Shown: piece by piece, positions 1 through 64,000 of the stretch
Layout: each line of letters begins with the position of its first letter
Position numbering within the stretch: position 1 is the stretch's first letter
Assembly (NCBI GenBank): GCA_004764695.1
Contig: SMSO01000014.1
Coordinates: forward strand, 2,103,648 to 2,167,647
Origin: Schizochytrium sp. TIO01
Lineage: Eukaryota; Protista; Bigyra: Labyrinthulomycetes
DNA length: 64,000 nucleotides
Reading direction: 5' to 3'
Program-made: the position numbers and the translations under genes
The notes under the pieces: generated by a model
Told to the model about the DNA's origin: nothing
Databases searched by the model: none
Seen by the model: only the letters and a program-made list of their open reading frames with translations

Positions 1-202
1 GAATATACTCACGGTTTTCGGTGACACCTACGAAGTTTTAGATTAATCTTAGAGTTTCGTTCGTGAATAACTGCTCCTTCGTTTTGTGGAGCCCAAAGAC
101 TCTGAGCAAATCGCAACGACAACAACTTAGTTTATTAACTACAACCTGCGCACTCGTCGTGAAGATCTTGTCTTAGGAAACTTCAACAGAAGCTAGACAG
201 GA

Positions 203-1048
203 ATGCCTCTCCCTCAGGGTCAGCTGCTTGGCAGCGAAGAAGTTCAACAGAATGTTTCCACACGCTTCGAGCAAGCTTGTATGGAGCTTAAGGCAAAGGG
301 CGAGCGCCAGCGTGCCGAAAAAGCCCTTAAGGATGAGGAAGAACGCCGCGAGCAGGCTCGTGAGGAGGCTTCTCGCCCCTTGAAGGAGCGTCTTGCCTTT
401 ATGAAGGACTCAGATGACGTGATGACTGCTGCCATGTACAAGCAGCAGCAAAACCAGGATGAGGAAGACCGCGATGCTGTTCTTGATGACGATGCTGAGC
501 TTGACGCTCTTCGTCAAGCACGATTGGACAAGATGAAGAAATCAAAAGCACAGATGCAGGAGAACCTTTCTAAGGGTCACGGTCAGTATGAAGAGGTCTT
601 TGAGGAGGATTTCCTGAAGACTGTCCTCGCTAGCAAATTTTGTGTCGCGCACTTTTATCACAATGACTTTGAGCGTTGCAAGCTCATGGACAAGCACTTG
701 AAGCTCATGGCTGTCAACCATGTGGAGGCCCGCTTTTTCAAGATTGATGCTGAAAAGGCACTGTTCTTTGTGGAGAAACTCAACATCCGTACTTTGCCTA
801 CATTGATCTTTTTCCAGGATGGCAAGGCTATTGACCGCCTCATGGGTTTCCAAGACCTTCCCAATGGCGATGACTTCACAACTCGTGATCTTGAAGAGCG
901 TATCGGCATCACTGGTGCTATTAAGATGGAGCGTGCCTTTTATGAAGAGCGTTCTGATGTGGGTGCCGTCAAGAAGCCTGTCAAATCAACAATTACCAGG
1001 GGATTTACACAACGTACTGAGGATTTTGAGGACCCTTTCGATGACTAA
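203..1048 (+). CDS. TXNDC9: Phosducin-like thioredoxin-domain protein (TXNDC9/PhLP3/Plp1 family)
   Basis: 281-aa ATG ORF. Acidic coiled N-terminus (ELDALRQARLDKMK), then GHGQYEEV..EEDF, CVAHFYHNDFERCKLMDKHL, FFKIDAEKALFFVEKLNIRTLPT and DRLMGFQDL..DDFTT, typical of this family. Confidence 0.9.
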   Translation: MPLPQGQLLGSEEVQQNVSTRFEQACMELKAKGERQRAEKALKDEEERREQAREEASRPLKERLAFMKDSDDVMTAAMYKQQQNQDEEDRDAVLDDDAELDALRQARLDKMKKSKAQMQENLSKGHGQYEEVFEEDFLKTVLASKFCVAHFYHNDFERCKLMDKHLKLMAVNHVEARFFKIDAEKALFFVEKLNIRTLPTLIFFQDGKAIDRLMGFQDLPNGDDFTTRDLEERIGITGAIKMERAFYEERSDVGAVKKPVKSTITRGFTQRTEDFEDPFDD

Positions 1049-1286
1049 TCTGAGTAGCACTAGTATATACAATTCTCACCACACCAAGTCATATAAACAT
1101 CCGTAACCACACACATCTGCACGGTTCTTTCTCTCACTAAGGGAAGACAAGATAAAAAATAACCAGCCTTTTAATGCCTTTGTTGTTGATGAAAATGTAT
1201 TTACGTTTTTTTCTCCTTGTCTCTATTCTGAATTTAAAAGAGAAAAATGAAAAGCTATCAGCTTCCTTATTCCTTTACAAAAAAAA

Positions 1287-3866
1287 TTACACTCGCTTAC
1301 TTCGTTTGCTGTCATTTATGTTTCCACTTTGAGAAGAGACTTGCTTTCGTTTCTTCAAAAATTTAGAAAGCCAGGCTTTACGTTTCTCTGAATTCGAGGG
1401 ATCAGCATCTGCAGTAGACAGCGAGTTTTCATTGTTTGAGTTTGAGGCATCAGAAGGAATAGCAGATGAACCCTTTCTCTTTTTGGTGCTTTCGGAGCTA
1501 ATCGGAGGGGGCGATACTAGTATCTCGCTAGAATTTGAGGAACCGACTGGCCCAGTTCGTTCCTTTCCCTCAAGAGGTCTCTTCAAGTTCATAAAAGGGA
1601 AGGTTTCTGCTTGCCGTCCTAATTCTTTCGACTCGACAAAACTATGTTGTTGTTCTTGTGAGGTTCTGGTCACCGCCAGAGCCGTCGCTGTACTGTCCAC
1701 CGCTGTAATGTCTTCAACAGAGTGATATTCTGGTGAGTGCAAAGAGCCCTTTGTAATCACAGATTTAGCTTTCCTGGTTACAGATATGACATGCGAGTTA
1801 GAAGGAATTCCGCCAGGTATAGGATTTTGCTGAAGGTCAGATGTTGAGTTCGTCTCTTTCGAAATTAATAGCTCTTCTTTGCCCCTTCTTTTGTTATTCA
1901 TTGAACTGCTAGGTTCTCCGTTTTCCCTTTCAGAATGATTCATTCTAGCTTGAGCTGAGTTGGCAGCGTCTAAGCTTACTACACTCTTTGAAATCGTTTT
2001 CGGTGCATCTGCTACTAGAGAACGATATCGTTGACGAAACGCAGGCCGAGACGAAGATAGAACGCTGCGTACAGCTGTCTGGGGCTCAGGGCTCGAAACA
2101 ACAGACAAAGATGATGTTGGCGATTGGGACATGGGGGTCTTCATTCCGATTTCATCAATGTGCTTGCCGAACTCTGCTGGTCGATCTGGGATAATGCCTG
2201 TGTCTGCAAGATACGGACCTTGGATTGAGTAAGAAGAGCCATGAGTTGTCCCATGAACATGATCCGTTTTGTCTACGTTTCCCTCAGTACAGGTATCATT
2301 CACAAGTGGCAAATGCTTTTGTCTTAAGTCTTTACGCGGAGATTGCCTAGATGCACTCAAAGTTTCTCTCGCCTCATTGGAAATCCTGAGCCCAGAATCA
2401 CGAATAAATTGAGAGAAGTTTGAAGGCTCAAGATTCTCCATTACTAAAGGGTTGAATCTCATTGTTATCACCCCTGAGAGAATTTCAGAGTCCTTATCAA
2501 GGCAACCAGAAATTGTAAACCCTGCGCCAGTCAAAAGCCATGCCTCTTTGACATCAGGAGTGATTACTGAGCGCTCTAATGTAGACTGGCCAACCCACAC
2601 GTCTGTTGGATTTAATTCAATTTTGCAAAGCCACTGAGCCGTAGAATTATGAGTATCCTTTGTTCGTGGGTCAATTGCAAAGCTCAATGGGAGATGATTT
2701 CGGAGCTTTAAGCTAGCTGGAGGTTGTGCCCATCCAGAAATCCAGCTGTCGTCGTTGTCCCAAGTACACTGAAACTGCCAACTAAACTCGCTTGTATGTT
2801 TTGAGACACGCGGGCTATTACTTCGCATGGAAGACGACGTTTGTCTGTGACAAGCGCTCGACGATACCAATGCCGGGGCCTTACTTTGAGACTGAGACTG
2901 AGACTGAGACTGAGACTGAGACTGAGACTGAGATTGGCAAGTTTCCACAACATGAGCCTGTCCCCAATGAAATGCCATCCACCCATCATCTTTCTCTGAG
3001 CCTGATAATGATGTGGAGGAACTTAATGTGCTATGATGGTCAACGTCATCATCGTAATTGCCATCCTTATGATTATCTTTGTCGGCACTGAGTGCATTAA
3101 TCACCTCAAGAGAAGAACGAGAAGATGCGTTTTTGCCCTTCAAGCAAGAAGGAATCCAAATCGATTTGTTCTTTTGAGGTGAATAACTGGAATAGATCTT
3201 TTGAAGCAAGTCCGTCAACTCCCCAGGCACAATTAACCAATTTCGAAGTAATTCATCGGTTTCACTCTTACTCGGCAAAGCATCTGGTAAATTGAGTCCT
3301 TCTCTTGAATCTTCTAGTACAGATTGGCTGCTCAAATGAACCCGCCTAGCTTCAACAATACGTAAGTAAAATTTGGGCTTTACATGTGTCATTATGGTCC
3401 CCTGCTTGCGCACAGACAACTGTGAGTCTCTAACACATTCATCGAATGCAAGTAGAGCCTTTGACACGCTAAGATGTGCACTACCAAGGTCTTCAATCAT
3501 TATTCTGTCAGGATCTTCTTCTAGATCAAGAAGCACTCTGGCCTGGTGTTCTGAATCAGTCACAATAAAAGCTCCATCTTCCTTTCCAATAACTTTCACA
3601 ACACCACTTTTACTTAAAGCGTCTTTCTCGTGGTTAGCTCTTATGTTCTCTTCAGAACAGTCTTTGCTTGCACGTTTTAAGAAGCAAAGCAGCCCAGATT
3701 CTGGTTTTGCCGTATCTTTTGTTAGGGATTCATCCTCACAAACTTTCTTAGTCAATGAGACCAATGACGACCTTGCATAACGATCGAGACATTCTTGAGC
3801 CTGAAGGCTACGTACTTTTCGCGCAGTTCGAAGACCGTCTTCCACTTGATCAATCAACCATCCCAT
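1287..3866 (-). CDS. Uncharacterised ~859-aa protein; possible N-terminal OB fold, SQ repeat, long Ser-rich disordered C-terminus with basic NLS-like end
   Basis: 2.6-kb uninterrupted ORF. First ATG is at 3866 (the track start at 3884 is TTG). Ends KKRKQ...KRSKRV. Confidence 0.8.
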   Translation of the reverse strand: MGWLIDQVEDGLRTARKVRSLQAQECLDRYARSSLVSLTKKVCEDESLTKDTAKPESGLLCFLKRASKDCSEENIRANHEKDALSKSGVVKVIGKEDGAFIVTDSEHQARVLLDLEEDPDRIMIEDLGSAHLSVSKALLAFDECVRDSQLSVRKQGTIMTHVKPKFYLRIVEARRVHLSSQSVLEDSREGLNLPDALPSKSETDELLRNWLIVPGELTDLLQKIYSSYSPQKNKSIWIPSCLKGKNASSRSSLEVINALSADKDNHKDGNYDDDVDHHSTLSSSTSLSGSEKDDGWMAFHWGQAHVVETCQSQSQSQSQSQSQSQSQSKAPALVSSSACHRQTSSSMRSNSPRVSKHTSEFSWQFQCTWDNDDSWISGWAQPPASLKLRNHLPLSFAIDPRTKDTHNSTAQWLCKIELNPTDVWVGQSTLERSVITPDVKEAWLLTGAGFTISGCLDKDSEILSGVITMRFNPLVMENLEPSNFSQFIRDSGLRISNEARETLSASRQSPRKDLRQKHLPLVNDTCTEGNVDKTDHVHGTTHGSSYSIQGPYLADTGIIPDRPAEFGKHIDEIGMKTPMSQSPTSSLSVVSSPEPQTAVRSVLSSSRPAFRQRYRSLVADAPKTISKSVVSLDAANSAQARMNHSERENGEPSSSMNNKRRGKEELLISKETNSTSDLQQNPIPGGIPSNSHVISVTRKAKSVITKGSLHSPEYHSVEDITAVDSTATALAVTRTSQEQQHSFVESKELGRQAETFPFMNLKRPLEGKERTGPVGSSNSSEILVSPPPISSESTKKRKGSSAIPSDASNSNNENSLSTADADPSNSEKRKAWLSKFLKKRKQVSSQSGNINDSKRSKRV
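2887..2934. repeat. (TGAGAC)n hexanucleotide microsatellite encoding a poly-(SQ) tract on the minus strand
   Basis: Seven perfect TGAGAC units plus TGAGAT. Confidence 0.95.
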
Positions 3867-4113
3867 GGGCTTACCTCCCGGCAAAAAACTTTGCTGCCCG
3901 AGAAAGATCTAAGGCTCGTTCCACTGCTTACAGCCACTGGCTGACGAGCTTGCGAGGAACAAAGAAAGGAATCTGATGAGTAGTTGGTGGATGAGATCCT
4001 TCAATTTCGTAAAGCAAAGTGCGAGAGCTTAAAGTCCCGTTCTTTAAAGCAGCAATCGGCGGTGGTTGATATGGAATAAGATAAAGGAGGTAGGATGGAA
4101 AATAAATAACTAA

Positions 4114-4137
4114 ATATATATATATATATATATATAT
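4114..4137. repeat. (TA)n microsatellite in a divergent intergenic region
   Basis: Run of about 12 TA units between genes starting at 3866 (-) and 4493 (+). Confidence 0.9.
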
Positions 4138-4492
4138 TATATTTATTTTTTTAATGGAATCAAAAAGTTCCGTTGATCCTCGCTTAAATATATGCTTGCG
4201 CTCTTGTTTTGTATGCTAGATTAATCAAAGTATGAGAAAAACTGATAAGGACTTTCTATTAACACAAGCCTCACAGACTAAATGCACGCAGGTATAGGAA
4301 GAAATAAAGAGAACGTTGGTCAGAAAGTTTGGAGACCCGAACTACAGACTTACAGGAGAAAGACGAACCTGTAGCCTCACGCCTGAGAGGCTCAACATTT
4401 GAGGATAAGCAGAATCACAAGGTTAAGCGACTGAGAACTGTGTTGATTGGCCGAGTATTTAAATAAGAAGTCAGCTGTGAATAACAGATGCA

Positions 4493-6058
4493 ATGAAGAC
4501 AGAAAACTGTGCAGCTCACAATGGCCTGCTTGCGCTCACGATATTCCTACTGTTAATGGTTGAGCAAGCAACAGCTCTGCAAGCCAGTGGAACTATCAAA
4601 GGATCATCCTCATGGGAGTTTTTGGAAAAGTATATATTTGCCACAGGCCATGGAACCCTTAACTTTGAAGCACTCTTTCCGTATTCGCAGAGTCCGGTAC
4701 TCGCCTTCTATTACCTTGATGGGCGTCAAGGTGTCAACGAATTTGATTTGTGGAAAAATACAGTGAACGGCCAGCTCACATGTACGGAAAAGCTAGATGC
4801 AGCTGATCTTGCCACTAAGCTCAGCGCATATGAATCTGGAATTGTGTCCTACGCAGTTGAGACTATTGATTCGCGTGCGTACGTACGCTTAAAAGCAAAC
4901 TATACATTCTCAACACAGCGTCTCAGATACTTCATGGCTGCTGTTGGAAGTTGCGTTTATGGAGACGAAGTATGTGGTTCTTATGGTTGTGCAGATAGTA
5001 TTGAGATGGAGTGGTCACTTCATTTTCTGAATGGTGACGGATTTTTCCAGGAGCTATCGGCTCCGGACTATTCAATGTTTGTAGTATCTCTCTCGTTATT
5101 CTGCGTGTACTCGTTTTTTATAATCATGTTTTGGATTCCTGTCATCCAGAAACTCATTGCCAATGTAAAGCTACATGCAACGGTGATGTTCTTGTTTATA
5201 GCCACCGCAATGCAGATGGCATCGCTGTTCTTGCACTGGGTTTATTATTTGAGCACGGCGATGAATGGAACACCACGGTGGCGGATATTACTACTCTCAG
5301 ATTTTGCTCATGTTGCCTCTGAAAGTTTGATGTTACTATTGTGTAATGTCCTGGCAAAGGGCTGGACAATTACAGTGAGAAAGATCTCAGCGAAAGGACG
5401 AGTTAAAATTATGATATTTTATATCGTGTACCTTTCAGCTTCCTCACTCTCGGTACTTTATTATGATGTATATGTCCCCAAGGATGATGTCTCATATGTC
5501 TATGACTCAAAAGCAGGACTCACATTGCTTCTTATGCGGCTTCTCGCTTTTATTTGGATTCAGAGAGCAGTGGAAATAACGATTCGTAAGTACAAAGAGA
5601 AGGTGAGGTTTTTCTCAAAGTTCAGACGCCTTTCTGGAATCTGGCTTCTTAATACCCCATTTATGGTGGGTTGTCTCTTGGCTGTGGCTCCTTATTTGAG
5701 ATCCTCTATTGTCCACATTATTGATGCAATTGTATTAATGGTGTTTCAATTCGGCCTAGCAGCGTTATATAACCCTGATGGTTACTTTGCCTCGTCTTTT
5801 CCTTTCCACACGACCACAACAATGATGATGATGCCTGCATCAAAGAGGCCGGCCCAAACTCAAGCTTCTCTTCTCAATCAGCACGTACAGCGCGCACTGA
5901 ACTATTCATCGATGCTTATTAATGACATGCTTGTGTTTCTTTCGGAGGTTGATCCAGGTGAAGAGGCTTTAGTTCGCAATGATGAGGATTTGTATCTTCC
6001 GGAAGAAGACAAATCGACGCAGAATAAGCTTTTTGATAAAAAACCATTTCTGCACTAA
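4493..6058 (+). CDS. TMEM145: TMEM145/GPR180-like seven-transmembrane protein
   Basis: Signal peptide, lumenal domain (WEFLEKYIF..G.LNF; RLRYFMAAVGSC), then about 7 hydrophobic helices with LAKGWTITVRKIS, YVYDSKAG and FPFH, matching TMEM145/GPR180 motifs. Confidence 0.8.
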   Translation: MKTENCAAHNGLLALTIFLLLMVEQATALQASGTIKGSSSWEFLEKYIFATGHGTLNFEALFPYSQSPVLAFYYLDGRQGVNEFDLWKNTVNGQLTCTEKLDAADLATKLSAYESGIVSYAVETIDSRAYVRLKANYTFSTQRLRYFMAAVGSCVYGDEVCGSYGCADSIEMEWSLHFLNGDGFFQELSAPDYSMFVVSLSLFCVYSFFIIMFWIPVIQKLIANVKLHATVMFLFIATAMQMASLFLHWVYYLSTAMNGTPRWRILLLSDFAHVASESLMLLLCNVLAKGWTITVRKISAKGRVKIMIFYIVYLSASSLSVLYYDVYVPKDDVSYVYDSKAGLTLLLMRLLAFIWIQRAVEITIRKYKEKVRFFSKFRRLSGIWLLNTPFMVGCLLAVAPYLRSSIVHIIDAIVLMVFQFGLAALYNPDGYFASSFPFHTTTTMMMMPASKRPAQTQASLLNQHVQRALNYSSMLINDMLVFLSEVDPGEEALVRNDEDLYLPEEDKSTQNKLFDKKPFLH

Positions 6059-6286
6059 CTTTTCTTTTGATAATACGGGTCTTAAAAGTGACGAATTACT
6101 ATTATAAGTGCGGCGCTGATTCAGACTGTGCAAAAGCTATTGTAAACAACACCATAACCCCTGGAGATACATAATCAAGTTATTTTGCATTTTCTGAGTG
6201 ATTTGAGGGTGAGCTGTTTTATTTACATTGTAAGTTGGATTTTGTTTTCCTCTTTTTGTTTAATTTTTAATCTGAAAGCAAGAAGA

Positions 6287-7051
6287 TCAGTTTCGTCTTT
6301 GTTGACGAAAGTTCTTGGAAAGAACATCAGGCGCCAGAGCATCCTCTGGCAGGTCCATGTTCAGAAGATGACCCAATGCAATCTCGAAGGTTGTGAGGTA
6401 ATATGCAGCTTCACCTGAGTTCAATTCATCATTAAGTAAATCACGGAGCAGCATTGTGGTGGCATATGCATGCTGCAAACGAGCTTGCACGATAACAAAT
6501 GTTACAACTGGAAGGAATTCATCTGCATTCATATCCATCACTTGGTGGCGTCCAGATTCTGCGTAAATTTCGTCTTTAAGACGAAGAAGAACCTTCAATT
6601 TAAGTGAGGGCATGTCTACATCGTCAAAGCTTTTTAGAGTTGCAATAGCGCCTTGCCAGGTTGCCTGTCCTAGCCCCTTTCGCTCCGGAAGGCCTAGCAG
6701 CGCTCGCAAACGCTCTTCAGGAAGGCTTCGGAGTAGAAGCCCGCGCTCTTGTAATGCACATTCTTGGGCAGAATGCTCGCGCAACGCGCCAAGCAGTAAG
6801 CGTGAAAGTACTGGAGACAATACGATTCGCTCGACACAAAGGCGGACATGATTAACAATTTTGTCCCAATGCTCTGCAGAACGGGAACCGCTTTCCTCAA
6901 AAAGACGTTCTTTGCGAGCGCCTGATATCTTCTTGACGAGAGAATTGATCAATTTTCCGGTGGCTGGTGCTGGGACTCCAGGCATTTGGCTAGGTCGAAA
7001 ATGCTGAGGACTTGTAGCACCTGCCTGCGAAGCTGTGTTTGACTGTTGTTG

Positions 7052-7082
<31 letters not shown>

Positions 7083-10000
7083 TGGGCCGTGCTTGTATTC
7101 CCGCTAGTCGAAGAGCTAGCAGTATCTTTGCTGTCCACTCCGTTTGTAGGCGACACTTCGCCGATTGAAATCGCTCCTCCACGACCAAGGGAATTGACAA
7201 TGTCACCTGATGATCGTATGATTTGCGCACCGGCATTCTCCGCCAACACACGCAGTCGGGCTGCTGTTGTGCCTTGTTGCCCATTGCCTTGTGAACTCGA
7301 ATTACCACTTGCATCAGGAGTCGACACGCTCTGATTCATTGAAGAATATGTGTTGGGCCCTGGCGTGCGATCTGATACAGAGGTATTGATATCCTTGCGC
7401 CGAAGCCGAGCTCGGAAAGCACGAATAACTTTACCTTCTTCTTCATTCTCTGATTCAAAAAGTGACTCAATCCAGCCTTCTATAGCATAAAGACTCTCAA
7501 GAAGCATTTGGTCCAGAGACCATGGAGGCTCGCAACGCAAAGAAACTTCTTCGAGCTGAGCTTCTTCCTGCGCGGGTGGACGATTCACCAGCGATTTAAG
7601 CATTATCTGCAAGGGAACGTCAGGTTCGTGAACGTACACTCGTTGATACCAGTCACCGTTACGCCGAACAGTAGTTACCCATTTAGCCAGAACTTCGTAT
7701 TGAGCTTCTACAATTGGGATATCGATAGCATCAATGTTGGCCACTTGTTGATCTTCCTCCATAATGAACGGTTCGTTAAATCCAAGACCCTGCGCCTTAG
7801 AGTCACTGTACATGAATGATTCTGGATCTGAGTTATGGTGATGCCTACCTTGCAACGAACTCGGGGAGACCATCCCGCCATCATGTTTTGAACCTTCTAC
7901 CGAGTCAGACGAAGAAAACAATCCTAAGGGGTCAAACTCGTTCGTGCTCGCGCCTGTACTTAGATTACTCATTGTACGGCGAGGAAGCGCTACGGGTTCA
8001 GGAAGTGATGCTGCGAGTAATAGATCATCCATGTTGTCGACACTATCTTGATGACCAGCACCTTGTCGTGGCTTCATGCTATTCTCCAGCTGATCAAGTC
8101 GCTCTTTATTTTCAACATTCTGTTGTTGTTTATCTCTGCTGGTTTCTGGTTTTCTTTTGGCAGGAGATTCGCTAGTTTCTGTCACTTTAAGCGATTGAAG
8201 AGAGAAAAGAAGACCGTGAATATATGGGATTCGTGCTCCTCCAAGGAATGGCGTAGGGTCTAAACCGAGCGGCACTGCTCGGGCTTCATCATCTCCCCGA
8301 AGCCAGTCTTCAGTCTCTCTTCCTTCTTCTTGTTCACTGCTTTTCCCTTCGTCTCTGCTTTCCAGCTGCGAAGGGTTCTTCAGGCCTTTAGATAAAGAAC
8401 CCTCAGAACTGGATGACTTACCGACAAGAGAATTTTCCAACTTCCTTGGCGACGATGCAGCAGACCCTGACTTAGCAGACTGCTTAAAATCGCGTCCGCT
8501 AAGACGGCGCGATGTAATGCTCCCAGGTCTTGGCGAACTAAGAGTTCCCGCATTTGGTTTTGTTAGAAACTCACCTAAACCTGTAAGTTGTTTGAGGTCA
8601 TCAAAACTTTGCCACTTGTCCGCTGCAACATTGCGCCATGTCAACTCAAGTCTACGAATTGGTCTCGAACCAAGTGCCTCTAAGCATGCCATAACAAGCG
8701 CACCGTTTCGTAGCGATGGGCCAGCAGCAACTGTGCCTATATCAATGATGCATTCGACTACTTGAGCGCGAGCACTTGGCGTATCACCACGAAGGATTTG
8801 AGTCTTAAAAAAGTAAACGAGTTTATCATACTCCGCAAGGAATCGCTTCTCTGCTGTGCACGAATTACGCTGCTCTGATATCGGTCCGTTAGCAAGTACA
8901 ATATAGCGGCATGGATCTGTGACCATATAAAGACGCTCAAGACGCAAAGAAATCTGCACCGCTACAGCTCCTGGCTGGTCGTGCCACTCAATCAGGTTGA
9001 AGTCCCTCTCATCCCGTCGTCCAAGTCCTGAAGAGCTGTCGTCATCATCCTCTGGAAGACTACCAGTTCCAGCATGAAGAAGAGGCGAGAGAATGAGATT
9101 GCTATGGGATGGCAAGTAAGATAAACTTGTACGTTTTCGCGGCTTCGAAGATGAACTATCAAAGCTTCGAGATGAGAGAATCTGGTTCGATCGAGTATCT
9201 GGACTACTTGAAATTTGCAACGCAGCAGATTGAGAAATGTCAATTGGTCCAGAATTGGATGCTCCACTCATTTTGTTGCGCCGTAAGATGTCTCGTGGCG
9301 ACATACCGGGCCGCCCGGCAAGCTCTTTATCGGCGCCTGACTTGCGTCGAGGGCGAGCGAATGAAGTTGTATCAGGGTCAACAGAGCTTTGTCTTCTCAT
9401 AAGTGAGCTACTTAGTAATGTCTGGCCACTTTCATGATGGAATGACCGATATGGAAGCAGAGGCAATAGGCGAAGGCGACGAGTTGTAACATTAACCAGA
9501 CTGTTAATGCAACGGTCTAGGTATTCAGCGTACTCGGGAACATCGAGACTTTGCAAGATGTTGATGAAGTTGTCTTTGTGGAATGAAGAAACGAGGTCGT
9601 GATCTCGGCTACTTTCAGCTCCATTACCAATCAGCAATTCAAGGGCCCGTGGTTCGTTTTCCAGTTTTCGTTGAAAGTTGGGGTGAGTCATGATAAGGAG
9701 AACAAAGGAAACAACCCGTGACGCCTCGGGTGAAAGTGGGAGCACCATGGAGGAACTCAGGTCGTTCAAACCCCTTAACTCTTCACGTGTCACGAGCTTT
9801 TTGAAGCGCGCCATTAAGGTTTCGAGCAAGCTTGTCAAACTAACATCTTTATTCCATGTGCACTGAATGAAATCCAGGTTCAAAAGAATTGCTCTCCCCG
9901 TGAAGTCATCATCCGTTTCATGACCTGCAAGAAGAGTCCCTTCTTCAATATTCACTTCATTGCCTCGTATAATGTACTCCACCAGACGCTCTTCCACAGA

Positions 10001-11563
10001 TGCATAGGAGTGCTGTACACTAGATTTAGGAGACTCGTATCGATTTTCGTCTTCCTCACTGAACCCTAGGAGATCTACCTCTCCAGATTCGGCATGTCCA
10101 GACTCTGAGACTTTGTGATCCTCACTTTCGCTATCCGTACAGATGATATTCATGGTGCGTAAAATGCGTTGGAAGATTGGTCGATCCACGCGGGACCCAA
10201 GGGCCGCATTGCCAGTTTGATAAGCTTGTGAGATCACCATTCTAATTTGAATGTCATCACGTGCTGAGACACACAAATTATGAAGCAACATCGAGGTCCA
10301 ACATGAGAGCCGTGTCGCGGCGGCCATCTTTTCTTGGGCTTCTTGTTCCGGGGATTTGGAGGGAGGCGCGGCAAAACCTGTGCGGCTACTACCACTTTGC
10401 TGCTGTTGCTGTTGCTGCCCATTCCTGCGAATCAAATTGTTAAATAAAGATGACCCAGCGGAAACCGCATTACGTGCAGTGGAATTAATAGAGTCCATGG
10501 CTGTGTCCCCCTCACCTAACAAACCTGGGCCAAGGCCCACAAAGCTACGTCGACGATTCTGTCTAGGTGGAGGGGGGGATCCAGCAGGTACTGGAGATCC
10601 AGGAAGAGACATGGATTGTTCTTTACTGTCGCTAATATATTCGCCTGCATTTGCCCTCTCCTCCGCGTCCAGAAGCTCGGCAAGTCTGCGATCTGCAAGC
10701 TCTTGCTCTGATAAAGACATTGCCTGCATATCATCAATAGTTGACTCGAATGAAGTAGACTGAATCGCACTATGAGTGTAGTTTAAAGATGCAGTAGTAG
10801 AGTTATGTAGCACTTGAACAATGTAGCCCAACGATCCCTCGTACTTCAGAATAGCTTTGGCCCCTGATGGTCCTGTACTGACCATGCAGAGTAGGGAATT
10901 AATCGCGTTATGTAAGTAGAAGTCCTCCTTATGCACCATCGCCCCACACTTTAAAAGCAACTCAATGTGCGGTTCGAGATCTTGACGTACTTGGACATTG
11001 AAGATTGCCATGCTGGCCAGGGTACGAAAAAGCAAGAGCAGAGTCAACTTCTCTGTTAGATTGTCTTTAATAAGCATATCCACAAGGGTGATGTGAACAT
11101 CAGCCTCTGTGAGCATCCTTGTTCCTTGCTCAGATGCGCTTGCATGCAAGAGCACACGAAGGCTGGAATTAAGGAGGGTGAATGTACGATTTTTGAGTTT
11201 CCAATGCGCAACCATTGCGTCAGTCACCACGTGGACCCCATGGGCACGTAAAAGTACACAAACAGCCGCAACATCATCCTCCAAGGTGACGTATGGACCC
11301 AAGTGCACGAGAATGTCTAGGCAGGTCCCAACAAGCTGAACTCGAGCAACTTGGTCTTTTTCTGATCCCCGCACATAGAACTGCTGAATAATTGCAATAA
11401 TAGACGAAACCACGCCTTTCTCAACCGCCAAACGCCGGTTCTTGCTCAGAACCTCTCGCACGAGATCTGCAACCAGTGTTTTGCAAAGCTTTGGATTGTC
11501 ATTGCGAGCAGCTTCCTCCAAGTTATTCAGCAAATGGTCCACGACGTCCTCAAAGTTCACCAT
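6287..11563 (-). CDS. Large multidomain GEF-like protein: ARM-like helical N-terminus, REM/RasGEF(CDC25)-like region, C-terminal VPS9 domain
   Basis: 1758-aa ATG ORF. VPS9 signature MNADEFLPVVTFVIVQA...SGEAAYYLTTFEIAL. CDC25-like segments QILRGDTPSARAQVVECIIDIG, PIRRLELTW, IPYIHGLL and VSLRCEPP. Confidence 0.85.
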
Positions 11564-12745
11564 TCTTGAAAGATCTACTTAGCCCAGTTCTAACCTAAAT
11601 TCTTTGCTTCGACCAAGCCTCGATCCTACAGAACTCTCGCTTATATGTTTAAAAACAAGAACTTTCAACCAAGGGTTTGATGGTGAGTAATTTCCTCAAC
11701 AAAAGTGGTGCCGTCTTGATTAGATTAGACACAACGAACCGCCGATGCTCCGATGAGGGTAATGGTGATCTGGCACCCGAAGGAGAGAATCGAAGTGCGA
11801 AGCGTTGGGAAGCGACCGCTCCGGCCACGTGGCCGAAGAAGATTTCCCGGTCAACAGCTCCAGGTAAGGCTGCACCAAAGGAACCCAGAGCGGGCGAGCC
11901 TGCTTGGCTCCAATCGGCAGCCGCGAACGATTGTAGTCTGCATGTCACTGTTAGTTGACAAATGAAGATTTCTTTACTTTTCTATCTAAATGGAAATATG
12001 TCATGCTCATCCGTCTTTATTAGAACATTTACTATTATTTGCCTACATTCTGAAGTGCGAATGATAAGTAGCAACGAGAGATGGTGTTGAGATGGTGTTC
12101 TCGCAAGGTACCAGGCCACGTCTACATCATCTGCAGGTAGTTTCTATCGTATGCAGATGTAAGTTAGGTGGATCTTTCAATGAGGCGAATTAAGTGAAAT
12201 CGATACCATGCTATGCTCGTGCTCATGGGTGAGGGAGCAATTTAGAGATTTTCAGGTCGTTGTAGTCTATGAATGCCCTTTGAGATGCTTCCTTAAAAAC
12301 CTGTCACCCTGATCGACAGACGAGCAGAGGCAATGCGAATGCAGCTTGAGTAGCACGAGAAGTTTCAAGATGGCCTCTCGAGATTATGATTAAAAATATC
12401 ATTTCAATGTAGCCCGGGTCTTTCCAAGGAGGAGTCCGACCAGGTCTAGTTTTCGAACCAACGATGACTGCTCCTCAGATGATGACATCTTGTCAGGGAT
12501 TGAAGATTTTATTTACGATTAAAAAAACTTGAGTTTAGCGCGTCTCTTTTTCTTTTTCTTTTTCTTTTTCTTTTTTGGAGTGCGTGGAATAACAAAGCCA
12601 ATCAAATACTAGCATACAATCAACTATCAGTCTACTCAAACTTCTTTGCACAGTTCATACATACCGGAGTCGCTGCCCGTATATTGCTTCTAAAGCTCTT
12701 CGCAAAACTCGAGTGTAGAAGAAAGGGCCTGTCCACTTGAACACA

Positions 12746-13918
12746 ATGGACGTCGAGGGCCTTCGCAAGCAACTTGCTGATGTAGAGAAGCTCCTCGAGA
12801 GCGATCCTTCGAACGAGGCATACAACGAGCTGCGCAAAAACCTTGCAGAGACTATTGCATTTGCTGACGATGATGACGACGACGACGACGACGAAGAAGA
12901 AGAAGAAGAAGAAGAAGAAGAAGAAGAAGACGCAGTGGCAGAGGGAGATGATGGCGAAAATAAAAATGGAGGTGAAGATGGGAAAGAAAAGAACAAGGGC
13001 CAAAGTAAAAGCACCCCAGAGGAAACAAAGCAGGAAACTGAGTCAAGTCTACAAAATGTTGAGAGAAATAACATTCAACCGGCGGATGGTGTTCATGCGA
13101 AAGATTTAGACTCGAAAGTGACGATAAAAAGCGCAGAGCCACAGGCTGACATGACCAGCTCGCAATCATTTTCAGTTCAAGAAAAGAACTCCGGGACAAG
13201 TTATACGCTCCCGGAGAACATGCGACAGAGGCGTGGAGCTGTAAAAAACATTGTATTAGGTACAGTGTGTGAAGCCTTTGACTCTTCTACAGGAGTATGG
13301 AATGGCGCGGTGCTTGAGCAGTATGAGGAATCTGATGGTAAATGTAGAGCACGCTTTCTTTATCAGCCAGAAACCCTTCGCGCAATAGAGCCTGAAGCTA
13401 TTCGACCCTTGAAGCAAAAAGTCAAATTCGATAAACTTGCAGTTCAAATTGGGCAGCCTTGCGAAGCACGTTTCGCTGGAGATGGGAAGATGTACCCAGC
13501 TACAATCATGAGCGTGACTGCACGAGGGTGTGTGGTTCGTTTTAAGCGTTACAATAATGAGGAAGAGGTGGCCTACCCTCATTTGCGTATTCTAACTGCA
13601 GAAGAAGCTGCACAGCCTTTGACAGATCAGCAAGCTATGGCAGCAGCAATGTCGGGTCTTGCTCCTGGGCAAGAAGAAAGTGTAATCAAGTCTAATGACT
13701 CTGCAAACATGCGTCTTAGTCAAGATATTGCTAGTATCCCAGAGCATCTTCGGGTCAAGGAGGGGGACTCAGAGAGAGTGCAGGATCGCAAGCGCAAGAT
13801 GTTGAAGCAGCTTAAAAAACAAACGAAGGCAGCTAAAAAGGATTTGGCTCTTGAAGAAAAGAAGCAAGGGTGGAAGGCCTTCCAAGCAAAGTCTATGAAG
13901 AAAAGTAAGCGACGATAA
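12746..13918 (+). CDS. SMNDC1: SPF30/SMNDC1-like splicing factor with Tudor domains
   Basis: N-terminal QLADVEKLLESDPSNEAYNELRKNLAETI; Tudor IGQPCEARFAGDGKMYPATI...VRFKRYNNEEEV; C-terminal IPEHLRV...KKQGWKAFQ. First ATG is at 12746. Confidence 0.8.
   Translation: MDVEGLRKQLADVEKLLESDPSNEAYNELRKNLAETIAFADDDDDDDDDEEEEEEEEEEEEDAVAEGDDGENKNGGEDGKEKNKGQSKSTPEETKQETESSLQNVERNNIQPADGVHAKDLDSKVTIKSAEPQADMTSSQSFSVQEKNSGTSYTLPENMRQRRGAVKNIVLGTVCEAFDSSTGVWNGAVLEQYEESDGKCRARFLYQPETLRAIEPEAIRPLKQKVKFDKLAVQIGQPCEARFAGDGKMYPATIMSVTARGCVVRFKRYNNEEEVAYPHLRILTAEEAAQPLTDQQAMAAAMSGLAPGQEESVIKSNDSANMRLSQDIASIPEHLRVKEGDSERVQDRKRKMLKQLKKQTKAAKKDLALEEKKQGWKAFQAKSMKKSKRR
12866..12931 (+). repeat. (GAC/GAT)n(GAA)n coding trinucleotide repeat (poly-Asp then poly-Glu)
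   Basis: Directly visible inside the SPF30-like ORF. Confidence 0.95.
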
Positions 13919-14476
13919 ACAAAAATCCCTCATGTTGTTATTTTTCTGTCTGCAGATATTTATAACTTTTGTGAAGGATTTCGAGTTTGTCTCTGGAGAC
14001 CAATTCGAAGAATTGGTACCTGGAAACCGTATTTGGAAACAGGCCTGTGCACAGGGTCTTGGCGTTTTGGTGCTAGCCCCTTTTTTCTTTTATTCTTTTA
14101 TTTTTCTTCTTAATTGACGTTCGCTAGCTAGTTTAGCGTGGTTTGATACTCGAAATCTGTGTAGAAATAAATGCGTTAACCCATAATCAACACGTTCAGA
14201 TCATGGTATTGATTTTTTTTTCACCACTTGCAGCCAAAAGCAAACTATTCACTTGTATAGCATTTTCGAGCTTGACGAGATTCTTGCTGAATGGTATCAC
14301 ACCTTATTTCTAAAATGAGAGAAGCCTTCTATCTTTCTACAATAATTTTTTTCCTTCTAAAATATAGGTTAGCAAGTTCTTTCTACGAAAAGAGGAAAAG
14401 AAAAAAGGGAGATATTTTTCTGTTAATAATAGGCCTAGGCTACTTATGCTAGGTGAAAAAGAAAGAAAAAACGGGC

Positions 14477-14482
14477 AAAAAA
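14477..14482 (-). terminator. Pol III oligo-T terminator of the tRNA-Pro gene
   Basis: T6 on the minus strand 6 nt after the tRNA 3' end. Confidence 0.7.
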
Positions 14483-14488
14483 GAAGTT

Positions 14489-14560
14489 GGGGCGAGTTGG
14501 GGATTGAACCCAAGACCCCCTCTACCCAAAAGAGGGATGCTGCCACTACACCACACGCCC
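14489..14560 (-). tRNA. tRNA-Pro (anticodon UGG), no intron
   Basis: Reverse complement GGGCGTGTGGTGTAGTGGCAGCATCCCTCTTTTGGGTAGAGGGGGTCTTGGGTTCAATCCCCAACTCGCCCC folds as a 72-nt cloverleaf. Anticodon stem CCTCT/AGAGG, loop TTTGGGT, T-arm TTGGG-TTCAATC-CCCAA, A and B boxes intact. Confidence 0.93.
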
Positions 14561-14731
14561 TTGAAAGCTCTCAGGCTTTCTCGTTGGTGAACCACATCTC
14601 TCTACACAGTTTAATGAATATCTCTGATTATGGCATAAGAGACCGTGTTGAGAATTACACGATCATGTTGGGCTACGCTTTTGCAACTCTAAGGGCTCAA
14701 CATTGAACATCTTGATGTTTCATGCACTGTC

Positions 14732-15661
14732 CTAACTCTGCTCTTCTTTATCAATGCGCTGGAAAAGCGCATTGAGAAATACACGATCAATGTTTTGGCC
14801 AGTTTTACGATTGATGTTCCTCACTGTGACATATTTACACTCCTGCACTGCCATACATACTTCAGTCTCGAGAGATTTGAGCAATGACTGAAAGTACTCG
14901 ATTGAGAAAAAAAAACATTGCACGCCGTCCTGCTTGATATACCAATTTTCACCTAGGCGAGTTTTGCATCTAGTCTGTACCATATCAAAGAGGCCATAAT
15001 CACGGAAACAAAGGTGTCCGCCCAGTCGAAGGGATACACATAGTTTTCTTAAAACTTCTGCATGATGACAAGGTGAGATTGCCGATAGTGTAAAGATCAT
15101 AAGTCCAAAGTCTAGCGATGCTAACTTCATAGGAAGGGGATCCTGAACGATATCGCAGACACTAGCTTCAACACGAGAGGCCAATTCCTTAGAATTTGCC
15201 AACAGTTTGAGGGAGTCGATTGCAGAAGGCGAAACATCTACTACTTGAACCGACAGTTGTGGAATTTCTTTCAAGAGAGGTAGAACTGCAGCACCAGTGC
15301 CGCAGCCTAGTTCACCAAGAACTCGCGGCTGTGCTTCTGAAAGATCAACCAAGGCAGGAAAGGCCTTTGCTAAATACGAGCGCTCTTTGAAGAACCCATT
15401 TGCATGTGCTGCATAGAAAGCCTCCCAGCTCTGTGCCAAGTTGTCTTCTTTTGTACGTTGAGCTACTTCCTCACTGTCAAGCATTGGCGGAGCCTCATCA
15501 CCGAGACACTTATTTCTGCGCTTTGCAGCAACATCCTCCCAGGCAAAGTCTGCATCATAATAAGCAGTGGCACTACCCCGCTTCTTTGTCTCCGAGATCT
15601 TCTTTTCGACATCAGAATCCGCACTAGTTTTCTCAGCTTCAACTCCCATCTTGGGGTCCAT
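14732..15661 (-). CDS. METTL2/METTL6 (Trm140)-like tRNA m3C methyltransferase
   Basis: WEAFY..H.NGFFKERSYL..AFP, ELGCGTGAAVLPLL, IFTLSAISP, LCFRDYGLFDM, ENWYIKQDG..FFFS. First ATG is at 15661 (the track start is GTG). Confidence 0.88.
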   Translation of the reverse strand: MDPKMGVEAEKTSADSDVEKKISETKKRGSATAYYDADFAWEDVAAKRRNKCLGDEAPPMLDSEEVAQRTKEDNLAQSWEAFYAAHANGFFKERSYLAKAFPALVDLSEAQPRVLGELGCGTGAAVLPLLKEIPQLSVQVVDVSPSAIDSLKLLANSKELASRVEASVCDIVQDPLPMKLASLDFGLMIFTLSAISPCHHAEVLRKLCVSLRLGGHLCFRDYGLFDMVQTRCKTRLGENWYIKQDGVQCFFFSIEYFQSLLKSLETEVCMAVQECKYVTVRNINRKTGQNIDRVFLNALFQRIDKEEQS

Positions 15662-17474
15662 CGTTGTTAGTTGTGTGCTGCCAAAGGCACGTACGGCAAG
15701 ATATCTGACCCTGCTGACGCTGATAACCAATGCCACAAACTAGCACTCGATCAAAACAAGCAGAACTACTACTACTACAAAAGAACGGCTGAAGAACAGC
15801 TCTAGAGATAAGAACATCATAGAACAGAACACTCCCTTCAAGTGAACTCCTGGAACTATTAGATCATCTGGACAATTTAACGGATCTAGATAGGAGATAG
15901 TAGCACTTGGCGTGCAACTTTTATGTAAATAAAATTATTTTGTTTCTACGACGAGAGCCCTCGCTGGAGCATACAGATAGATAAACATAGAAACATAGAC
16001 ACAAAAGGCTAGATATTCACGAGGCCTTCTTGCTTCAGGCCCTCATTAGGTGAGTTCTGTATACGATTGTTCGCCAGAGTATTGCATTGTCGAAGTTGCG
16101 AGGAATGTAGTGGGTTAAGGCGGACTATTTAAGATTGTGCATTATGTTATCCTTTGGGGCCAAAAACAACACGCTTAGAGTCTTCCGCACCACGTAAGCA
16201 CTGGAAAAGGGGTGAATTGAATGATCTTCCCCAGCACATATGTCAAGGGACGTTGTAGAATGCCTTGTGAGTGTCTCTCGGGCTGCTGGAGGTGTATTGC
16301 ATATATTAGTTTATGTTTATTCTCAGAGACCTCCCCAGCATTATTAAACTCATTAATAGATGATCAAAGAAAATGATGGCCATATCACTGAAGAGGTGGA
16401 TAAATCTGAACGGGAGTAAATTCGAGTTTGTTAGCGAGGTTCAAAATATGTTGCTATCTGCGTGAGCACGTATACCTTGGATGGCAATTTTCTATCAGGG
16501 TGTTCTTGTGAATAGCGCATGTGTTTGCAACATAATATCTTCAGGATGTATTTGCAATAATCTCCATCAGATAGCCAACGTAGCTCTCCTCTATGGCATG
16601 CCGTATTCCCTCGCTCGTTTAACTTCCTTTAGTTTTGAACCCAAGATAATGCCCCCCTTCCCCGAGCGCGCGCGATTAAGTGAGTATTTCAGAAGCTGGG
16701 CCGTTTATCGCTGGAGTGATGGGGAAGCGGATGGAGCCCTAGTGGTCTTGTTTTAAGGCCGGGAAGGGATCTGTACCATTGACAGAGAAAAGCCAACATT
16801 GTATAATAAAAAAAATCCCCTGCAGCAGGTGCTGGGGAAAGCAATGGGGCAAGTAAAGTCTCTGCGCAACAAGCTTTCACGAACAACATTATGAGTTTGC
16901 AGCCATAATGTTGGTCTCATAGTTCTCACGCAATGCTGTAACATGAAATACATAGGCTATGTTTTACACTCTAAAGATGCGCAGCCTACTTTATTTGCGT
17001 TCGTGAAGAGACGAAAGTCACGTTGCTTGACGATGGGACTCTTTTTTTTCCCTTTAAAAATAAAACATGGCAGGGTAGAGAGCCCAAAGAATGGGACGAA
17101 AAGTGAAGAATATATGGGAGTAAACTCGGTCCGCTCTATATGAAAGTCCTAGAGAGAATTACATCATGGTCATCTTGCTGGAAGCTACTCTGCTTCCAAT
17201 AAAGATAATGATGAACGCTGATAATGGCATCCCCTACTAAAGTAGGATGAAGAAAATCATCTTGTAAGACGAACATTTTACTAACTATACGGTTACTGAC
17301 TAACTAAACTATTGACAAACCTGGCTAGTTGATTGATTGACTAGGTGCCCGGAAATCCATAGACGAAACCCAACGAGCTTAGCAAACCCTTTCTCAATTT
17401 CCTCAAGCATCGTTGCAGTCAACGAACCTGCAGCTCAAGCAAGGTCATATCGCAGTACACTACATTTAAAGACG

Positions 17475-17939
17475 ATGACCCGATCAAAGCCGTCGAAGAA
17501 GGATCTTGCTAAGCATGAGCAGGTGATTGCTTCAGTGGCCCAGCTTCTTGTGTCCAAGTCATTTCGTGAGGGTGTTTTTCAATTCATGGAGGACAACGCT
17601 GACGCATTTGCAACAGCGTCTGCTGAGGAGGCAAAGGCAAAGATTGGCGATTTCGAGCATCCTCTGGAATACAAGACGATTCATGAAAAGTTTTCCTCAA
17701 AGTTTGAGGCGCAAATTGAGGCTCATTTGAAGAAGCTTGGATCTAGCCGCCAGGAGATGTTTGAGTTTCTTCGTCAGCAGGAAGAAGCGAAAGTTGCCGA
17801 TGTTGGCGCTAGTGCTTTGGTGCAAACTCTTCTGACCGTGTTCGAGTATGAAACATTTGTTGAGATCATGCGTGATGCTGAACGTCGCAAATACCTTGAG
17901 CACATTACCCGTTCATGGGCTGCTACAATTCAGGCCTGA
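17475..17939 (+). CDS. BART/ARL2-binding domain protein (ARL2BP/CFAP36-like)
   Basis: F.EGVFQFMEDNADAF...EHPLEYKTIHEKF...FEAQIEAHL..LG.S...LVQTLLTVFEYETFVEIM. First ATG is at 17475. Confidence 0.8.
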   Translation: MTRSKPSKKDLAKHEQVIASVAQLLVSKSFREGVFQFMEDNADAFATASAEEAKAKIGDFEHPLEYKTIHEKFSSKFEAQIEAHLKKLGSSRQEMFEFLRQQEEAKVADVGASALVQTLLTVFEYETFVEIMRDAERRKYLEHITRSWAATIQA

Positions 17940-18366
17940 ACCTTGAAGGTGAAACTGATGAGCAAGCTCTCGAGCCATGAAAATTGAGCAAAATGTGTCT
18001 CCCTCAAGATTGATGACAACAAAAGTTAAAAAAGAAAGGAAAACAAAAATGCATCTTCTCCATGCAGATAACACTTCGGGAGGTGCTTCATACTTATCGG
18101 TCACAGGTCCAGGCACGCCTATCACGGGAAAATGCAGTGTGATAGCGACTTTGCATACTAGAATAAAAAGTAAGACAAGTTTTTGAAATCTGAGAAAAGA
18201 ACTACGTAACATTTGTTTTTCACATCAAAGTCAATAAATAGGAAACAAACAACAAAAACAACAAAAACAACAGAAGAAGAATAGCAAACATCCTCTGGTA
18301 CTCTGACTTCCTGTATTTACTCAAGAGAGATCTAAACCATCTTAACCGTGATGTAAAGAATAGAGA

Positions 18367-20361
18367 TCAGTCTTGAATTTGGTCACGCAACAGGGTCTGA
18401 TCGTTCCGGCTAACGGTGCGCTGCTCAGCTTGAGCATTCTTTCGATCTCTCTTACGGGATGCGATGCTTTGCATTTTCCGAGCAAGGGATCGACGAGTGC
18501 GCGACTTTTCTTCAGGATCGTATGGTCCAATTATATCTAGAACCTCCTCGAATTCCCAAGAATCGTGGAATCGTGAAAAGTTGTCGCCTTCCATCAAACG
18601 ATACACAGCGTCCTTTGCAGGAGCGAACATGTCATAAGCATACTCTTCAGATTCAAAAAGTTTTGCAAGGTCTTTGCGTATGTAGTCATCGATGTTTACA
18701 CAGAGAGGGGCGCTGTCATCAACAAATTTGAAGTAAATCTCACGTGCTGTAGACACAAGCTGTCGAAAGCGAGCTTCAATGACCTTGTCGATATCATACC
18801 CAAGGGACTCCAAGACCTCCTTACGAATCCGATGTGTACCATGAGTCTCCAGCTCTTCCACGGCAAAGAAGAATTGCACATTCTCCTGTGCCACCTCTTT
18901 TTCACAATGCCGCATAAAAGCTTCTCGGCTAATTCTTTGGTATAGAATATCCCTGAGGTTACTTTGTGGGCCTAATACACGCAAGCGAAGCTCAGCATAG
19001 ACAGAAGGTTCATCAACAAAAACGCGGCTAAAATCATCTTCACTCACTGCAAGACAAACTACACCTTTGGATCCTGCGCGCACGGTTGCTGAGTGAGGTC
19101 GATTGGTGACCAATGACAGCTCCCCGAAGTATTCCCCAGTCTGCAACGTTCGAATGAATTCTTCAGACTCACCTTTGAAAACATCGGCAGAACCTTCTGC
19201 TATAAGGTAGAAGGTTTTGTGGTGATCCGAGCCCTCAACCATGATATCTGCATTTGGAGAAAAGGTGATAGGCACAGCCATTGTCGCGAGCATCTCGATT
19301 TTAGTTGGGGAGAGGAATCGTGTAAACTTGGAAGATTCTGGGTTTATCGTAAGAAGCGTACGGGTTCGCATCGCGTCGATTATTTCCTGCTGTAAATCAG
19401 GAGCAGTGCTTCCGAGACGATCAAATGCAGCGCGATCCAATGTAAGCAAGGTAACTTCCGTTAGAGTCGATACTGTCATCGGCCGAGTAGGCGATTTCTT
19501 TTTGCTAATTAGAGCACATTCGCCGAACGCCGCACCACGCTGCATGGTTTTAAGCTCGGTCACACTAAAAGCAGTAGGGTCTTCATCATTGCTCATTGTT
19601 GCCACAACTTTGCCTTCAGCAAGAACATACCAGATGAGTGCCCTTTCGCCAAGGGTATAGAGTCTTTGGTGAGGTCCAACACGAGTGACATTGAACAGGT
19701 TCGCAGCCTTGCTAAGACGCTCATTTGAAATGCGTTTGGACAGAATGTCGACAGTGCTAAGAACCTTGCTCACCCATTTGTTACCTTCCTCCGCCATGTG
19801 TCTCTTCACGCCAGACAAGTAGGGAGGAATGCGCGCTCCAGTGATGAGATGCTTGGGAATGCGAATGACAAAGGTCTTTCTGTCTGTCTTGAAATTAGCA
19901 AGATAACTGAGGTTGTAACGCACCTCGATTGCGCCAACGATGTCGTTTGCAGCAAAGATTTTAGTCACTTCACCTTCAGCGTATCGGGAAACAGCGCCAG
20001 TGATAATGATCGCCATTTCTTCAGCTACTGCGCCACGAGGATAAAGAAGGTGGTTCGCTGGGAGAATGTCCACGGTGAGATAATTCTCAAGGTACTTGAA
20101 GGAGTAGCTGAGCTTGCGGTTGCTTTTCCCCCCAGCAAATAGAGGACTCTTTAAGAAGAAGGATTGTAAAAGATCACCCGTGTCATCTTCTCCTCGCTGT
20201 GAACCAGTCGTGGATAATGCCTCCTCGGAGTAAGTGGAGATCGCGTGCGAACTGACCTTTCGCAGAATCTTTGTAGGGTCATCATCATGTGTTGATTGGC
20301 CTTCTTTGAAACTTGTAGCCACTGTAGGCGCCAACTCCGGTGATGATTGTGTGCAGCCCAT
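18367..20361 (-). CDS. Lipid-anchored protein with three cyclic-nucleotide-binding domains and a C-terminal RGS domain
   Basis: Starts MGCTQS (myristoylation/palmitoylation type). cNMP cassettes FGECALI...RPMTV and FGELSLVTNRPHSATV plus a degenerate first repeat. RGS box AFMRHCEKEVAQENVQFF...AREIYFKFVDDSAPLCVNID...VYRLMEGDNFSRF. Confidence 0.87.
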   Translation of the reverse strand: MGCTQSSPELAPTVATSFKEGQSTHDDDPTKILRKVSSHAISTYSEEALSTTGSQRGEDDTGDLLQSFFLKSPLFAGGKSNRKLSYSFKYLENYLTVDILPANHLLYPRGAVAEEMAIIITGAVSRYAEGEVTKIFAANDIVGAIEVRYNLSYLANFKTDRKTFVIRIPKHLITGARIPPYLSGVKRHMAEEGNKWVSKVLSTVDILSKRISNERLSKAANLFNVTRVGPHQRLYTLGERALIWYVLAEGKVVATMSNDEDPTAFSVTELKTMQRGAAFGECALISKKKSPTRPMTVSTLTEVTLLTLDRAAFDRLGSTAPDLQQEIIDAMRTRTLLTINPESSKFTRFLSPTKIEMLATMAVPITFSPNADIMVEGSDHHKTFYLIAEGSADVFKGESEEFIRTLQTGEYFGELSLVTNRPHSATVRAGSKGVVCLAVSEDDFSRVFVDEPSVYAELRLRVLGPQSNLRDILYQRISREAFMRHCEKEVAQENVQFFFAVEELETHGTHRIRKEVLESLGYDIDKVIEARFRQLVSTAREIYFKFVDDSAPLCVNIDDYIRKDLAKLFESEEYAYDMFAPAKDAVYRLMEGDNFSRFHDSWEFEEVLDIIGPYDPEEKSRTRRSLARKMQSIASRKRDRKNAQAEQRTVSRNDQTLLRDQIQD

Positions 20362-23300
20362 TTTTGCCGTTCGTATGAGACTCAATCTCACTACGACAAC
20401 CACCTCGAAAACAACCAATGAGACGACCAATAGGTTTTATCAGCAACCTAACTTGATGTCCGGGCCGGCATGAGTTTGGGGTTTGCATTTATGGTGTACG
20501 TGTATATTACAACCAGATCCTGGTAGACTGTTACTATTACGTCGCGCCCGACTTTAAACAAGCTGATGACTTTCAAAGAAAATGTAAACAAAAATCGCTA
20601 CAGGACTCTAGAAAGAGCACCTTATGCGGCCGGTTTCTTGCTCTTAATAGGCAGTTACCCGACGTTGCACGCGCGATGGTGACCATAGTGTCACTACTGG
20701 TTCTTGGGTGTCAACATGACTAAAAGCGTGGTAGCTGGGCTATAGACTTACACTTTGCACTTTACAGCGACATTTATTTACAAATAGTCTTCATAAAATT
20801 TTCGCTGAGCGTACTCTTCTCTGCCCTTATTTCCCTCAGGTTCGGTAGCCCGTTTCTAGGTGATAAACATTCGGCGGCCCATGCTTCCTTTTTGACTGGT
20901 GGACAACCTGAGTAAAGTAGGTAGTTAGTTCCCATGCATCAGCATTTGCAACGTTGAACCTCAAAATGGACTCGGCACTTGCACTTTTCACCACCAAATA
21001 ATCTCCATTTCTGTGGTTTAAAGTAGCCTATAGAGTACTTGTCTAAGTTATAGGGGATGACAGGCAGTTTTTAAAGAAACCAAGTCTCTTGCGTAATAGC
21101 TCTCCTCTTCGGTTCCTCGCATAAACCGTCTGCTCTTCAGCGTCCCCAGTGCCTTGCTTGTAACGTCGAATGGTATCCTCGATAGTCCTTCAGCCGCGAC
21201 AGTTTCTTAAGCCAGAGCTCTTTCTAGAGCTGATCTCCATTTCACCGTAGTAGTTCTAGTGTTTACTACTTCTTGGCATTTTTCTTTTTCTAGCTAGAGG
21301 AAACATTAAAAAAAAATTAAAAAAATTAAAAAATAATAGTAATAAAGCAGCTCCGGTGAAGGACGGCTGAGAGCAAGGAAAGTTTAGAATAAGCATGTGC
21401 CTGGACACCTACTACCTAGCCGAAAGAAAGCTCGAATGCGAGTGCCCACCCTTCAAGATGATGATATACTGTAGGCTTCTGTTAGTCAGAGGGCCTTTTT
21501 AGTTTGATTGAAGGTAAAAGAAAGACGCACCATTTGTGCTTTCGTACCTTTTTTATACCTAAAAATTACCAACAAACAAAAAGAGCGCTTGGTGTGCTGA
21601 GAAAGAGGTGAAACTTCACGTTCTTGGACGCCCATGCGTGTGTGTGTCGACTTCTATAGACGCACGCAGGGGCCCCAGTTGTCGCAAGCAAGTCTCCCAA
21701 ATCTTGAGAGAACTTTATCCGAAGACTTGCTCAGTGCGACGGCCGCGTAAGCGCTCTTGCCGTTTCGTTCATCGTTCAAGTTAAATTTATTTCCATCACT
21801 TGCTTGTGCTCTGTGGCGGCCCACCGGTGGCATTGGCGCTTCCCAGCCCAGATGCTCAATTGGTTTGCGCGTCGTGTGGCCCCAGAATTCTTGTCACGCT
21901 CAGGCAGCGGCACGTGTATCGAGCTGGTCAGATCCACAGGCCTAATGTATAATCGTGCATGCTCTCGTGCGCTTCTGAAAGGGTTTTCTCCTTTAAAATT
22001 TAAAAGGCTTATTTGTGTTACTTGTTTTACCTTTTTTATTACTTAATTTTTTTTATTTATTTTTTTAAAATATATATACCATTTTAATAGTACTACGTAG
22101 AGGCCAAACATGGATTAGAGCAGCACACATAGAAAGAAACCCAAACCTAGTTGTGAAACAAATCCAATGCATACCAGCGGTAGGCATGGTTTACGAGCAT
22201 GCGACGCTAACAGTGCACCTTAGCTTTTGATAAGCCAGTGGCTCGCACTTTTATAAAAGCTAGCACCTCGAACTTCTGCGTGGCCGTGTCAACATGGTAA
22301 GGTCCCCGGTGTGAAGTCTCGGGCAATATACTGAGCAGGCTGCTCACTTGAAATGAATGTTGCTCTCCGAGTCTCCAAATATTTGGAGAACTATTCTCCG
22401 AACAGAATCTGCTGGGTCTTCAACAATGAGTATTCTCAAATCTGTGAGTTCGTCGTGCAACTTGAAGAGTTAATTTCAAGTTGATTGATCAAGATAAGGT
22501 TCAGCTTCATCCTGCTTTAGGGCCAAAACCTTTGCACAGGGTGCAAAGTCGAGGATACATACTTCTCGGAGAGATTTCCTTCTTTAGGCGAGAAACCATA
22601 TCTCGATTTCTCATGTTTATCAAAGCCGTTGTTGTTGTTGTTGTTGTCATTCGTGATGAGCAACATTGTGCGTCGTCTAACATAGATTAAATTTATTTTT
22701 TGACATCAAATTGACGAACCACGAGAGAGGACAACCAAACAAGTATTCTTTTTCAAAAACACTCAAAATGCCTCATATGTATTGTATAGTCGATGGTCTT
22801 CAGGGTTTGAAGAAAAGTGCTACCATTGTATCTAATGTTATTATTACTCTTGATAAAGCTTCATCAGCGAACAAAGCGAGTATATCGCAGTTGCAGCCAG
22901 ATCTGCATGATAGTTATAATATCCTAGGCGATACTAAATTTTGTAAAATACAAAAAAAATGTATAGGCAATATGGATGATGTTTTCTACATACGTACTGT
23001 AAAATTAGAAAGGCTTCTCTTGGTTTTCTATTGATTGCAAGCGTCTGTCGTTTTGTCTTTCTTCTCTACTAGTGACTAGTGCTGGAAAACTTCAGGAATT
23101 TCATATGGCGATACCAACAGCAAGTCACATCATTTTTGGATCAAAGAGAGTCTGTATTTATATGAATGGTCCAACTTAATTTTAGTGTTCACTTTCTTGA
23201 CCAGGGATGCAACCTTTTCATATCACGGAAATTGTGAGCATTATGATCAACAACACCTCTTTTGGTTTAGCTGGAGCCCTGAACCATTCCATACCTGGAT

Positions 23301-24830
23301 TGAGAGAGTACGATGAGATCGCAAACCTTTGCATTGTCTAAATATATGATATTCAGAGGAATGGTAGAGATCTGTATAAAATGATAACAATGCCAACTTC
23401 TTCTGGATGGGTATAGATGGGAACTTCCCCTCTCTTGCAATTGTAACTAATATTCCTGCACACTCTTCTTAAGTATTTGAGGTAGTAATTTTGTCTTTTT
23501 ATACAGTATTTCAAAACGCCATCTCGACATTATCCAATCAATAAAAATTTATTTGGTGAAAAGGGATCTTTTACTTGTTGCAGGACTCCAGTTTGTAACA
23601 ATTTCTAAATCGTCAAAAACCAACATTTTAAGTCCCAAATTCACATTTTAAAAATATAGTATTACTTCGCTATGTATGCCAGAGATATCACCATAATCTA
23701 CAGACTTCCCGATGTTCCCTTCTCTCCCCTTTAGATCATTCGTGGGTATGGCATATTACTCATTAAGCAAAATACCATGTAAACAGTAACGGATATGGAT
23801 GTTTGCTATCTTGGATTGCACACTGCTGATGTAAATAGTATTACATCGCTGTAACCAGCAGGTAAGGAATACTTTGTTCGTTTGTATCGCTGCGCAGAGC
23901 TCGAGAAAGTTGTAGTAATTTGAATGCTAAAGTTTGATCAATGGTCTGCTCAACATTCATCGAAATTATTTGGATCTTGAAAGTTCAAAGACCAAAACCC
24001 ATTGTTTATAAATTTGCAATTTGATAATGCCTTTTATCGTGAGGATAGTTCATTCGAAAACATGAATCTTGGGCTTCAAGTTTATGGTGCTAAAAGTTGC
24101 CTGGGTCTCACTCGATAGCTCATGCTGTAAATATAAATAATATGTTCAAGAAATCAAGAGCCAGGCAAATCAATTCAACCAAGCCAATTATTCTCGAAAC
24201 ATTCATTTCAGCTGGTCTAAAGTTGAGTGTCATAATTAGCTGAGTTTTTATTCGACAATGGATTCTTTGTTTTAAAAGCAGTACTTTATCTCTCTCCCGA
24301 TGCACGACCTTTTTTCTATAGCATTGTTAATCTGGACTATAAATCATACCTTTCTACTCTCACCACCATATTGCTGCCTAACTACTGGCCCAGTTAAAGC
24401 CTAGTTGCTACATAACTACTGTTATTGTACCTTGGATGGTTGCTTTAATATCCACGCCATTATTAGTTATTTAAATGAACATTACTCATATCAATCTTTG
24501 AGACTCTGGCATGAATGCTAGAGCATCCACCTACCCAGTTGTTCTAATTCTTGCAGCCTTTTTGGTTCCCTCGAAAATGAAATCTACGTTCCCATTTATA
24601 CCTAGCTAGGTGAAGATTTGACGCTTATGAAGGTCGCCATGGCCCTTAAATTTAGTGAAGTTAACATGCAATTTCTTTCCTCTTCTGCCCATCCTGATTG
24701 TCTAAGAGATCTGTTGAGTAATTACCATGATCGATACAAGCAATAGGCTAGTACTAATTTGATGTTTAAATCAGCAAAAAAAAAAATCCAAAATAGATTA
24801 CATCGACCGCTACGGCGGCGCTCCTTCACC

Positions 24831-26834
24831 ATGCTCTCCCGCGTCGCTTTCGGCAGCTGCCGAAGCCTGAGGCGTTCGCGTACTTCTTTCTTTTCTTCTT
24901 CCACTGTGTCTTCCAGTGGCTCTGCGTTCGCGCCTAGTGCTACCCCACTCGTTTTAGGTTCGTCCATCTCGCCTTCACCAGCTTGCCTTCGCTCTCGTTC
25001 TCTGACAGGGTCCGCAACCTCCGGCCTCGAGCCTTTGGATGCGGGTGATGCTCCTAATACTGCATCTTCTTCGACAGCACCTCCCGTTGCCCTGCTGAAG
25101 GAAGTCAAGTCCCCTAAATTGTCTTCTCTGGTCAAGCGGCCTCCAACAATGATCGCATTTGACACAGAGTACAGCACCCTCTCACAGAAATTTTGCAAGA
25201 CGCAGCAGGAGTTCGAAGCTGCTGGAATTCGGATGGCAAGTATCGGATGGGTTCTCTTCGACGACGACGGCTGCATGGTCCACACACAGCCAGCTCACTA
25301 CCTTGTCAAGCCGCACCCTGATTTTCAGATTTCGGAGGCGGCGACTTATCTGCACGGAATCGAGCACGATTTCGCTCACAAAAAGGGTCGCGACATAAAG
25401 GATGTATTACTTACCTTCGCAAGTGTCTGCGCTGTGGTTGAAGAGAATGATGGCATTGTCGTAGGCCACTCGGTCAATGGTGACATCGCTCTCACGTTTT
25501 CTGAAATCAGCCGCCTTGTCTTTGACCCTGCCTCGGACCTCCTTCAGGAGGAGAGGGAGCAGTTAAAAAAATGTGCACGGTTCCTCGCAACATCATCTAT
25601 CTGTACACTTCAGGCTTCTGGACAGTATCGCAAGGAAATTCTTAAACAAAAGAATGATCGCTTTATGAAGCTGCCTGAGGTTTATAATAGCGTCAAAGAC
25701 ACAGTCTTTGGGCAAGTGCGTAGACGTGTTATTCGCAAGAAGCTTGAAACAGAACTCGAGGACTCATGGCATAACGCTGGACACGATGCTGCTATGTCTG
25801 CGATTGTCTATAGAGGGCTTTGGATGAATGAGATGAAGCTTGATTTCATCAAATCTCCGGCTAATGAAGACTTTGCCGCGTTTTACCTCGATGATGACGA
25901 TGATGATGGCGATGATGATGACGATGGTGATGATGCTGATGATGCTGACGAACGCGAAGGATCAGACTCCCTCGAAATAGTCGAAGGAGAGGTCCAGATA
26001 TCTAATCTCGATGACGAAGTGGACGAAGATATGCCAGAGCATAACGGTATTGATTCAATCGATTATTTTAACGAAGAGTTCTTTGAATATACCGCGGAGG
26101 TCATCGAGGATGACATTTTTCATGATAAGGTCGACAAGGCCTTCATTGCTAGATTTAATATTTTCTTGGCAAGGTCAGACGACCTGTTCCCGTCCGTCAG
26201 AGCGGAGGAGCCAACTGGTTTCAAAGCAAAAACACCTGCATCTTTGCAGCAATGGACATTCCCCATTCGTATGTCTGGCGACAAGGTATTTTTTGATACG
26301 ACAGGCCAAGAGTTGACCGAGCTGCAGCAAACTGTTTGTTTAGCTCATCACCGCGATTTCCCAATCTCAATCCACATGGACCAGCGAACTAGTCTCGACT
26401 ATGGTTGCTGTTACACATGGCCGGAGACCGGACACTCCCAAGTTGCGGCTTATTGGCATGCTGACAAAGAGGACTGGTTCTTGGTGAAGCAACCTGATGT
26501 GAAGGTGCGCGATTTGCCACCTGCGTTCTTTCCCATCGTACGACGAGTTTTCCTTCACATGGAGTTTAATAAGCTTGCTCAAGAACAGATTAAGGAAGAG
26601 TTGGGAGGATTGTTCGATGGATCATGCAAGTATTGGTTCTTGACAGCGTATGGTGTGCCTGGTGCACCGCTTTCACAATTCGAAATTGTGAACAAAGTTA
26701 ATCGGGTCGCTCACGCCATTCCTCTCAAAGAGGCAATTGAGAAGCTTCGTGAAATCAACCCTTCTATTACCGTATCACTCGAAGAGCCCATTAATTTAGA
26801 CATCGTACGTGAACAGCTTCTTGTCGCGCCTTAA
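24831..26834 (+). CDS. DEDDh (DnaQ-like) 3'-5' exonuclease, probably mitochondrial
   Basis: ExoI IAFDTEY, ATYLHGI, ExoII VVGHSVNGDI, ICTL, ExoIII WHNAGHDA. The N-terminus MLSRVAFGSCRSLRRSRTSFFSS is Arg/Ser-rich and acid-free, like a presequence. ATG 24831 is preferred over 24762. Confidence 0.82.
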   Translation: MLSRVAFGSCRSLRRSRTSFFSSSTVSSSGSAFAPSATPLVLGSSISPSPACLRSRSLTGSATSGLEPLDAGDAPNTASSSTAPPVALLKEVKSPKLSSLVKRPPTMIAFDTEYSTLSQKFCKTQQEFEAAGIRMASIGWVLFDDDGCMVHTQPAHYLVKPHPDFQISEAATYLHGIEHDFAHKKGRDIKDVLLTFASVCAVVEENDGIVVGHSVNGDIALTFSEISRLVFDPASDLLQEEREQLKKCARFLATSSICTLQASGQYRKEILKQKNDRFMKLPEVYNSVKDTVFGQVRRRVIRKKLETELEDSWHNAGHDAAMSAIVYRGLWMNEMKLDFIKSPANEDFAAFYLDDDDDDGDDDDDGDDADDADEREGSDSLEIVEGEVQISNLDDEVDEDMPEHNGIDSIDYFNEEFFEYTAEVIEDDIFHDKVDKAFIARFNIFLARSDDLFPSVRAEEPTGFKAKTPASLQQWTFPIRMSGDKVFFDTTGQELTELQQTVCLAHHRDFPISIHMDQRTSLDYGCCYTWPETGHSQVAAYWHADKEDWFLVKQPDVKVRDLPPAFFPIVRRVFLHMEFNKLAQEQIKEELGGLFDGSCKYWFLTAYGVPGAPLSQFEIVNKVNRVAHAIPLKEAIEKLREINPSITVSLEEPINLDIVREQLLVAP

Positions 26835-28238
26835 GCCGAAACGCATTTCTTGGCCATATGTTTCACTTTATAAATAGGTTTGCACAATAAAAAATTTACC
26901 TAAATTTTCTTTTATGAAAAAAATGCACAGTTGCGCATTTTCTTTTTCATTCTCTTCAATTTTAGTTGAATTATTTGAAGTCTTACTCTCGAAAGGATAT
27001 AATTCGCTGTCGCCAGCCCAACTGTATGTTAATGTCGATTGTTAGTGTATCTCTATCACACGCATAGTTGGAAAAACGCCGCCTATCTGTTCAGTGGTGA
27101 CTGTTTGTATCCTTTATGAAAAGGAGACATTCGAAGAAGATCGCATAAACACAAGAGAACGAGGCAACTAAGCTAAGCAGCTAAGCAACAAGGGGAAATA
27201 AAAGTACGAAGTACGACCTAATTACAGATCAACCACTGGCTGGTCCAGGCTGGCCATGATATGGCGCACTATTTTTGGGGTTATCCAAATTGTACCCCGA
27301 TGCAAAGATATTAAAGATATCTCCAACGCATTTCGTATCGCCATTGAACTTGCGAAACCAATCCTTGTGTTTATTCATTGTCTTCAATTAGGAACATTGA
27401 CCCAAACAGATCAGATCCTTGTCAGACCTCTCGTGGTTTTTCCATTGATGTTTAAAGCATTTAATATTCCTATCAGGAAAGGCATGTTGCTCCATTTCCT
27501 TAAGAATCTTTCGATGATTTAAGTATGTGAAGAGTTGCTTATCGTGATTGGAATATAATAACTAACGCGGTCAGCACTTCTTTAAGGGTGGACCAAGAGA
27601 GAAATTTGGACCTAAAGAATCCATTTAAATACCAATCAGTGTGTATGGTTTGCGGAATGCATTGCAGTCTTAAAAATTGTTGAAATACTAGAATCAAACT
27701 TGCCTCGAAAGCTCAAGACTGTGTCGTTAATTGAGATTAAAATGGAAATGAGGGAAAGTTGTATTCTTTGGAATTTATATGGGTCTTAAAAACGAAAGTT
27801 GCTGGATCTGCAGAATAAAGAAAGAGCTCCCCAAAGATTGTTATGATTTTAAAACCCTGCTCCAAAGGATCAATTCAACTTCATCAGAAACGTAAAACTG
27901 CAAAGAGAGAAAAATATACCATCGTTGTTTCAAGAATTAGTTCATTCTTACGCCAAGCAGCCCAGTCAAGAACCACATAAGATAGGGAGTGTGAGATCAT
28001 AATGAGGAAAGAAATAGCGAAACTAAAATAGCCAAAAACACTGCTAAAGCAGAGTAAATCAAAGCTGTTGGGATACAATACCTTTGTATAGATCAAGCTG
28101 CCTACATACCCAGGCAGGGCATAGATAGGCACTTGGTAATGTACCATGCATGCGTCGAAAATAGCTAGCTGGGAAAGTGCCAAGCCTCGCATCGGCAATG
28201 TGTATATATGTATATGCATGTATGAACGTATGTAGTAT

Positions 28239-28583
28239 TTACAGAATTAAATGCCGGTTTGTGCGGGTCAGAACGAGGTAAAGCCGCATTGCTGGGGCTA
28301 CTCTGTCGATGACCCGTTCCATAAAAGTTGTTGCCTCCGCCTGCTGTGCCACTTCTGCGGCAGTTGTGGTTGTAGAGCGCGCAGTAGTCTCAGCTACTGC
28401 AGAAGCGCTTGGCGAAGCGCTTGACGTCCTCACAGCAGCTGATTTGGGTGCAGCAGCAGCCTTCGCAGATGTAGTGCACAAGCGGTTTTGAAAAGAAACC
28501 TTTGTAGATACCACTGAAGGGAAGGGCATCGTGAGAATCTCGCGGCGACCCGCCTGGCGCAGCGTCATGAGTGTGGAGGCCAT
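28239..28583 (-). CDS. Small uncharacterised protein (114 aa), possibly mitochondrial
   Basis: ATG ORF in good context (AGAATGG), GC-richer than its flanks. Presequence-like MASTLMTLRQAGRR, Ala/Thr-rich linker, amphipathic C-terminus. Confidence 0.55.
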   Translation of the reverse strand: MASTLMTLRQAGRREILTMPFPSVVSTKVSFQNRLCTTSAKAAAAPKSAAVRTSSASPSASAVAETTARSTTTTAAEVAQQAEATTFMERVIDRVAPAMRLYLVLTRTNRHLIL

Positions 28584-29576
28584 TCTTCTTCCAAGCTTTC
28601 TTAAGATGAGCGTGTCGAAGGGTCGTCTATCTTGGCTTCAGTGTGAAAGCAGAGGCAAGAGGAAAGGTGGAGATGAAGAAGGAGCGGCAACAACAGATTA
28701 GGTTTGGTGATTACTGTCGTCTGGCTTCGTCTCAAGGAACACCAGGCGAAGAAGAAAAGCGCAGGAATGGAAATCCCGAAAACTTCCTCCGATACCCCTT
28801 TCTCCGAGAGACAGTCATGGGATATGTATGGTATCTCCACACATTCACAGGGGTAATATATAAGTGTGGGGGTGTTCACAGGAGTGCGGGGAAAACCCAT
28901 CATCGCCTAACTTAAGACCTGTTCTTAAAAAACATGTTTTAGTAACAAGCCGCTACCTCCCTGCCAATCAACAACACAAATTCAAACGAGTGCCCTCTTG
29001 CATAGACTTTTGCAACTTGCCCCCTGTATTATCATGAATTGTGTATGTGCTGCTCAATGCCTGCCTGTCGGAAGGCCTGTTTTGGCTCTCTCTCCATCCA
29101 AAACCTGATCACACTCTTTCAAGAAATAAAAGAGTCAATGGAGAAACACCAACTAAATCAATATACTGCCTCCTATGTAAAAACCTACGGGTAGTAGACA
29201 TTTCCTTTCCTCAGTTCGGTACTCTTTCCACTCTTCCTCTTTCCCCAAAGCTTCTGACGCCTCCTACTACGTACTAAACCTATCATACCATCTAGTTAGT
29301 AGTAACTATCATTCTTCACCTCAATTCTATTCATTTCAAAAGAGTGTCGCACCTTTGTTTTCAATTAAAAAGAACAAGAATTGGTAGACTACCCATGGCC
29401 CTATAGATAGCTAGTAATACCTCTCTAGAGACATAATAGGAACTTCAAAGTCAAAGAAGAAAGTTCATCGTCATTCACGTCTTTCTCTGAGAGACTCAGT
29501 CCTACAGGTTTCTGCTATCAGCGCCTATCTCCCGGGTCATCACAAGAAATCGCGACCAGGCTGTAGACCTCCCTAA

Positions 29577-30344
29577 TGTAAGGCTACCTCACCCTGCTTT
29601 GGCCTTGATTTTTACTCCTCCGCCTTGGTGTGCGAGGAAGCCATCTGCCATGTCTGGCGCCGTCTGCCTCGCCTTCCCTTTCCATGTCTTTTGCTGCCTC
29701 CTCCGTAGCGTCGATTTCAAGCCAAGCAGCTCTTCGGAAGGTCTTCTCCCTCGTCCTCTGCGGCCTCGGCTGCCAAGCGTCGAAGTATTCAAAACTCCAA
29801 TCGATCAGTCAATATCCTCCCAGCAACAAACCTGCCTTCATTTCAGCCCTCCGCTCGCCCTTCGCTTCGTGTCTCTGCTGCGCTGCGCCGGCTGACTTCG
29901 CCTGCTCACCCATTCGTTGGTTTGCGCGACGGCAGCGAACGACTTGGAGCTCAGAGTCGCGGTTCCTGAGGCCTGGTCCCTCAATCTTCTCGTCGACGCC
30001 ATAATGTTGGCTTCCTTGCGCCCTCCACCCCCCGACGGGGACGCTCGAGGGCGTTCGGGAGCCGCCGCTCGCCCCCGTAATCGTCGCCGCTCTTCGAACG
30101 GGCCGACCTCAGCACCGCTTCGCCTTTCTGCCTCGAGTGAGTGTTGATTTGAGCGGAGAGTTGGAATTTGGATTTGGATTTGGATTCGAATTTGAATTTG
30201 AATTTCTCGATCTGCTCGAATTTGAATTTACTCACTTCGTTTTGCAGCTGAAGAACCTTTTTCCTCTTTTTCCCCTCCCTTCTCTCTCCTTCTATGATTC
30301 TGTCTGCGCAACCCATTTTAACTAACTTCAAAGGGTCAGTTACG
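29577..30344. other. Unexplained GC-rich island; possible solo LTR or non-autonomous element
   Basis: Abrupt GC rise between AT-rich flanks. Starts TGTAAGGCTACC and ends GGGTCAGTTACG (imperfect inverted termini), with an internal (TTGGAT/TTGAAT)n tract. No clear target-site duplication. Confidence 0.25.
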
Positions 30345-30839
30345 ACTATAGCACCGCCTATAGTGCTTTTGTAGCAGTGACGGTGCCTAATTCTCAGGTT
30401 TTATGATACATTACTACAACTGGTGATTCACTTTGCTTTATTAATTCAGTTCATCCTTTTAGTTGGGTAAAATACTCCAAGTAGAAACATATCATTTTCG
30501 TGCGAAGAGGTAATTAAAAAATAAGAAATTCATGAGTTTAAAATATGCTTCTTTAGCTTAGGTAGATAGTTATCCTAGCTAGTTAGGGACGGAAGAATAG
30601 GTGAGGGAGGTTACAAGTAACGATTTGGAGAAGGTTATCAAATAAGACGTTTCTGGTCCGGAGATTCTTTGCGGTAGGTATTAGTTAAGAAAATAGTGCA
30701 GTGTTTAATAAGGGAAAATGCATGGTGGCACAGAATCGTGATTTGCGAGCGAATCGTTGTGCAGAGACTCCAGAGGACTAACTGCCTGCACGGACGGAAA
30801 CGCAAGCTTTATTGTTCGAGGAAAACTGACGTACTCGAG

Positions 30840-33335
30840 ATGATTGACGAAGACGATGACAGCGGTGTAATTGAGCTGCAAACGGACGGACTCCGGCAGC
30901 TTTTCGAGATGAGTCTGCCTGAGCTCACGCTTGACAAGTGCATCTCGGCGAGGCCTTTAGGCCTGCTGCACAAGAAAGCACCGCTGAGCTCATCTGGTCT
31001 CCAGGATCCATTCGACCAAGATGACGACAATGAAGTTCTTCAGAGCAGCATCGACGATCAGGAGATTGAAAAGGCTACTGAGAAGAATGCAAGTTCTCAA
31101 GACATCGCTGTGAACCCAGGTGAAGACCTTGACCAGGAGAACCCTGAAGAATATAACATTCCAGCGAGTGACGTCAAGTTCAAGCTTTTGTGCGCAGAGA
31201 TGGAGCCTGGGTCTGGTTGGCAGTCTGGCAAATTTGTTTGGCCTGCTGCTGAAGAGCTGTGCAGGTACATTGGCAGTGACTCGTTTGTGGACCAATCGAT
31301 TGCACGCGGAGACCGAATTACTCGAATCCTTGAACTGGGCACGGGTTCTGGTCTTGTGGGCATCTTTCTTGCGCGCTTGCAGGCTCGACTTCACAAGCGT
31401 CGAGGCTATGTAGTACTGACGGATCGTGACCCGTTCCTACTTGATATGATCAAGCGAACGCTCAAAATCAATTCTGATGAAACTCTCCCCGTGGAAACGG
31501 CCGAGCTCTCATGGGGTGCAACCGAGCCGTCTCTTGATGCACTCAAGTCTCGGTTCTCGCGACGTCCCTTTGATCTCATTGTTGCTGCGGATGTGATGTA
31601 CTCGACAGCCGCTGTAAAACTACTTTTCGAGACGATTGATGAGATCTTTCGTCACTCTGAAATGCGAGGTGTACAAACTCAGTTTGTATTATGCTCAAGC
31701 TTTTGTGTGCAGGAGACAACCAACATTGTCATTGAGTGCTGTAAGCGTTATGGTATTGAACGAGAGCTCCTAAAGAACGAAATTCCGCAAAAGGGATGTC
31801 TGCTGGAGCGCTTTGTACGCGCACCAACAGAGTCGTTAGGAGGTCATCAGAACCTTTTACAACAAACATTGAAAAGCCTGCGTCAAGACGAATATGGGCC
31901 CTTTGCCCGTATTCAGTCAATTCATGCTGACGCAGGCTTCGTAGAGCACTTGTGCTCCTCAACCTTCGAGTCTAGATTACCCGTTTTTGCGAACTTGCGA
32001 AATGGTGCATGGTATACTAACTCAGAAGGGTGTTACTTCAAAAGCACGGATGGGCACGTGAACCACCCGACTTTTGCTGCTCGGAGACTGAATATACAAG
32101 TTTTGCAGGCTGCGTGCGCAGCAGCTCGGTCCAAAGTTGCTGTTAGTTTCTTTCCCGAGTTGTACACTGGTGGTGTTGTCCTCGTAGACGCCACTCGACG
32201 CGGCAAACGCTTCCCAGACTCTTTCTCCAGAACAGTTCCGATTTGGTGTTTTGTATTGAACCAGATCGCTGGTCATACAGACTCAGTACTTGATTTACCT
32301 CCATGGGTACCTAAATCTGAGTATAGTGCGCTAGCTTCTCGCTTTGAAGAGTGGAAAGCTCTTGTGCCTGCTCCAGCGTTGGATGTGATTCGTTCCGCCA
32401 TGGCGGAGCTTCCTCCACTACGTCCAGTGTGGGTCTGTTGCGATGGTACCCAAAATTGGCTTGTGGAGGCGCGTGACACAGATGTAACTTTACCTGCTGA
32501 AGATACTGAAGCCCCTTGTGTGCCAATTGTTTGCTTGAGCGCCTCAGTAGCAATCAACGCCGACACTGAGCGAGAGTTCCGGCAATCGTGGCGATACATC
32601 CCTGGCGCAGGAGATGACCATGAAATGTGGGCAAGTGACCTAAATCCTTTAATGTTTTGGCGTTACCGCAAGGAACTAGTGGCTTGTCGAAGTAATGAAG
32701 AGTGCGAGGCTCTCATTGCCCAATTTAGCAAATCTCAAGTAAATACAATGAATGAATCAAATGACTCAACCTGTTGGAGTTCTTTGATTAGCCATTCTCA
32801 TTGTAGATATGCACTATGTGATTTGATGTTTGCAGACGACTCATTCTTCACTCAGCTTGATGCAAGCAAGCATGTACTATTCGACCTTCAGCAAAAAGAA
32901 AGCAAGAATGATAAAGAATGGGAGAAGAAATTGCCGCATAACCAAACTGTAATTCTTCAAGCGTCGCCGAAGGTGTTGAACCAAAGAGATTTTTGGCAAC
33001 GCACTTGCCTTCCACGTGCTTACAAGCTTGCCACTGAAGCTAAAGCTTCTGGCCGTACCCTAGTGCTTCGCACGAACAACTTGAGCCCAGAACGAGCATG
33101 CTTGGCAGTTGCCCTTGCTTGTTTTGGTGTGATGGATGACCCCAAGGCAGATATCAAGGTTGAGGTGAATGCGGCACTCTTTCACGTGACAGAGGCCGCT
33201 GGCACCAGTTTGGCGCAGCCGCCTTCTCGAAAATTACTCAAAAATATTATTGTGTTTCTACACGATTCGCGACGGATAAGGATGCTGAGCGATTCTGAAG
33301 GCAAGACGGGCAGTTGTGCAGCGTCTCGTGAATAA
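30840..33335 (+). CDS. RIT1: Fusion: METTL21/Methyltransf_16-like SAM methyltransferase plus Rit1 (initiator tRNA A64 2'-O-ribosylphosphate transferase)
   Basis: MTase motifs SGKFVWPAAEELCRYI, ILELGTGSGLVGI, VVLTDRD, LSWG, FDLIVAADVMY. Rit1 motifs ANLRNGAWY, CYFKSTDGH, RRLN, LVDATRRGKRFPDSFSRTVPIWC.VLN, YIPGAGDDHE.WA..L.P..FW, PSRKLLKNIIVFL. First ATG is at 30840. Confidence 0.88.
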   Translation: MIDEDDDSGVIELQTDGLRQLFEMSLPELTLDKCISARPLGLLHKKAPLSSSGLQDPFDQDDDNEVLQSSIDDQEIEKATEKNASSQDIAVNPGEDLDQENPEEYNIPASDVKFKLLCAEMEPGSGWQSGKFVWPAAEELCRYIGSDSFVDQSIARGDRITRILELGTGSGLVGIFLARLQARLHKRRGYVVLTDRDPFLLDMIKRTLKINSDETLPVETAELSWGATEPSLDALKSRFSRRPFDLIVAADVMYSTAAVKLLFETIDEIFRHSEMRGVQTQFVLCSSFCVQETTNIVIECCKRYGIERELLKNEIPQKGCLLERFVRAPTESLGGHQNLLQQTLKSLRQDEYGPFARIQSIHADAGFVEHLCSSTFESRLPVFANLRNGAWYTNSEGCYFKSTDGHVNHPTFAARRLNIQVLQAACAAARSKVAVSFFPELYTGGVVLVDATRRGKRFPDSFSRTVPIWCFVLNQIAGHTDSVLDLPPWVPKSEYSALASRFEEWKALVPAPALDVIRSAMAELPPLRPVWVCCDGTQNWLVEARDTDVTLPAEDTEAPCVPIVCLSASVAINADTEREFRQSWRYIPGAGDDHEMWASDLNPLMFWRYRKELVACRSNEECEALIAQFSKSQVNTMNESNDSTCWSSLISHSHCRYALCDLMFADDSFFTQLDASKHVLFDLQQKESKNDKEWEKKLPHNQTVILQASPKVLNQRDFWQRTCLPRAYKLATEAKASGRTLVLRTNNLSPERACLAVALACFGVMDDPKADIKVEVNAALFHVTEAAGTSLAQPPSRKLLKNIIVFLHDSRRIRMLSDSEGKTGSCAASRE

Positions 33336-34518
33336 ATTGCTCGCAAACATCGCAAATAACAGCGTCGCATCTAGGACATTGATAATAAGCCTCTACTGCT
33401 GGACCTTTGATGAAGGAGACTGAGCAGGCACTGCACGATGGATCTTTAGAAATCATTGTGTTTGCGCCGGCTTTGAGGGCATCAGCCATTTTCACTTCGC
33501 GAAATCTGGGTACTGGGAAGAGATGATGATAGGACCTTGACAAATGAGCAGAAGCAATTAATTCAAGTTCGCATATTGGACAATCTGTTGGGAGTTCTGA
33601 GACAACCGTGGCGCATCGTGGGCATGCGTATCCCTTGCTTGTGATTTCGTTTATATCGGCAGCAAGGGTTTTCCCTGCTGTCACCGCTTGACCAGACACG
33701 GTTCGTCCGTCACTGGTATCTTGTTCCGAAGTGCACTGTGATGGAAATCCCATTCTTACAAAGGTACATCGCAGGCCATTCTGATTCTCTGCAAGTGCCG
33801 GTGCTGGAGGCACATGGCTCTGAAGCAGTTGCCTAAAATGTTCCTTGCTAACAATAACATCATGACGTCCTCTCGTTTGCTCCGCGAGATATTTTGCCAC
33901 ATATACCTCAGCCGAGAGCCCAATCACAGAGCACCTTACCTTGGCCCTTTCTAATTTTTCAATGGTTTCAAACACATCTCCTTGGTCGCATGTACTTAGT
34001 GAAGACATCAAAACAAGCACCTCACGACTTCCGTGCTGCGGCACACTCTGAAGCGCCGCATGTGCCAGCTCGAGGCCATTTTGAAGCGAAAATTCGCCAC
34101 CTTGTGCAAATAGGGACAATGCCGCCAAGTGTCTCTGCGAGCTTGCGGACATGTCTGTCAGCTTTTGTGCAAGGCCATCTCTAGATATCACAATGCTCAA
34201 GCTACTCAGTGGGTTTTCATCAAAGTAGGACACCACGAAATCTTGCAGCAATTCTGCAGTTACTACGCGTCTCGACGGTCTCAAGTCGCTTTCCTCCATG
34301 GACTGTGACATGTCTACCACCACCACAAGAAAACGAATCATGTTGCGACACAACGTACCCTCTGGGCCGGAAACTCGGCGCGTGCCATTCATGCGTCCTC
34401 CTTCAAGTCCTAAACCTTCGCGACCTTCAGAGGCCACTGCTCGAAGGATACCATGCTCATCTTCTTGAAGAGCTTCCCAGCTCCGCGCAAGGTTAGTTTC
34501 CCAGGCATACCCTGACAT
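33247..34518 (-). CDS. GTF2H2: TFIIH p44 subunit (Ssl1/GTF2H2)
   Basis: GYAWE...RSWE.L.EDE.G, vWA VVDMSQSM..DLRPSR, YFDENPLS, SLQNGLE, SREVL, LSTCD.GD, GYACPRC..ELPTDCPIC, HLSRSYHHLFP, C-terminal FIHETLHNCPSC. Confidence 0.95.
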   Translation of the reverse strand: MSGYAWETNLARSWEALQEDEHGILRAVASEGREGLGLEGGRMNGTRRVSGPEGTLCRNMIRFLVVVVDMSQSMEESDLRPSRRVVTAELLQDFVVSYFDENPLSSLSIVISRDGLAQKLTDMSASSQRHLAALSLFAQGGEFSLQNGLELAHAALQSVPQHGSREVLVLMSSLSTCDQGDVFETIEKLERAKVRCSVIGLSAEVYVAKYLAEQTRGRHDVIVSKEHFRQLLQSHVPPAPALAENQNGLRCTFVRMGFPSQCTSEQDTSDGRTVSGQAVTAGKTLAADINEITSKGYACPRCATVVSELPTDCPICELELIASAHLSRSYHHLFPVPRFREVKMADALKAGANTMISKDPSCSACSVSFIKGPAVEAYYQCPRCDAVICDVCEQFIHETLHNCPSCLQNRSASLSVANRVETQ

Positions 34519-35253
34519 CGTTGAATTCGTTGATAGATTGAAGACAGTCTTGGTTTAGCTGGGTGGCTTTGGTGGAGTTGGAGTAAAGTTGGAGATGATG
34601 AAGACGAGGATGTAGAAGAAGCAAGAGAGCGACTTCCCCCAAACAAGACCCTGCTTTGACAACAGCAGCGAGGAAAGAGAAACTCGACTTGGATTTCGTG
34701 AAAAGTGGAGGGCTAACTGAGCGGAGCGAAGAGGTCCGCCGCAGCAAGTTGGAGCACAACCTCTTTTATATTTGTTGTTCTTCGACTTTGCTTCTTTTCA
34801 TTATTTATGACTATCTATCTGCTTGCTTATTATTGTTGGTAATTTCTATAGAGAAACATTCATAATATGATGTCAAAATACGTTGCATGTACTTTCGATT
34901 CAAGTTCTGACAACCAAGTGAATAGGTGGTGAAGCTGGCGTGCGAGTTTTAATAATTATATCAGCGAAGTGCTAAGGATTGTTTTCTTTGCGAAAGAGCA
35001 CAAAATCATATATCTAGTTCCGAGTCCCAATGAGGCTGACCTTAAATCATATGAGTTTTTGCATGTAATATTATATCCTAAAGAAAAACAGTAGCTAGCC
35101 CCGTCCCGAGCTGCTACTGGCAACTGCTCGGGTATCGATCTTGCGACATACCCAGACCCTATGGATTGAAATTCTCTGAACAATAAAAACAGAATGGAAA
35201 TAAAACACAGTCATGTGATTTTGAATTTAATTTGTGAAGGAAAGGAGGAGAGA

Positions 35254-36924
35254 TCATGCTGCTAATTTAGCAAGTTGTTTTCTCATGGTTTCTACAGAGG
35301 GCCGCTTAGAGGCATCAAGTCGCAAAGATTGTTTGACAATCTTCATGAAGTCCTCAGAGTACAGCGACTTGGTCGTTGAGGGATAACGTACATTTGCTTG
35401 CAAAATGGCAAGCGTCTGAACTCCCTGTGTGGGGTGCTCGAAGGGAGACCACATGCGGCCATAGGTCATGGCAAAAAGGGTTGTGCCAATTGACCATACG
35501 TCAAGAGCTGGCCCATACTCGTAGGGTAGCTCAGGAACTTCAAAGAGCTCTGGAGCGCGGTATGGTGCGGAGCATTTCACAGTTGCCTCATCAATAGCTA
35601 GACGCGCTTCGTTTCGGGTACTGACGATTGCATTAAGTGGGCCACATGAGCCAAGGTCCATGAGAATAGGGCGGATATTGCGGTAGTCTTGGGGGAGTTG
35701 AGCCGGTCCTCCGCCACGCACCTCAAGAAGAACGTTATGCGGTTTAATATCCCGGTGAGTAAAGCCAGCTTCGTGAAGAGCGGCAAGACCTTCAAGTACT
35801 CCAGCCATAAGACCTGCAGCAATAGGTTCTGGATAGGGCCACTCCAAACCAGGGTTTTGAGAGGCGCTCTCCATTTGGTCGAATACAGAACCTCCACTAT
35901 AAAGTGGGAAAAGCAAGTAAAACTCTCGTGCACCTGGGACTCGGCGAGACTCTGTTTCCATAAAGTCCACAAGCTGCATAACATACGCACTCCTTGTCTT
36001 TTGGTGAACTGAGACCTCGAGCTTTAGTGCAGACACATCCTCGCGAGTCTGTGCCAGACAACGTTTTAGTGCAAGTTCCTTGCCCGATTGCGGATCTTGC
36101 GCAAGGAAAACCTCAGAGAAGCCACCATCTGCAATCTTCTTACGAATTTCTACACTCTTTGACTGAAATTGAATAGTCTCGTTGTTTTGAATCGCATCAC
36201 TGGCTGCCGCAATCCCCTTCTTTGCCCAGCTTGCAAACTTCCCGAGATTACTCGCAACACCTTGTGAAGTTTTCTGAAATGTATCTTGCATATTCATCCC
36301 AGAGAGGCGATCACTCAATTTACTTGCTGCATTCGCCGCTGCATTCGCCGCTGCTTCTGCCATGGCCGCTCTTGACCTGGAAGAGTTCCGCTCACGCCGT
36401 TGATCTTGGTTCTGCTGCCACGAGGCACTGCCAGAATCTATATTTACTGTTGATGTTGTCTTCGACAAAGACGAATCTACCGGATCATTTTCTGAGGCCA
36501 TCCACCACACATCACCTTCAGGATCTGCTGCAAGGCATGGGAACTCATTCCTTCGTACAACTTGCATCTGCACAACGCCATCTTGTACTTCAATTTGCTC
36601 AAATGGAGTCTGCACCAGGAGCCACATGTACTTGCCAGATCTTGGAATTGGTTGTCGCACGAAAAACCTAAGGTCTTCAATTTCAAACGGAAAACTTTCA
36701 AAAACAGCCTGCGCTGTGATCCAAGCCACGCTCATCGCATTTCCACGTTCGCTAGTAACCTGCTCTGGGCTCGGGTGAACCACAAAGGCGTTGGCGCTTG
36801 CTGAGATCTTGCCCGCTCGCCCTCCATCAGCCGGCTCCATGGCACCCATCTCACGAAGTGCTCTCGCTGCCTGAACTGCATGCAGTTCTGACGCCAGGGC
36901 GTACAGTACTGTGACCTCTGCCAT
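35254..36924 (-). CDS. NAK-family (STK16/MPSK1-like) Ser/Thr kinase with an N-terminal DIX-like domain
   Basis: IADGGFSEVFL, ALKR, HRDIKPHNVLL, ILMDLGSC, CSAPYRAPELF, DVWSIG, SPFE: all NAK/STK16 hallmarks. First ATG is at 36924. Confidence 0.88.
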   Translation of the reverse strand: MAEVTVLYALASELHAVQAARALREMGAMEPADGGRAGKISASANAFVVHPSPEQVTSERGNAMSVAWITAQAVFESFPFEIEDLRFFVRQPIPRSGKYMWLLVQTPFEQIEVQDGVVQMQVVRRNEFPCLAADPEGDVWWMASENDPVDSSLSKTTSTVNIDSGSASWQQNQDQRRERNSSRSRAAMAEAAANAAANAASKLSDRLSGMNMQDTFQKTSQGVASNLGKFASWAKKGIAAASDAIQNNETIQFQSKSVEIRKKIADGGFSEVFLAQDPQSGKELALKRCLAQTREDVSALKLEVSVHQKTRSAYVMQLVDFMETESRRVPGAREFYLLFPLYSGGSVFDQMESASQNPGLEWPYPEPIAAGLMAGVLEGLAALHEAGFTHRDIKPHNVLLEVRGGGPAQLPQDYRNIRPILMDLGSCGPLNAIVSTRNEARLAIDEATVKCSAPYRAPELFEVPELPYEYGPALDVWSIGTTLFAMTYGRMWSPFEHPTQGVQTLAILQANVRYPSTTKSLYSEDFMKIVKQSLRLDASKRPSVETMRKQLAKLAA

Positions 36925-38774
36925 CTTGCCTCGAGCCTCTCTAGGCTGAGACCTTGTTCCCAAAGCGCTTTGCGCCTCCTCCCAGTGCGTTGATTGAGCT
37001 GTGAGATTCTCCTCGAAAACAAAAACAAACACAAAAAGAACTTAAAAATACTAAAATAAAGAAACAACTAGCTTCTTTCCTTCTCCTCATTTCAATTTGT
37101 AATGACGGGTAATAGAAATTTAGGTTACAGCTACCACACAATTCGGGCCACATCGCCGCCCTGGCATTTAAAATGCACAATCTCCTAACTGCACAGGAGC
37201 AGCTCCGCTGATCAGCTGGTTGCCTTGCAGAGCGTCACTTTATCTTTACAAACGAGATGGAAACGATAACACTTTCAGGGAAAAGGAAAGAGCGTCACCG
37301 ATAACTCATTTGTGGTGCTTATTCTTCACTTTGGTATATTTTGTCCTACTTGTATACCCTTGCTTTTAGATTTTCTACAAGTAGGCTACAGCCCCTCTCT
37401 GTTGCTGTGGAGTGCCAGCTGGCCCGCATTAGCACTCATTAGAGTCTATATCGCAAATAGGTTATACTGCGTGCAAGTCAATAATTATCAGTGTACATAT
37501 AAAGCTAAATTAGAATAAACAGAAAGAAAAAGGAGCCAGGTTCGTCGCACAGGGGATCAAAGAAGCAGCCAAAGGTCCAGCAATTCATCAATCGACCAAA
37601 TAGACTCCACATCAAGCGCAGGTGATTCGTTTCTTACAGACTAGTGAGAGTCTAGCGTTACTTCACTCTCAAGCTTCTTTTATCTACTACCCTGTCCCTG
37701 ACCTACTAACTGGTCGTCAGGAGCCTTCAACCTTGAGCTTTATTCTTGCAGCAGCAAAGAATTCAGGCAAACATATAAATAACAAAACTTGAAGATGCTT
37801 GTGCTTTACTATTTTTACAACTAAAATTCCACAAGTGCAAGGAGAACGCAAAATCATCGTCCTCACGAGACGGCAGCTAGCAGACATGTGCAAAAATGCA
37901 TGACCCTTAATCCAATGCCATCGCAGAGAAGGGGTGAGTCAGATGCGAGAGATGTAGTGCAATTTGCCTACGAAATATCAACTTACATTTTCCTCCAAAA
38001 GGAAGAAACTGTGCCAAGGCTGTACTAGTAGGTACCTAGCGTAGCTAGTTGAATAAGGTAAAATTTAATTGTTTCTTTTTCTTCTTTTATGCTGTCTCTT
38101 AAGATGATGATTCACTTCCTCATTCAAAGAGGAAACCATCAGCAGTCGTTCAACTCCTTCGAGCTATCGACAGTCTCGCTTTCGCTCATCCTCGACCCTT
38201 TTCTGGAGGACACCACGGGCCCCAGCACCCGGCGACTAGTCATCTTTCATTTGGTCGAGAGCCTCGACTGCCGTCTCGCTACCCTCCGGTTTTCGTCAAG
38301 CACAGCGGCAGCACTGTTGTGGTCAACGAAACTGAAGATTTGGTTGATTTATTGATTGTTTCTTTCCTCACTTTCTCTTTTTATTTCACCTCCTTTGCAA
38401 GTCGCCCGGAGCACAGAGCAAACTTCATTTCCTTCTAGAGCTTCGGAGGATAAGTTCACGTGCGGGTGCAAAACGTGGGTCTTCTTCTCTGTAGCTTTGG
38501 TGTCGTTGGATTGATCAGCCTCGGGTGCTTTGAGGGGTTACAAGTTGTACTTTGTTCGTGTGGTCTCTGAGTCGCACGTTCCAGCTGCCTTGACTGACTC
38601 TAAGGCTGGCAACTTTCTTAGGTACTCGTCTTGTGCAGGACACTCGCTGTTATTCTTTGGAGTACAGCGGACATAATTACTAGAAAAGGAAAAGTCTCCG
38701 TGGCAAATCAAATTCGAGTTGATCTCTTCATCTGTTTTTGCAGATAGATAGATCTATAGCCTAAACATCTGAAA

Positions 38775-39683
38775 ATGCATAGCCGGTTGTCAGACATTCT
38801 GCCGTCAAAGGAGGAGGCATCGCAGGATGGTGCTGAGGAAACGGATATGGTGATGGAGGGAGGCGTCGAGATGAGCCCAGTCACTTCAAAAAGCATGCGC
38901 GATTTTTTTGCTCAAGTGGAGCAAGTAAAGAATACCATTCAGTATGTAAAGTCTCGCACAAGCGAGGTTAGCCGCCTGCAGGATGAGGCTGTGAATGCCG
39001 TACGGAGCGAAGATCAGAACCACACAAGTGAAGAGCTTGACCATGTACTCTCTGATGTCAACAAACGCTGTGCAGATGCGAAGCAAATGCTGACGACCAT
39101 GAAAACTGAAACCGAGGAACTCGAGAAGAAGTCATCCGCGCCCGCCTCGGAGCTCCGCATTCGTAAAAATATGTATAATTCCACGACCCAAAACTTTGTG
39201 AATGCAGTGCGTGGTTTTCAGCAGGCTCAGCAAACATACAAGAGTAGGATGAAAGAAAAGGTAGCACGCCAAGTGCGTTACGTCAAACCTGATGCTACCT
39301 ACGAAGAAATTGATACTGCGATGCGATCTGGGGATCCAAACGCGATCTATCGTGCAGCAATCCTTAATCAAGGCAGCGACCCTGTTGCTCAGGCTTACAT
39401 GGATGTCCAAGCCAAATATCAGGATGTCATGCGTCTTGAGGAGAGCGTCCGCGCGTTGCACCAAATGTTCCAGGATTTAGCACTCTTGGTAGAGACTCAG
39501 GGTGAAATGCTCGATCAAATTGAAATCTCTGTCAACCAGACGGTAGAACACGTGGACAAGGGTAAAGAGGAGCTTAAGAAGGCACTAAAGGCCCGAAAGT
39601 CAATTCGCAAAAAGTACTTTATCATTGCACTTATTGTTATCGTCATTATCGTCATCATCGTTGTGGTTGTCATTCGCCCCTAA
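38775..39683 (+). CDS. Plasma-membrane-type syntaxin (Qa-SNARE, syntaxin-1/SYP1-like)
   Basis: N-peptide MHSRLSDI, Habc (MRDFFAQVEQVK...ELRIRKN), SNARE motif LEESVRALHQMFQDLALLVETQGEMLDQIE, C-terminal transmembrane anchor. Confidence 0.95.
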   Translation: MHSRLSDILPSKEEASQDGAEETDMVMEGGVEMSPVTSKSMRDFFAQVEQVKNTIQYVKSRTSEVSRLQDEAVNAVRSEDQNHTSEELDHVLSDVNKRCADAKQMLTTMKTETEELEKKSSAPASELRIRKNMYNSTTQNFVNAVRGFQQAQQTYKSRMKEKVARQVRYVKPDATYEEIDTAMRSGDPNAIYRAAILNQGSDPVAQAYMDVQAKYQDVMRLEESVRALHQMFQDLALLVETQGEMLDQIEISVNQTVEHVDKGKEELKKALKARKSIRKKYFIIALIVIVIIVIIVVVVIRP

Positions 39684-40054
39684 GTACTCTTTGTCTCTGC
39701 ATTATTATAGCATCTTTGCTTGAGCAACGATTTTGATAGCTAAGCTAGATTTTTACAAATTTATGCCCCCATTATCTTCAAGTGACTACATTTCCCTTTT
39801 TCATATATACTCTCAACACACATCGCCCTGCTTGGGTAAAGAGGGATTTTCTATTTTATCAACTTTGTTATAGTTTGTGAGATTAGTTTATAGTCATCGT
39901 GTCTGTAGAACTACTCTTGGTCTGAAAAGGGGTTACATTACTTTATGGGTCCAGACCATCAGTAAAATTGTTTTATTTAGATTGAAGTACAGACGGTGAG
40001 AGTTTTGATCACCTCAAAAGAGCGAAATACTGTCTGAATCATAGAACGGCATTA

Positions 40055-41356
40055 TCAAAGTTCTATTTTGACTGCGTTTCGAAATTGAACATCTAAGCGA
40101 AGCTTTGCAACTGATTCTGCAAACGAGGCGATCAGAAGTAGCAGAGCCACACCGGAGATCCACAACGCAGCCAGTGCAAGTCTTTCTTCTACCATGCCTG
40201 CGATAAAAGCAGAAACGGACAGAGTTGTGGACAGAATTCGTATTCCTATGGTCCAACGGGGCCCGAGGCAATAGCAAACGTTGACTCCTAATTCTACAAA
40301 ACAAAGTACAACAACAGCCAACAAAGTGAACAGATCATCAATTGTAAGGGTAAAAGTGTCTGCAAATGACATGCTTAGAAAAACGCTCCAGAGCTGCCCT
40401 TGCATGCGGAGGTAAATATCCAACAGGACATAAGTGGCACTCATCATTCCAAACCTTCGCCAACCTAGTAGCAGAGGTCCAAGTTTTGCTTGTACAACGA
40501 CGCAGTGCACAATGTATAGAAAGGTCGTGGACATCCAAACTAGTAGGGCAGTAATCTGCAAAATGGAGGTGTTTATGCTTGAAGGAAGTTGAAGACTGTT
40601 GCTTTTGAGCACCGCTCCAGTGAAGACCAAACCAACCAGTAACTTGCCTAATAGTATTGCAGGCTGAGACTCAAAGTAAACTTCTCGCATCGCACGCCTA
40701 TCAACAAGGAATGGCCGCACTAGTTCTCTTTCGAAGTCCTCTACCCGCCGCAATTTGAGGCGTTCCATTTCGGCAAAACGGTGTGCACGAATTGATCGGA
40801 CCCGCGCAGACAACTGACTACTTACAGTCATGAGGTTATACTCGGTCTCTTTGGATGCATGTACTAATGCTGTTAAGTCTTTTTGAAGGCAATCAAATGG
40901 CGGTCGAGCTGGTTGCCAGGATGCAGTATGAAGGCAAACTATGTTTTTATCTAACTTCTTGGTAATTTTGCGTATCGCAGTGCGATTGGTGATACAAAAT
41001 TTAAGGACACTTGCTACACGCTCAGCCCAATAAACGTAAACTTCAAGAACCTGGTCATGGTCTATTGCTGAGGATTCTACATTGGGATGGCGCAGATCCT
41101 TCACTCCGGCTAGAATTTTTTCTTTGCAGGCACTTACATCAGCAAGAATCCCAGAGGCGAAGGCCTCTGCAGCAGCGAGGTTGGCCTCAAGCCTAGCAAA
41201 GAATTGTTTGTAAATAACCTCTACCTCTTGAAACCGTTGTTGCTGCTGTGCGTTATTCATGGCAAAAATAAGTTTCTTCAAAGCATGGTACTGAATATAA
41301 TAGATCTCCCACCCTGGCTCCATTAACTCTTCAAGCAACCGGCGGCCAAACTTCAT
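40055..41356 (-). CDS. SPX-domain membrane protein with an unrecognised multi-pass C-terminal domain
   Basis: MKFGRRL...W..YYIQYHALKKLI and NRTAIRKITKKLDK (SPX phosphate-binding and lysine clusters), then about 6-7 hydrophobic segments. Confidence 0.85.
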   Translation of the reverse strand: MKFGRRLLEELMEPGWEIYYIQYHALKKLIFAMNNAQQQQRFQEVEVIYKQFFARLEANLAAAEAFASGILADVSACKEKILAGVKDLRHPNVESSAIDHDQVLEVYVYWAERVASVLKFCITNRTAIRKITKKLDKNIVCLHTASWQPARPPFDCLQKDLTALVHASKETEYNLMTVSSQLSARVRSIRAHRFAEMERLKLRRVEDFERELVRPFLVDRRAMREVYFESQPAILLGKLLVGLVFTGAVLKSNSLQLPSSINTSILQITALLVWMSTTFLYIVHCVVVQAKLGPLLLGWRRFGMMSATYVLLDIYLRMQGQLWSVFLSMSFADTFTLTIDDLFTLLAVVVLCFVELGVNVCYCLGPRWTIGIRILSTTLSVSAFIAGMVEERLALAALWISGVALLLLIASFAESVAKLRLDVQFRNAVKIEL

Positions 41357-42146
41357 GTTGCCGCCTACAAAGCTGGATTTCTTTAAGACCTTCTACGTTC
41401 AATCGATGGATCCCTGCCCGTGGCGTGGACGGTTTGCAGTAAAGGGTTTGCTTCGGTTGTTTGCTTATATTGAATATCAAGTTCTTGGTTGGCCTTCTGA
41501 AAACCTTCAGCTTCTACTATCGCAAGAATTCCTCTTATTGAAGAAACCACAACTCTTATAAACACCGCACGGTTTTTCGGTGCAAACTACTCGTGTACAG
41601 CACCTGTGCCCCCTGCCTGACGAACTCAAATAAAAGACCTCGATCGCATCGACAGACCTTTGTTGCGGTTTTGCTTTTCCTCTCTTCAAGGTTTTCAAAA
41701 ACGAACTAAGCTTCTGGCTTTTCCGGTGATGGTTATTAAGGCAAAAGCTGAGGTTTCTTCCTTTGCTATCCGTATTTTGCCTCTGCAGCAGGTCGAGGGC
41801 AGCCTTGAAATAAACCTTCTGCAGTTTGCTGCAAGTTGAGGCATCCAGCTCTGTGTCCCCGGCGAAGATTCAAATCATTATATATGTGTGTACGAGGACC
41901 CCTTAAGATCTTTCATAGTCCCTACAGGATCTGATAGGCTTTACTCTTCGCACACCCGGATATTGTGAGAATTACTCAGCTCTAGATTGATATGGATGTA
42001 TAAACGAGCAAAAGAAACAAACGCATGAACATCAAGATTGAGCAAAAGTTGACCGCAGAGAAGTAAAGATTTTAAATCATGAGGTATCTAAGAAAAGTAT
42101 AGTCGACGTTTAGCCCCAAAAGATTGTCAGTTTGACTATAAAGAAA

Positions 42147-43253
42147 CTAGTTTGTTGCGCTGTCGGGGTTTGATCGCTTCCAGCGCATGTATTGTTTATA
42201 GCGCTCAGGATATTTTTCTTTGAATTGTAACTCCTGAAAACGCTGAAAGTTGTCACGATGCCAGCATTCCATATCAATAAGACGTTGTTTCTCCTCCGGG
42301 GAGTACTCTTGATCCAGTGCGCCTTCCTGAACTCCAAGAGCCTGCGTGAGAAGATACATCTTCTCTTCAAAGGAAAGAGGCTCCCCACGAATACTATGGC
42401 GAATGTACCAATCAAGTTGAAACCAAATAGCACTTGGGAGAGTATAGGGCAGCTTAACGAGTTTCACAAGCAACAGCCCTTGAATTGTTGGCTTGCTGTA
42501 CCCACCTTCAATCTGAACCTCATTGGCAAGCTCTACAGATACATCTTTTTCTAGCTGTTCTAACTCGGCAGATTCCTCTTTGGCTGCCTGCTTTCTCTTC
42601 CGGCGGTCTGCTTTGCTTGACACACCCTGTCCTGCAGCGGTATTCTGAGAAGCTGCGCTGAGACGCTCCTTTGCAACACGTTTGACCTCCTTCATAAACC
42701 GCTCTGACTTCATGACTTGTTCATGAGCACGCTTGTGCATGTAAGACTGAAGAATCCACTGCAAGACCGAAATGCCGATGGCCCAGCCAGCTATAACAAC
42801 GCGCCAGTCAGATTTTGGCGCGTACACATGTGTATAGTATCGGTATCGATTCCTCATGACGTCCTCCGGGTGATCCATGTAGTAGTCATAGTCTTTGCGA
42901 GTATCTTCGTCGATCAGTGTTTCATATGCTCGTCCAACGCGGGCAAATGCCTCTGTGGCATCAGGATTATTGAGATTTCGATCGGGGTGCAATTCTTTGC
43001 TCAGTTTTCTGTATGCTTTTCGAATATCCTTTGCGGTTGGGAAATCATACCGGTAAAGGCCAAGTACCCGGTAGCAGTCGTCAGGATCACAGTACATCCC
43101 TCCGTTTTGCGCATGTGTCGGTACGCTCAGCTGAAGAAGTACCACGAGAAGAAGAGCAACGACGCATCGTGCAGACCACAAAGACTTGCCATGCCTTCTA
43201 TTTGAGTGGCTGGCGTATGCAGTACCTTGGTTAATCACCCCTTGGAGCTGCAT
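42147..43253 (-). CDS. DNAJC25: DNAJC25-like ER membrane J-domain protein
   Basis: Signal-like hydrophobic stretch, GMYC..DDCYRVLGL, IRKAYRKLSKELHPD, YDYYMDHP, APKSDWRVV, GGYSKP, YKQYMRW. Start is ATG 43253 or the upstream ATG at 43370. Confidence 0.88.
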   Translation of the reverse strand: MQLQGVINQGTAYASHSNRRHGKSLWSARCVVALLLVVLLQLSVPTHAQNGGMYCDPDDCYRVLGLYRYDFPTAKDIRKAYRKLSKELHPDRNLNNPDATEAFARVGRAYETLIDEDTRKDYDYYMDHPEDVMRNRYRYYTHVYAPKSDWRVVIAGWAIGISVLQWILQSYMHKRAHEQVMKSERFMKEVKRVAKERLSAASQNTAAGQGVSSKADRRKRKQAAKEESAELEQLEKDVSVELANEVQIEGGYSKPTIQGLLLVKLVKLPYTLPSAIWFQLDWYIRHSIRGEPLSFEEKMYLLTQALGVQEGALDQEYSPEEKQRLIDMECWHRDNFQRFQELQFKEKYPERYKQYMRWKRSNPDSATN

Positions 43254-44153
43254 ACTTATGGTATGTGAGAGTGTACAGAGAAAATCGCGCGGCAAGCTCA
43301 AATGGCCTGCTTGTGCTTTGCCGCAAGACTTTGAAAAGTGTTTGCTAGGTTGCCAAACAAGACAGTTCATCAGTTGTCCTTTGTATTGTGTATTGGTGAT
43401 ACCGCGGTTATTGAAATAAAAAAAATAAAAAAAATTGGAACAGTATATTTCGAAATGAAATCGAAAAACAAACGTATGGAGAGAAATGTGTCATATGTCT
43501 GCACGTCCGTTCTGCAAGAGCTAAAAGTTTAACAGCAAAACGATTCTTTATTTCAATATGTACAAAACGACAAGAGGCATGCATAGTCCACTAGCATGTC
43601 CTCCGTTCTCACATGGACTAACAGAAGAACGCGTAGTAAAAAATGGGTGGAGTGGATGTAACATTCTTTAAAACGACTCACTTAAACGCTGATGTAAATA
43701 AACCATCTGGTTTTGTTTTGGCTACTTGCTTAATCATATCTTCGGATCACGTTACTCTACGGCAGCGAATAATGTTATTGCTTATTTCATGCGTAAAATT
43801 AATATGGTGCCGATCATAAGAGACAAACGACTTTATATCACCAACATGGGTTTAAATCCACAGCAAAAATTGTACCATTAAGATGCAAGTAACCTTGAGT
43901 TGAACAATTGGCAGTTTCTGATAGCCTAATAAAAACATGAAGCATGCTTGCTTGGTTCTAGGTTTGTCCTCAGTGCTACATTCTACATTTTTTAAAAATT
44001 ATTTACATCTATGTAATCCATCGATTTACCAGCGAATGGCTTTAAAACCAGGTTTCGCAACTTATCGATTTGTATTAACAAGTCAGATTTTGCAAGTTTA
44101 TATTTTGGCTGCAAGATTTGCTGCCTCAGTGCCTTCAACAAAATGACCGCAAG

Positions 44154-44188
44154 TGACCTATTTAACGACCTATTTAACGACCTATTTA
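44154..44188. repeat. 12-bp tandem repeat (GACCTATTTAAC) x3
   Basis: Directly visible. Confidence 0.85.
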
Positions 44189-44507
44189 AAATGACATTAT
44201 TAGATTATAAATAGAATTAAAAAAAATTAAACAATATTTGGGGGCATTTTAGATGTTCGGAGAAACATAAATAAAAACCCCGAGACAATAAATGAACGTA
44301 TTAAAAGGTTTTCTTAATTTTTATTTTATTTCTTAACACATATAGTTAATATAGTAAAATAGCTGGTAGGGATGAAAAGTCAAACAATCGGAATCAGTCT
44401 ATTTCTAAGTAAAAACTATGAGTATATTTTGAAAAATTTGAATGTATTTTATTCTTAATTAGTAAGCAAAGAAGAATGAAGGTATTATATTCTTAATTAG
44501 TAAAGCA

Positions 44508-44525
44508 AAGAAGAAGAAGAAGAAG

Positions 44526-44557
<32 letters not shown>

Positions 44558-44576
44558 GAAGTAGTAGAAGAAGAAG
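44508..44576. repeat. (AAG)n microsatellite
   Basis: About 16 perfect units followed by degenerate TAG/AAG units. Confidence 0.95.
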
Positions 44577-45809
44577 AGCGCGAAATCTACGAAATAACAA
44601 AAAATCCTATTCATTTGCAAAACTCTTTTAAAAGGAAAGAGCATCTTCATAGCACTCCATGCATTGTTGAGATTGAATTGGTTGGTTCAACGATTAGAGC
44701 AGGTATTGAGGCTGGAATTGTTATAATGATGATCTGATCTTCTTTTTCCCCTAAGATGGGCTAGGCTTGTCCTATTACATAATCCCGAGATTTTCTAGCA
44801 TGCCCCCTACACTGAGGAGCTCAGAGGGCAGCTACCAACAAGGCCTCCACTGGAAAAGTAGTTTAGAAGCATCTTACAAAGATGCTTAACAACAAAAATT
44901 GTCTTCGACTCGGCGAATCCTTGCGCTTTGCAAAGCTCCTCTAAGAGCTGCGCGTGTTATCCTCTGCACGCCACTGGATGGCCGAGATGCTTGGCAGCGG
45001 CGTCAGCTGCTGACGACTGCCGCGCGTCCAGCAAGCATGAGCGCTGCAAACCTTGTTTGGAAAACATCATCACGCCTTCATCAGTGTTGCACGTGCTGGT
45101 ACAATCCGAGCACTGGTCCTCTTCAGTTCTCGTGTTGGATAGTTTAAGCATGTCTGCAGAGGATGGCACGGACCTCGTTGTTGGGCAAATTGTGGATGAG
45201 TGTCCTGTCGAGGAGCAGACGGGGCTTGAACATGCTTCAGCAGATTTGTCGAAGGTGCCAAGTGCTTTAAGCAAAGATTCATCATGCAAAGAGACCGACA
45301 TCGAAGAAAATTTGATGGGGCAAAGCCCGCTTGATGAAGATCCGGAGCTCCCATTAAGATTCATGGGGTCAAGCCCTGGAGCTCCAATTCTAGATGTTCT
45401 ACGTTGAGCCAAGCTGTGAGTGCTGCAGGAAATGCATCTATGTATGGTAAGCCTTCAATAACGGCAACGCACTTCATCAACTTACCCAGCACAATGTTAA
45501 TTCAAATACATTCGTCGTCTTTCATAATTCAATTTACTTTATTGTATTCATTCTTCAGACAGCATCATTTACATTTCTTACGTTGGTCTGAAGTAAACTT
45601 AGATAGAATTCATCAGCTTTGCTAACCATCGCATGTTAGATTAAACTCTAGCCATAAGTAAAGGGCCAAAATATCAAATTGGAAAAGTTACACTTAGAAT
45701 TTAACCTTTTGCAAAACTTGCATTTCCTCTGGTGAGAAAATGGGCTTAATCAATCGCGGGTTAAAGCTAACAAGCGACTCAAGACAATTCTAAATGCATG
45801 TCCCTAAAT

Positions 45810-46075
45810 CGGTGACGCAAACAGAGGTGTCCTTGTGCATCACAATCGACAAGTTTTTGTATTGGGGGGGGAGGGGGATTTGAAAATCTTAAATGTTCGA
45901 GCTTGTCGTGGATGGTACCACATTAGTTGTATGGTTTGAAGAGCAATACTTTCGTCAAATAACTAGTTTACACCACTTCTAAAGGGGAGAGCTCGACTTC
46001 GTGAATGAGTGCTTGATTTCGATTTGGGCAAAAGGATAACACGGTAGTTTTCACAGAGCCAAATTGCAAGCATAT
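45810..46075 (-). pseudogene. TnpB/Fanzor2 C-terminal fragment
   Basis: WLCENYRVILLP (about 46061-46026), WCKLVI (45975-45958), DES (45956-45948), CGTIHDKL (45922-45899), VDCDAQG (45850-45830). Multiple frameshifts and substitutions. Confidence 0.75.
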
Positions 46076-46313
46076 GCCAATCTGTCAAATCTTGGTAGTC
46101 CAGTAGGACGTTCAAGCTCGGCTTGTTGAAGTTGACTTCTCTACCGATGCCTTTGTAAACGGCAGAGGCATTTGGATTGGCACCAACCCGGTATTTGGCT
46201 TTTTCTTTTTCCTTGGCGGAGGACACTATAGTACAGATAATGGTAGGATCAGTGTTGTGTTGCTCGGGGCCGCCGCAATAAACCACAGCCATAGATGCCC
46301 TCAGCGTCGTCAC
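46075..46313 (-). pseudogene. IS607 TnpA (serine recombinase) fragment
   Basis: IICTIVSSAKEK resembles IxYARVSSxKQK. GIGREVNFNKPSLNVLLD resembles DIGSGLNFxRxGLxxLLD. gac aga ttg gca (DRLA) lies at 46086-46075 in a shifted frame. Confidence 0.65.
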
Positions 46314-46863
46314 TTGCGAATATGCGATTGCCTACAGGGAAGCACTCGAAGGGAGGCGCCAAACAACTTACCTTACAACTTACCCAAACTTCTGGTTGAA
46401 GTACTTTCATAATTTGAGTTGAAGGTTTGCTTCACCTGTAGTGTTTGGTGCTTGGTAGCTCCTCGGTCATTTCAGTTTCTTGCCCCACATCCATTTCTTA
46501 ACACTGTACTTGAACAACTTGAATTGAAGATTTGCTTTACTTGTAGTCTTGGGAGCGTGGTGGTTCCTCTGCGGGCTCATTTTCTTACCCAACCTCTAAG
46601 ACCTAATAATTGTAATATATCATTTCCTAGCACTCTATTGGAGGGCGGAGGGCAACATGAATAAAGAAGTTACCGCTTGTTTAGAACAGAACACTGTTCT
46701 AGAACGTTTCAAATACGCTCCATTCTAGCTCCAGTCGTTCCCTAACTTGACTTTTCTCTATTTGGAAGAGATGGCACTCTTAGTAGATTATGTTACGTAC
46801 CTAAGGAAAACGAAAATAATGTCAACATTGATATAAATGTTGACAATATCATAAGACATTTTT

Positions 46864-46939
46864 GTGAATTCGCCTTGAGGTGAATTCGTCTTGAGGTGAA
46901 TTCATCTTGAGGCGAATTCATGTTGAGGTGAATTCGTCC
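46864..46939. repeat. 16-bp tandem repeat GTGAATTC(G/A)TCTTGAG, about 4.75 copies
   Basis: Units start at 46864, 46880, 46896, 46912 and 46928; each has a GAATTC core. Confidence 0.92.
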
Positions 46940-47232
46940 AAATTAGTTAGAAGGGGGGGCACACTGGAAAAAGCAGGACGTTAGTTCTTCGCCCGAAGCA
47001 GCTGGAGACTTGAGAGCATGTTTGTCCGCAAGAAACTTTCGGACGCGCTTTGCAGACCGTAGCACTCCTGGATACTTCGGGGGGGGGGGGGGCTGCTGTC
47101 AACTAAGATGACTTTTTTCAACTCTGTGTAGCTTTTTAGAACGTAGCGGAGCGCAAGGCGATGCATCAACCTTGCATTCTCGCGATCTCGCTTTCCTCTA
47201 TTGAACAACTCAACCACTCGGAGCTCAGAGAG

Positions 47233-47553
47233 ACAGCGACGAAACAAAAACTTAAGGGCAACATTCAAGCGTAAGCTGTGAGAGCTAGAGACGAAGCTAT
47301 GAGCGGACGGCTCATTCTGTCTGCGCCGAAAGTCATACAGCGACGAAACGAAAACTGAAGGGCAACATTCAAGCGTAAGCTATGAGAGCTAGAGACGAAG
47401 CTATGAGCAGACGGCTCATTCTGTCTGCGCCGAAAGTCATACAGCGACGAAACGAAAACTTAAGGGCAACATTCAAGCGTAAGCTGTGAGAGCTAGAGAC
47501 GAAGCTATGAGCAGACGGCTCATTCTGTCTGCGCCGAAAGTCATACAGCGACG
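47233..47553. repeat. 104-bp tandem repeat, 3 near-identical copies plus 9 bp
   Basis: ACAGCGACG recurs at 47233, 47337, 47441 and 47545; only a few substitutions separate the copies. Confidence 0.95.
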
Positions 47554-49920
47554 TTCCTTGACCCTTGAGCGTTGCATTCAACAGGACACTGCCGCTCTTG
47601 AGGATTTATAGACGCGAGAAGCAGCGGAAATAAGCAACACCAAAATAGTAAGATTTATGTACTCACTTTGGGTTTCAACTATTTACTACTTTGAGAAAAG
47701 ATAAGTCCATATTCTCCAAACTTTTGGAGTATCCTGATTGTGAAATGAATGTTTAAATATTTAATCTAGATATACGTCTTCGACGTTAATGCGTTAGTTC
47801 GTGGTGCAGAAGGTAAGTATTGGACACTGTTAGGGGACACAAATTAAATTGCAGAGTCATTGGCCAAAGTTGGATCATGAACAAACCAAGGCCGCTCAAA
47901 GAATCAAACTTTCAGGTCTTTTGAGCGACGGTAGGTTCATATTGGCTCAAGACGTTGTCCACACGCTAACCCTCAATATTGCTAAATCCAATCGAATGAA
48001 TGGACACAGTTTTGCAAGAGTTATCGGCGTCCGTTTGGAAGCCTTGAAAGCATAAGTGTCGTGGTTGTGAATCTAAGATAGCCGAAACCTAAAACTAGAC
48101 AAACACATTTACTAGAATTACGTCTTGTGAAGTCCATATTGGTAGTCGAAAAGATATGTTAAACTACCCCTCTTCAATTGTATTGAGTACAGATCAGGTA
48201 CTTGTCTCTTAGGTGTCACAGGGATCAACCTTTTAGGAATTCATCTCCAGGGACAACACCATGGTTAAAGGATGAAAGTATGAGGATTGACGAAGGTTCA
48301 TTATATATCGGCTTCTAGGGTTTGTGGTTTGGGTTTGTGATTTGTTGTGATCAAGTCGAATTCCAAGGAAAACAGATTCCTATTTTATTAGGAAATTTTG
48401 CAAGACTTTATCTGTATTACTAATTGTCGAAGGGGTCTGAGTTGACTCAATTTTTAACCACCAACTTTGCTTACACCATACTTGACCAATTAGAAACATA
48501 TTTACACTTTTGGTTTTTCGAGCATTCTTCTCCGCAAACACGCTCATGAATTTATTTTATTCCTGTGAATTCTGATTTATTAGGACTTACAGAGGTATGC
48601 CAAGAACCTCAGCAGTGCGTTCGTTGTCTGCATATTCATTGGGGTGGGGGTTTCAGCAAATTTCTTTAGTAGATAACCTATCGGTGTTAAATTATTGCAA
48701 TTATAACTTTAATATTACACACGAATATGAGACAGGTACCAATCTTTCAGAATAACTTGGCGAATTTAAGTTATTTTTTTTGCGGCATATTGCTCTCCAT
48801 AATTCTACATGAGCTTCTGACTCTGTTTCTACCGAAGGATGAATCTTAGCAAGCTGGAAAAAATTAAATGCAGGGTTTCTGAATGTGGGCGTGGGGTTAT
48901 GCTTTATACCTGCCTTGATTCTTTGAATTGACTATAGTAGACACGAAAATTGTATTTAGTTTAGTGACGTCTATCAGATAAACTTTAAAGGGGGATTCTT
49001 GAAACTGATTCCTCATCACCTGTTTATATCATCGAAACGCTGATTGTCAGTCCTGATCAAACTAGAGTTTGATTGAGCAAGGTGAGGCTTACAGCTTGAA
49101 GACAGCAGTGGAAAGTCTTAGATATGAGGAATGAAGCTAATGTCAAAAACTGTAGTGATAAGCAAACTTTAAAAGTTCCATTTCAGAGGATATTATAATC
49201 CTTTATATATATATGAAGCGTTATGAACTTTGCAATATTGTGATATGTTAAATGTTCCCATTTATATACACAGCCACTACTTTTGGGTTTGGCTAGTATC
49301 ACATCCTTCTGTTACGCATGTATGCCAGACACACTTTAAGTATAAGAAGCAGTCAATTAAACGCATACATATTCTCTTACGCACATCTGGTTGCCCTTGG
49401 GACTAAACCGGAATCGGCAAGGAAACGTAGTAAACGTAGTTTATAAGATTGCAGCACTTTGTTGTTCTTAAATTCTTGATTTCTGGGAATGTTACTGCAA
49501 ATACGAAAATTTAAATATTTTAAACCATTATTCTGTTGGGTAGAAGACAATCATTGTTCATGTAAATCTCTTGTCTTTTATGTCCATACTGGAGATGTGA
49601 CAAAGTGGTTCCGCATACTTCAATTGAAACGATATTTTGAATGAAACTACAATATTTCAAGTAAGGTAGTTTCTTTAATTTGCCTATCCTCGTTTTGGAA
49701 AGCCTATTGTGTGAAATATAGGTGAAAATTAAAAAGTAGTTAGGTTTGCACAAGGATAGCTGTGACTTTTGCGCAATGTTTTTGATCTAATCTGAGAGAT
49801 ACCTGTGCTTTTGGTTGATTGAGATAAAACTACGTAGCAGAAAGCATTATTTAAGTTGAGCTATGATAAACACGTTTCGACAAGTTGAATTGAGTAGATC
49901 CGGAAATATTGATATAAGTG

Positions 49921-50535
49921 TTACAGATTGCTGATGTTTGTACAGGTAGACATATCAGAGTCATCATCGTCGGGAACGTGACGTGAAGTACTCAAACCTG
50001 AGTAACTTTGTCTATAAATATCGACGTTCCCAATTGATTTGCCGTTTGGCTGTACAAAAATGTGTGCCGAAGTGAATGTTTGCCCAGCTTCAACTTCATG
50101 CTGGTGGAGCTGGAATTGGCTTTGCTCAATCAAAGACGTTTCAGAGACAGTGGCTACTGTATCAATGTCTTTCTGTGCTAGAGAATCAACTACACCACTG
50201 AAAACGGGCAAATTGATGGTTGCTCGCATGCGATGTTGCCTTGGCTCTCGTTTGCGACTGAGCTTGCGGTTCTCATAGAATGATGAGATCACTGTTGGTT
50301 TTACAAATGTGTGCGATGCACTGTGAATGTGATGATTTGATTGCGTGTGAATATGTGTTGTTGCGTCATGCAGAGGCAAAACATTCCTTTTCAAAATTGG
50401 GACCACGGGCGCTGAGCCTGCCCGGGTCTTGTTGCTGTTAGAGGAGAATCGCATGTTACAACTAGTGGCTTGCAATGCCATTGCTGTAGCGATTGGATCA
50501 AAATCGTGGGGAGAGAGAATACTGCTGACACTCAT
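49921..50535 (-). CDS. Uncharacterised 204-aa protein
   Basis: Longest ORF in the last 20 kb, ATG start, protein-like composition (His-rich patch, basic RKLSRKREPRQHRMR, acidic tail). No family recognised. Confidence 0.6.
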   Translation of the reverse strand: MSVSSILSPHDFDPIATAMALQATSCNMRFSSNSNKTRAGSAPVVPILKRNVLPLHDATTHIHTQSNHHIHSASHTFVKPTVISSFYENRKLSRKREPRQHRMRATINLPVFSGVVDSLAQKDIDTVATVSETSLIEQSQFQLHQHEVEAGQTFTSAHIFVQPNGKSIGNVDIYRQSYSGLSTSRHVPDDDDSDMSTCTNISNL

Positions 50536-52006
50536 TCACTTTCGTTCGTGGAAACTATTTGTGTGCCTCTCTCTGCTTGCGAACTTCCTCGGCAGATCCT
50601 CTTGCGATCTTTCACTACGCCACTTTATATTTACTACCTTTCGGAGTATGTGATGCAGTTATTTCGAGCGTCGAGACCGTCTTTACTGTTTACAAGCAAG
50701 CTTCGCAGATGCCGTCTGGTTGGTGCCTCCAAGCTCAGAGCTAGTATCTGGATTTCAGTACCTCACCTCGTGATCAAAAATGTGCGTTGCGCAGACGCCC
50801 AGTAAAATCTTTTAAATGCCCCGACCCACGTGTGGCGGTTGATTCGCTTTGGTCTTTCAAATCAATCCAAGGCGCACCCGATGTAGGCAGGCAGGCAGGC
50901 AGGCACGTGAGTAGCAAAAGAACGAGGCCGGTTCGGTTGGGCCAAGCTTCTTTGGTTTACCACGTGAACAATTTGAAGGAGGCACCAAGAGGAGGGAGTC
51001 GCAGTCCTAATCAACGCAATCCCCTTTTCGCTGCAAGCAGCAGCTGCGTCCGTTCGCAGTTAGTCGTTGCGAGGTTGAGCTGAGTTGGGTAGCTAAGCAA
51101 GAGAGAAGAGTGGTCAGCCGGCTAGCACTTCGCCAGCGGCCGCCGCGTTCCAAGCGACGCTAGCTACCGATCGACCACTGCGATCGACCGAGGAAGGCGC
51201 AACTGGCCTCGATTGGGGTTTTGCTGCCTCGAAAGAATCGTCGAGTGGCTATTTTCTTTTTTCTTTTCTTTTTTCCTTTCTTTTCAATTAAAAGCGCTAA
51301 AAACAGACCAACAAAAAACTGCCCTCCTTTTTTAAACAAAGACTTAAACACTTAAACGAAAAATAAACTAAAAGACAAAGTCGAGATTGAAAAAATGGTT
51401 GTTGAATTGAAAAGAACAACCTAGGTTTTAAAGAAGCTTTCAATAAAAAGTAGGTCTGCTTCTTATTGCAGCTGGGTTGCGAAAGAAGGATAAAGGGCGA
51501 AAGGTTCGACTCGCTGGAATAATAATAAGAAAAATAAAAGTCAAATGGAAAGAAAGTTTACATTCCTTCGTTTTGTTAATACTCCGTCTTAATCTTGCTG
51601 ATTAAATGAATCTCATCTTGAATTATGAGTGAAAAGAAAGGACGAACGATTTTTTAGGGTAAAGTACATGAAAAGTCTCTCTTAGGAAGAGGAAAGAGGA
51701 CTTCCAAAAGATGAAGGGGGCAATTGATTGGGCAGAGTTCACGAAAGAGATTATTAAATGTTGCTCCCACGCAAAAATGATCCTTGGTCATATCGCTATA
51801 TTCGTTGGTTTATGGGGTTTTGCACGCCATACTGCATATCGAGGGTTCCAAACCACTATGAACTGCGCAGCTCTAGCCTCAAAGATTAAGGCATGAGTCT
51901 TTGCTTGCATGCATTTTCTTTCTTTCGTTCTTGAGATCAGACTTTCTACAATTCGAATTATGAAAACTAAAGAATATTAACCATTTTATTTTCAAAAGAT
52001 AGAAAA

Positions 52007-52197
52007 GTAAGTAAGTAAGTCTCTTGAGCCTCCCAATAAGTAAGTAATTCTAAGTCTCCCAATAAGGAAGTAATTCTGAGTCTCCCAATAAGTAGGTAAT
52101 TCTAGGTCTCTAAGTAAGTAAGTCTTTTCATAAGAAATAAAGTGTAATAAGTAAGTAAGTAAGCCTCTAGGTAAGCAAATAAGTAAGTAAGTAAGTA
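52007..52197. repeat. Degenerate (TAAG)n array with a repeated TCTCCC(C)AATAAG motif
   Basis: Directly visible. Confidence 0.8.
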
Positions 52198-54248
52198 AAG
52201 GAATGAATAACGAATGAACGAATGATATTTATTGTTATCGTTACTATCACGTATCTATGAAAACCTGCTATCGCTATCGTACCCATACAATACACCACCA
52301 ATGAACAGAAAAGAAAGAGCCCCTTTCATTTCATTTCAACCCAACACACCAAAAGGCAGTACTCCAACGGCAATAACTAAAACTAAACTAAACAAAACTA
52401 AACTAGAATATCTCCATCTCATTGGGCACACGCAAATCAGTACATCCGAGTTTCTCATGCCTAGTTTCGATTCATCTATCCATCCATCCACCTACGAACA
52501 GAAGTGGACCTATGTAAGTAAGTAACCAAGTCCCGGCTTCGTCTCGATCGAGGAGACGATGATTTTTTCGAGGTAAGACGCAAAGGTGCGATCCCGTCGC
52601 GTTTCCCAGCAAACCTAAATGCCAACTACAAATAATTTGGTATCGGGAATGATAAACGGGGCTGCAAAACAAACAAATCAACAAATCAACAAATCAACAG
52701 ATAAACAGAAATAGAAAAATAAATATACATACATACATACATACATATGTACATACATATACATCACACTCGAGGAGACTCGTTTCCGTGGACTCGTTTA
52801 CTGATCGTTGAGGCTTTTGGTTTGGAGGAAAGTTTCCGTACCAAAGCTGCTGGAATCAATAAGAGCTTTCGAGTCTTCTTTTATTTTCACATCAAGGATC
52901 GCAACTGCCATCATCTCCTTCCTTCCTTCCTCCTTCTTCCCTATTTTTTTAAAAAAAATTTGTTCAAAGTTGATTGTTCAATTCTTTTCAAGGCCTCCGC
53001 TTTCGCTTCCGCTTCCGCTTGCGGGCTTCGCGTGTAAACAAATATGCACCATGCGCTCCTGCTTCTCATTCCAGCAACCGATCCCTCAGCGCAGCGGCAG
53101 AGAGGCCACGAAAAGGCTTCGAAGCCCATCAATGAACCATTCACGATCCCAATTGACCTCGCTCTGCATACGTACACCCCCGCCAACGGAGACTCTGAAC
53201 GCATTCATCGAGAGGCATCATAACTTTGCAAGCAAGTTTTGTCCCTTTTCTTCTTGTTGTTTATTGATCTATTTTCTTTGATTAAACAAGAAAAAGAAAA
53301 AGAAAAAGAAAAGAAAGAGAATTGCGAAATAGGGTCTTATGAAGATAGATAGATCGTACGAAAGGCGGCGTAAATCTTTTGGGATGCCCTCTGGTTCCGA
53401 GCTCACAACATGCCCTCAAAAGAGAGAGGTTCTGGGCACTGTCTTTTGCTCTCTCTTTGGAGAATTGCGGTGCAGTTCTGAGCATTCTGCACTCAAAGAC
53501 TCGCGACGCTTAAGTAGGTCCGAGCGCTCCCTTCTCTTTCAGTCAGTTGGTTCATACAAAATCTTTGCCGTTTATGTGTTTCGTTGCTTTTTGCTTTTTG
53601 CTTTTTTCTTTTTTCTTTTTTCTCTTTTTATTTTATTTTAATTAAATCATTTAATTAAAATAAAAAGCTTGAAACCAGAAGAGGAATGGATATAATACTG
53701 AGTAACGTGTCGCCGCGCTTCTTTTCATTTCCCCGACTCGACCTATGTTCAATCATTGCTTCTCTTCTTTTCAAAGGGTCTTGCTCTTTCCAAAAGCATG
53801 CACCTTGTGGTACCTACTCGCAACATATTGAACCGAGGGCAACATATGCGACTACTACTGAGGAGCAAATGAATGACCCAGCAAATGAAACTTTAAAAAT
53901 GGAGGATTGAATGAATGAATAAATGAATGAATTAGTTGAACACAAGCAGTTTGAGACCCAGAAAGCCTCGCGATGCGGCCTCTATCTATCGACGTCGAGG
54001 CTGCAAAGGGCCTATGCGGGAGAGGCAGTTAGTTAGCTGCCCTCTTTCGCTTACATCTGCTGAGGCTTCTTTCGATGGACGGTCTTTTTCCACGGCCTCT
54101 TGTTTCTCTATTCTTGTTTCTCTATGCTGCAATACATCAATCAATACATCAATCAATACATCGATCAATCAACTAATCACAGCTCTGACTCGCGGAGGAA
54201 GCCTCCAGCGTAGCCTCAATGTATTTGACTTTTGATTGACTGACTGAT

Positions 54249-54250
54249 TT

Positions 54251-54296
<46 letters not shown>
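54249..54296. repeat. (TTTC)n microsatellite
   Basis: About 12 units. Confidence 0.95.
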
Positions 54297-54298
<2 letters not shown>

Positions 54299-55656
54299 TT
54301 TGTATCGCATTAAAAGATCAAGAGAAAGAAGCAGCTGAGGAGGATGAGGAGGAGGAAGACAGGTACAAAATAACGTTCCAGACCAGAATCGAAGCGAATG
54401 AGACAAAACGCGCCGGAACAGAAGAATATATTGCATTTATTTGCAAGCAACAGCCACGACAAATGGGTCAACGAAAGAATTAGTGAAAGAAAGAATAAGT
54501 GCGAATAGGCGAGTGAATGAATGAGCGAACGAATGAATTAGTTGAATACAAGCCAGTTTGAGACCAAGGCTCGACTGGCACTCACTTGATCACTCAATTA
54601 TTCGTGTCACTGTCGACGGTACCAAAGTAACCGCAACTTCCTCGTTGAGGCGCGCGCCCCAAACTAAGAAGAAATCAATTGATGGCGCTGCATTGTATGT
54701 TGTAAGGTGCTCAGTATCCATTCATTTCATTGCGCAACAACGAGAGATTTATGATTATTGTTATGATTATAATTAGTACATTATAATATACATTTTGGGG
54801 GGGTGCTTTACTTTTACTTTACTTTTTTCTTTCTCCTTGTAAAGTGTACACAAAAGTAAAGTAACCAGCTCAAGAAATCGGCAATCAATGAGCTTCTGCT
54901 AGCTTGCTGTAACCTCGAACAAGCAAAGCAGCACTCTGGCGACAGCGCGAAAGCCGCAGCATCTCCAAAGAGAGACGCTGTAGCGATGGTTGTAAAGCAG
55001 CTGCGTCGTCTTATATGTGCCCTTGCCTTCACTCTGCCCAGAACTTCGCCCTTTACGAGCAGGTTTCTGAAAACCAACTTACATTGAATGTATACATTCA
55101 AGGAATGTATGAATGAATGAAACAAACAAACACTGAGTAAGTAGATTAGGTGAAGAAACAGGTAATCCAGAGGCAGTAGGTACTTAAGTGCTCCGCTCTT
55201 CTGAGCAGTTAGTGGGATCGTGAGGAGGGAAACGCGCGTTTTCCTCCATAAAAAGACAGACTCGATTGATGATGGAGGTTTGTCTTATTATTTAAAATAA
55301 TATTTGTTATTACTTCATTATCACAACAAGAGTATTTTAAAATAGTAACAATAATATCTGATATGCTATTATTTACTATTGGGGTCCTGAGTAGATTAGA
55401 TTCTCTGGGGCTACGGAAGCCTTTCCAGACTTTGGCGAATCTGGGCTCCTCAGAGATCTCCCGCTTTTCGCCACCTATGATTGATATGCTTGCCATTGCA
55501 CCGCTTTCATTCGCCTGTAAAAAGCGAAACGACAGCTTTTCAACATCCTCTGCAACCTTCAACACACAGCCTAATCGGAGCATTACTCTTTGTGTGCCAA
55601 AGCCTAAAAAAAATCAAGGATGACGGACGAACAAACAACTTCGAACAAACAACTTC

Positions 55657-55903
55657 AAACAAACAAACAAACAAACAAACAAACAAACAAACAAACAAAC
55701 AAACAAACAAACAAACAAACAAACAAACAAACAAACAAACAAACAAACAAACAAACAAACAAACAAACAAACAAACAAACAAACAAACAAACAAACAAAC
55801 AAACAAACAAACAAACAAACAAACAAACAAACAAACAAACAAACAAACAAACAAACAAACAAACAAACAAACAAACAAACAAACAAACAAACAAACAAAC
55901 AAA
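55657..55903. repeat. Long perfect (AAAC)n microsatellite
   Basis: About 61 uninterrupted units; source of the spurious FVCL/KQTN ORFs. Confidence 0.98.
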
Positions 55904-56307
55904 TAAACACGCCTATTTCTTACGCTAAACCCTAGTACTCAGAAACGACGTAGCACTACCCATATTCTTAAAAAATATAAAATAGGTACGTCCTAGCTTT
56001 TTAAAACGTGGAAAAGACCTCTCGGCACGCAAAGTAAATGACGAGTGAGGAGTGAACTTATTCTTTTATTCAACTGCATGACATCATTCTATTTTAATTA
56101 AGGAAAATAATATAAAACGAATGAAAAGAAGACTAACACGAGCAGTCTTGTCAATCAAACAAAATACGGAAATCAACCGTTCAATTACTCACTCACTCAC
56201 TCACTCTTTCACGAAATCAAGCGATGAATAGCAAAGCAACAGAGCGCGCTTACAAAAAGCAAACTAACTGTTCATGAGCTACTGCTGGAAGCAGCAGAGC
56301 GGAGCCA

Positions 56308-56338
<31 letters not shown>

Positions 56339-56531
56339 GAAGCTGCTGCAACACGGACTCGGAGGGAGCGTCTGCTCCGTCCAGGCTCGCGCTTCCCTCT
56401 CCGCAACGGCGTTCGCGTTTTCAACCCTGCTCCTTCGCAGCTTCGCAGCTTCGTTTTGGTCGATTCACTGGCATTGATTGATGTATTGGTTAATTGATTG
56501 ATAGATTAATTGACCAAGCCTTCTGACGATA

Positions 56532-56575
56532 ATTCATTCATTCATTCATTCATTCATTCATTCATTCATTCATTC
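56532..56575. repeat. (ATTC)n microsatellite, with a complementary (GAAT)n tract at about 56705-56732
   Basis: 11 units; the inverse-orientation tract starts about 130 bp downstream. Confidence 0.93.
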
Positions 56576-58307
56576 GCCTATTCCCGCCTATGATCACAGA
56601 TCTCGACTCGAAACAGATAGGCCTTTCTTTGGACATTGAAACCATCTGTGCTTCCTTTGACTGATCGCTGTCTGTCTGTTGGACCGCCTTCGTAACGCGT
56701 GACCGAATGAATGAATGAATGAATGAATGAATATCCGTACGCTCGTGTACACAATCTTCGTGTCTGCACCGCAATCAGGCAGCGAGAGCTCGAAGAGAGC
56801 CGCCTCGAGAATAAAGAGAGACATCTTCATAGAAACCCCTTTTCAGATGGGGTTCGAGCAGCATTGTAAACTACCTACCTTGGGCTGCAATAGGGAAGAA
56901 GAGCCCAACGAACTACGAAGGTACTACTGCTGCTACTAGTACATATCACTTACTCCCTTCCTGGCATCGCTTCCTCGCGCTTTACTTACAGCGAAGTGGA
57001 GATTAGAGGACAAAGCTGACTTATTAAGAGAACAAAACAAAGACTCTGAGATAGCGGGAGATGATCTGATTGATCAGTGGCAGCAAAGCCACGCAAGGTT
57101 CTTCTTCTCAGAGAACTTTGGGGGTTTTCTTCAACAACATTCCTGTTTATGGGTGTTATTATTGCTGTTGTTTCCTCAAGCGGACCTCTTCTTCTGCGAT
57201 GGAAAAGCATCAACGAAAATGGACGGGGCTGGAGCCTCCTCGCACACTCCATCAATGTAGAGTGTGCTCTGACTGGCACGCCGCACTTTTGAGCAGCATT
57301 AGGGCGGTTTGTCTGACAGACTCAGTCAGGCAGTCAGGTAATAGTTCTTCGTGTCAGTCCTTACAAAGTTATTTTCTTAAAGCGCGGGGCGGCTTCTCCA
57401 TGTTCCAAAACCAGGTCAAGTCAACTCGCATCAGGGAACGCACAAGAACACGGCCTCCTCCACAAGGCTCCTAACGCGTGCGTAGGAGGTGCTAGCTATC
57501 TAAAGACCACGAAGTTGAAGAACGAGTTGGAGATAACAGGCTTGAAAAACGAGGAGAGAAACGAGAGAGGCAAGCGTTCGTGGAATCAAAACAAATAGTT
57601 GCTTTAGTGTTTTTTTAAAAAATATATTTTTTAATTATTTTTTAAAAATAAAAAAATGAACTGTTTGAAATGTTTTATTTTAAAAGAAGTTCAAAGAACA
57701 GACATGGATAAAAAGCTGATTTATTTGTCGCCATTATTGAGAATACGAATATTAATTGTCCTCGTCATAGTTGTAACGACGAAGATATGGAATCGCAATT
57801 CTGTGATGAGATCGAAGAGATAGGTACATCATGGAGAGGACCAAAAGCTTCGTTTATACCTTATTCAAAACCCATCCATTATACAGTTAGAATCGAATAG
57901 AAAAGAGAAGACTATTATACTGGACTATCTGAATAGACTATCAGAATAGATTATTCAAATCGACTAGAATAGACTAGAATAAATTATATATTATTTAAGT
58001 AGAACTTACTAAGATGCGACATGCTAAACTATAATTTACCAAAATAAAAAGGGAGTTTCGCCTTCCTCGTGATTGCGTTGCGCTCGATCAAATTCGCTGT
58101 TGCATCTGCAAACTTACCGTTCCATGGCCCCAGCAAAGCTGCCCAAACTCACGAAAGCCAATCGAGAGAAAGCCATCCTTTGCGCCATATCCAGCGCGCG
58201 CTGCCTCAGCCGCGACATCGATGACGCAGGAGGGAGACCGTCTGACTGACTACCGACCTGTTGTCTGTTTGGTCCCATCATTGCTCAACCTTAGTTAAGG
58301 TCTGTCG

Positions 58308-58571
58308 TTTGTTTGTTTGTTTGTTTGTTTGTTTGTTTGTTTGTTTGTTCAAGTTTATTTATTTAGTTAAGATTATCCAATTGTTTATAAAATGTTCAAG
58401 TTTATTTGTTTGTTTCTTCAAGTGTATTTATTTGGTTAAGATTGCCAGATTGTTTATTACATGTTCAAGTTTGTTGGTTTGTTTGTTTGTTCAAGTTTTT
58501 TTGTTCGTTCTTGTTTATTTATTTGTTTCTTCAAGTGTATTCATTTGGTTAAGATTGCCAGATTGTTTATT
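58308..58571. repeat. (TTTG)n tract plus three copies of a 40-50-bp motif (CAAGTGTATTYATTTGGTTAAGATTGCCAGATTGTTTATT)
   Basis: Copies at about 58348-58388 (diverged), 58409-58458 and 58522-58571; the last two differ at one position. Confidence 0.85.
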
Positions 58572-59417
58572 GTATGTTTGTCCTGAGTGGGAAAACATCG
58601 TAGGACCATTTGAAAACGCCAATCCATCGCACGAGCCAATTAATGAGTCACCGCGCCTGGGGCCTAGGAGTTGACATGACCCGAGCGAGGAGGCCTCAGT
58701 GCGCCTGGAGCGTTGAGATGTCCCGTATGTATGTGGGCGGCAACGGACTCGCTTTGGAGCGAGCGCGCCCAAGTCCCTGAATGCGCTGGAGTGATTCTGC
58801 TCCTTTGGCCGGGTCCCTCGGCCCGTCGTGGGCTGGGGATGCTGGAGGTCCGTGCGTGAAGGAAGGAAGGAAGGAAGGAAGGAAGTAAGTAAAACCCTCG
58901 CCTCGTCGAGCCTGGGACCGCCATCCTGAAGAAGACATCCTCGAGGGGCGGGCTGATGGACTGCGAGCAAGCAAGTCTCTGTGCGCTAGCTTTCGTCTTT
59001 GCGGTGCGTGTGGATCCATGCGCATTGCAGGGAACGTTGGATTTTGCAAGCACCGCAAACCCAGCTGTGCCCACCCGCCTGGAGGGAGGGCTTTCCGTCT
59101 GCAGAACCGATCGATCGGTGGATCGACGGATGGATCAATTCAATTCGTCAGCCCGTTCATTTTTTTGCCCATCGATGTGCAATTCTGCTCGCTCGCGCTA
59201 AGTTTGTGCAGCGACTCCACTTGACGAAGGACCCTCCTCCGCGCTGCTTCTTGCAGAGACGCCGGCGCTATCGATTCGTCTGGCGGGCGTGGAGGTCAAC
59301 CGAGGTGGGCCTTTGCGAGAGAACCGTCTGTGCCTTTTCCTTCGCGAGAGCGAACGGGCAATCTCGAGGAGACTCAGTCGAACCCGTTGGCTCATCCTTC
59401 GTTGAGCTGCTTTTTTC

Positions 59418-59469
59418 AGCATCGATAACAACTGCTTCAGCATCAATAACAACTGCTTCAGCATCGATA
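59418..59469. repeat. 21-bp tandem repeat (AGCATCRATAACAACTGCTTC), about 2.5 copies
   Basis: Directly visible. Confidence 0.85.
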
Positions 59470-62400
59470 GCGATGCCTGTGTCAGTCAAACTCGAAGTCT
59501 GCTCATCGTATGGAAATGCATACCCATTGGGATCTATGCGGTCAACTGCATATTATTACTCCAGAGCTAGAAGAAAAAGAAAACTTTTGATTTCAAAGTC
59601 ACAAGATTATTATTTTATGTAAAAAGTATACATTCAAGTTTTTATTTTTTGTTTTTGTTTTATTATTTATTTATTGGAAAGCAAGAGTAAGCTTTCTCTG
59701 ATTTCGAAAACAATTCATTTTGGGATACGATGGTGATCGAACTTGAAAATAAAATAGACAACACACTAAGATATCGTTGAAACGCAGGCAAGCACCAGAC
59801 TCCGGTACCGCTCCGCAAACTTGCGTGCAGGCGCATGTACCACCATTGATCTAATTGTCACGTACCAGACCGAAGCATTTACCCGGGGCAGTCCCAAGGG
59901 CGCCTCGCAGGTCTTTTCGCAAACAAACAGCTCTCGAAGAGCTAGCTTTCTGGCGTCTCGAGAGTTTCTCATGTTGTAGCAAACGGGGTGTGTACCGGCC
60001 AAGCAAGCACCCTGTTATATATAGCAGACCAGCTGTAGCTATGCTTTCTTATAACTTGTAGTCTTGCTTACTATAGCTGCTAACTAGGCTGTATAGAGCG
60101 CTTTGGGAGAGCTCACGGAGCAGGGTCAATTCTAACTTCCCAGATTTGTTGATTACTTGGCTCTGTGCAATGGGCGTCTTGATGGGATCGGCTGCATTCG
60201 GCGATGGTGATGAGGACTTTTGCTTCTAGTGCTCCGTCGAGCTTTACTGGCTGGTTTTGGTTTTCTTTATCCTTTTGGTCAGGCGATGGCTGTTGACTCG
60301 GGTTGCTTTGTAGCAGGAGCGATATTGAAAGGCATTGGCCGAACGTTCCACCGCCCACTCGGTTCTTTGAGGGCCATCATCGATGGTGCACGCGCGTACC
60401 GTCGTCTCTTTGTCAGTTAGTTAGTGAGCTTTGAGGGCGGTCTTTCTTAGGCGCTTATCGTTTCTTTCAGGATTACAATAGTTTTCATCCTTCGTTCGTT
60501 GCCCCAAAGTGCTATGAAGAGCGATCGTGAGCGATTGAGGCTGCTGAAGTCTCGATTGATTGACTTCGAGGCTTCTTCGTTGCAGATATTGTTGGGCTCG
60601 GTCGAGTCTGGCTTGAAAGTGAGCAAAACGCGTTGCCTGTGTGGAGACTGAGTCTTTGTTGCAGAGCTTTGCGGTGAAGATTTCGAGGCGAAAAGAGTAA
60701 GGGCGAGGGAGCAAGAACACCTATTGCCAATCTCGAACCGCGGGATTTAGCAGTTAATCCACGGCTGTCGATCGCTGGTTAGCCTAGCAAGATCACTATG
60801 TTCTATCCTTCTAGGCATCGTGCATGAAGAGAAGGAAATCCATCCGAAATTGAACATGCAAACAAATAAGCGGTACCTTTCTCCAGAGTTCGAACTACTT
60901 AAAAAATAAAAGATGTATATTAATAATTGATAATTCGAAGTAATTAAAATAAAATCGATCATGCTTCGAGTCTCGTTTTTATAAGAAATCCACAGCGGCT
61001 AATACTGACCGAATTCTTATTGAAGTGCTTTGCTGTTTAAAGTTCTGGTTTGTTTGTAATTATAGAATAAACAGAAGAAGAAAGAGTGATGTCGAAAAGA
61101 AGAGTCAAGTGCAAATTCAAAAAGGAATTCGAGGATTATTAATAATTTGCAGTAAAACATTAATATATTTTTTTAAAAAAGAAATTATTTATTTAAAGAA
61201 AAAAGGAAATATACAAGTGAAGACTTCTTCAAATTTTGATCTTTAAAAGAAACTAAAAGAAACTTTCATCACTGCCAGGACAGCACTGAACAAAGTACAG
61301 GCTCTCCCCATGGTGACTCCCAGGAAAGAGTATAAAATCAGAAAAGTCTTCATTTATTTGAGAACTGAGGAAACGACCGATAGAGAAAAGTAGCAGTGCC
61401 AAGGCTCAAGAAAGCGAGCGGTACCCGGCGATTTCCTGAGCGGCGAAATTGCCCGAGCTCCAAACCGCTAGAGATATATTTAGGACTTATTAGGAGCACC
61501 AGGATGACGTCATTTGCTGAGGCGAGTTCATATTGTTTATCGGCACTGGATTAAAAACGCACAATGGTGGAAGGATCAATCGCGATTAATTTCGAAGGTC
61601 TTCAAAAACACGAGCGAGCACGCATGTAATTCATGAGATACCCTTTAACTAAATATATGTTAGCTTCTTTTTTATGAAAGTTATCAAGGAACAGTCGTAA
61701 AATTGAAGATGGCCCTTCGGGGATGTGCAAACGATCGATATGCGATTGTCTAGCCAGTTATATCATAACTGCCAAGGTAGCTATGCTGGTGGCTTTCTCT
61801 ACAAGAACATAGTAGTAAATAGATCTCACGAGGAGCTTGAACATGTATGTGCGAAGGAAGGAAGGTATGTACCTAAAAAAAGGTACCTGATATACATATG
61901 GTCCTGGGAAAGAAGAAGTTTGAAAACTAATGATCCAGGAAAAGTAATTTTGAAGTAGAAGAAGGCTGGGCAAGCGAGTATATGACACCCGGCGCTACTT
62001 CCTTCGTGGAGGCTGTGTTGTGTACAGTTTTGAGTAGCGCGTTGGGTTTAGCCATTCGGTTGGGGGAGTGCCTAGTTGAGAGAGATGATAAGTAAGCGCC
62101 GGCGCCTTCAATAGATGAAAGTCGGCGCTCTTTCTTTGCCCTCAGGATCTCCGGGACCACTTTCTGGTTTTATTTTTTCTTTGGCATTTCTTATTATCTG
62201 GAGGATCAGGCCTGAAACTTTTAAAAGTGCTTGCTCCTTATTCGTGCTTAAGGAGGAGTTCAGGAAAAAACTGCATATGTCGCTCTGAGGCGCTGCTGCG
62301 TTTGGAAAGCTGACATGTCGCTGCGACCTTTTCGAAGATCTGGAACGTCTGCCGCCCAGTTCATGTACACATCGGTGCTTCCCTTCCGCTATTACCAGTT

Positions 62401-64000
62401 TGTCGCCCTCTTTTATCGATCCGGCAGTGTACTCTCTTGAGCCAGTCCCGTCTCTCTCTGTTTTGCTTCTTCACTTTCAAGTTGGACTTACTTTTTTCTT
62501 TTGTTTTGTTTTCTTTTCTTTCAGAACTCTGTTATTTCGAAGTGCCAGAACGTAGATTTTATGATGATGTTTGTGCTCTGTTTTCCACTGTGGATGTATA
62601 GTTATGGTAAATAACATTTCATAAATTAAAAGAAAATGTTTCTACACGAACTAAACAAGAGTCGGTGCTGCCTGTTTATGACTTAAGTTTAGCCGCAATA
62701 ATCAGCTGATTGACGAATCCATGCTTGCGACGCTGCCATCAGCCACATACTTCAGGCTTATTGAAGAGTGTCATATTCTGGCTGCCTTGTGGTGCTACAC
62801 GAGGAGTGCAAAATATTTTCTCCCACGCCCATCATGTCTTTGAGGTTGATGTTTCAAAAACACCAAAGTGTGGAATGATGTAATAAAGGAACGCTTTTGC
62901 TCCAGCCTCTGTAATAAAGGGTGCATATATCCTTAGCTACGTTATAGTCAAAATTTTACGCCCTTAATTCTGGCAGTAAGTTCGGGTCTTGAAACACGTG
63001 CCTGTACTGCTTGATTAAAAGTGCGTTTTCTTTTTAAAAGTAGAAGAAGTAAATATCTTCCAAGAATATTTACTGCTTATGTTCATAATTGCCGAGTGAA
63101 CAGAACAGCAAAGGTGGGAGTGCTGATTCCATTCAGTTGATTATTTTCAAGAATCCTATTTCGTCAGAAGATGTATACCTATACATAGATGTAGATATAT
63201 CAAGGTGAGTTGCGAAGTAGTTTTGGGAGCTGGTTTATAAGCCAAGCTTGAAAGCAAGTATTTTTCAGTTGTTGTTGTTGATTAGACAAAGGTTTCCCTC
63301 CCGCCTCTTGTTTATTCTTATTTTCTATTTTTGAATTAATTTTTTAATTTGAAGATTGGGCTATTGCTTCGATGCTTTTCATATGTCACCAAACCTAAGC
63401 CTCTGCTATGGCAAGCTCAACCTCTATTTATATGCGCAGGCACGCCACACGTTAGTTTCCTGAAAGCCATTTATTTAAAGGCAAATGATCTGAGCAGTAC
63501 ACACACGGAATGTCTGCTTCGATGCATTACTTTTCGATGCCTGCAGATAGATAGATCTATTGTGGCGTGCGCCCGAACACTCGGGCCGTATTCGTGCGTG
63601 CTGATGCAACTGTCTATCTAGATATCTTCACGTGTGTATAGCTCGGTCGGCCTGTCTTTGTGATGAATGTATGTATGAATGAATGTTTGCTTGTTTCTTT
63701 GCACGCATGCATGCATCTCTGTATCTCTGTCTAGAACTGGGTTCGAGCGAGTGTTTGGGGTACGCGCCCAATCAACGCACAAGGAGCGCCAACAGAGGGA
63801 CAGTTTCAGGAGCGACAGAATAAAGAGAAGTTTCCGCCTTTGGGCCCAAGCAAAGTCGGGAATTTTATCGTCAGAGCGATGACGGCGCACGAACGAGGAA
63901 GTTGGTTGGTTGTGTCATGCCGCTCCAAACTCGGCAACTAAAGCTGGAGATCGCGGGTCCTGCCACCCATGCATGCATGCTGCATGCATCATGCATCGCA

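Follow-up and report, generated by a model that had tools for sequence, protein, structure and literature searches.

Organization of the locus

In the 64,000-nt window analysed here (Schizochytrium sp. TIO01, contig SMSO01000014.1), the plus-strand open reading frame at 30840-33335 is intronless and encodes, up to a single in-frame stop, a protein of 831 residues, and the remaining two frames of this interval contain 40 and 63 stops. Pfam places Methyltransf_16 (PF10294) at aa 128-273 (72.8 bits against a cut-off of 21, E 3.8e-20) and Rit1_C (PF17184) at aa 348-629 (209.9 bits against a cut-off of 27, E 6.1e-62). The predicted domain order, in a single chain, is a Family-16 lysine methyltransferase, then Rit1, then a degenerate domain resembling the dual-specificity phosphatases (DUSP), and the features are the following:

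30840-33335, plus strand: whole open reading frame, Family-16 methyltransferase, Rit1 and DUSP-like domain
30888-30923, plus strand: N-terminal motif R..F....P, aa 17-28 (R19, F22 and P27 invariant in the alignment)
30957-31166, plus strand: acidic low-confidence spacer, about aa 40-109 (alignment; pLDDT below 50 for aa 1-131)
31167-31820, plus strand: Family-16 seven-beta-strand methyltransferase domain, aa 110-327 (Pfam and motifs)
31821-31835, plus strand: short in-frame junction without stop or Met (low pLDDT at aa 313-330)
31836-32726, plus strand: Rit1 N-terminal, putatively catalytic domain, aa 333-629 (PF17184 and conserved columns)
32766-33287, plus strand: degenerate DUSP-like domain, aa 643-816 (own profile and predicted fold)

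The original prediction of a methyltransferase and Rit1 in one reading frame is borne out by the Pfam matches, with coordinates that were essentially right, and so is its observation that neither a stop nor a Met marks the Rit1 boundary: the Met residues of the protein are at 275 and next at 521, with none near 328-333. The structure model, built from an alignment of 146 rows, has a mean pLDDT of 70, with moderate confidence for the methyltransferase. A model from the single sequence (pLDDT 39) was discarded, and Foldseek matches of the whole model to helicases (TM about 0.14) were dismissed as noise. The reading frame contains 13 SNPs, of which seven change a residue and none falls in a motif, too few for a selection test.

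The reading frame stays open before the ATG at 30840, so the true start may lie earlier. One member of the query's cluster, P0122, was called with 34 additional N-terminal residues, and some sequencing runs lack 2 nt at 30729. At the other end, the 3' end of the fusion overlaps by 89 coding bases (33247-33335) with that of a convergent SSL1/TFIIH-p44-like reading frame on the minus strand (33247-34518; PF04056, E 4.5e-68). The sole tRNA gene within the window is a tRNA-Pro (14489-14560), which adjoins the reading frame of an unrelated class I methyltransferase (14732-15661).

The junction in independent sequencing runs

At least 20 sequencing runs from 12 studies contain 50% or more of the sampled words, and eight of them were compared with the window. 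The junction is bridged by a single contig in all eight, with neither intron nor gap, and no contig joint falls inside the reading frame. This bridging rules against an assembly artefact, which the original prediction had allowed for. False fusions do occur in the Rit1 family, as several annotated genomes, each on its own, have Rit1 joined to an unrelated partner, but the full fusion is present in three members of the query's cluster, and two other proteins, P0152 and P0180, have the same architecture. The merging of two genes through a sequencing error or a mis-join is already largely refuted, and we regard it as extremely unlikely. No telling repeats were found near the junction. A short tract of TTTGAA/TTTGGA-type repeats lies at 30162-30229, where many unrelated contigs of the same runs align with loose ends, and the motif is therefore dispersed in the genome.

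None of the 20 listed runs is recorded as RNA. In X15, X16, X19 and X20, which we guess to be RNA, the contigs start at 30537-30696 and end at 34605-34803, and those of the DNA-like runs X12 and X14 continue further. Run X20 has contigs arranged gene by gene, with a loose poly(A) end at a neighbouring gene; the contig ends and this poly(A) weakly suggest that transcription crosses the junction. Since the convergent SSL1 gene is covered as well, the junction contigs fall short of proving a single mRNA. Among the indels listed, a 1-nt deletion at 32468, in the Rit1 part, leads to a stop at codon 549 in one of the eight runs (X14), and may reflect a sequencing error, an allelic difference or a mutated strain.

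The methyltransferase domain

All five methyltransferase motifs are intact in the query: GKFVWP with W134, LELGTGSG at 164-171, TDRD at 194-197, LSWG with W225, and DVMY at 251-254. The hallmarks of Family 16, as given in passages of PMC5324768, are two Trp residues, one of them the invariant active-site Trp, and [D/E]xx[Y/F]. Like motif I, all are also present in P0152, P0180 and the stand-alone orthologue P0301. The PF10294 scores of P0152 and P0180 are 58.3 and 48.7 bits, respectively. Among solved Family-16 enzymes, single-sequence comparison with all METTL21 chains yields 21-25 bits, and a profile yields 26-47 bits (46.5 for the plant enzyme 7oas, 34.4 for METTL21B and 28.8 for EEF2KMT); P0301 scores 14-26 bits against solved members of the family. 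The query domain thus appears, from these weak and similar scores against METTL21A-D, EEF2KMT and the plant enzyme, not to be close to any solved member, and the METTL21-type label first given to it proves too narrow for a Family-16 domain whose scores point to no clear subfamily. A search of the ESM Atlas returned generic Family-16 clusters only, and NCBIfam gave no match above cut-off. The low and even scores and the generic Atlas clusters point to no particular substrate of the methyltransferase.

The methyltransferases of the query, P0152, P0180, P0301 and P0182, a gene model of Hondaea fermentalgiana, form a separate group. The N-terminal R..F....P motif is common to P0152, P0180, the Hondaea model and the stand-alone P0301, and in the alignment it presents itself as part of the methyltransferase module, possibly with a role in substrate recognition. 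The acidic spacer (about aa 40-109) is much shorter in P0152 and P0180. Family-16 enzymes are described, in the sections consulted of PMC5324768 and PMC10238732, as protein-specific, with narrow and varied substrates, which in humans include chaperones, calmodulin, KIN17, ETFB and eEF2; in the yeast part of PMC5324768, all six enzymes of the family methylate translation proteins, with eEF1A as the target of Efm6 and Efm7.

The Rit1 and DUSP-like domains

With PRPP as the donor, Rit1 places a phosphoribose on the initiator tRNA, at A64 or G64, and so blocks eEF1A binding, as outlined in parts of PMC7694415 and PMC11301382. The query retains the Rit1 motifs NLRNGAWY, YFKSTDGH, DATRRGK and GAGDDHE. 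At the Rit1 columns conserved in at least 90% of 278 other rows, it matches 40 of 40, against 39 for yeast Rit1 (P0114), 37 for P0152 and 36 for P0180, a count that favours the query, as the rows were collected by similarity to it.

The C-terminus of the query has no match to PF04179 at E ≤ 0.1 in Pfam, and the same is observed for P0152 and P0180. Scored with a profile built from 171 Rit1 C-termini, the last 200 residues of the query obtain 20.4 bits (the best of 200 shuffles reaches 5.6), those of P0152 27.8 bits and those of P0180 19.9 bits. The predicted fold of aa 643-812 is that of dual-specificity phosphatases (DUSP/PTP; Z 14.9, rmsd 2.4, 133 residues aligned); matches to this domain filled the structure-match list, so that the folds of the methyltransferase and Rit1 domains were barely probed. 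The claim of a complete Rit1 therefore stands by length and fold, but not as far as a PF04179 match is concerned. Active dual-specificity phosphatases carry their catalytic Cys in a CX5R loop. In the query, the aligned loop reads LRTNNLSPER (743-752) and has no phosphatase cysteine, and the loop C..G.D.S, present in 83 of 171 stand-alone Rit1 C-termini, is absent from all three fusions; for these two reasons the DUSP-like domain is likely non-catalytic.

Distribution of the fusion and of its stand-alone parts

An exhaustive search gave 2242 matches, the best 150 of which include the fused proteins P0152 (JGI) and P0180 (ENA). P0152 has 787 residues and matches aa 110-806 of the query, and P0180 has 893; in both, PF10294 is followed by PF17184. 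Two further, divergent proteins thus carry the fusion, each with intact halves, in support of the original prediction. Pairwise identities among the three fusions are 41/34/37% for the methyltransferase, 38/38/35% for Rit1 and 25/22/18% for the C-terminal domain, and, with both halves diverging at similar rates, neither appears to be decaying.

An N-terminal extension of at least 150 residues is found in nine of 285 Rit1-domain proteins, namely four of the query cluster, P0152, P0180 and three others, and the methyltransferase profile matches no other Rit1 protein of the set collected. Eight other long Rit1 proteins were scanned, all of them singletons: seven have unrelated partners (aminotransferase, GCV_H, striatin/WD40, RRM, DUF6314, Rieske and Ap4A phosphorylase) and one has none detected. 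As these other partners are singletons, the Family-16 methyltransferase is the only recurrent Rit1 partner seen. A word-index search with the whole protein gave 178 matches, and among the 120 listed PF10294 occurs only in the query's own cluster; the same search with the methyltransferase region returned only the query itself. A profile search of longer proteins found four and missed P0152, despite its being part of the query profile, and the fusion counts from these searches are therefore too low.

Among the best 150 of the 2242 matches, the closest named relative is P0182 (GBG27203.1) of the thraustochytrid H. fermentalgiana, with 194 residues and 58% identity over the matched stretches. This gene model comprises part of the methyltransferase only: it has neither the invariant Trp nor motif I, stops short of the DxxY motif and contains no Rit1. 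Either the gene was predicted wrongly, or a close relative has truly lost these parts.

In metagenomes, each half was also found on its own, with 80 of 115 confirmed loci kept (79 Rit1 loci and one methyltransferase locus, L029). The methyltransferase of the fusion was not seen at the 79 Rit1 loci, of which 52 have at least 1500 bp upstream. L029 encodes P0301, a methyltransferase orthologue of 238 residues with its own stop codon, and no Rit1 was found on its 4114-bp contig. P0301 is 36% identical to the domain of P0180 and 30% to that of the query, a resemblance well above that of the generic Family-16 proteins P0290 and P0291. At L029 517-2021, its gene is divergently paired with a reading frame that may encode a CCR4/nocturnin-type nuclease. 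A first metagenome scan with the methyltransferase alignment gave 81 pattern matches, none of them confirmed, as was the case for 29 matches in viral contigs. The original prediction described fungal and plant Rit1 as stand-alone, and this holds for most of the other homologues examined. Named Rit1 matches beyond fungi come from the brown algae Ectocarpus and Scytosiphon, from Naegleria and Planoprotostelium, and from the haptophyte Tisochrysis, so that Rit1, as judged by these matches, extends beyond fungi and plants.

Evolutionary history of the fusion

Trees of the Rit1 part were calculated with subsets of 40 and 35 rows, hand-picked from 282. The query (P0001) and P0152 are sisters on the Rit1 part, with a support of 83, and of 88/83 in another tree; a quick tree that includes the C-terminal domain gives 96 (SH-aLRT). 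P0180, in turn, is a long branch among the stand-alone Rit1 proteins (99/96; 90 with the C-terminal domain included), a placement that is unsupported in a FastTree of 324 rows, and the AU test does not reject a single clade uniting the three fusions (p 0.231). The methyltransferase of P0180 scores 124 bits against the stand-alone P0301, versus 107 against P0152 and 86 against P0001. These data are compatible with one old fusion followed by later splits, or with two independent fusions.

Comparison with known systems

As in yeast Rit1 (PF17184 and PF04179; tRNA A64-2'-O-ribosylphosphate transferase), the Rit1 N-terminal domain of the query is followed by a domain of DUSP fold. In contrast to the yeast protein, the query has a 330-residue N-terminal extension containing a methyltransferase, and its C-terminal domain is below Pfam detection and lacks the C..G.D.S loop. 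It shares with Methyltransferase Family 16 (METTL21A-D, EEF2KMT, Efm2/3/6/7 and CaM-KMT) a PF10294 score above cut-off and the hallmark motifs, but differs from the other members in its fusion with an RNA-modifying enzyme. Thraustochytrids, of the same broad lineage, reportedly have another multi-enzyme fusion in a single reading frame, CrtIBY, which joins consecutive steps of one pathway, whereas the two enzymes of the query differ in substrate class and have no evident shared pathway. A literature search for a methyltransferase-Rit1 fusion or a protist Rit1 found no description, though subscription papers and supplements may contain one, and in PMC7954030 Rit1 appears only among the references. 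In our view, two known enzyme families are combined here in a new architecture that is real and conserved.

Possible roles of the fused protein

The best explanation, to which we give a probability of about 0.55, is that one gene encodes two active enzymes, a Family-16 methyltransferase and Rit1, which work separately on their own substrates although they share a chain. Like other Family-16 members, the N-terminal domain would bind SAM and place methyl groups on a single protein target, which the N-terminal motif would help to select. By analogy with yeast and plant Rit1, the second domain would take phosphoribose from PRPP and attach it to the initiator tRNA-Met at the 2'-OH of purine 64, so that the modified tRNA would be withheld from eEF1A and stay in the pool used by eIF2. 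Two adjacent genes, in an ancestor of thraustochytrid-like organisms, are the likely source of the fusion; what it would provide is joint expression and a common location, not a shared reaction. It was likely retained because both activities were kept. We read the halves as independent because P0301 stands alone without Rit1 and the methyltransferase was not seen at the 79 Rit1 loci. Points against this explanation are the X14 deletion, the Hondaea P0182 model and the finding that all yeast Family-16 targets belong to translation, and the retention over a large divergence, with the possible second origin represented by P0180, may speak for a tighter coupling.

Such a coupling would exist if the methyltransferase acted on eEF1A, eIF2 or another initiator-tRNA factor, tuning both the tRNA and the factor that discriminates it. 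The pairing recurs in three divergent proteins while the eight other long Rit1 proteins are singletons, the position of the P0180 Rit1 among stand-alone forms, with a methyltransferase nearer to P0301, fits a second independent fusion, and the eEF1A methylation by yeast Efm6 and Efm7 (in the excerpt of PMC5324768) offers a precedent. However, the scores against METTL21B, METTL21A, METTL21D and EEF2KMT are low and alike, a single fusion clade is not rejected (AU p 0.23) and P0180 is unsupported in the 324-row tree, and the human substrates mentioned in the same excerpt range over chaperones, calmodulin, KIN17 and ETFB, so that we consider this reading unlikely. Action on eEF1A or eIF2, as originally proposed, has so far found no support: the domain is not close to any solved enzyme of the family, and the stand-alone P0301 has no adjacent Rit1. 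We find it improbable that the same methyltransferase was fused to Rit1 twice independently and methylates eEF1A, eIF2 or Rit1, with the stand-alone orthologues acting in trans; if true, initiator/elongator tRNA discrimination would have an arm on the protein side that has gone unrecognised.

The methyltransferase could instead serve Rit1 itself, by acting on it, sensing SAM, or binding or methylating tRNA, and so offset the degenerate DUSP-like domain. The lack of both the PF04179 match and the C..G.D.S loop in all three fusions and the short junction in P0001 and P0152 agree with this, but roughly every second stand-alone Rit1 C-terminus is likewise without the loop, the protein-methyltransferase signature is kept and recurs with the same motifs in a stand-alone orthologue, and Family 16 is described as protein-specific in the relevant part of PMC5324768; we judge such a regulatory module quite unlikely. 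A comparably small chance is given to a neutral or dispensable fusion that has an inactive half or is cleaved into two products, and that lineages split or lose freely. It would accommodate the X14 deletion, the truncated Hondaea model and the presence, near P0180, of either half as a separate protein, as well as the dispensability of yeast RIT1 for normal growth noted in a portion of PMC3112208; the motifs of both halves, however, have stayed intact in three proteins that are 30-40% identical, and no Met lies close to the boundary.

With separate activities as the preferred reading, the fusion is a testable lead for an uncharacterised group of Family-16 methyltransferases, and it documents an intact Rit1 in a thraustochytrid-like protist, the modification being described for plants and fungi in a review. 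If the halves are coupled, a protein-methylation step would be added to the means of keeping initiator tRNA out of elongation; if they are not, the protein would be a well-kept fusion of two housekeeping enzymes.

Follow-up and report, generated by a model that had tools for sequence, protein, structure and literature searches.

A decayed, internally deleted IS607/Fanzor2 copy in Schizochytrium, probably a member of a dispersed non-autonomous family

The window, a 64,000-nt stretch of contig SMSO01000014.1 of Schizochytrium sp. TIO01, is eukaryotic and intron-poor: its long ORFs match the thioredoxin, VPS9/RasGEF, BART, Ssl1, kinase, syntaxin, SPX and DnaJ families, in agreement with the eukaryotic host that the initial annotation had assumed. 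The syntaxin agrees at 301/302 residues with P0009, a protein labelled MMETSP0958. One ORF (30696-33335) encodes both a lysine-methyltransferase domain (Methyltransf_16) and a Rit1 tRNA ribosyltransferase domain; at its end it shares 89 nt with the Ssl1/TFIIH p44 gene, which runs on the opposite strand. Gene density falls sharply after the DnaJ gene; positions 43400-64000 include few long ORFs and many AAAC/TTTC/GAAT microsatellites together with 69-bp and 26-bp minisatellites, and possibly hold intron-rich genes or a repeat-rich region. In this part we also observe a 16-bp tandem repeat (46864-46938, 4.7 copies, each with a GAATTC core, palindromic overall) for which a depth of about 7x at 46876-46900 indicates further copies in the genome, and a recent, non-coding 104-bp tandem repeat (47233-47553, 3.1 copies, 97% matches). 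A 3.3-kb contig at depth 341 from run X16, which we guess to be RNA, starts at 47524-48200, where there is no long ORF; it may represent a long transcript or a UTR.

On the minus strand at 45705-46630 lies an internally deleted derivative of an IS607-type TnpA/Fanzor2 element, about 0.9 kb in length and larger than the 45810-46320 of the initial annotation. Its extent is given by multi-copy contig depth and by a sister contig of run X16. Four public runs were compared along the window part 44600-48200. In the three DNA runs among them, all of which have the locus, depth jumps over 45689-46535 and reaches 18x and 22x that of the flanks, and 45x in finer bins. The multi-copy depth spans from bin 45688-45731 to about 46567, and 45600-45687 is single-copy. 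The left end is probably near 46630, to within tens of bases; the X16 sister contig runs on into sequence like that at 46598-46627. The right boundary, taken from the sister tables, is a GG dinucleotide (45705-45706) followed by TTAA, both in the window copy and in the X1 sister consensus. Three X1 sister contigs have 6 additional bases just inside this GG. GG is the crossover dinucleotide of IS607, whose ends and targets use GG without duplication, according to the accessible text of PMC6188088 and PMC10690162, and the repeat boundary falls about 90 nt past the Fanzor stop, where the right end of an IS607 element is expected. We find no terminal inverted repeat, and in an inverted-repeat search the right end has no inverted partner. 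A 15-nt imperfect inverted repeat (45731-45745, partner at 46575-46589) is of chance-level size, with three others of similar size in the same 1.65 kb.

The right end includes a 9-bp hairpin (45721-45742, minus strand) 15-37 nt inside the boundary, a candidate for the last stem of a guide-RNA scaffold. In this stretch, chosen by eye, the folding has a z of -2.91 (3/200 shuffles). The 3' 211 nt (45690-45900) fold modestly better than shuffles (z -2.64, 2/200 shuffles), and the last 100 nt (45700-45800) reach only a z of -1.05. Rfam gives no relevant match, just two sub-threshold miRNA matches that both fall on the 16-bp tandem repeat. The right-end DNA is unlike all 63 reference 3' regions, none of which has the GCAA..TTGC..GG motif. 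At the other end, the left-end region upstream of TnpA (46401-46596) is an old tandem duplication of period 105 bp and 74% identity, identified by repeat search and depth, with sister depths of 45x and 17x on the inner copy vs 5x on the other. A second repeated stretch (46656-46743) has 6-8x flank depth in X4, and before 46679 seven contigs each in X1 and X4 carry a common different sequence. This stretch is either the far left end of the sister copies or another small repeat family.

We read the coding remains against intact relatives. P0173 (601 aa) and P0193 (617 aa), 98.7% identical to each other, are from a marine microbial eukaryote transcriptome set. P0173 is an intact Fanzor2 with DPG at 400, E547, four Cys and DRD at 582. 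Its best PDB match is ApmFz2 (9B0L, E 4e-18), and E547, counted by hand, aligns with E467 of ApmFz2, which is reported as catalytic in the accessible parts of PMC10530073. Degenerate motif scans of viral contigs gave 0, 1 and 0 matches, and the single match is locus L001 (3661-5620 of a 281-kb viral contig), where an intact IS607 TnpA (Resolvase + MerR) overlaps a Fanzor2 whose best PDB match is also 9B0L. The reference collection comprises 79 loci, and the 88-protein Fanzor2 profile is built from proteins collected starting with L001. A further intact pair of IS607 TnpA and Fanzor2-type protein in overlapping frames is L085 (4911-6533 of a 172-kb viral contig), the neighbours of which look phage-like and include, by eye, a RecA-like ATPase. 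We also note P0071 (1139 aa), which combines a Fanzor2 with the XPG/flap-endonuclease domains PF00867 and PF00752. A metagenome scan over 20/64 parts found three Fanzor2 loci, none of them close.

The tnpA remains start with a decayed N-terminal MerR-type helix-turn-helix (46290-46400, minus strand), read by hand from the sister loose ends at 46353 and 46384 against the L001 TnpA. There the consensus loose ends of the sister contigs read, by hand, KQKFGVSAS-ALRVL; in the window copy, profile alignment does not recover the helix-turn-helix. The next segment (46097-46279, minus strand) is read in two overlapping frames: frame A is the start of the TnpA resolvase and frame B the Fanzor2 N-terminal extension. 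Frame A contains VSS, with the catalytic-Ser codon at 46223-46221, and then GIGREVNFNKPSL..LLD. A TnpA profile of 32 sequences scores 22.9 bits on this piece, a score that 0/200 local shuffles reach. Over the whole window the TnpA domain is weak (E of about 1), yet it is the best TnpA domain present and sits exactly at 46241-46098. The L085 TnpA aligned to the piece beats 300/300 shuffles. The TnpA part of the ORF, as a query, has one chance match in plasmids and none in phages. Frame B matches residues 13-77 of P0173, and P0193 scores 48.0 bits on it, where the maximum of 300 shuffles is 24.5. The intact loci L001 and L085 have the identical TnpA/Fanzor frame overlap. In the window copy the Arg before VSS reads Ile, frameshifts occur upstream, and the C-terminal half of tnpA is absent. 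Judged from these residues and frames, tnpA here is a truncated remnant and not an intact gene.

The Fanzor2 profile matches the six frames of the window only from 46070 onward (E 5.8e-6), a match that is partly circular, as L001, the seed of the reference set, was found with this motif. Here we find LAIWLCENYRVILLPK (46023-46070, minus strand), 15/16 identical to P0173 481-496, with a Pro at the canonical RuvC-II Glu site. The Pro of LLPK occurs in 158/159 references where the motif matched, and the accessible parts of PMC10530073 define Fanzor2 by Pro or Gly at this site, so the earlier reading of LLP is borne out. The part downstream of LLPK, alone, scores 44.2 against P0173 (shuffle maximum 24.0, 0/500), its words having sat in the query that found P0173, and 20.0 bits against the 88-protein profile (shuffle maximum 19.1, 0/200). 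The site of the relocated catalytic Glu (45937-46015, minus strand), placed by alignment to P0173, reads QALIH..P and WCKLVI-stop-R-K. The catalytic-Glu codon is AAG (Lys, 45951-45949), and a stop is found at the Cys codon (45957-45955). The frame W-C-K-L-V-I-stop-R-K aligns ungapped with WCKLVLCQE of P0173 and with LVICRE/RD of the sisters. When aligned to the general profile with a low frameshift penalty, the sequence did give 'DE', via two frameshifts; we prefer the ungapped frame because of the sisters and P0173. The initial annotation had proposed DES as the relocated Glu, a candidate that we reject as a coincidence one frame off. Read by hand, the sister consensus has Glu at this site for X2 and Asp for both X4 and X16, with LVIC-RE/RD-DC-TS at 45937 and KLGTSKVFKCP at 45898. 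The zinc-finger remnant (45873-45934, minus strand) has its first Cys changed to Tyr (Cys554 of P0173), a stop, CGTIHDKL, KIFKSP with the third Cys changed to Ser (Cys572), and frameshifts. The sister Cys codon at 45930 is kept in 13, 16, 19 and 6 contigs. The RuvC-III remnant (45839-45850, minus strand) has D-C-D in place of D-R-D.

Residues 101-470 of P0173, which include REC, WED and the RuvC-I DPG region, have no match in 45000-47300 (18.5 bits, with 13/30 shuffles as good). A frameshift-aware alignment of the window copy to P0173 scores 70.9 bits, compared with a maximum of 25.4 in 300 shuffles and with 29.6 for the best other tile among 318 window tiles; a first multi-fragment alignment that misplaced short pieces was dropped. 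There is no second relic in the window: 187 Fanzor queries at E<=0.01 give 149 matches at this locus and two near 34400 inside a host gene. The homology to IS607 TnpA and Fanzor2 that had been proposed thus exceeds chance by profiles, by the P0173 alignment and by shuffles, and the peptide motifs named in that proposal all occur on the minus strand, in the places and order given there. Its description of a dead copy with RuvC-I, REC/WED and the TnpA C-terminus deleted stands as well, with P0173 101-470 absent and half of TnpA missing. By its sequence the window copy encodes no working enzyme, and its anatomy excludes RNA-guided DNA cleavage.

The two parts of the element meet at a deletion junction (46096-46097, minus strand) where the C-terminal half of TnpA is gone along with roughly 1.19 kb of Fanzor, about 397 codons that correspond to P0173 78-474. 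The sister copies, which are known from variant tables and 30-letter consensus loose ends and not as sequences, show the same junction. Loose ends at 46071 have a consensus in 4/4 runs, from 13, 11, 11 and 8 contigs, that consists of 8 divergent letters and then TnpA-side sequence, with an agreement at the junction of 0.71-0.80 over 8-13 contigs per run. In X4, 20/23 letters of this loose end equal window 46087-46109. Read by hand, the sister sequence is Y-x-T / T-E-I-H-R-K-L-A-L-W, corresponding to a direct join of P0173 residues 77 and 475, and the deletion is in frame for Fanzor in their consensus. Because the sister consensus has this same junction, the deletion predates the amplification. 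In place of the 8 nt, which are the Fanzor H-R-K codons, the window copy has a copy-specific 16-nt patch (46072-46087, minus strand) that makes the chimeric ORF in frame. The patch also holds 'DRLA', which the initial annotation took as an IS607 motif and which we reject as a TnpA motif, for the sisters lack the patch. A second, locus-specific deletion (46016-46022, minus strand) removes about 31 codons (P0173 497-527). Loose ends at 46022 come from 7, 13 and 9 contigs; the sisters continue there with FETS and further sequence, so this second deletion is local. By hand reading, the sister consensus after FETS meets a stop.

The 116-aa ORF (46313-45963, minus strand) that first drew attention to the locus is a chimera, and it is at the place reported; the in-frame joining of TnpA to Fanzor, in contrast, is an accident of this copy, with the frame set by the 16-nt patch. 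In strain X4, 10 nt missing at 46019 change the end of the ORF, so that it varies between strains; this agrees with P0011, a 104-aa version called as a gene in Logan contigs. The ORF alone has no Pfam, PDB or Atlas match and none among longer proteins, and nothing informative in viral contigs. The protein representatives give two matches, one to the near-copy P0011 and one to an unrelated repeat protein.

Of the intact proteins, P0173 is the closest to the relic. It matches the window both at its N-terminus (residues 13-77, 46279-46097, E 5.4e-6) and at its C-terminus (E 1.4e-6). The N-terminal match is independent of the queries that found P0173, and of 187 queries it is obtained with P0173 and P0193 alone. 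Since the query that led to P0173 contained words of the relic, there is some circularity in the C-terminal rank of this protein, which is the best fit among 178 scored proteins, with 74.8 vs 66.6 bits for the next. Among 233 Fanzor2 C-termini the relic is sister to P0173 (FastTree support 0.964), with 40/62 identical residues, where the next best has 35 and the median is 28. IQ-TREE keeps the two together; the midpoint root fell on that branch and no support was printed. The tree, whose reference set is Fanzor2-like proteins only, places the relic among IS607-associated Fanzor2. The hand-read TEIHRKLALWLCENYRVILLPKFETS of the sisters is identical in P0173/P0193, and the window copy shares QALIH and WCKLV with them. 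The two proteins differ from the sisters, by hand, around the Glu (6/10 identical) and in the zinc finger (7/11). Compared in this way, P0173 is a relative and not the master copy.

The window copy is one of many. In X4, 165 contig pieces align in this region, 148 of them less than 95% alike; 29 contigs carry a variant at 46418, and up to 29 contigs cover one site. The seven sister contigs listed for X4 are 441-16,336 nt long and have depths of 27.7-34.4 vs a flank depth of 31.7. Contig counts and depth together suggest some 20-45 old, dispersed nuclear copies, where the summed contig depth is not itself a copy number. The flanks are single-copy around the multi-copy stretch, which argues against a segmental duplication of the locus. 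Sister variants restore the P0173 residue at 3/3 tested Fanzor C-terminal sites and, by hand comparison, at 4/5 sites in 46246-46279. Of the five non-synonymous sister changes in the TnpA frame, four move to the TnpA consensus or to L001 residues. These data suggest that many dispersed copies share the right boundary and the internal breakpoint. The element is one of dozens of copies and not a lone relic. In X16, which is RNA only as a guess, contigs of the window copy have depths of 2.4-3.9 and one sister contig has 129; we do not take these values as evidence.

Several known systems resemble this element. In the IS607/Fanzor2 elements ISvMimi (ApmFz2, PDB 9B0L), ISvNY2A and Acanthamoeba ACa-1/-2, a TnpA with MerR helix-turn-helix and resolvase overlaps the Fanzor N-terminal extension, as it does here. 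These elements and the window copy alike have a Pro at RuvC-II, the relocated-Glu position beside the zinc finger, and a RuvC-III D-x-D; alike are also the GG at the right end and the lack of a clear terminal inverted repeat. Unlike them, the window copy has about 1.2 kb deleted and its catalytic residues lost, and its family has dozens of dispersed nuclear copies that share the deletion. IS607/Fanzor2 elements and fragments in eukaryotes are already described in the accessible parts of PMC3627910, PMC10530073 and 10.1101/2023.08.09.552727. Gilbert and Cordaux (2013, PMC3673617) list decayed ORFA/ORFB pieces in eukaryote genomes including stramenopiles, to which the present copy is similar. 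The accessible text of that survey counts 80 IS607-like sequences across 14 species (1-22 in each genome), many of them by segmental duplication, and reports no evidence of transposition for the eukaryotic sequences. Compared with the fragments described there, the family here differs in that its flanks are single-copy and its members have one right boundary and one internal deletion in common. We find no report of IS607 or Fanzor in thraustochytrids in the literature searched (mostly without subscription papers and bioRxiv supplements), and four thraustochytrid names are absent from two supplementary files of PMC10530073.

Our favored explanation, in which we have good confidence, is that the locus is a decayed copy of a dispersed non-autonomous IS607-derived family with an internal deletion of about 1.2 kb, likely moved by TnpA acting in trans, and that this copy makes no working enzyme. 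A founder would have lost the middle of an IS607/Fanzor2 element once and kept both ends. The TnpA of an autonomous partner would then excise such copies and reinsert them at GG sites. With the 3' end, the guide-RNA scaffold would have been retained as well. The copies would later decay independently, and the window copy would have gained the 16-nt patch, the second deletion, the 105-bp duplication, and its stops and frameshifts. Because the founder cannot make TnpA, its spread would have depended on a transposase acting in trans, of which the TnpA of the parent is the simplest candidate. We found no autonomous TnpA source, and no empty site is seen in the three DNA runs, all of which carry the copy. 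The initial annotation had suggested intact nucleases elsewhere in this genome, and we regard a surviving intact copy as improbable. The relic-seeded search covered proteins from Logan assemblies, P0011 included, so that any intact member of the family would be expected to score above P0173; none does among the best 120 of 692 matches, which is moderate evidence against surviving intact copies, tempered by the fragmentary state of the assemblies and by the 572 lower-ranked matches.

TTAA follows the GG of the right end in the window copy as well as in the X1 sister consensus, and a different transposase might account for this as well. The deleted fragment could be cargo that an unrelated eukaryotic element took up and multiplied (piggyBac-like at TTAA, a Helitron, or by retroposition). 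Capture of Fanzor2 by elements with TIRs and TSDs is described in the accessible parts of 10.1101/2023.08.09.552727, where the Fanzor2* elements of Mya and other molluscs and of Chloropicon are, like the family here, non-autonomous, multi-copy and Fanzor2-derived; the repetition of 46656-46743 at 6-8x would also fit. The Fanzor2* elements described there, however, keep the whole Fanzor, have no tnpA, and have TIRs and TSDs, while the family here keeps half of tnpA, loses most of Fanzor and has no TIR. The right end has no inverted partner, TTAA is absent between 46499 and 47251, and the repeat boundary is at the distance from the Fanzor stop expected for an IS607 right end. We consider such a capture unlikely.

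Repeated donation or integration of copies by a giant or endogenous virus carrying the deleted element is less likely still, and we give it little credence. Intact TnpA plus Fanzor2 is common in viral contigs (496/608 candidate stretches), L001 being an example. The window copy, however, has ordinary host genes around it, and its closest relative is a transcript from a eukaryote; in viral contigs, P0173 finds one locus, at 28% identity, among seven candidates, and the sister contigs listed have the depth of single-copy host sequence. The virus delivery that had been suggested is accordingly without support here. Finally, that the 116-aa ORF or the in-frame mini-Fanzor of the sisters is a functional gene is highly improbable: P0011 is a gene call, the family deletion keeps the Fanzor frame, and domestication of IS607-like sequences is proposed in the accessible text of PMC3673617, but the ORF frame depends on the copy-specific patch, the 10-nt indel between strains changes its end, the sister consensus read by hand meets a stop after FETS, and chance alone would put one junction in three in frame.

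We return to the reading of a family moved in trans. Taken by itself, the window copy is junk DNA from a known family, with no active nuclease or viral link shown. The interest is in the family, as copies that are dispersed and have one deletion in common cannot have moved by themselves. If this is confirmed on an assembly, TnpA would act in trans in the nucleus, a footprint that the 2013 survey, in its accessible text, could not show. We lean toward the view that a prokaryote-type IS607 serine transposase worked in trans in a thraustochytrid nucleus and amplified a miniature TnpA/Fanzor2 derivative to some 20-45 copies, each with the right end kept and thus a would-be guide-RNA donor for the Fanzor2 of the partner. 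The flanks of the copies would in that case record the target motif of the nuclease. There would then be dozens of junctions from which the ends and the target motif may be read. P0173/P0193, the intact transcript-derived Fanzor2 closest to the family, would be a candidate compact RNA-guided nuclease.
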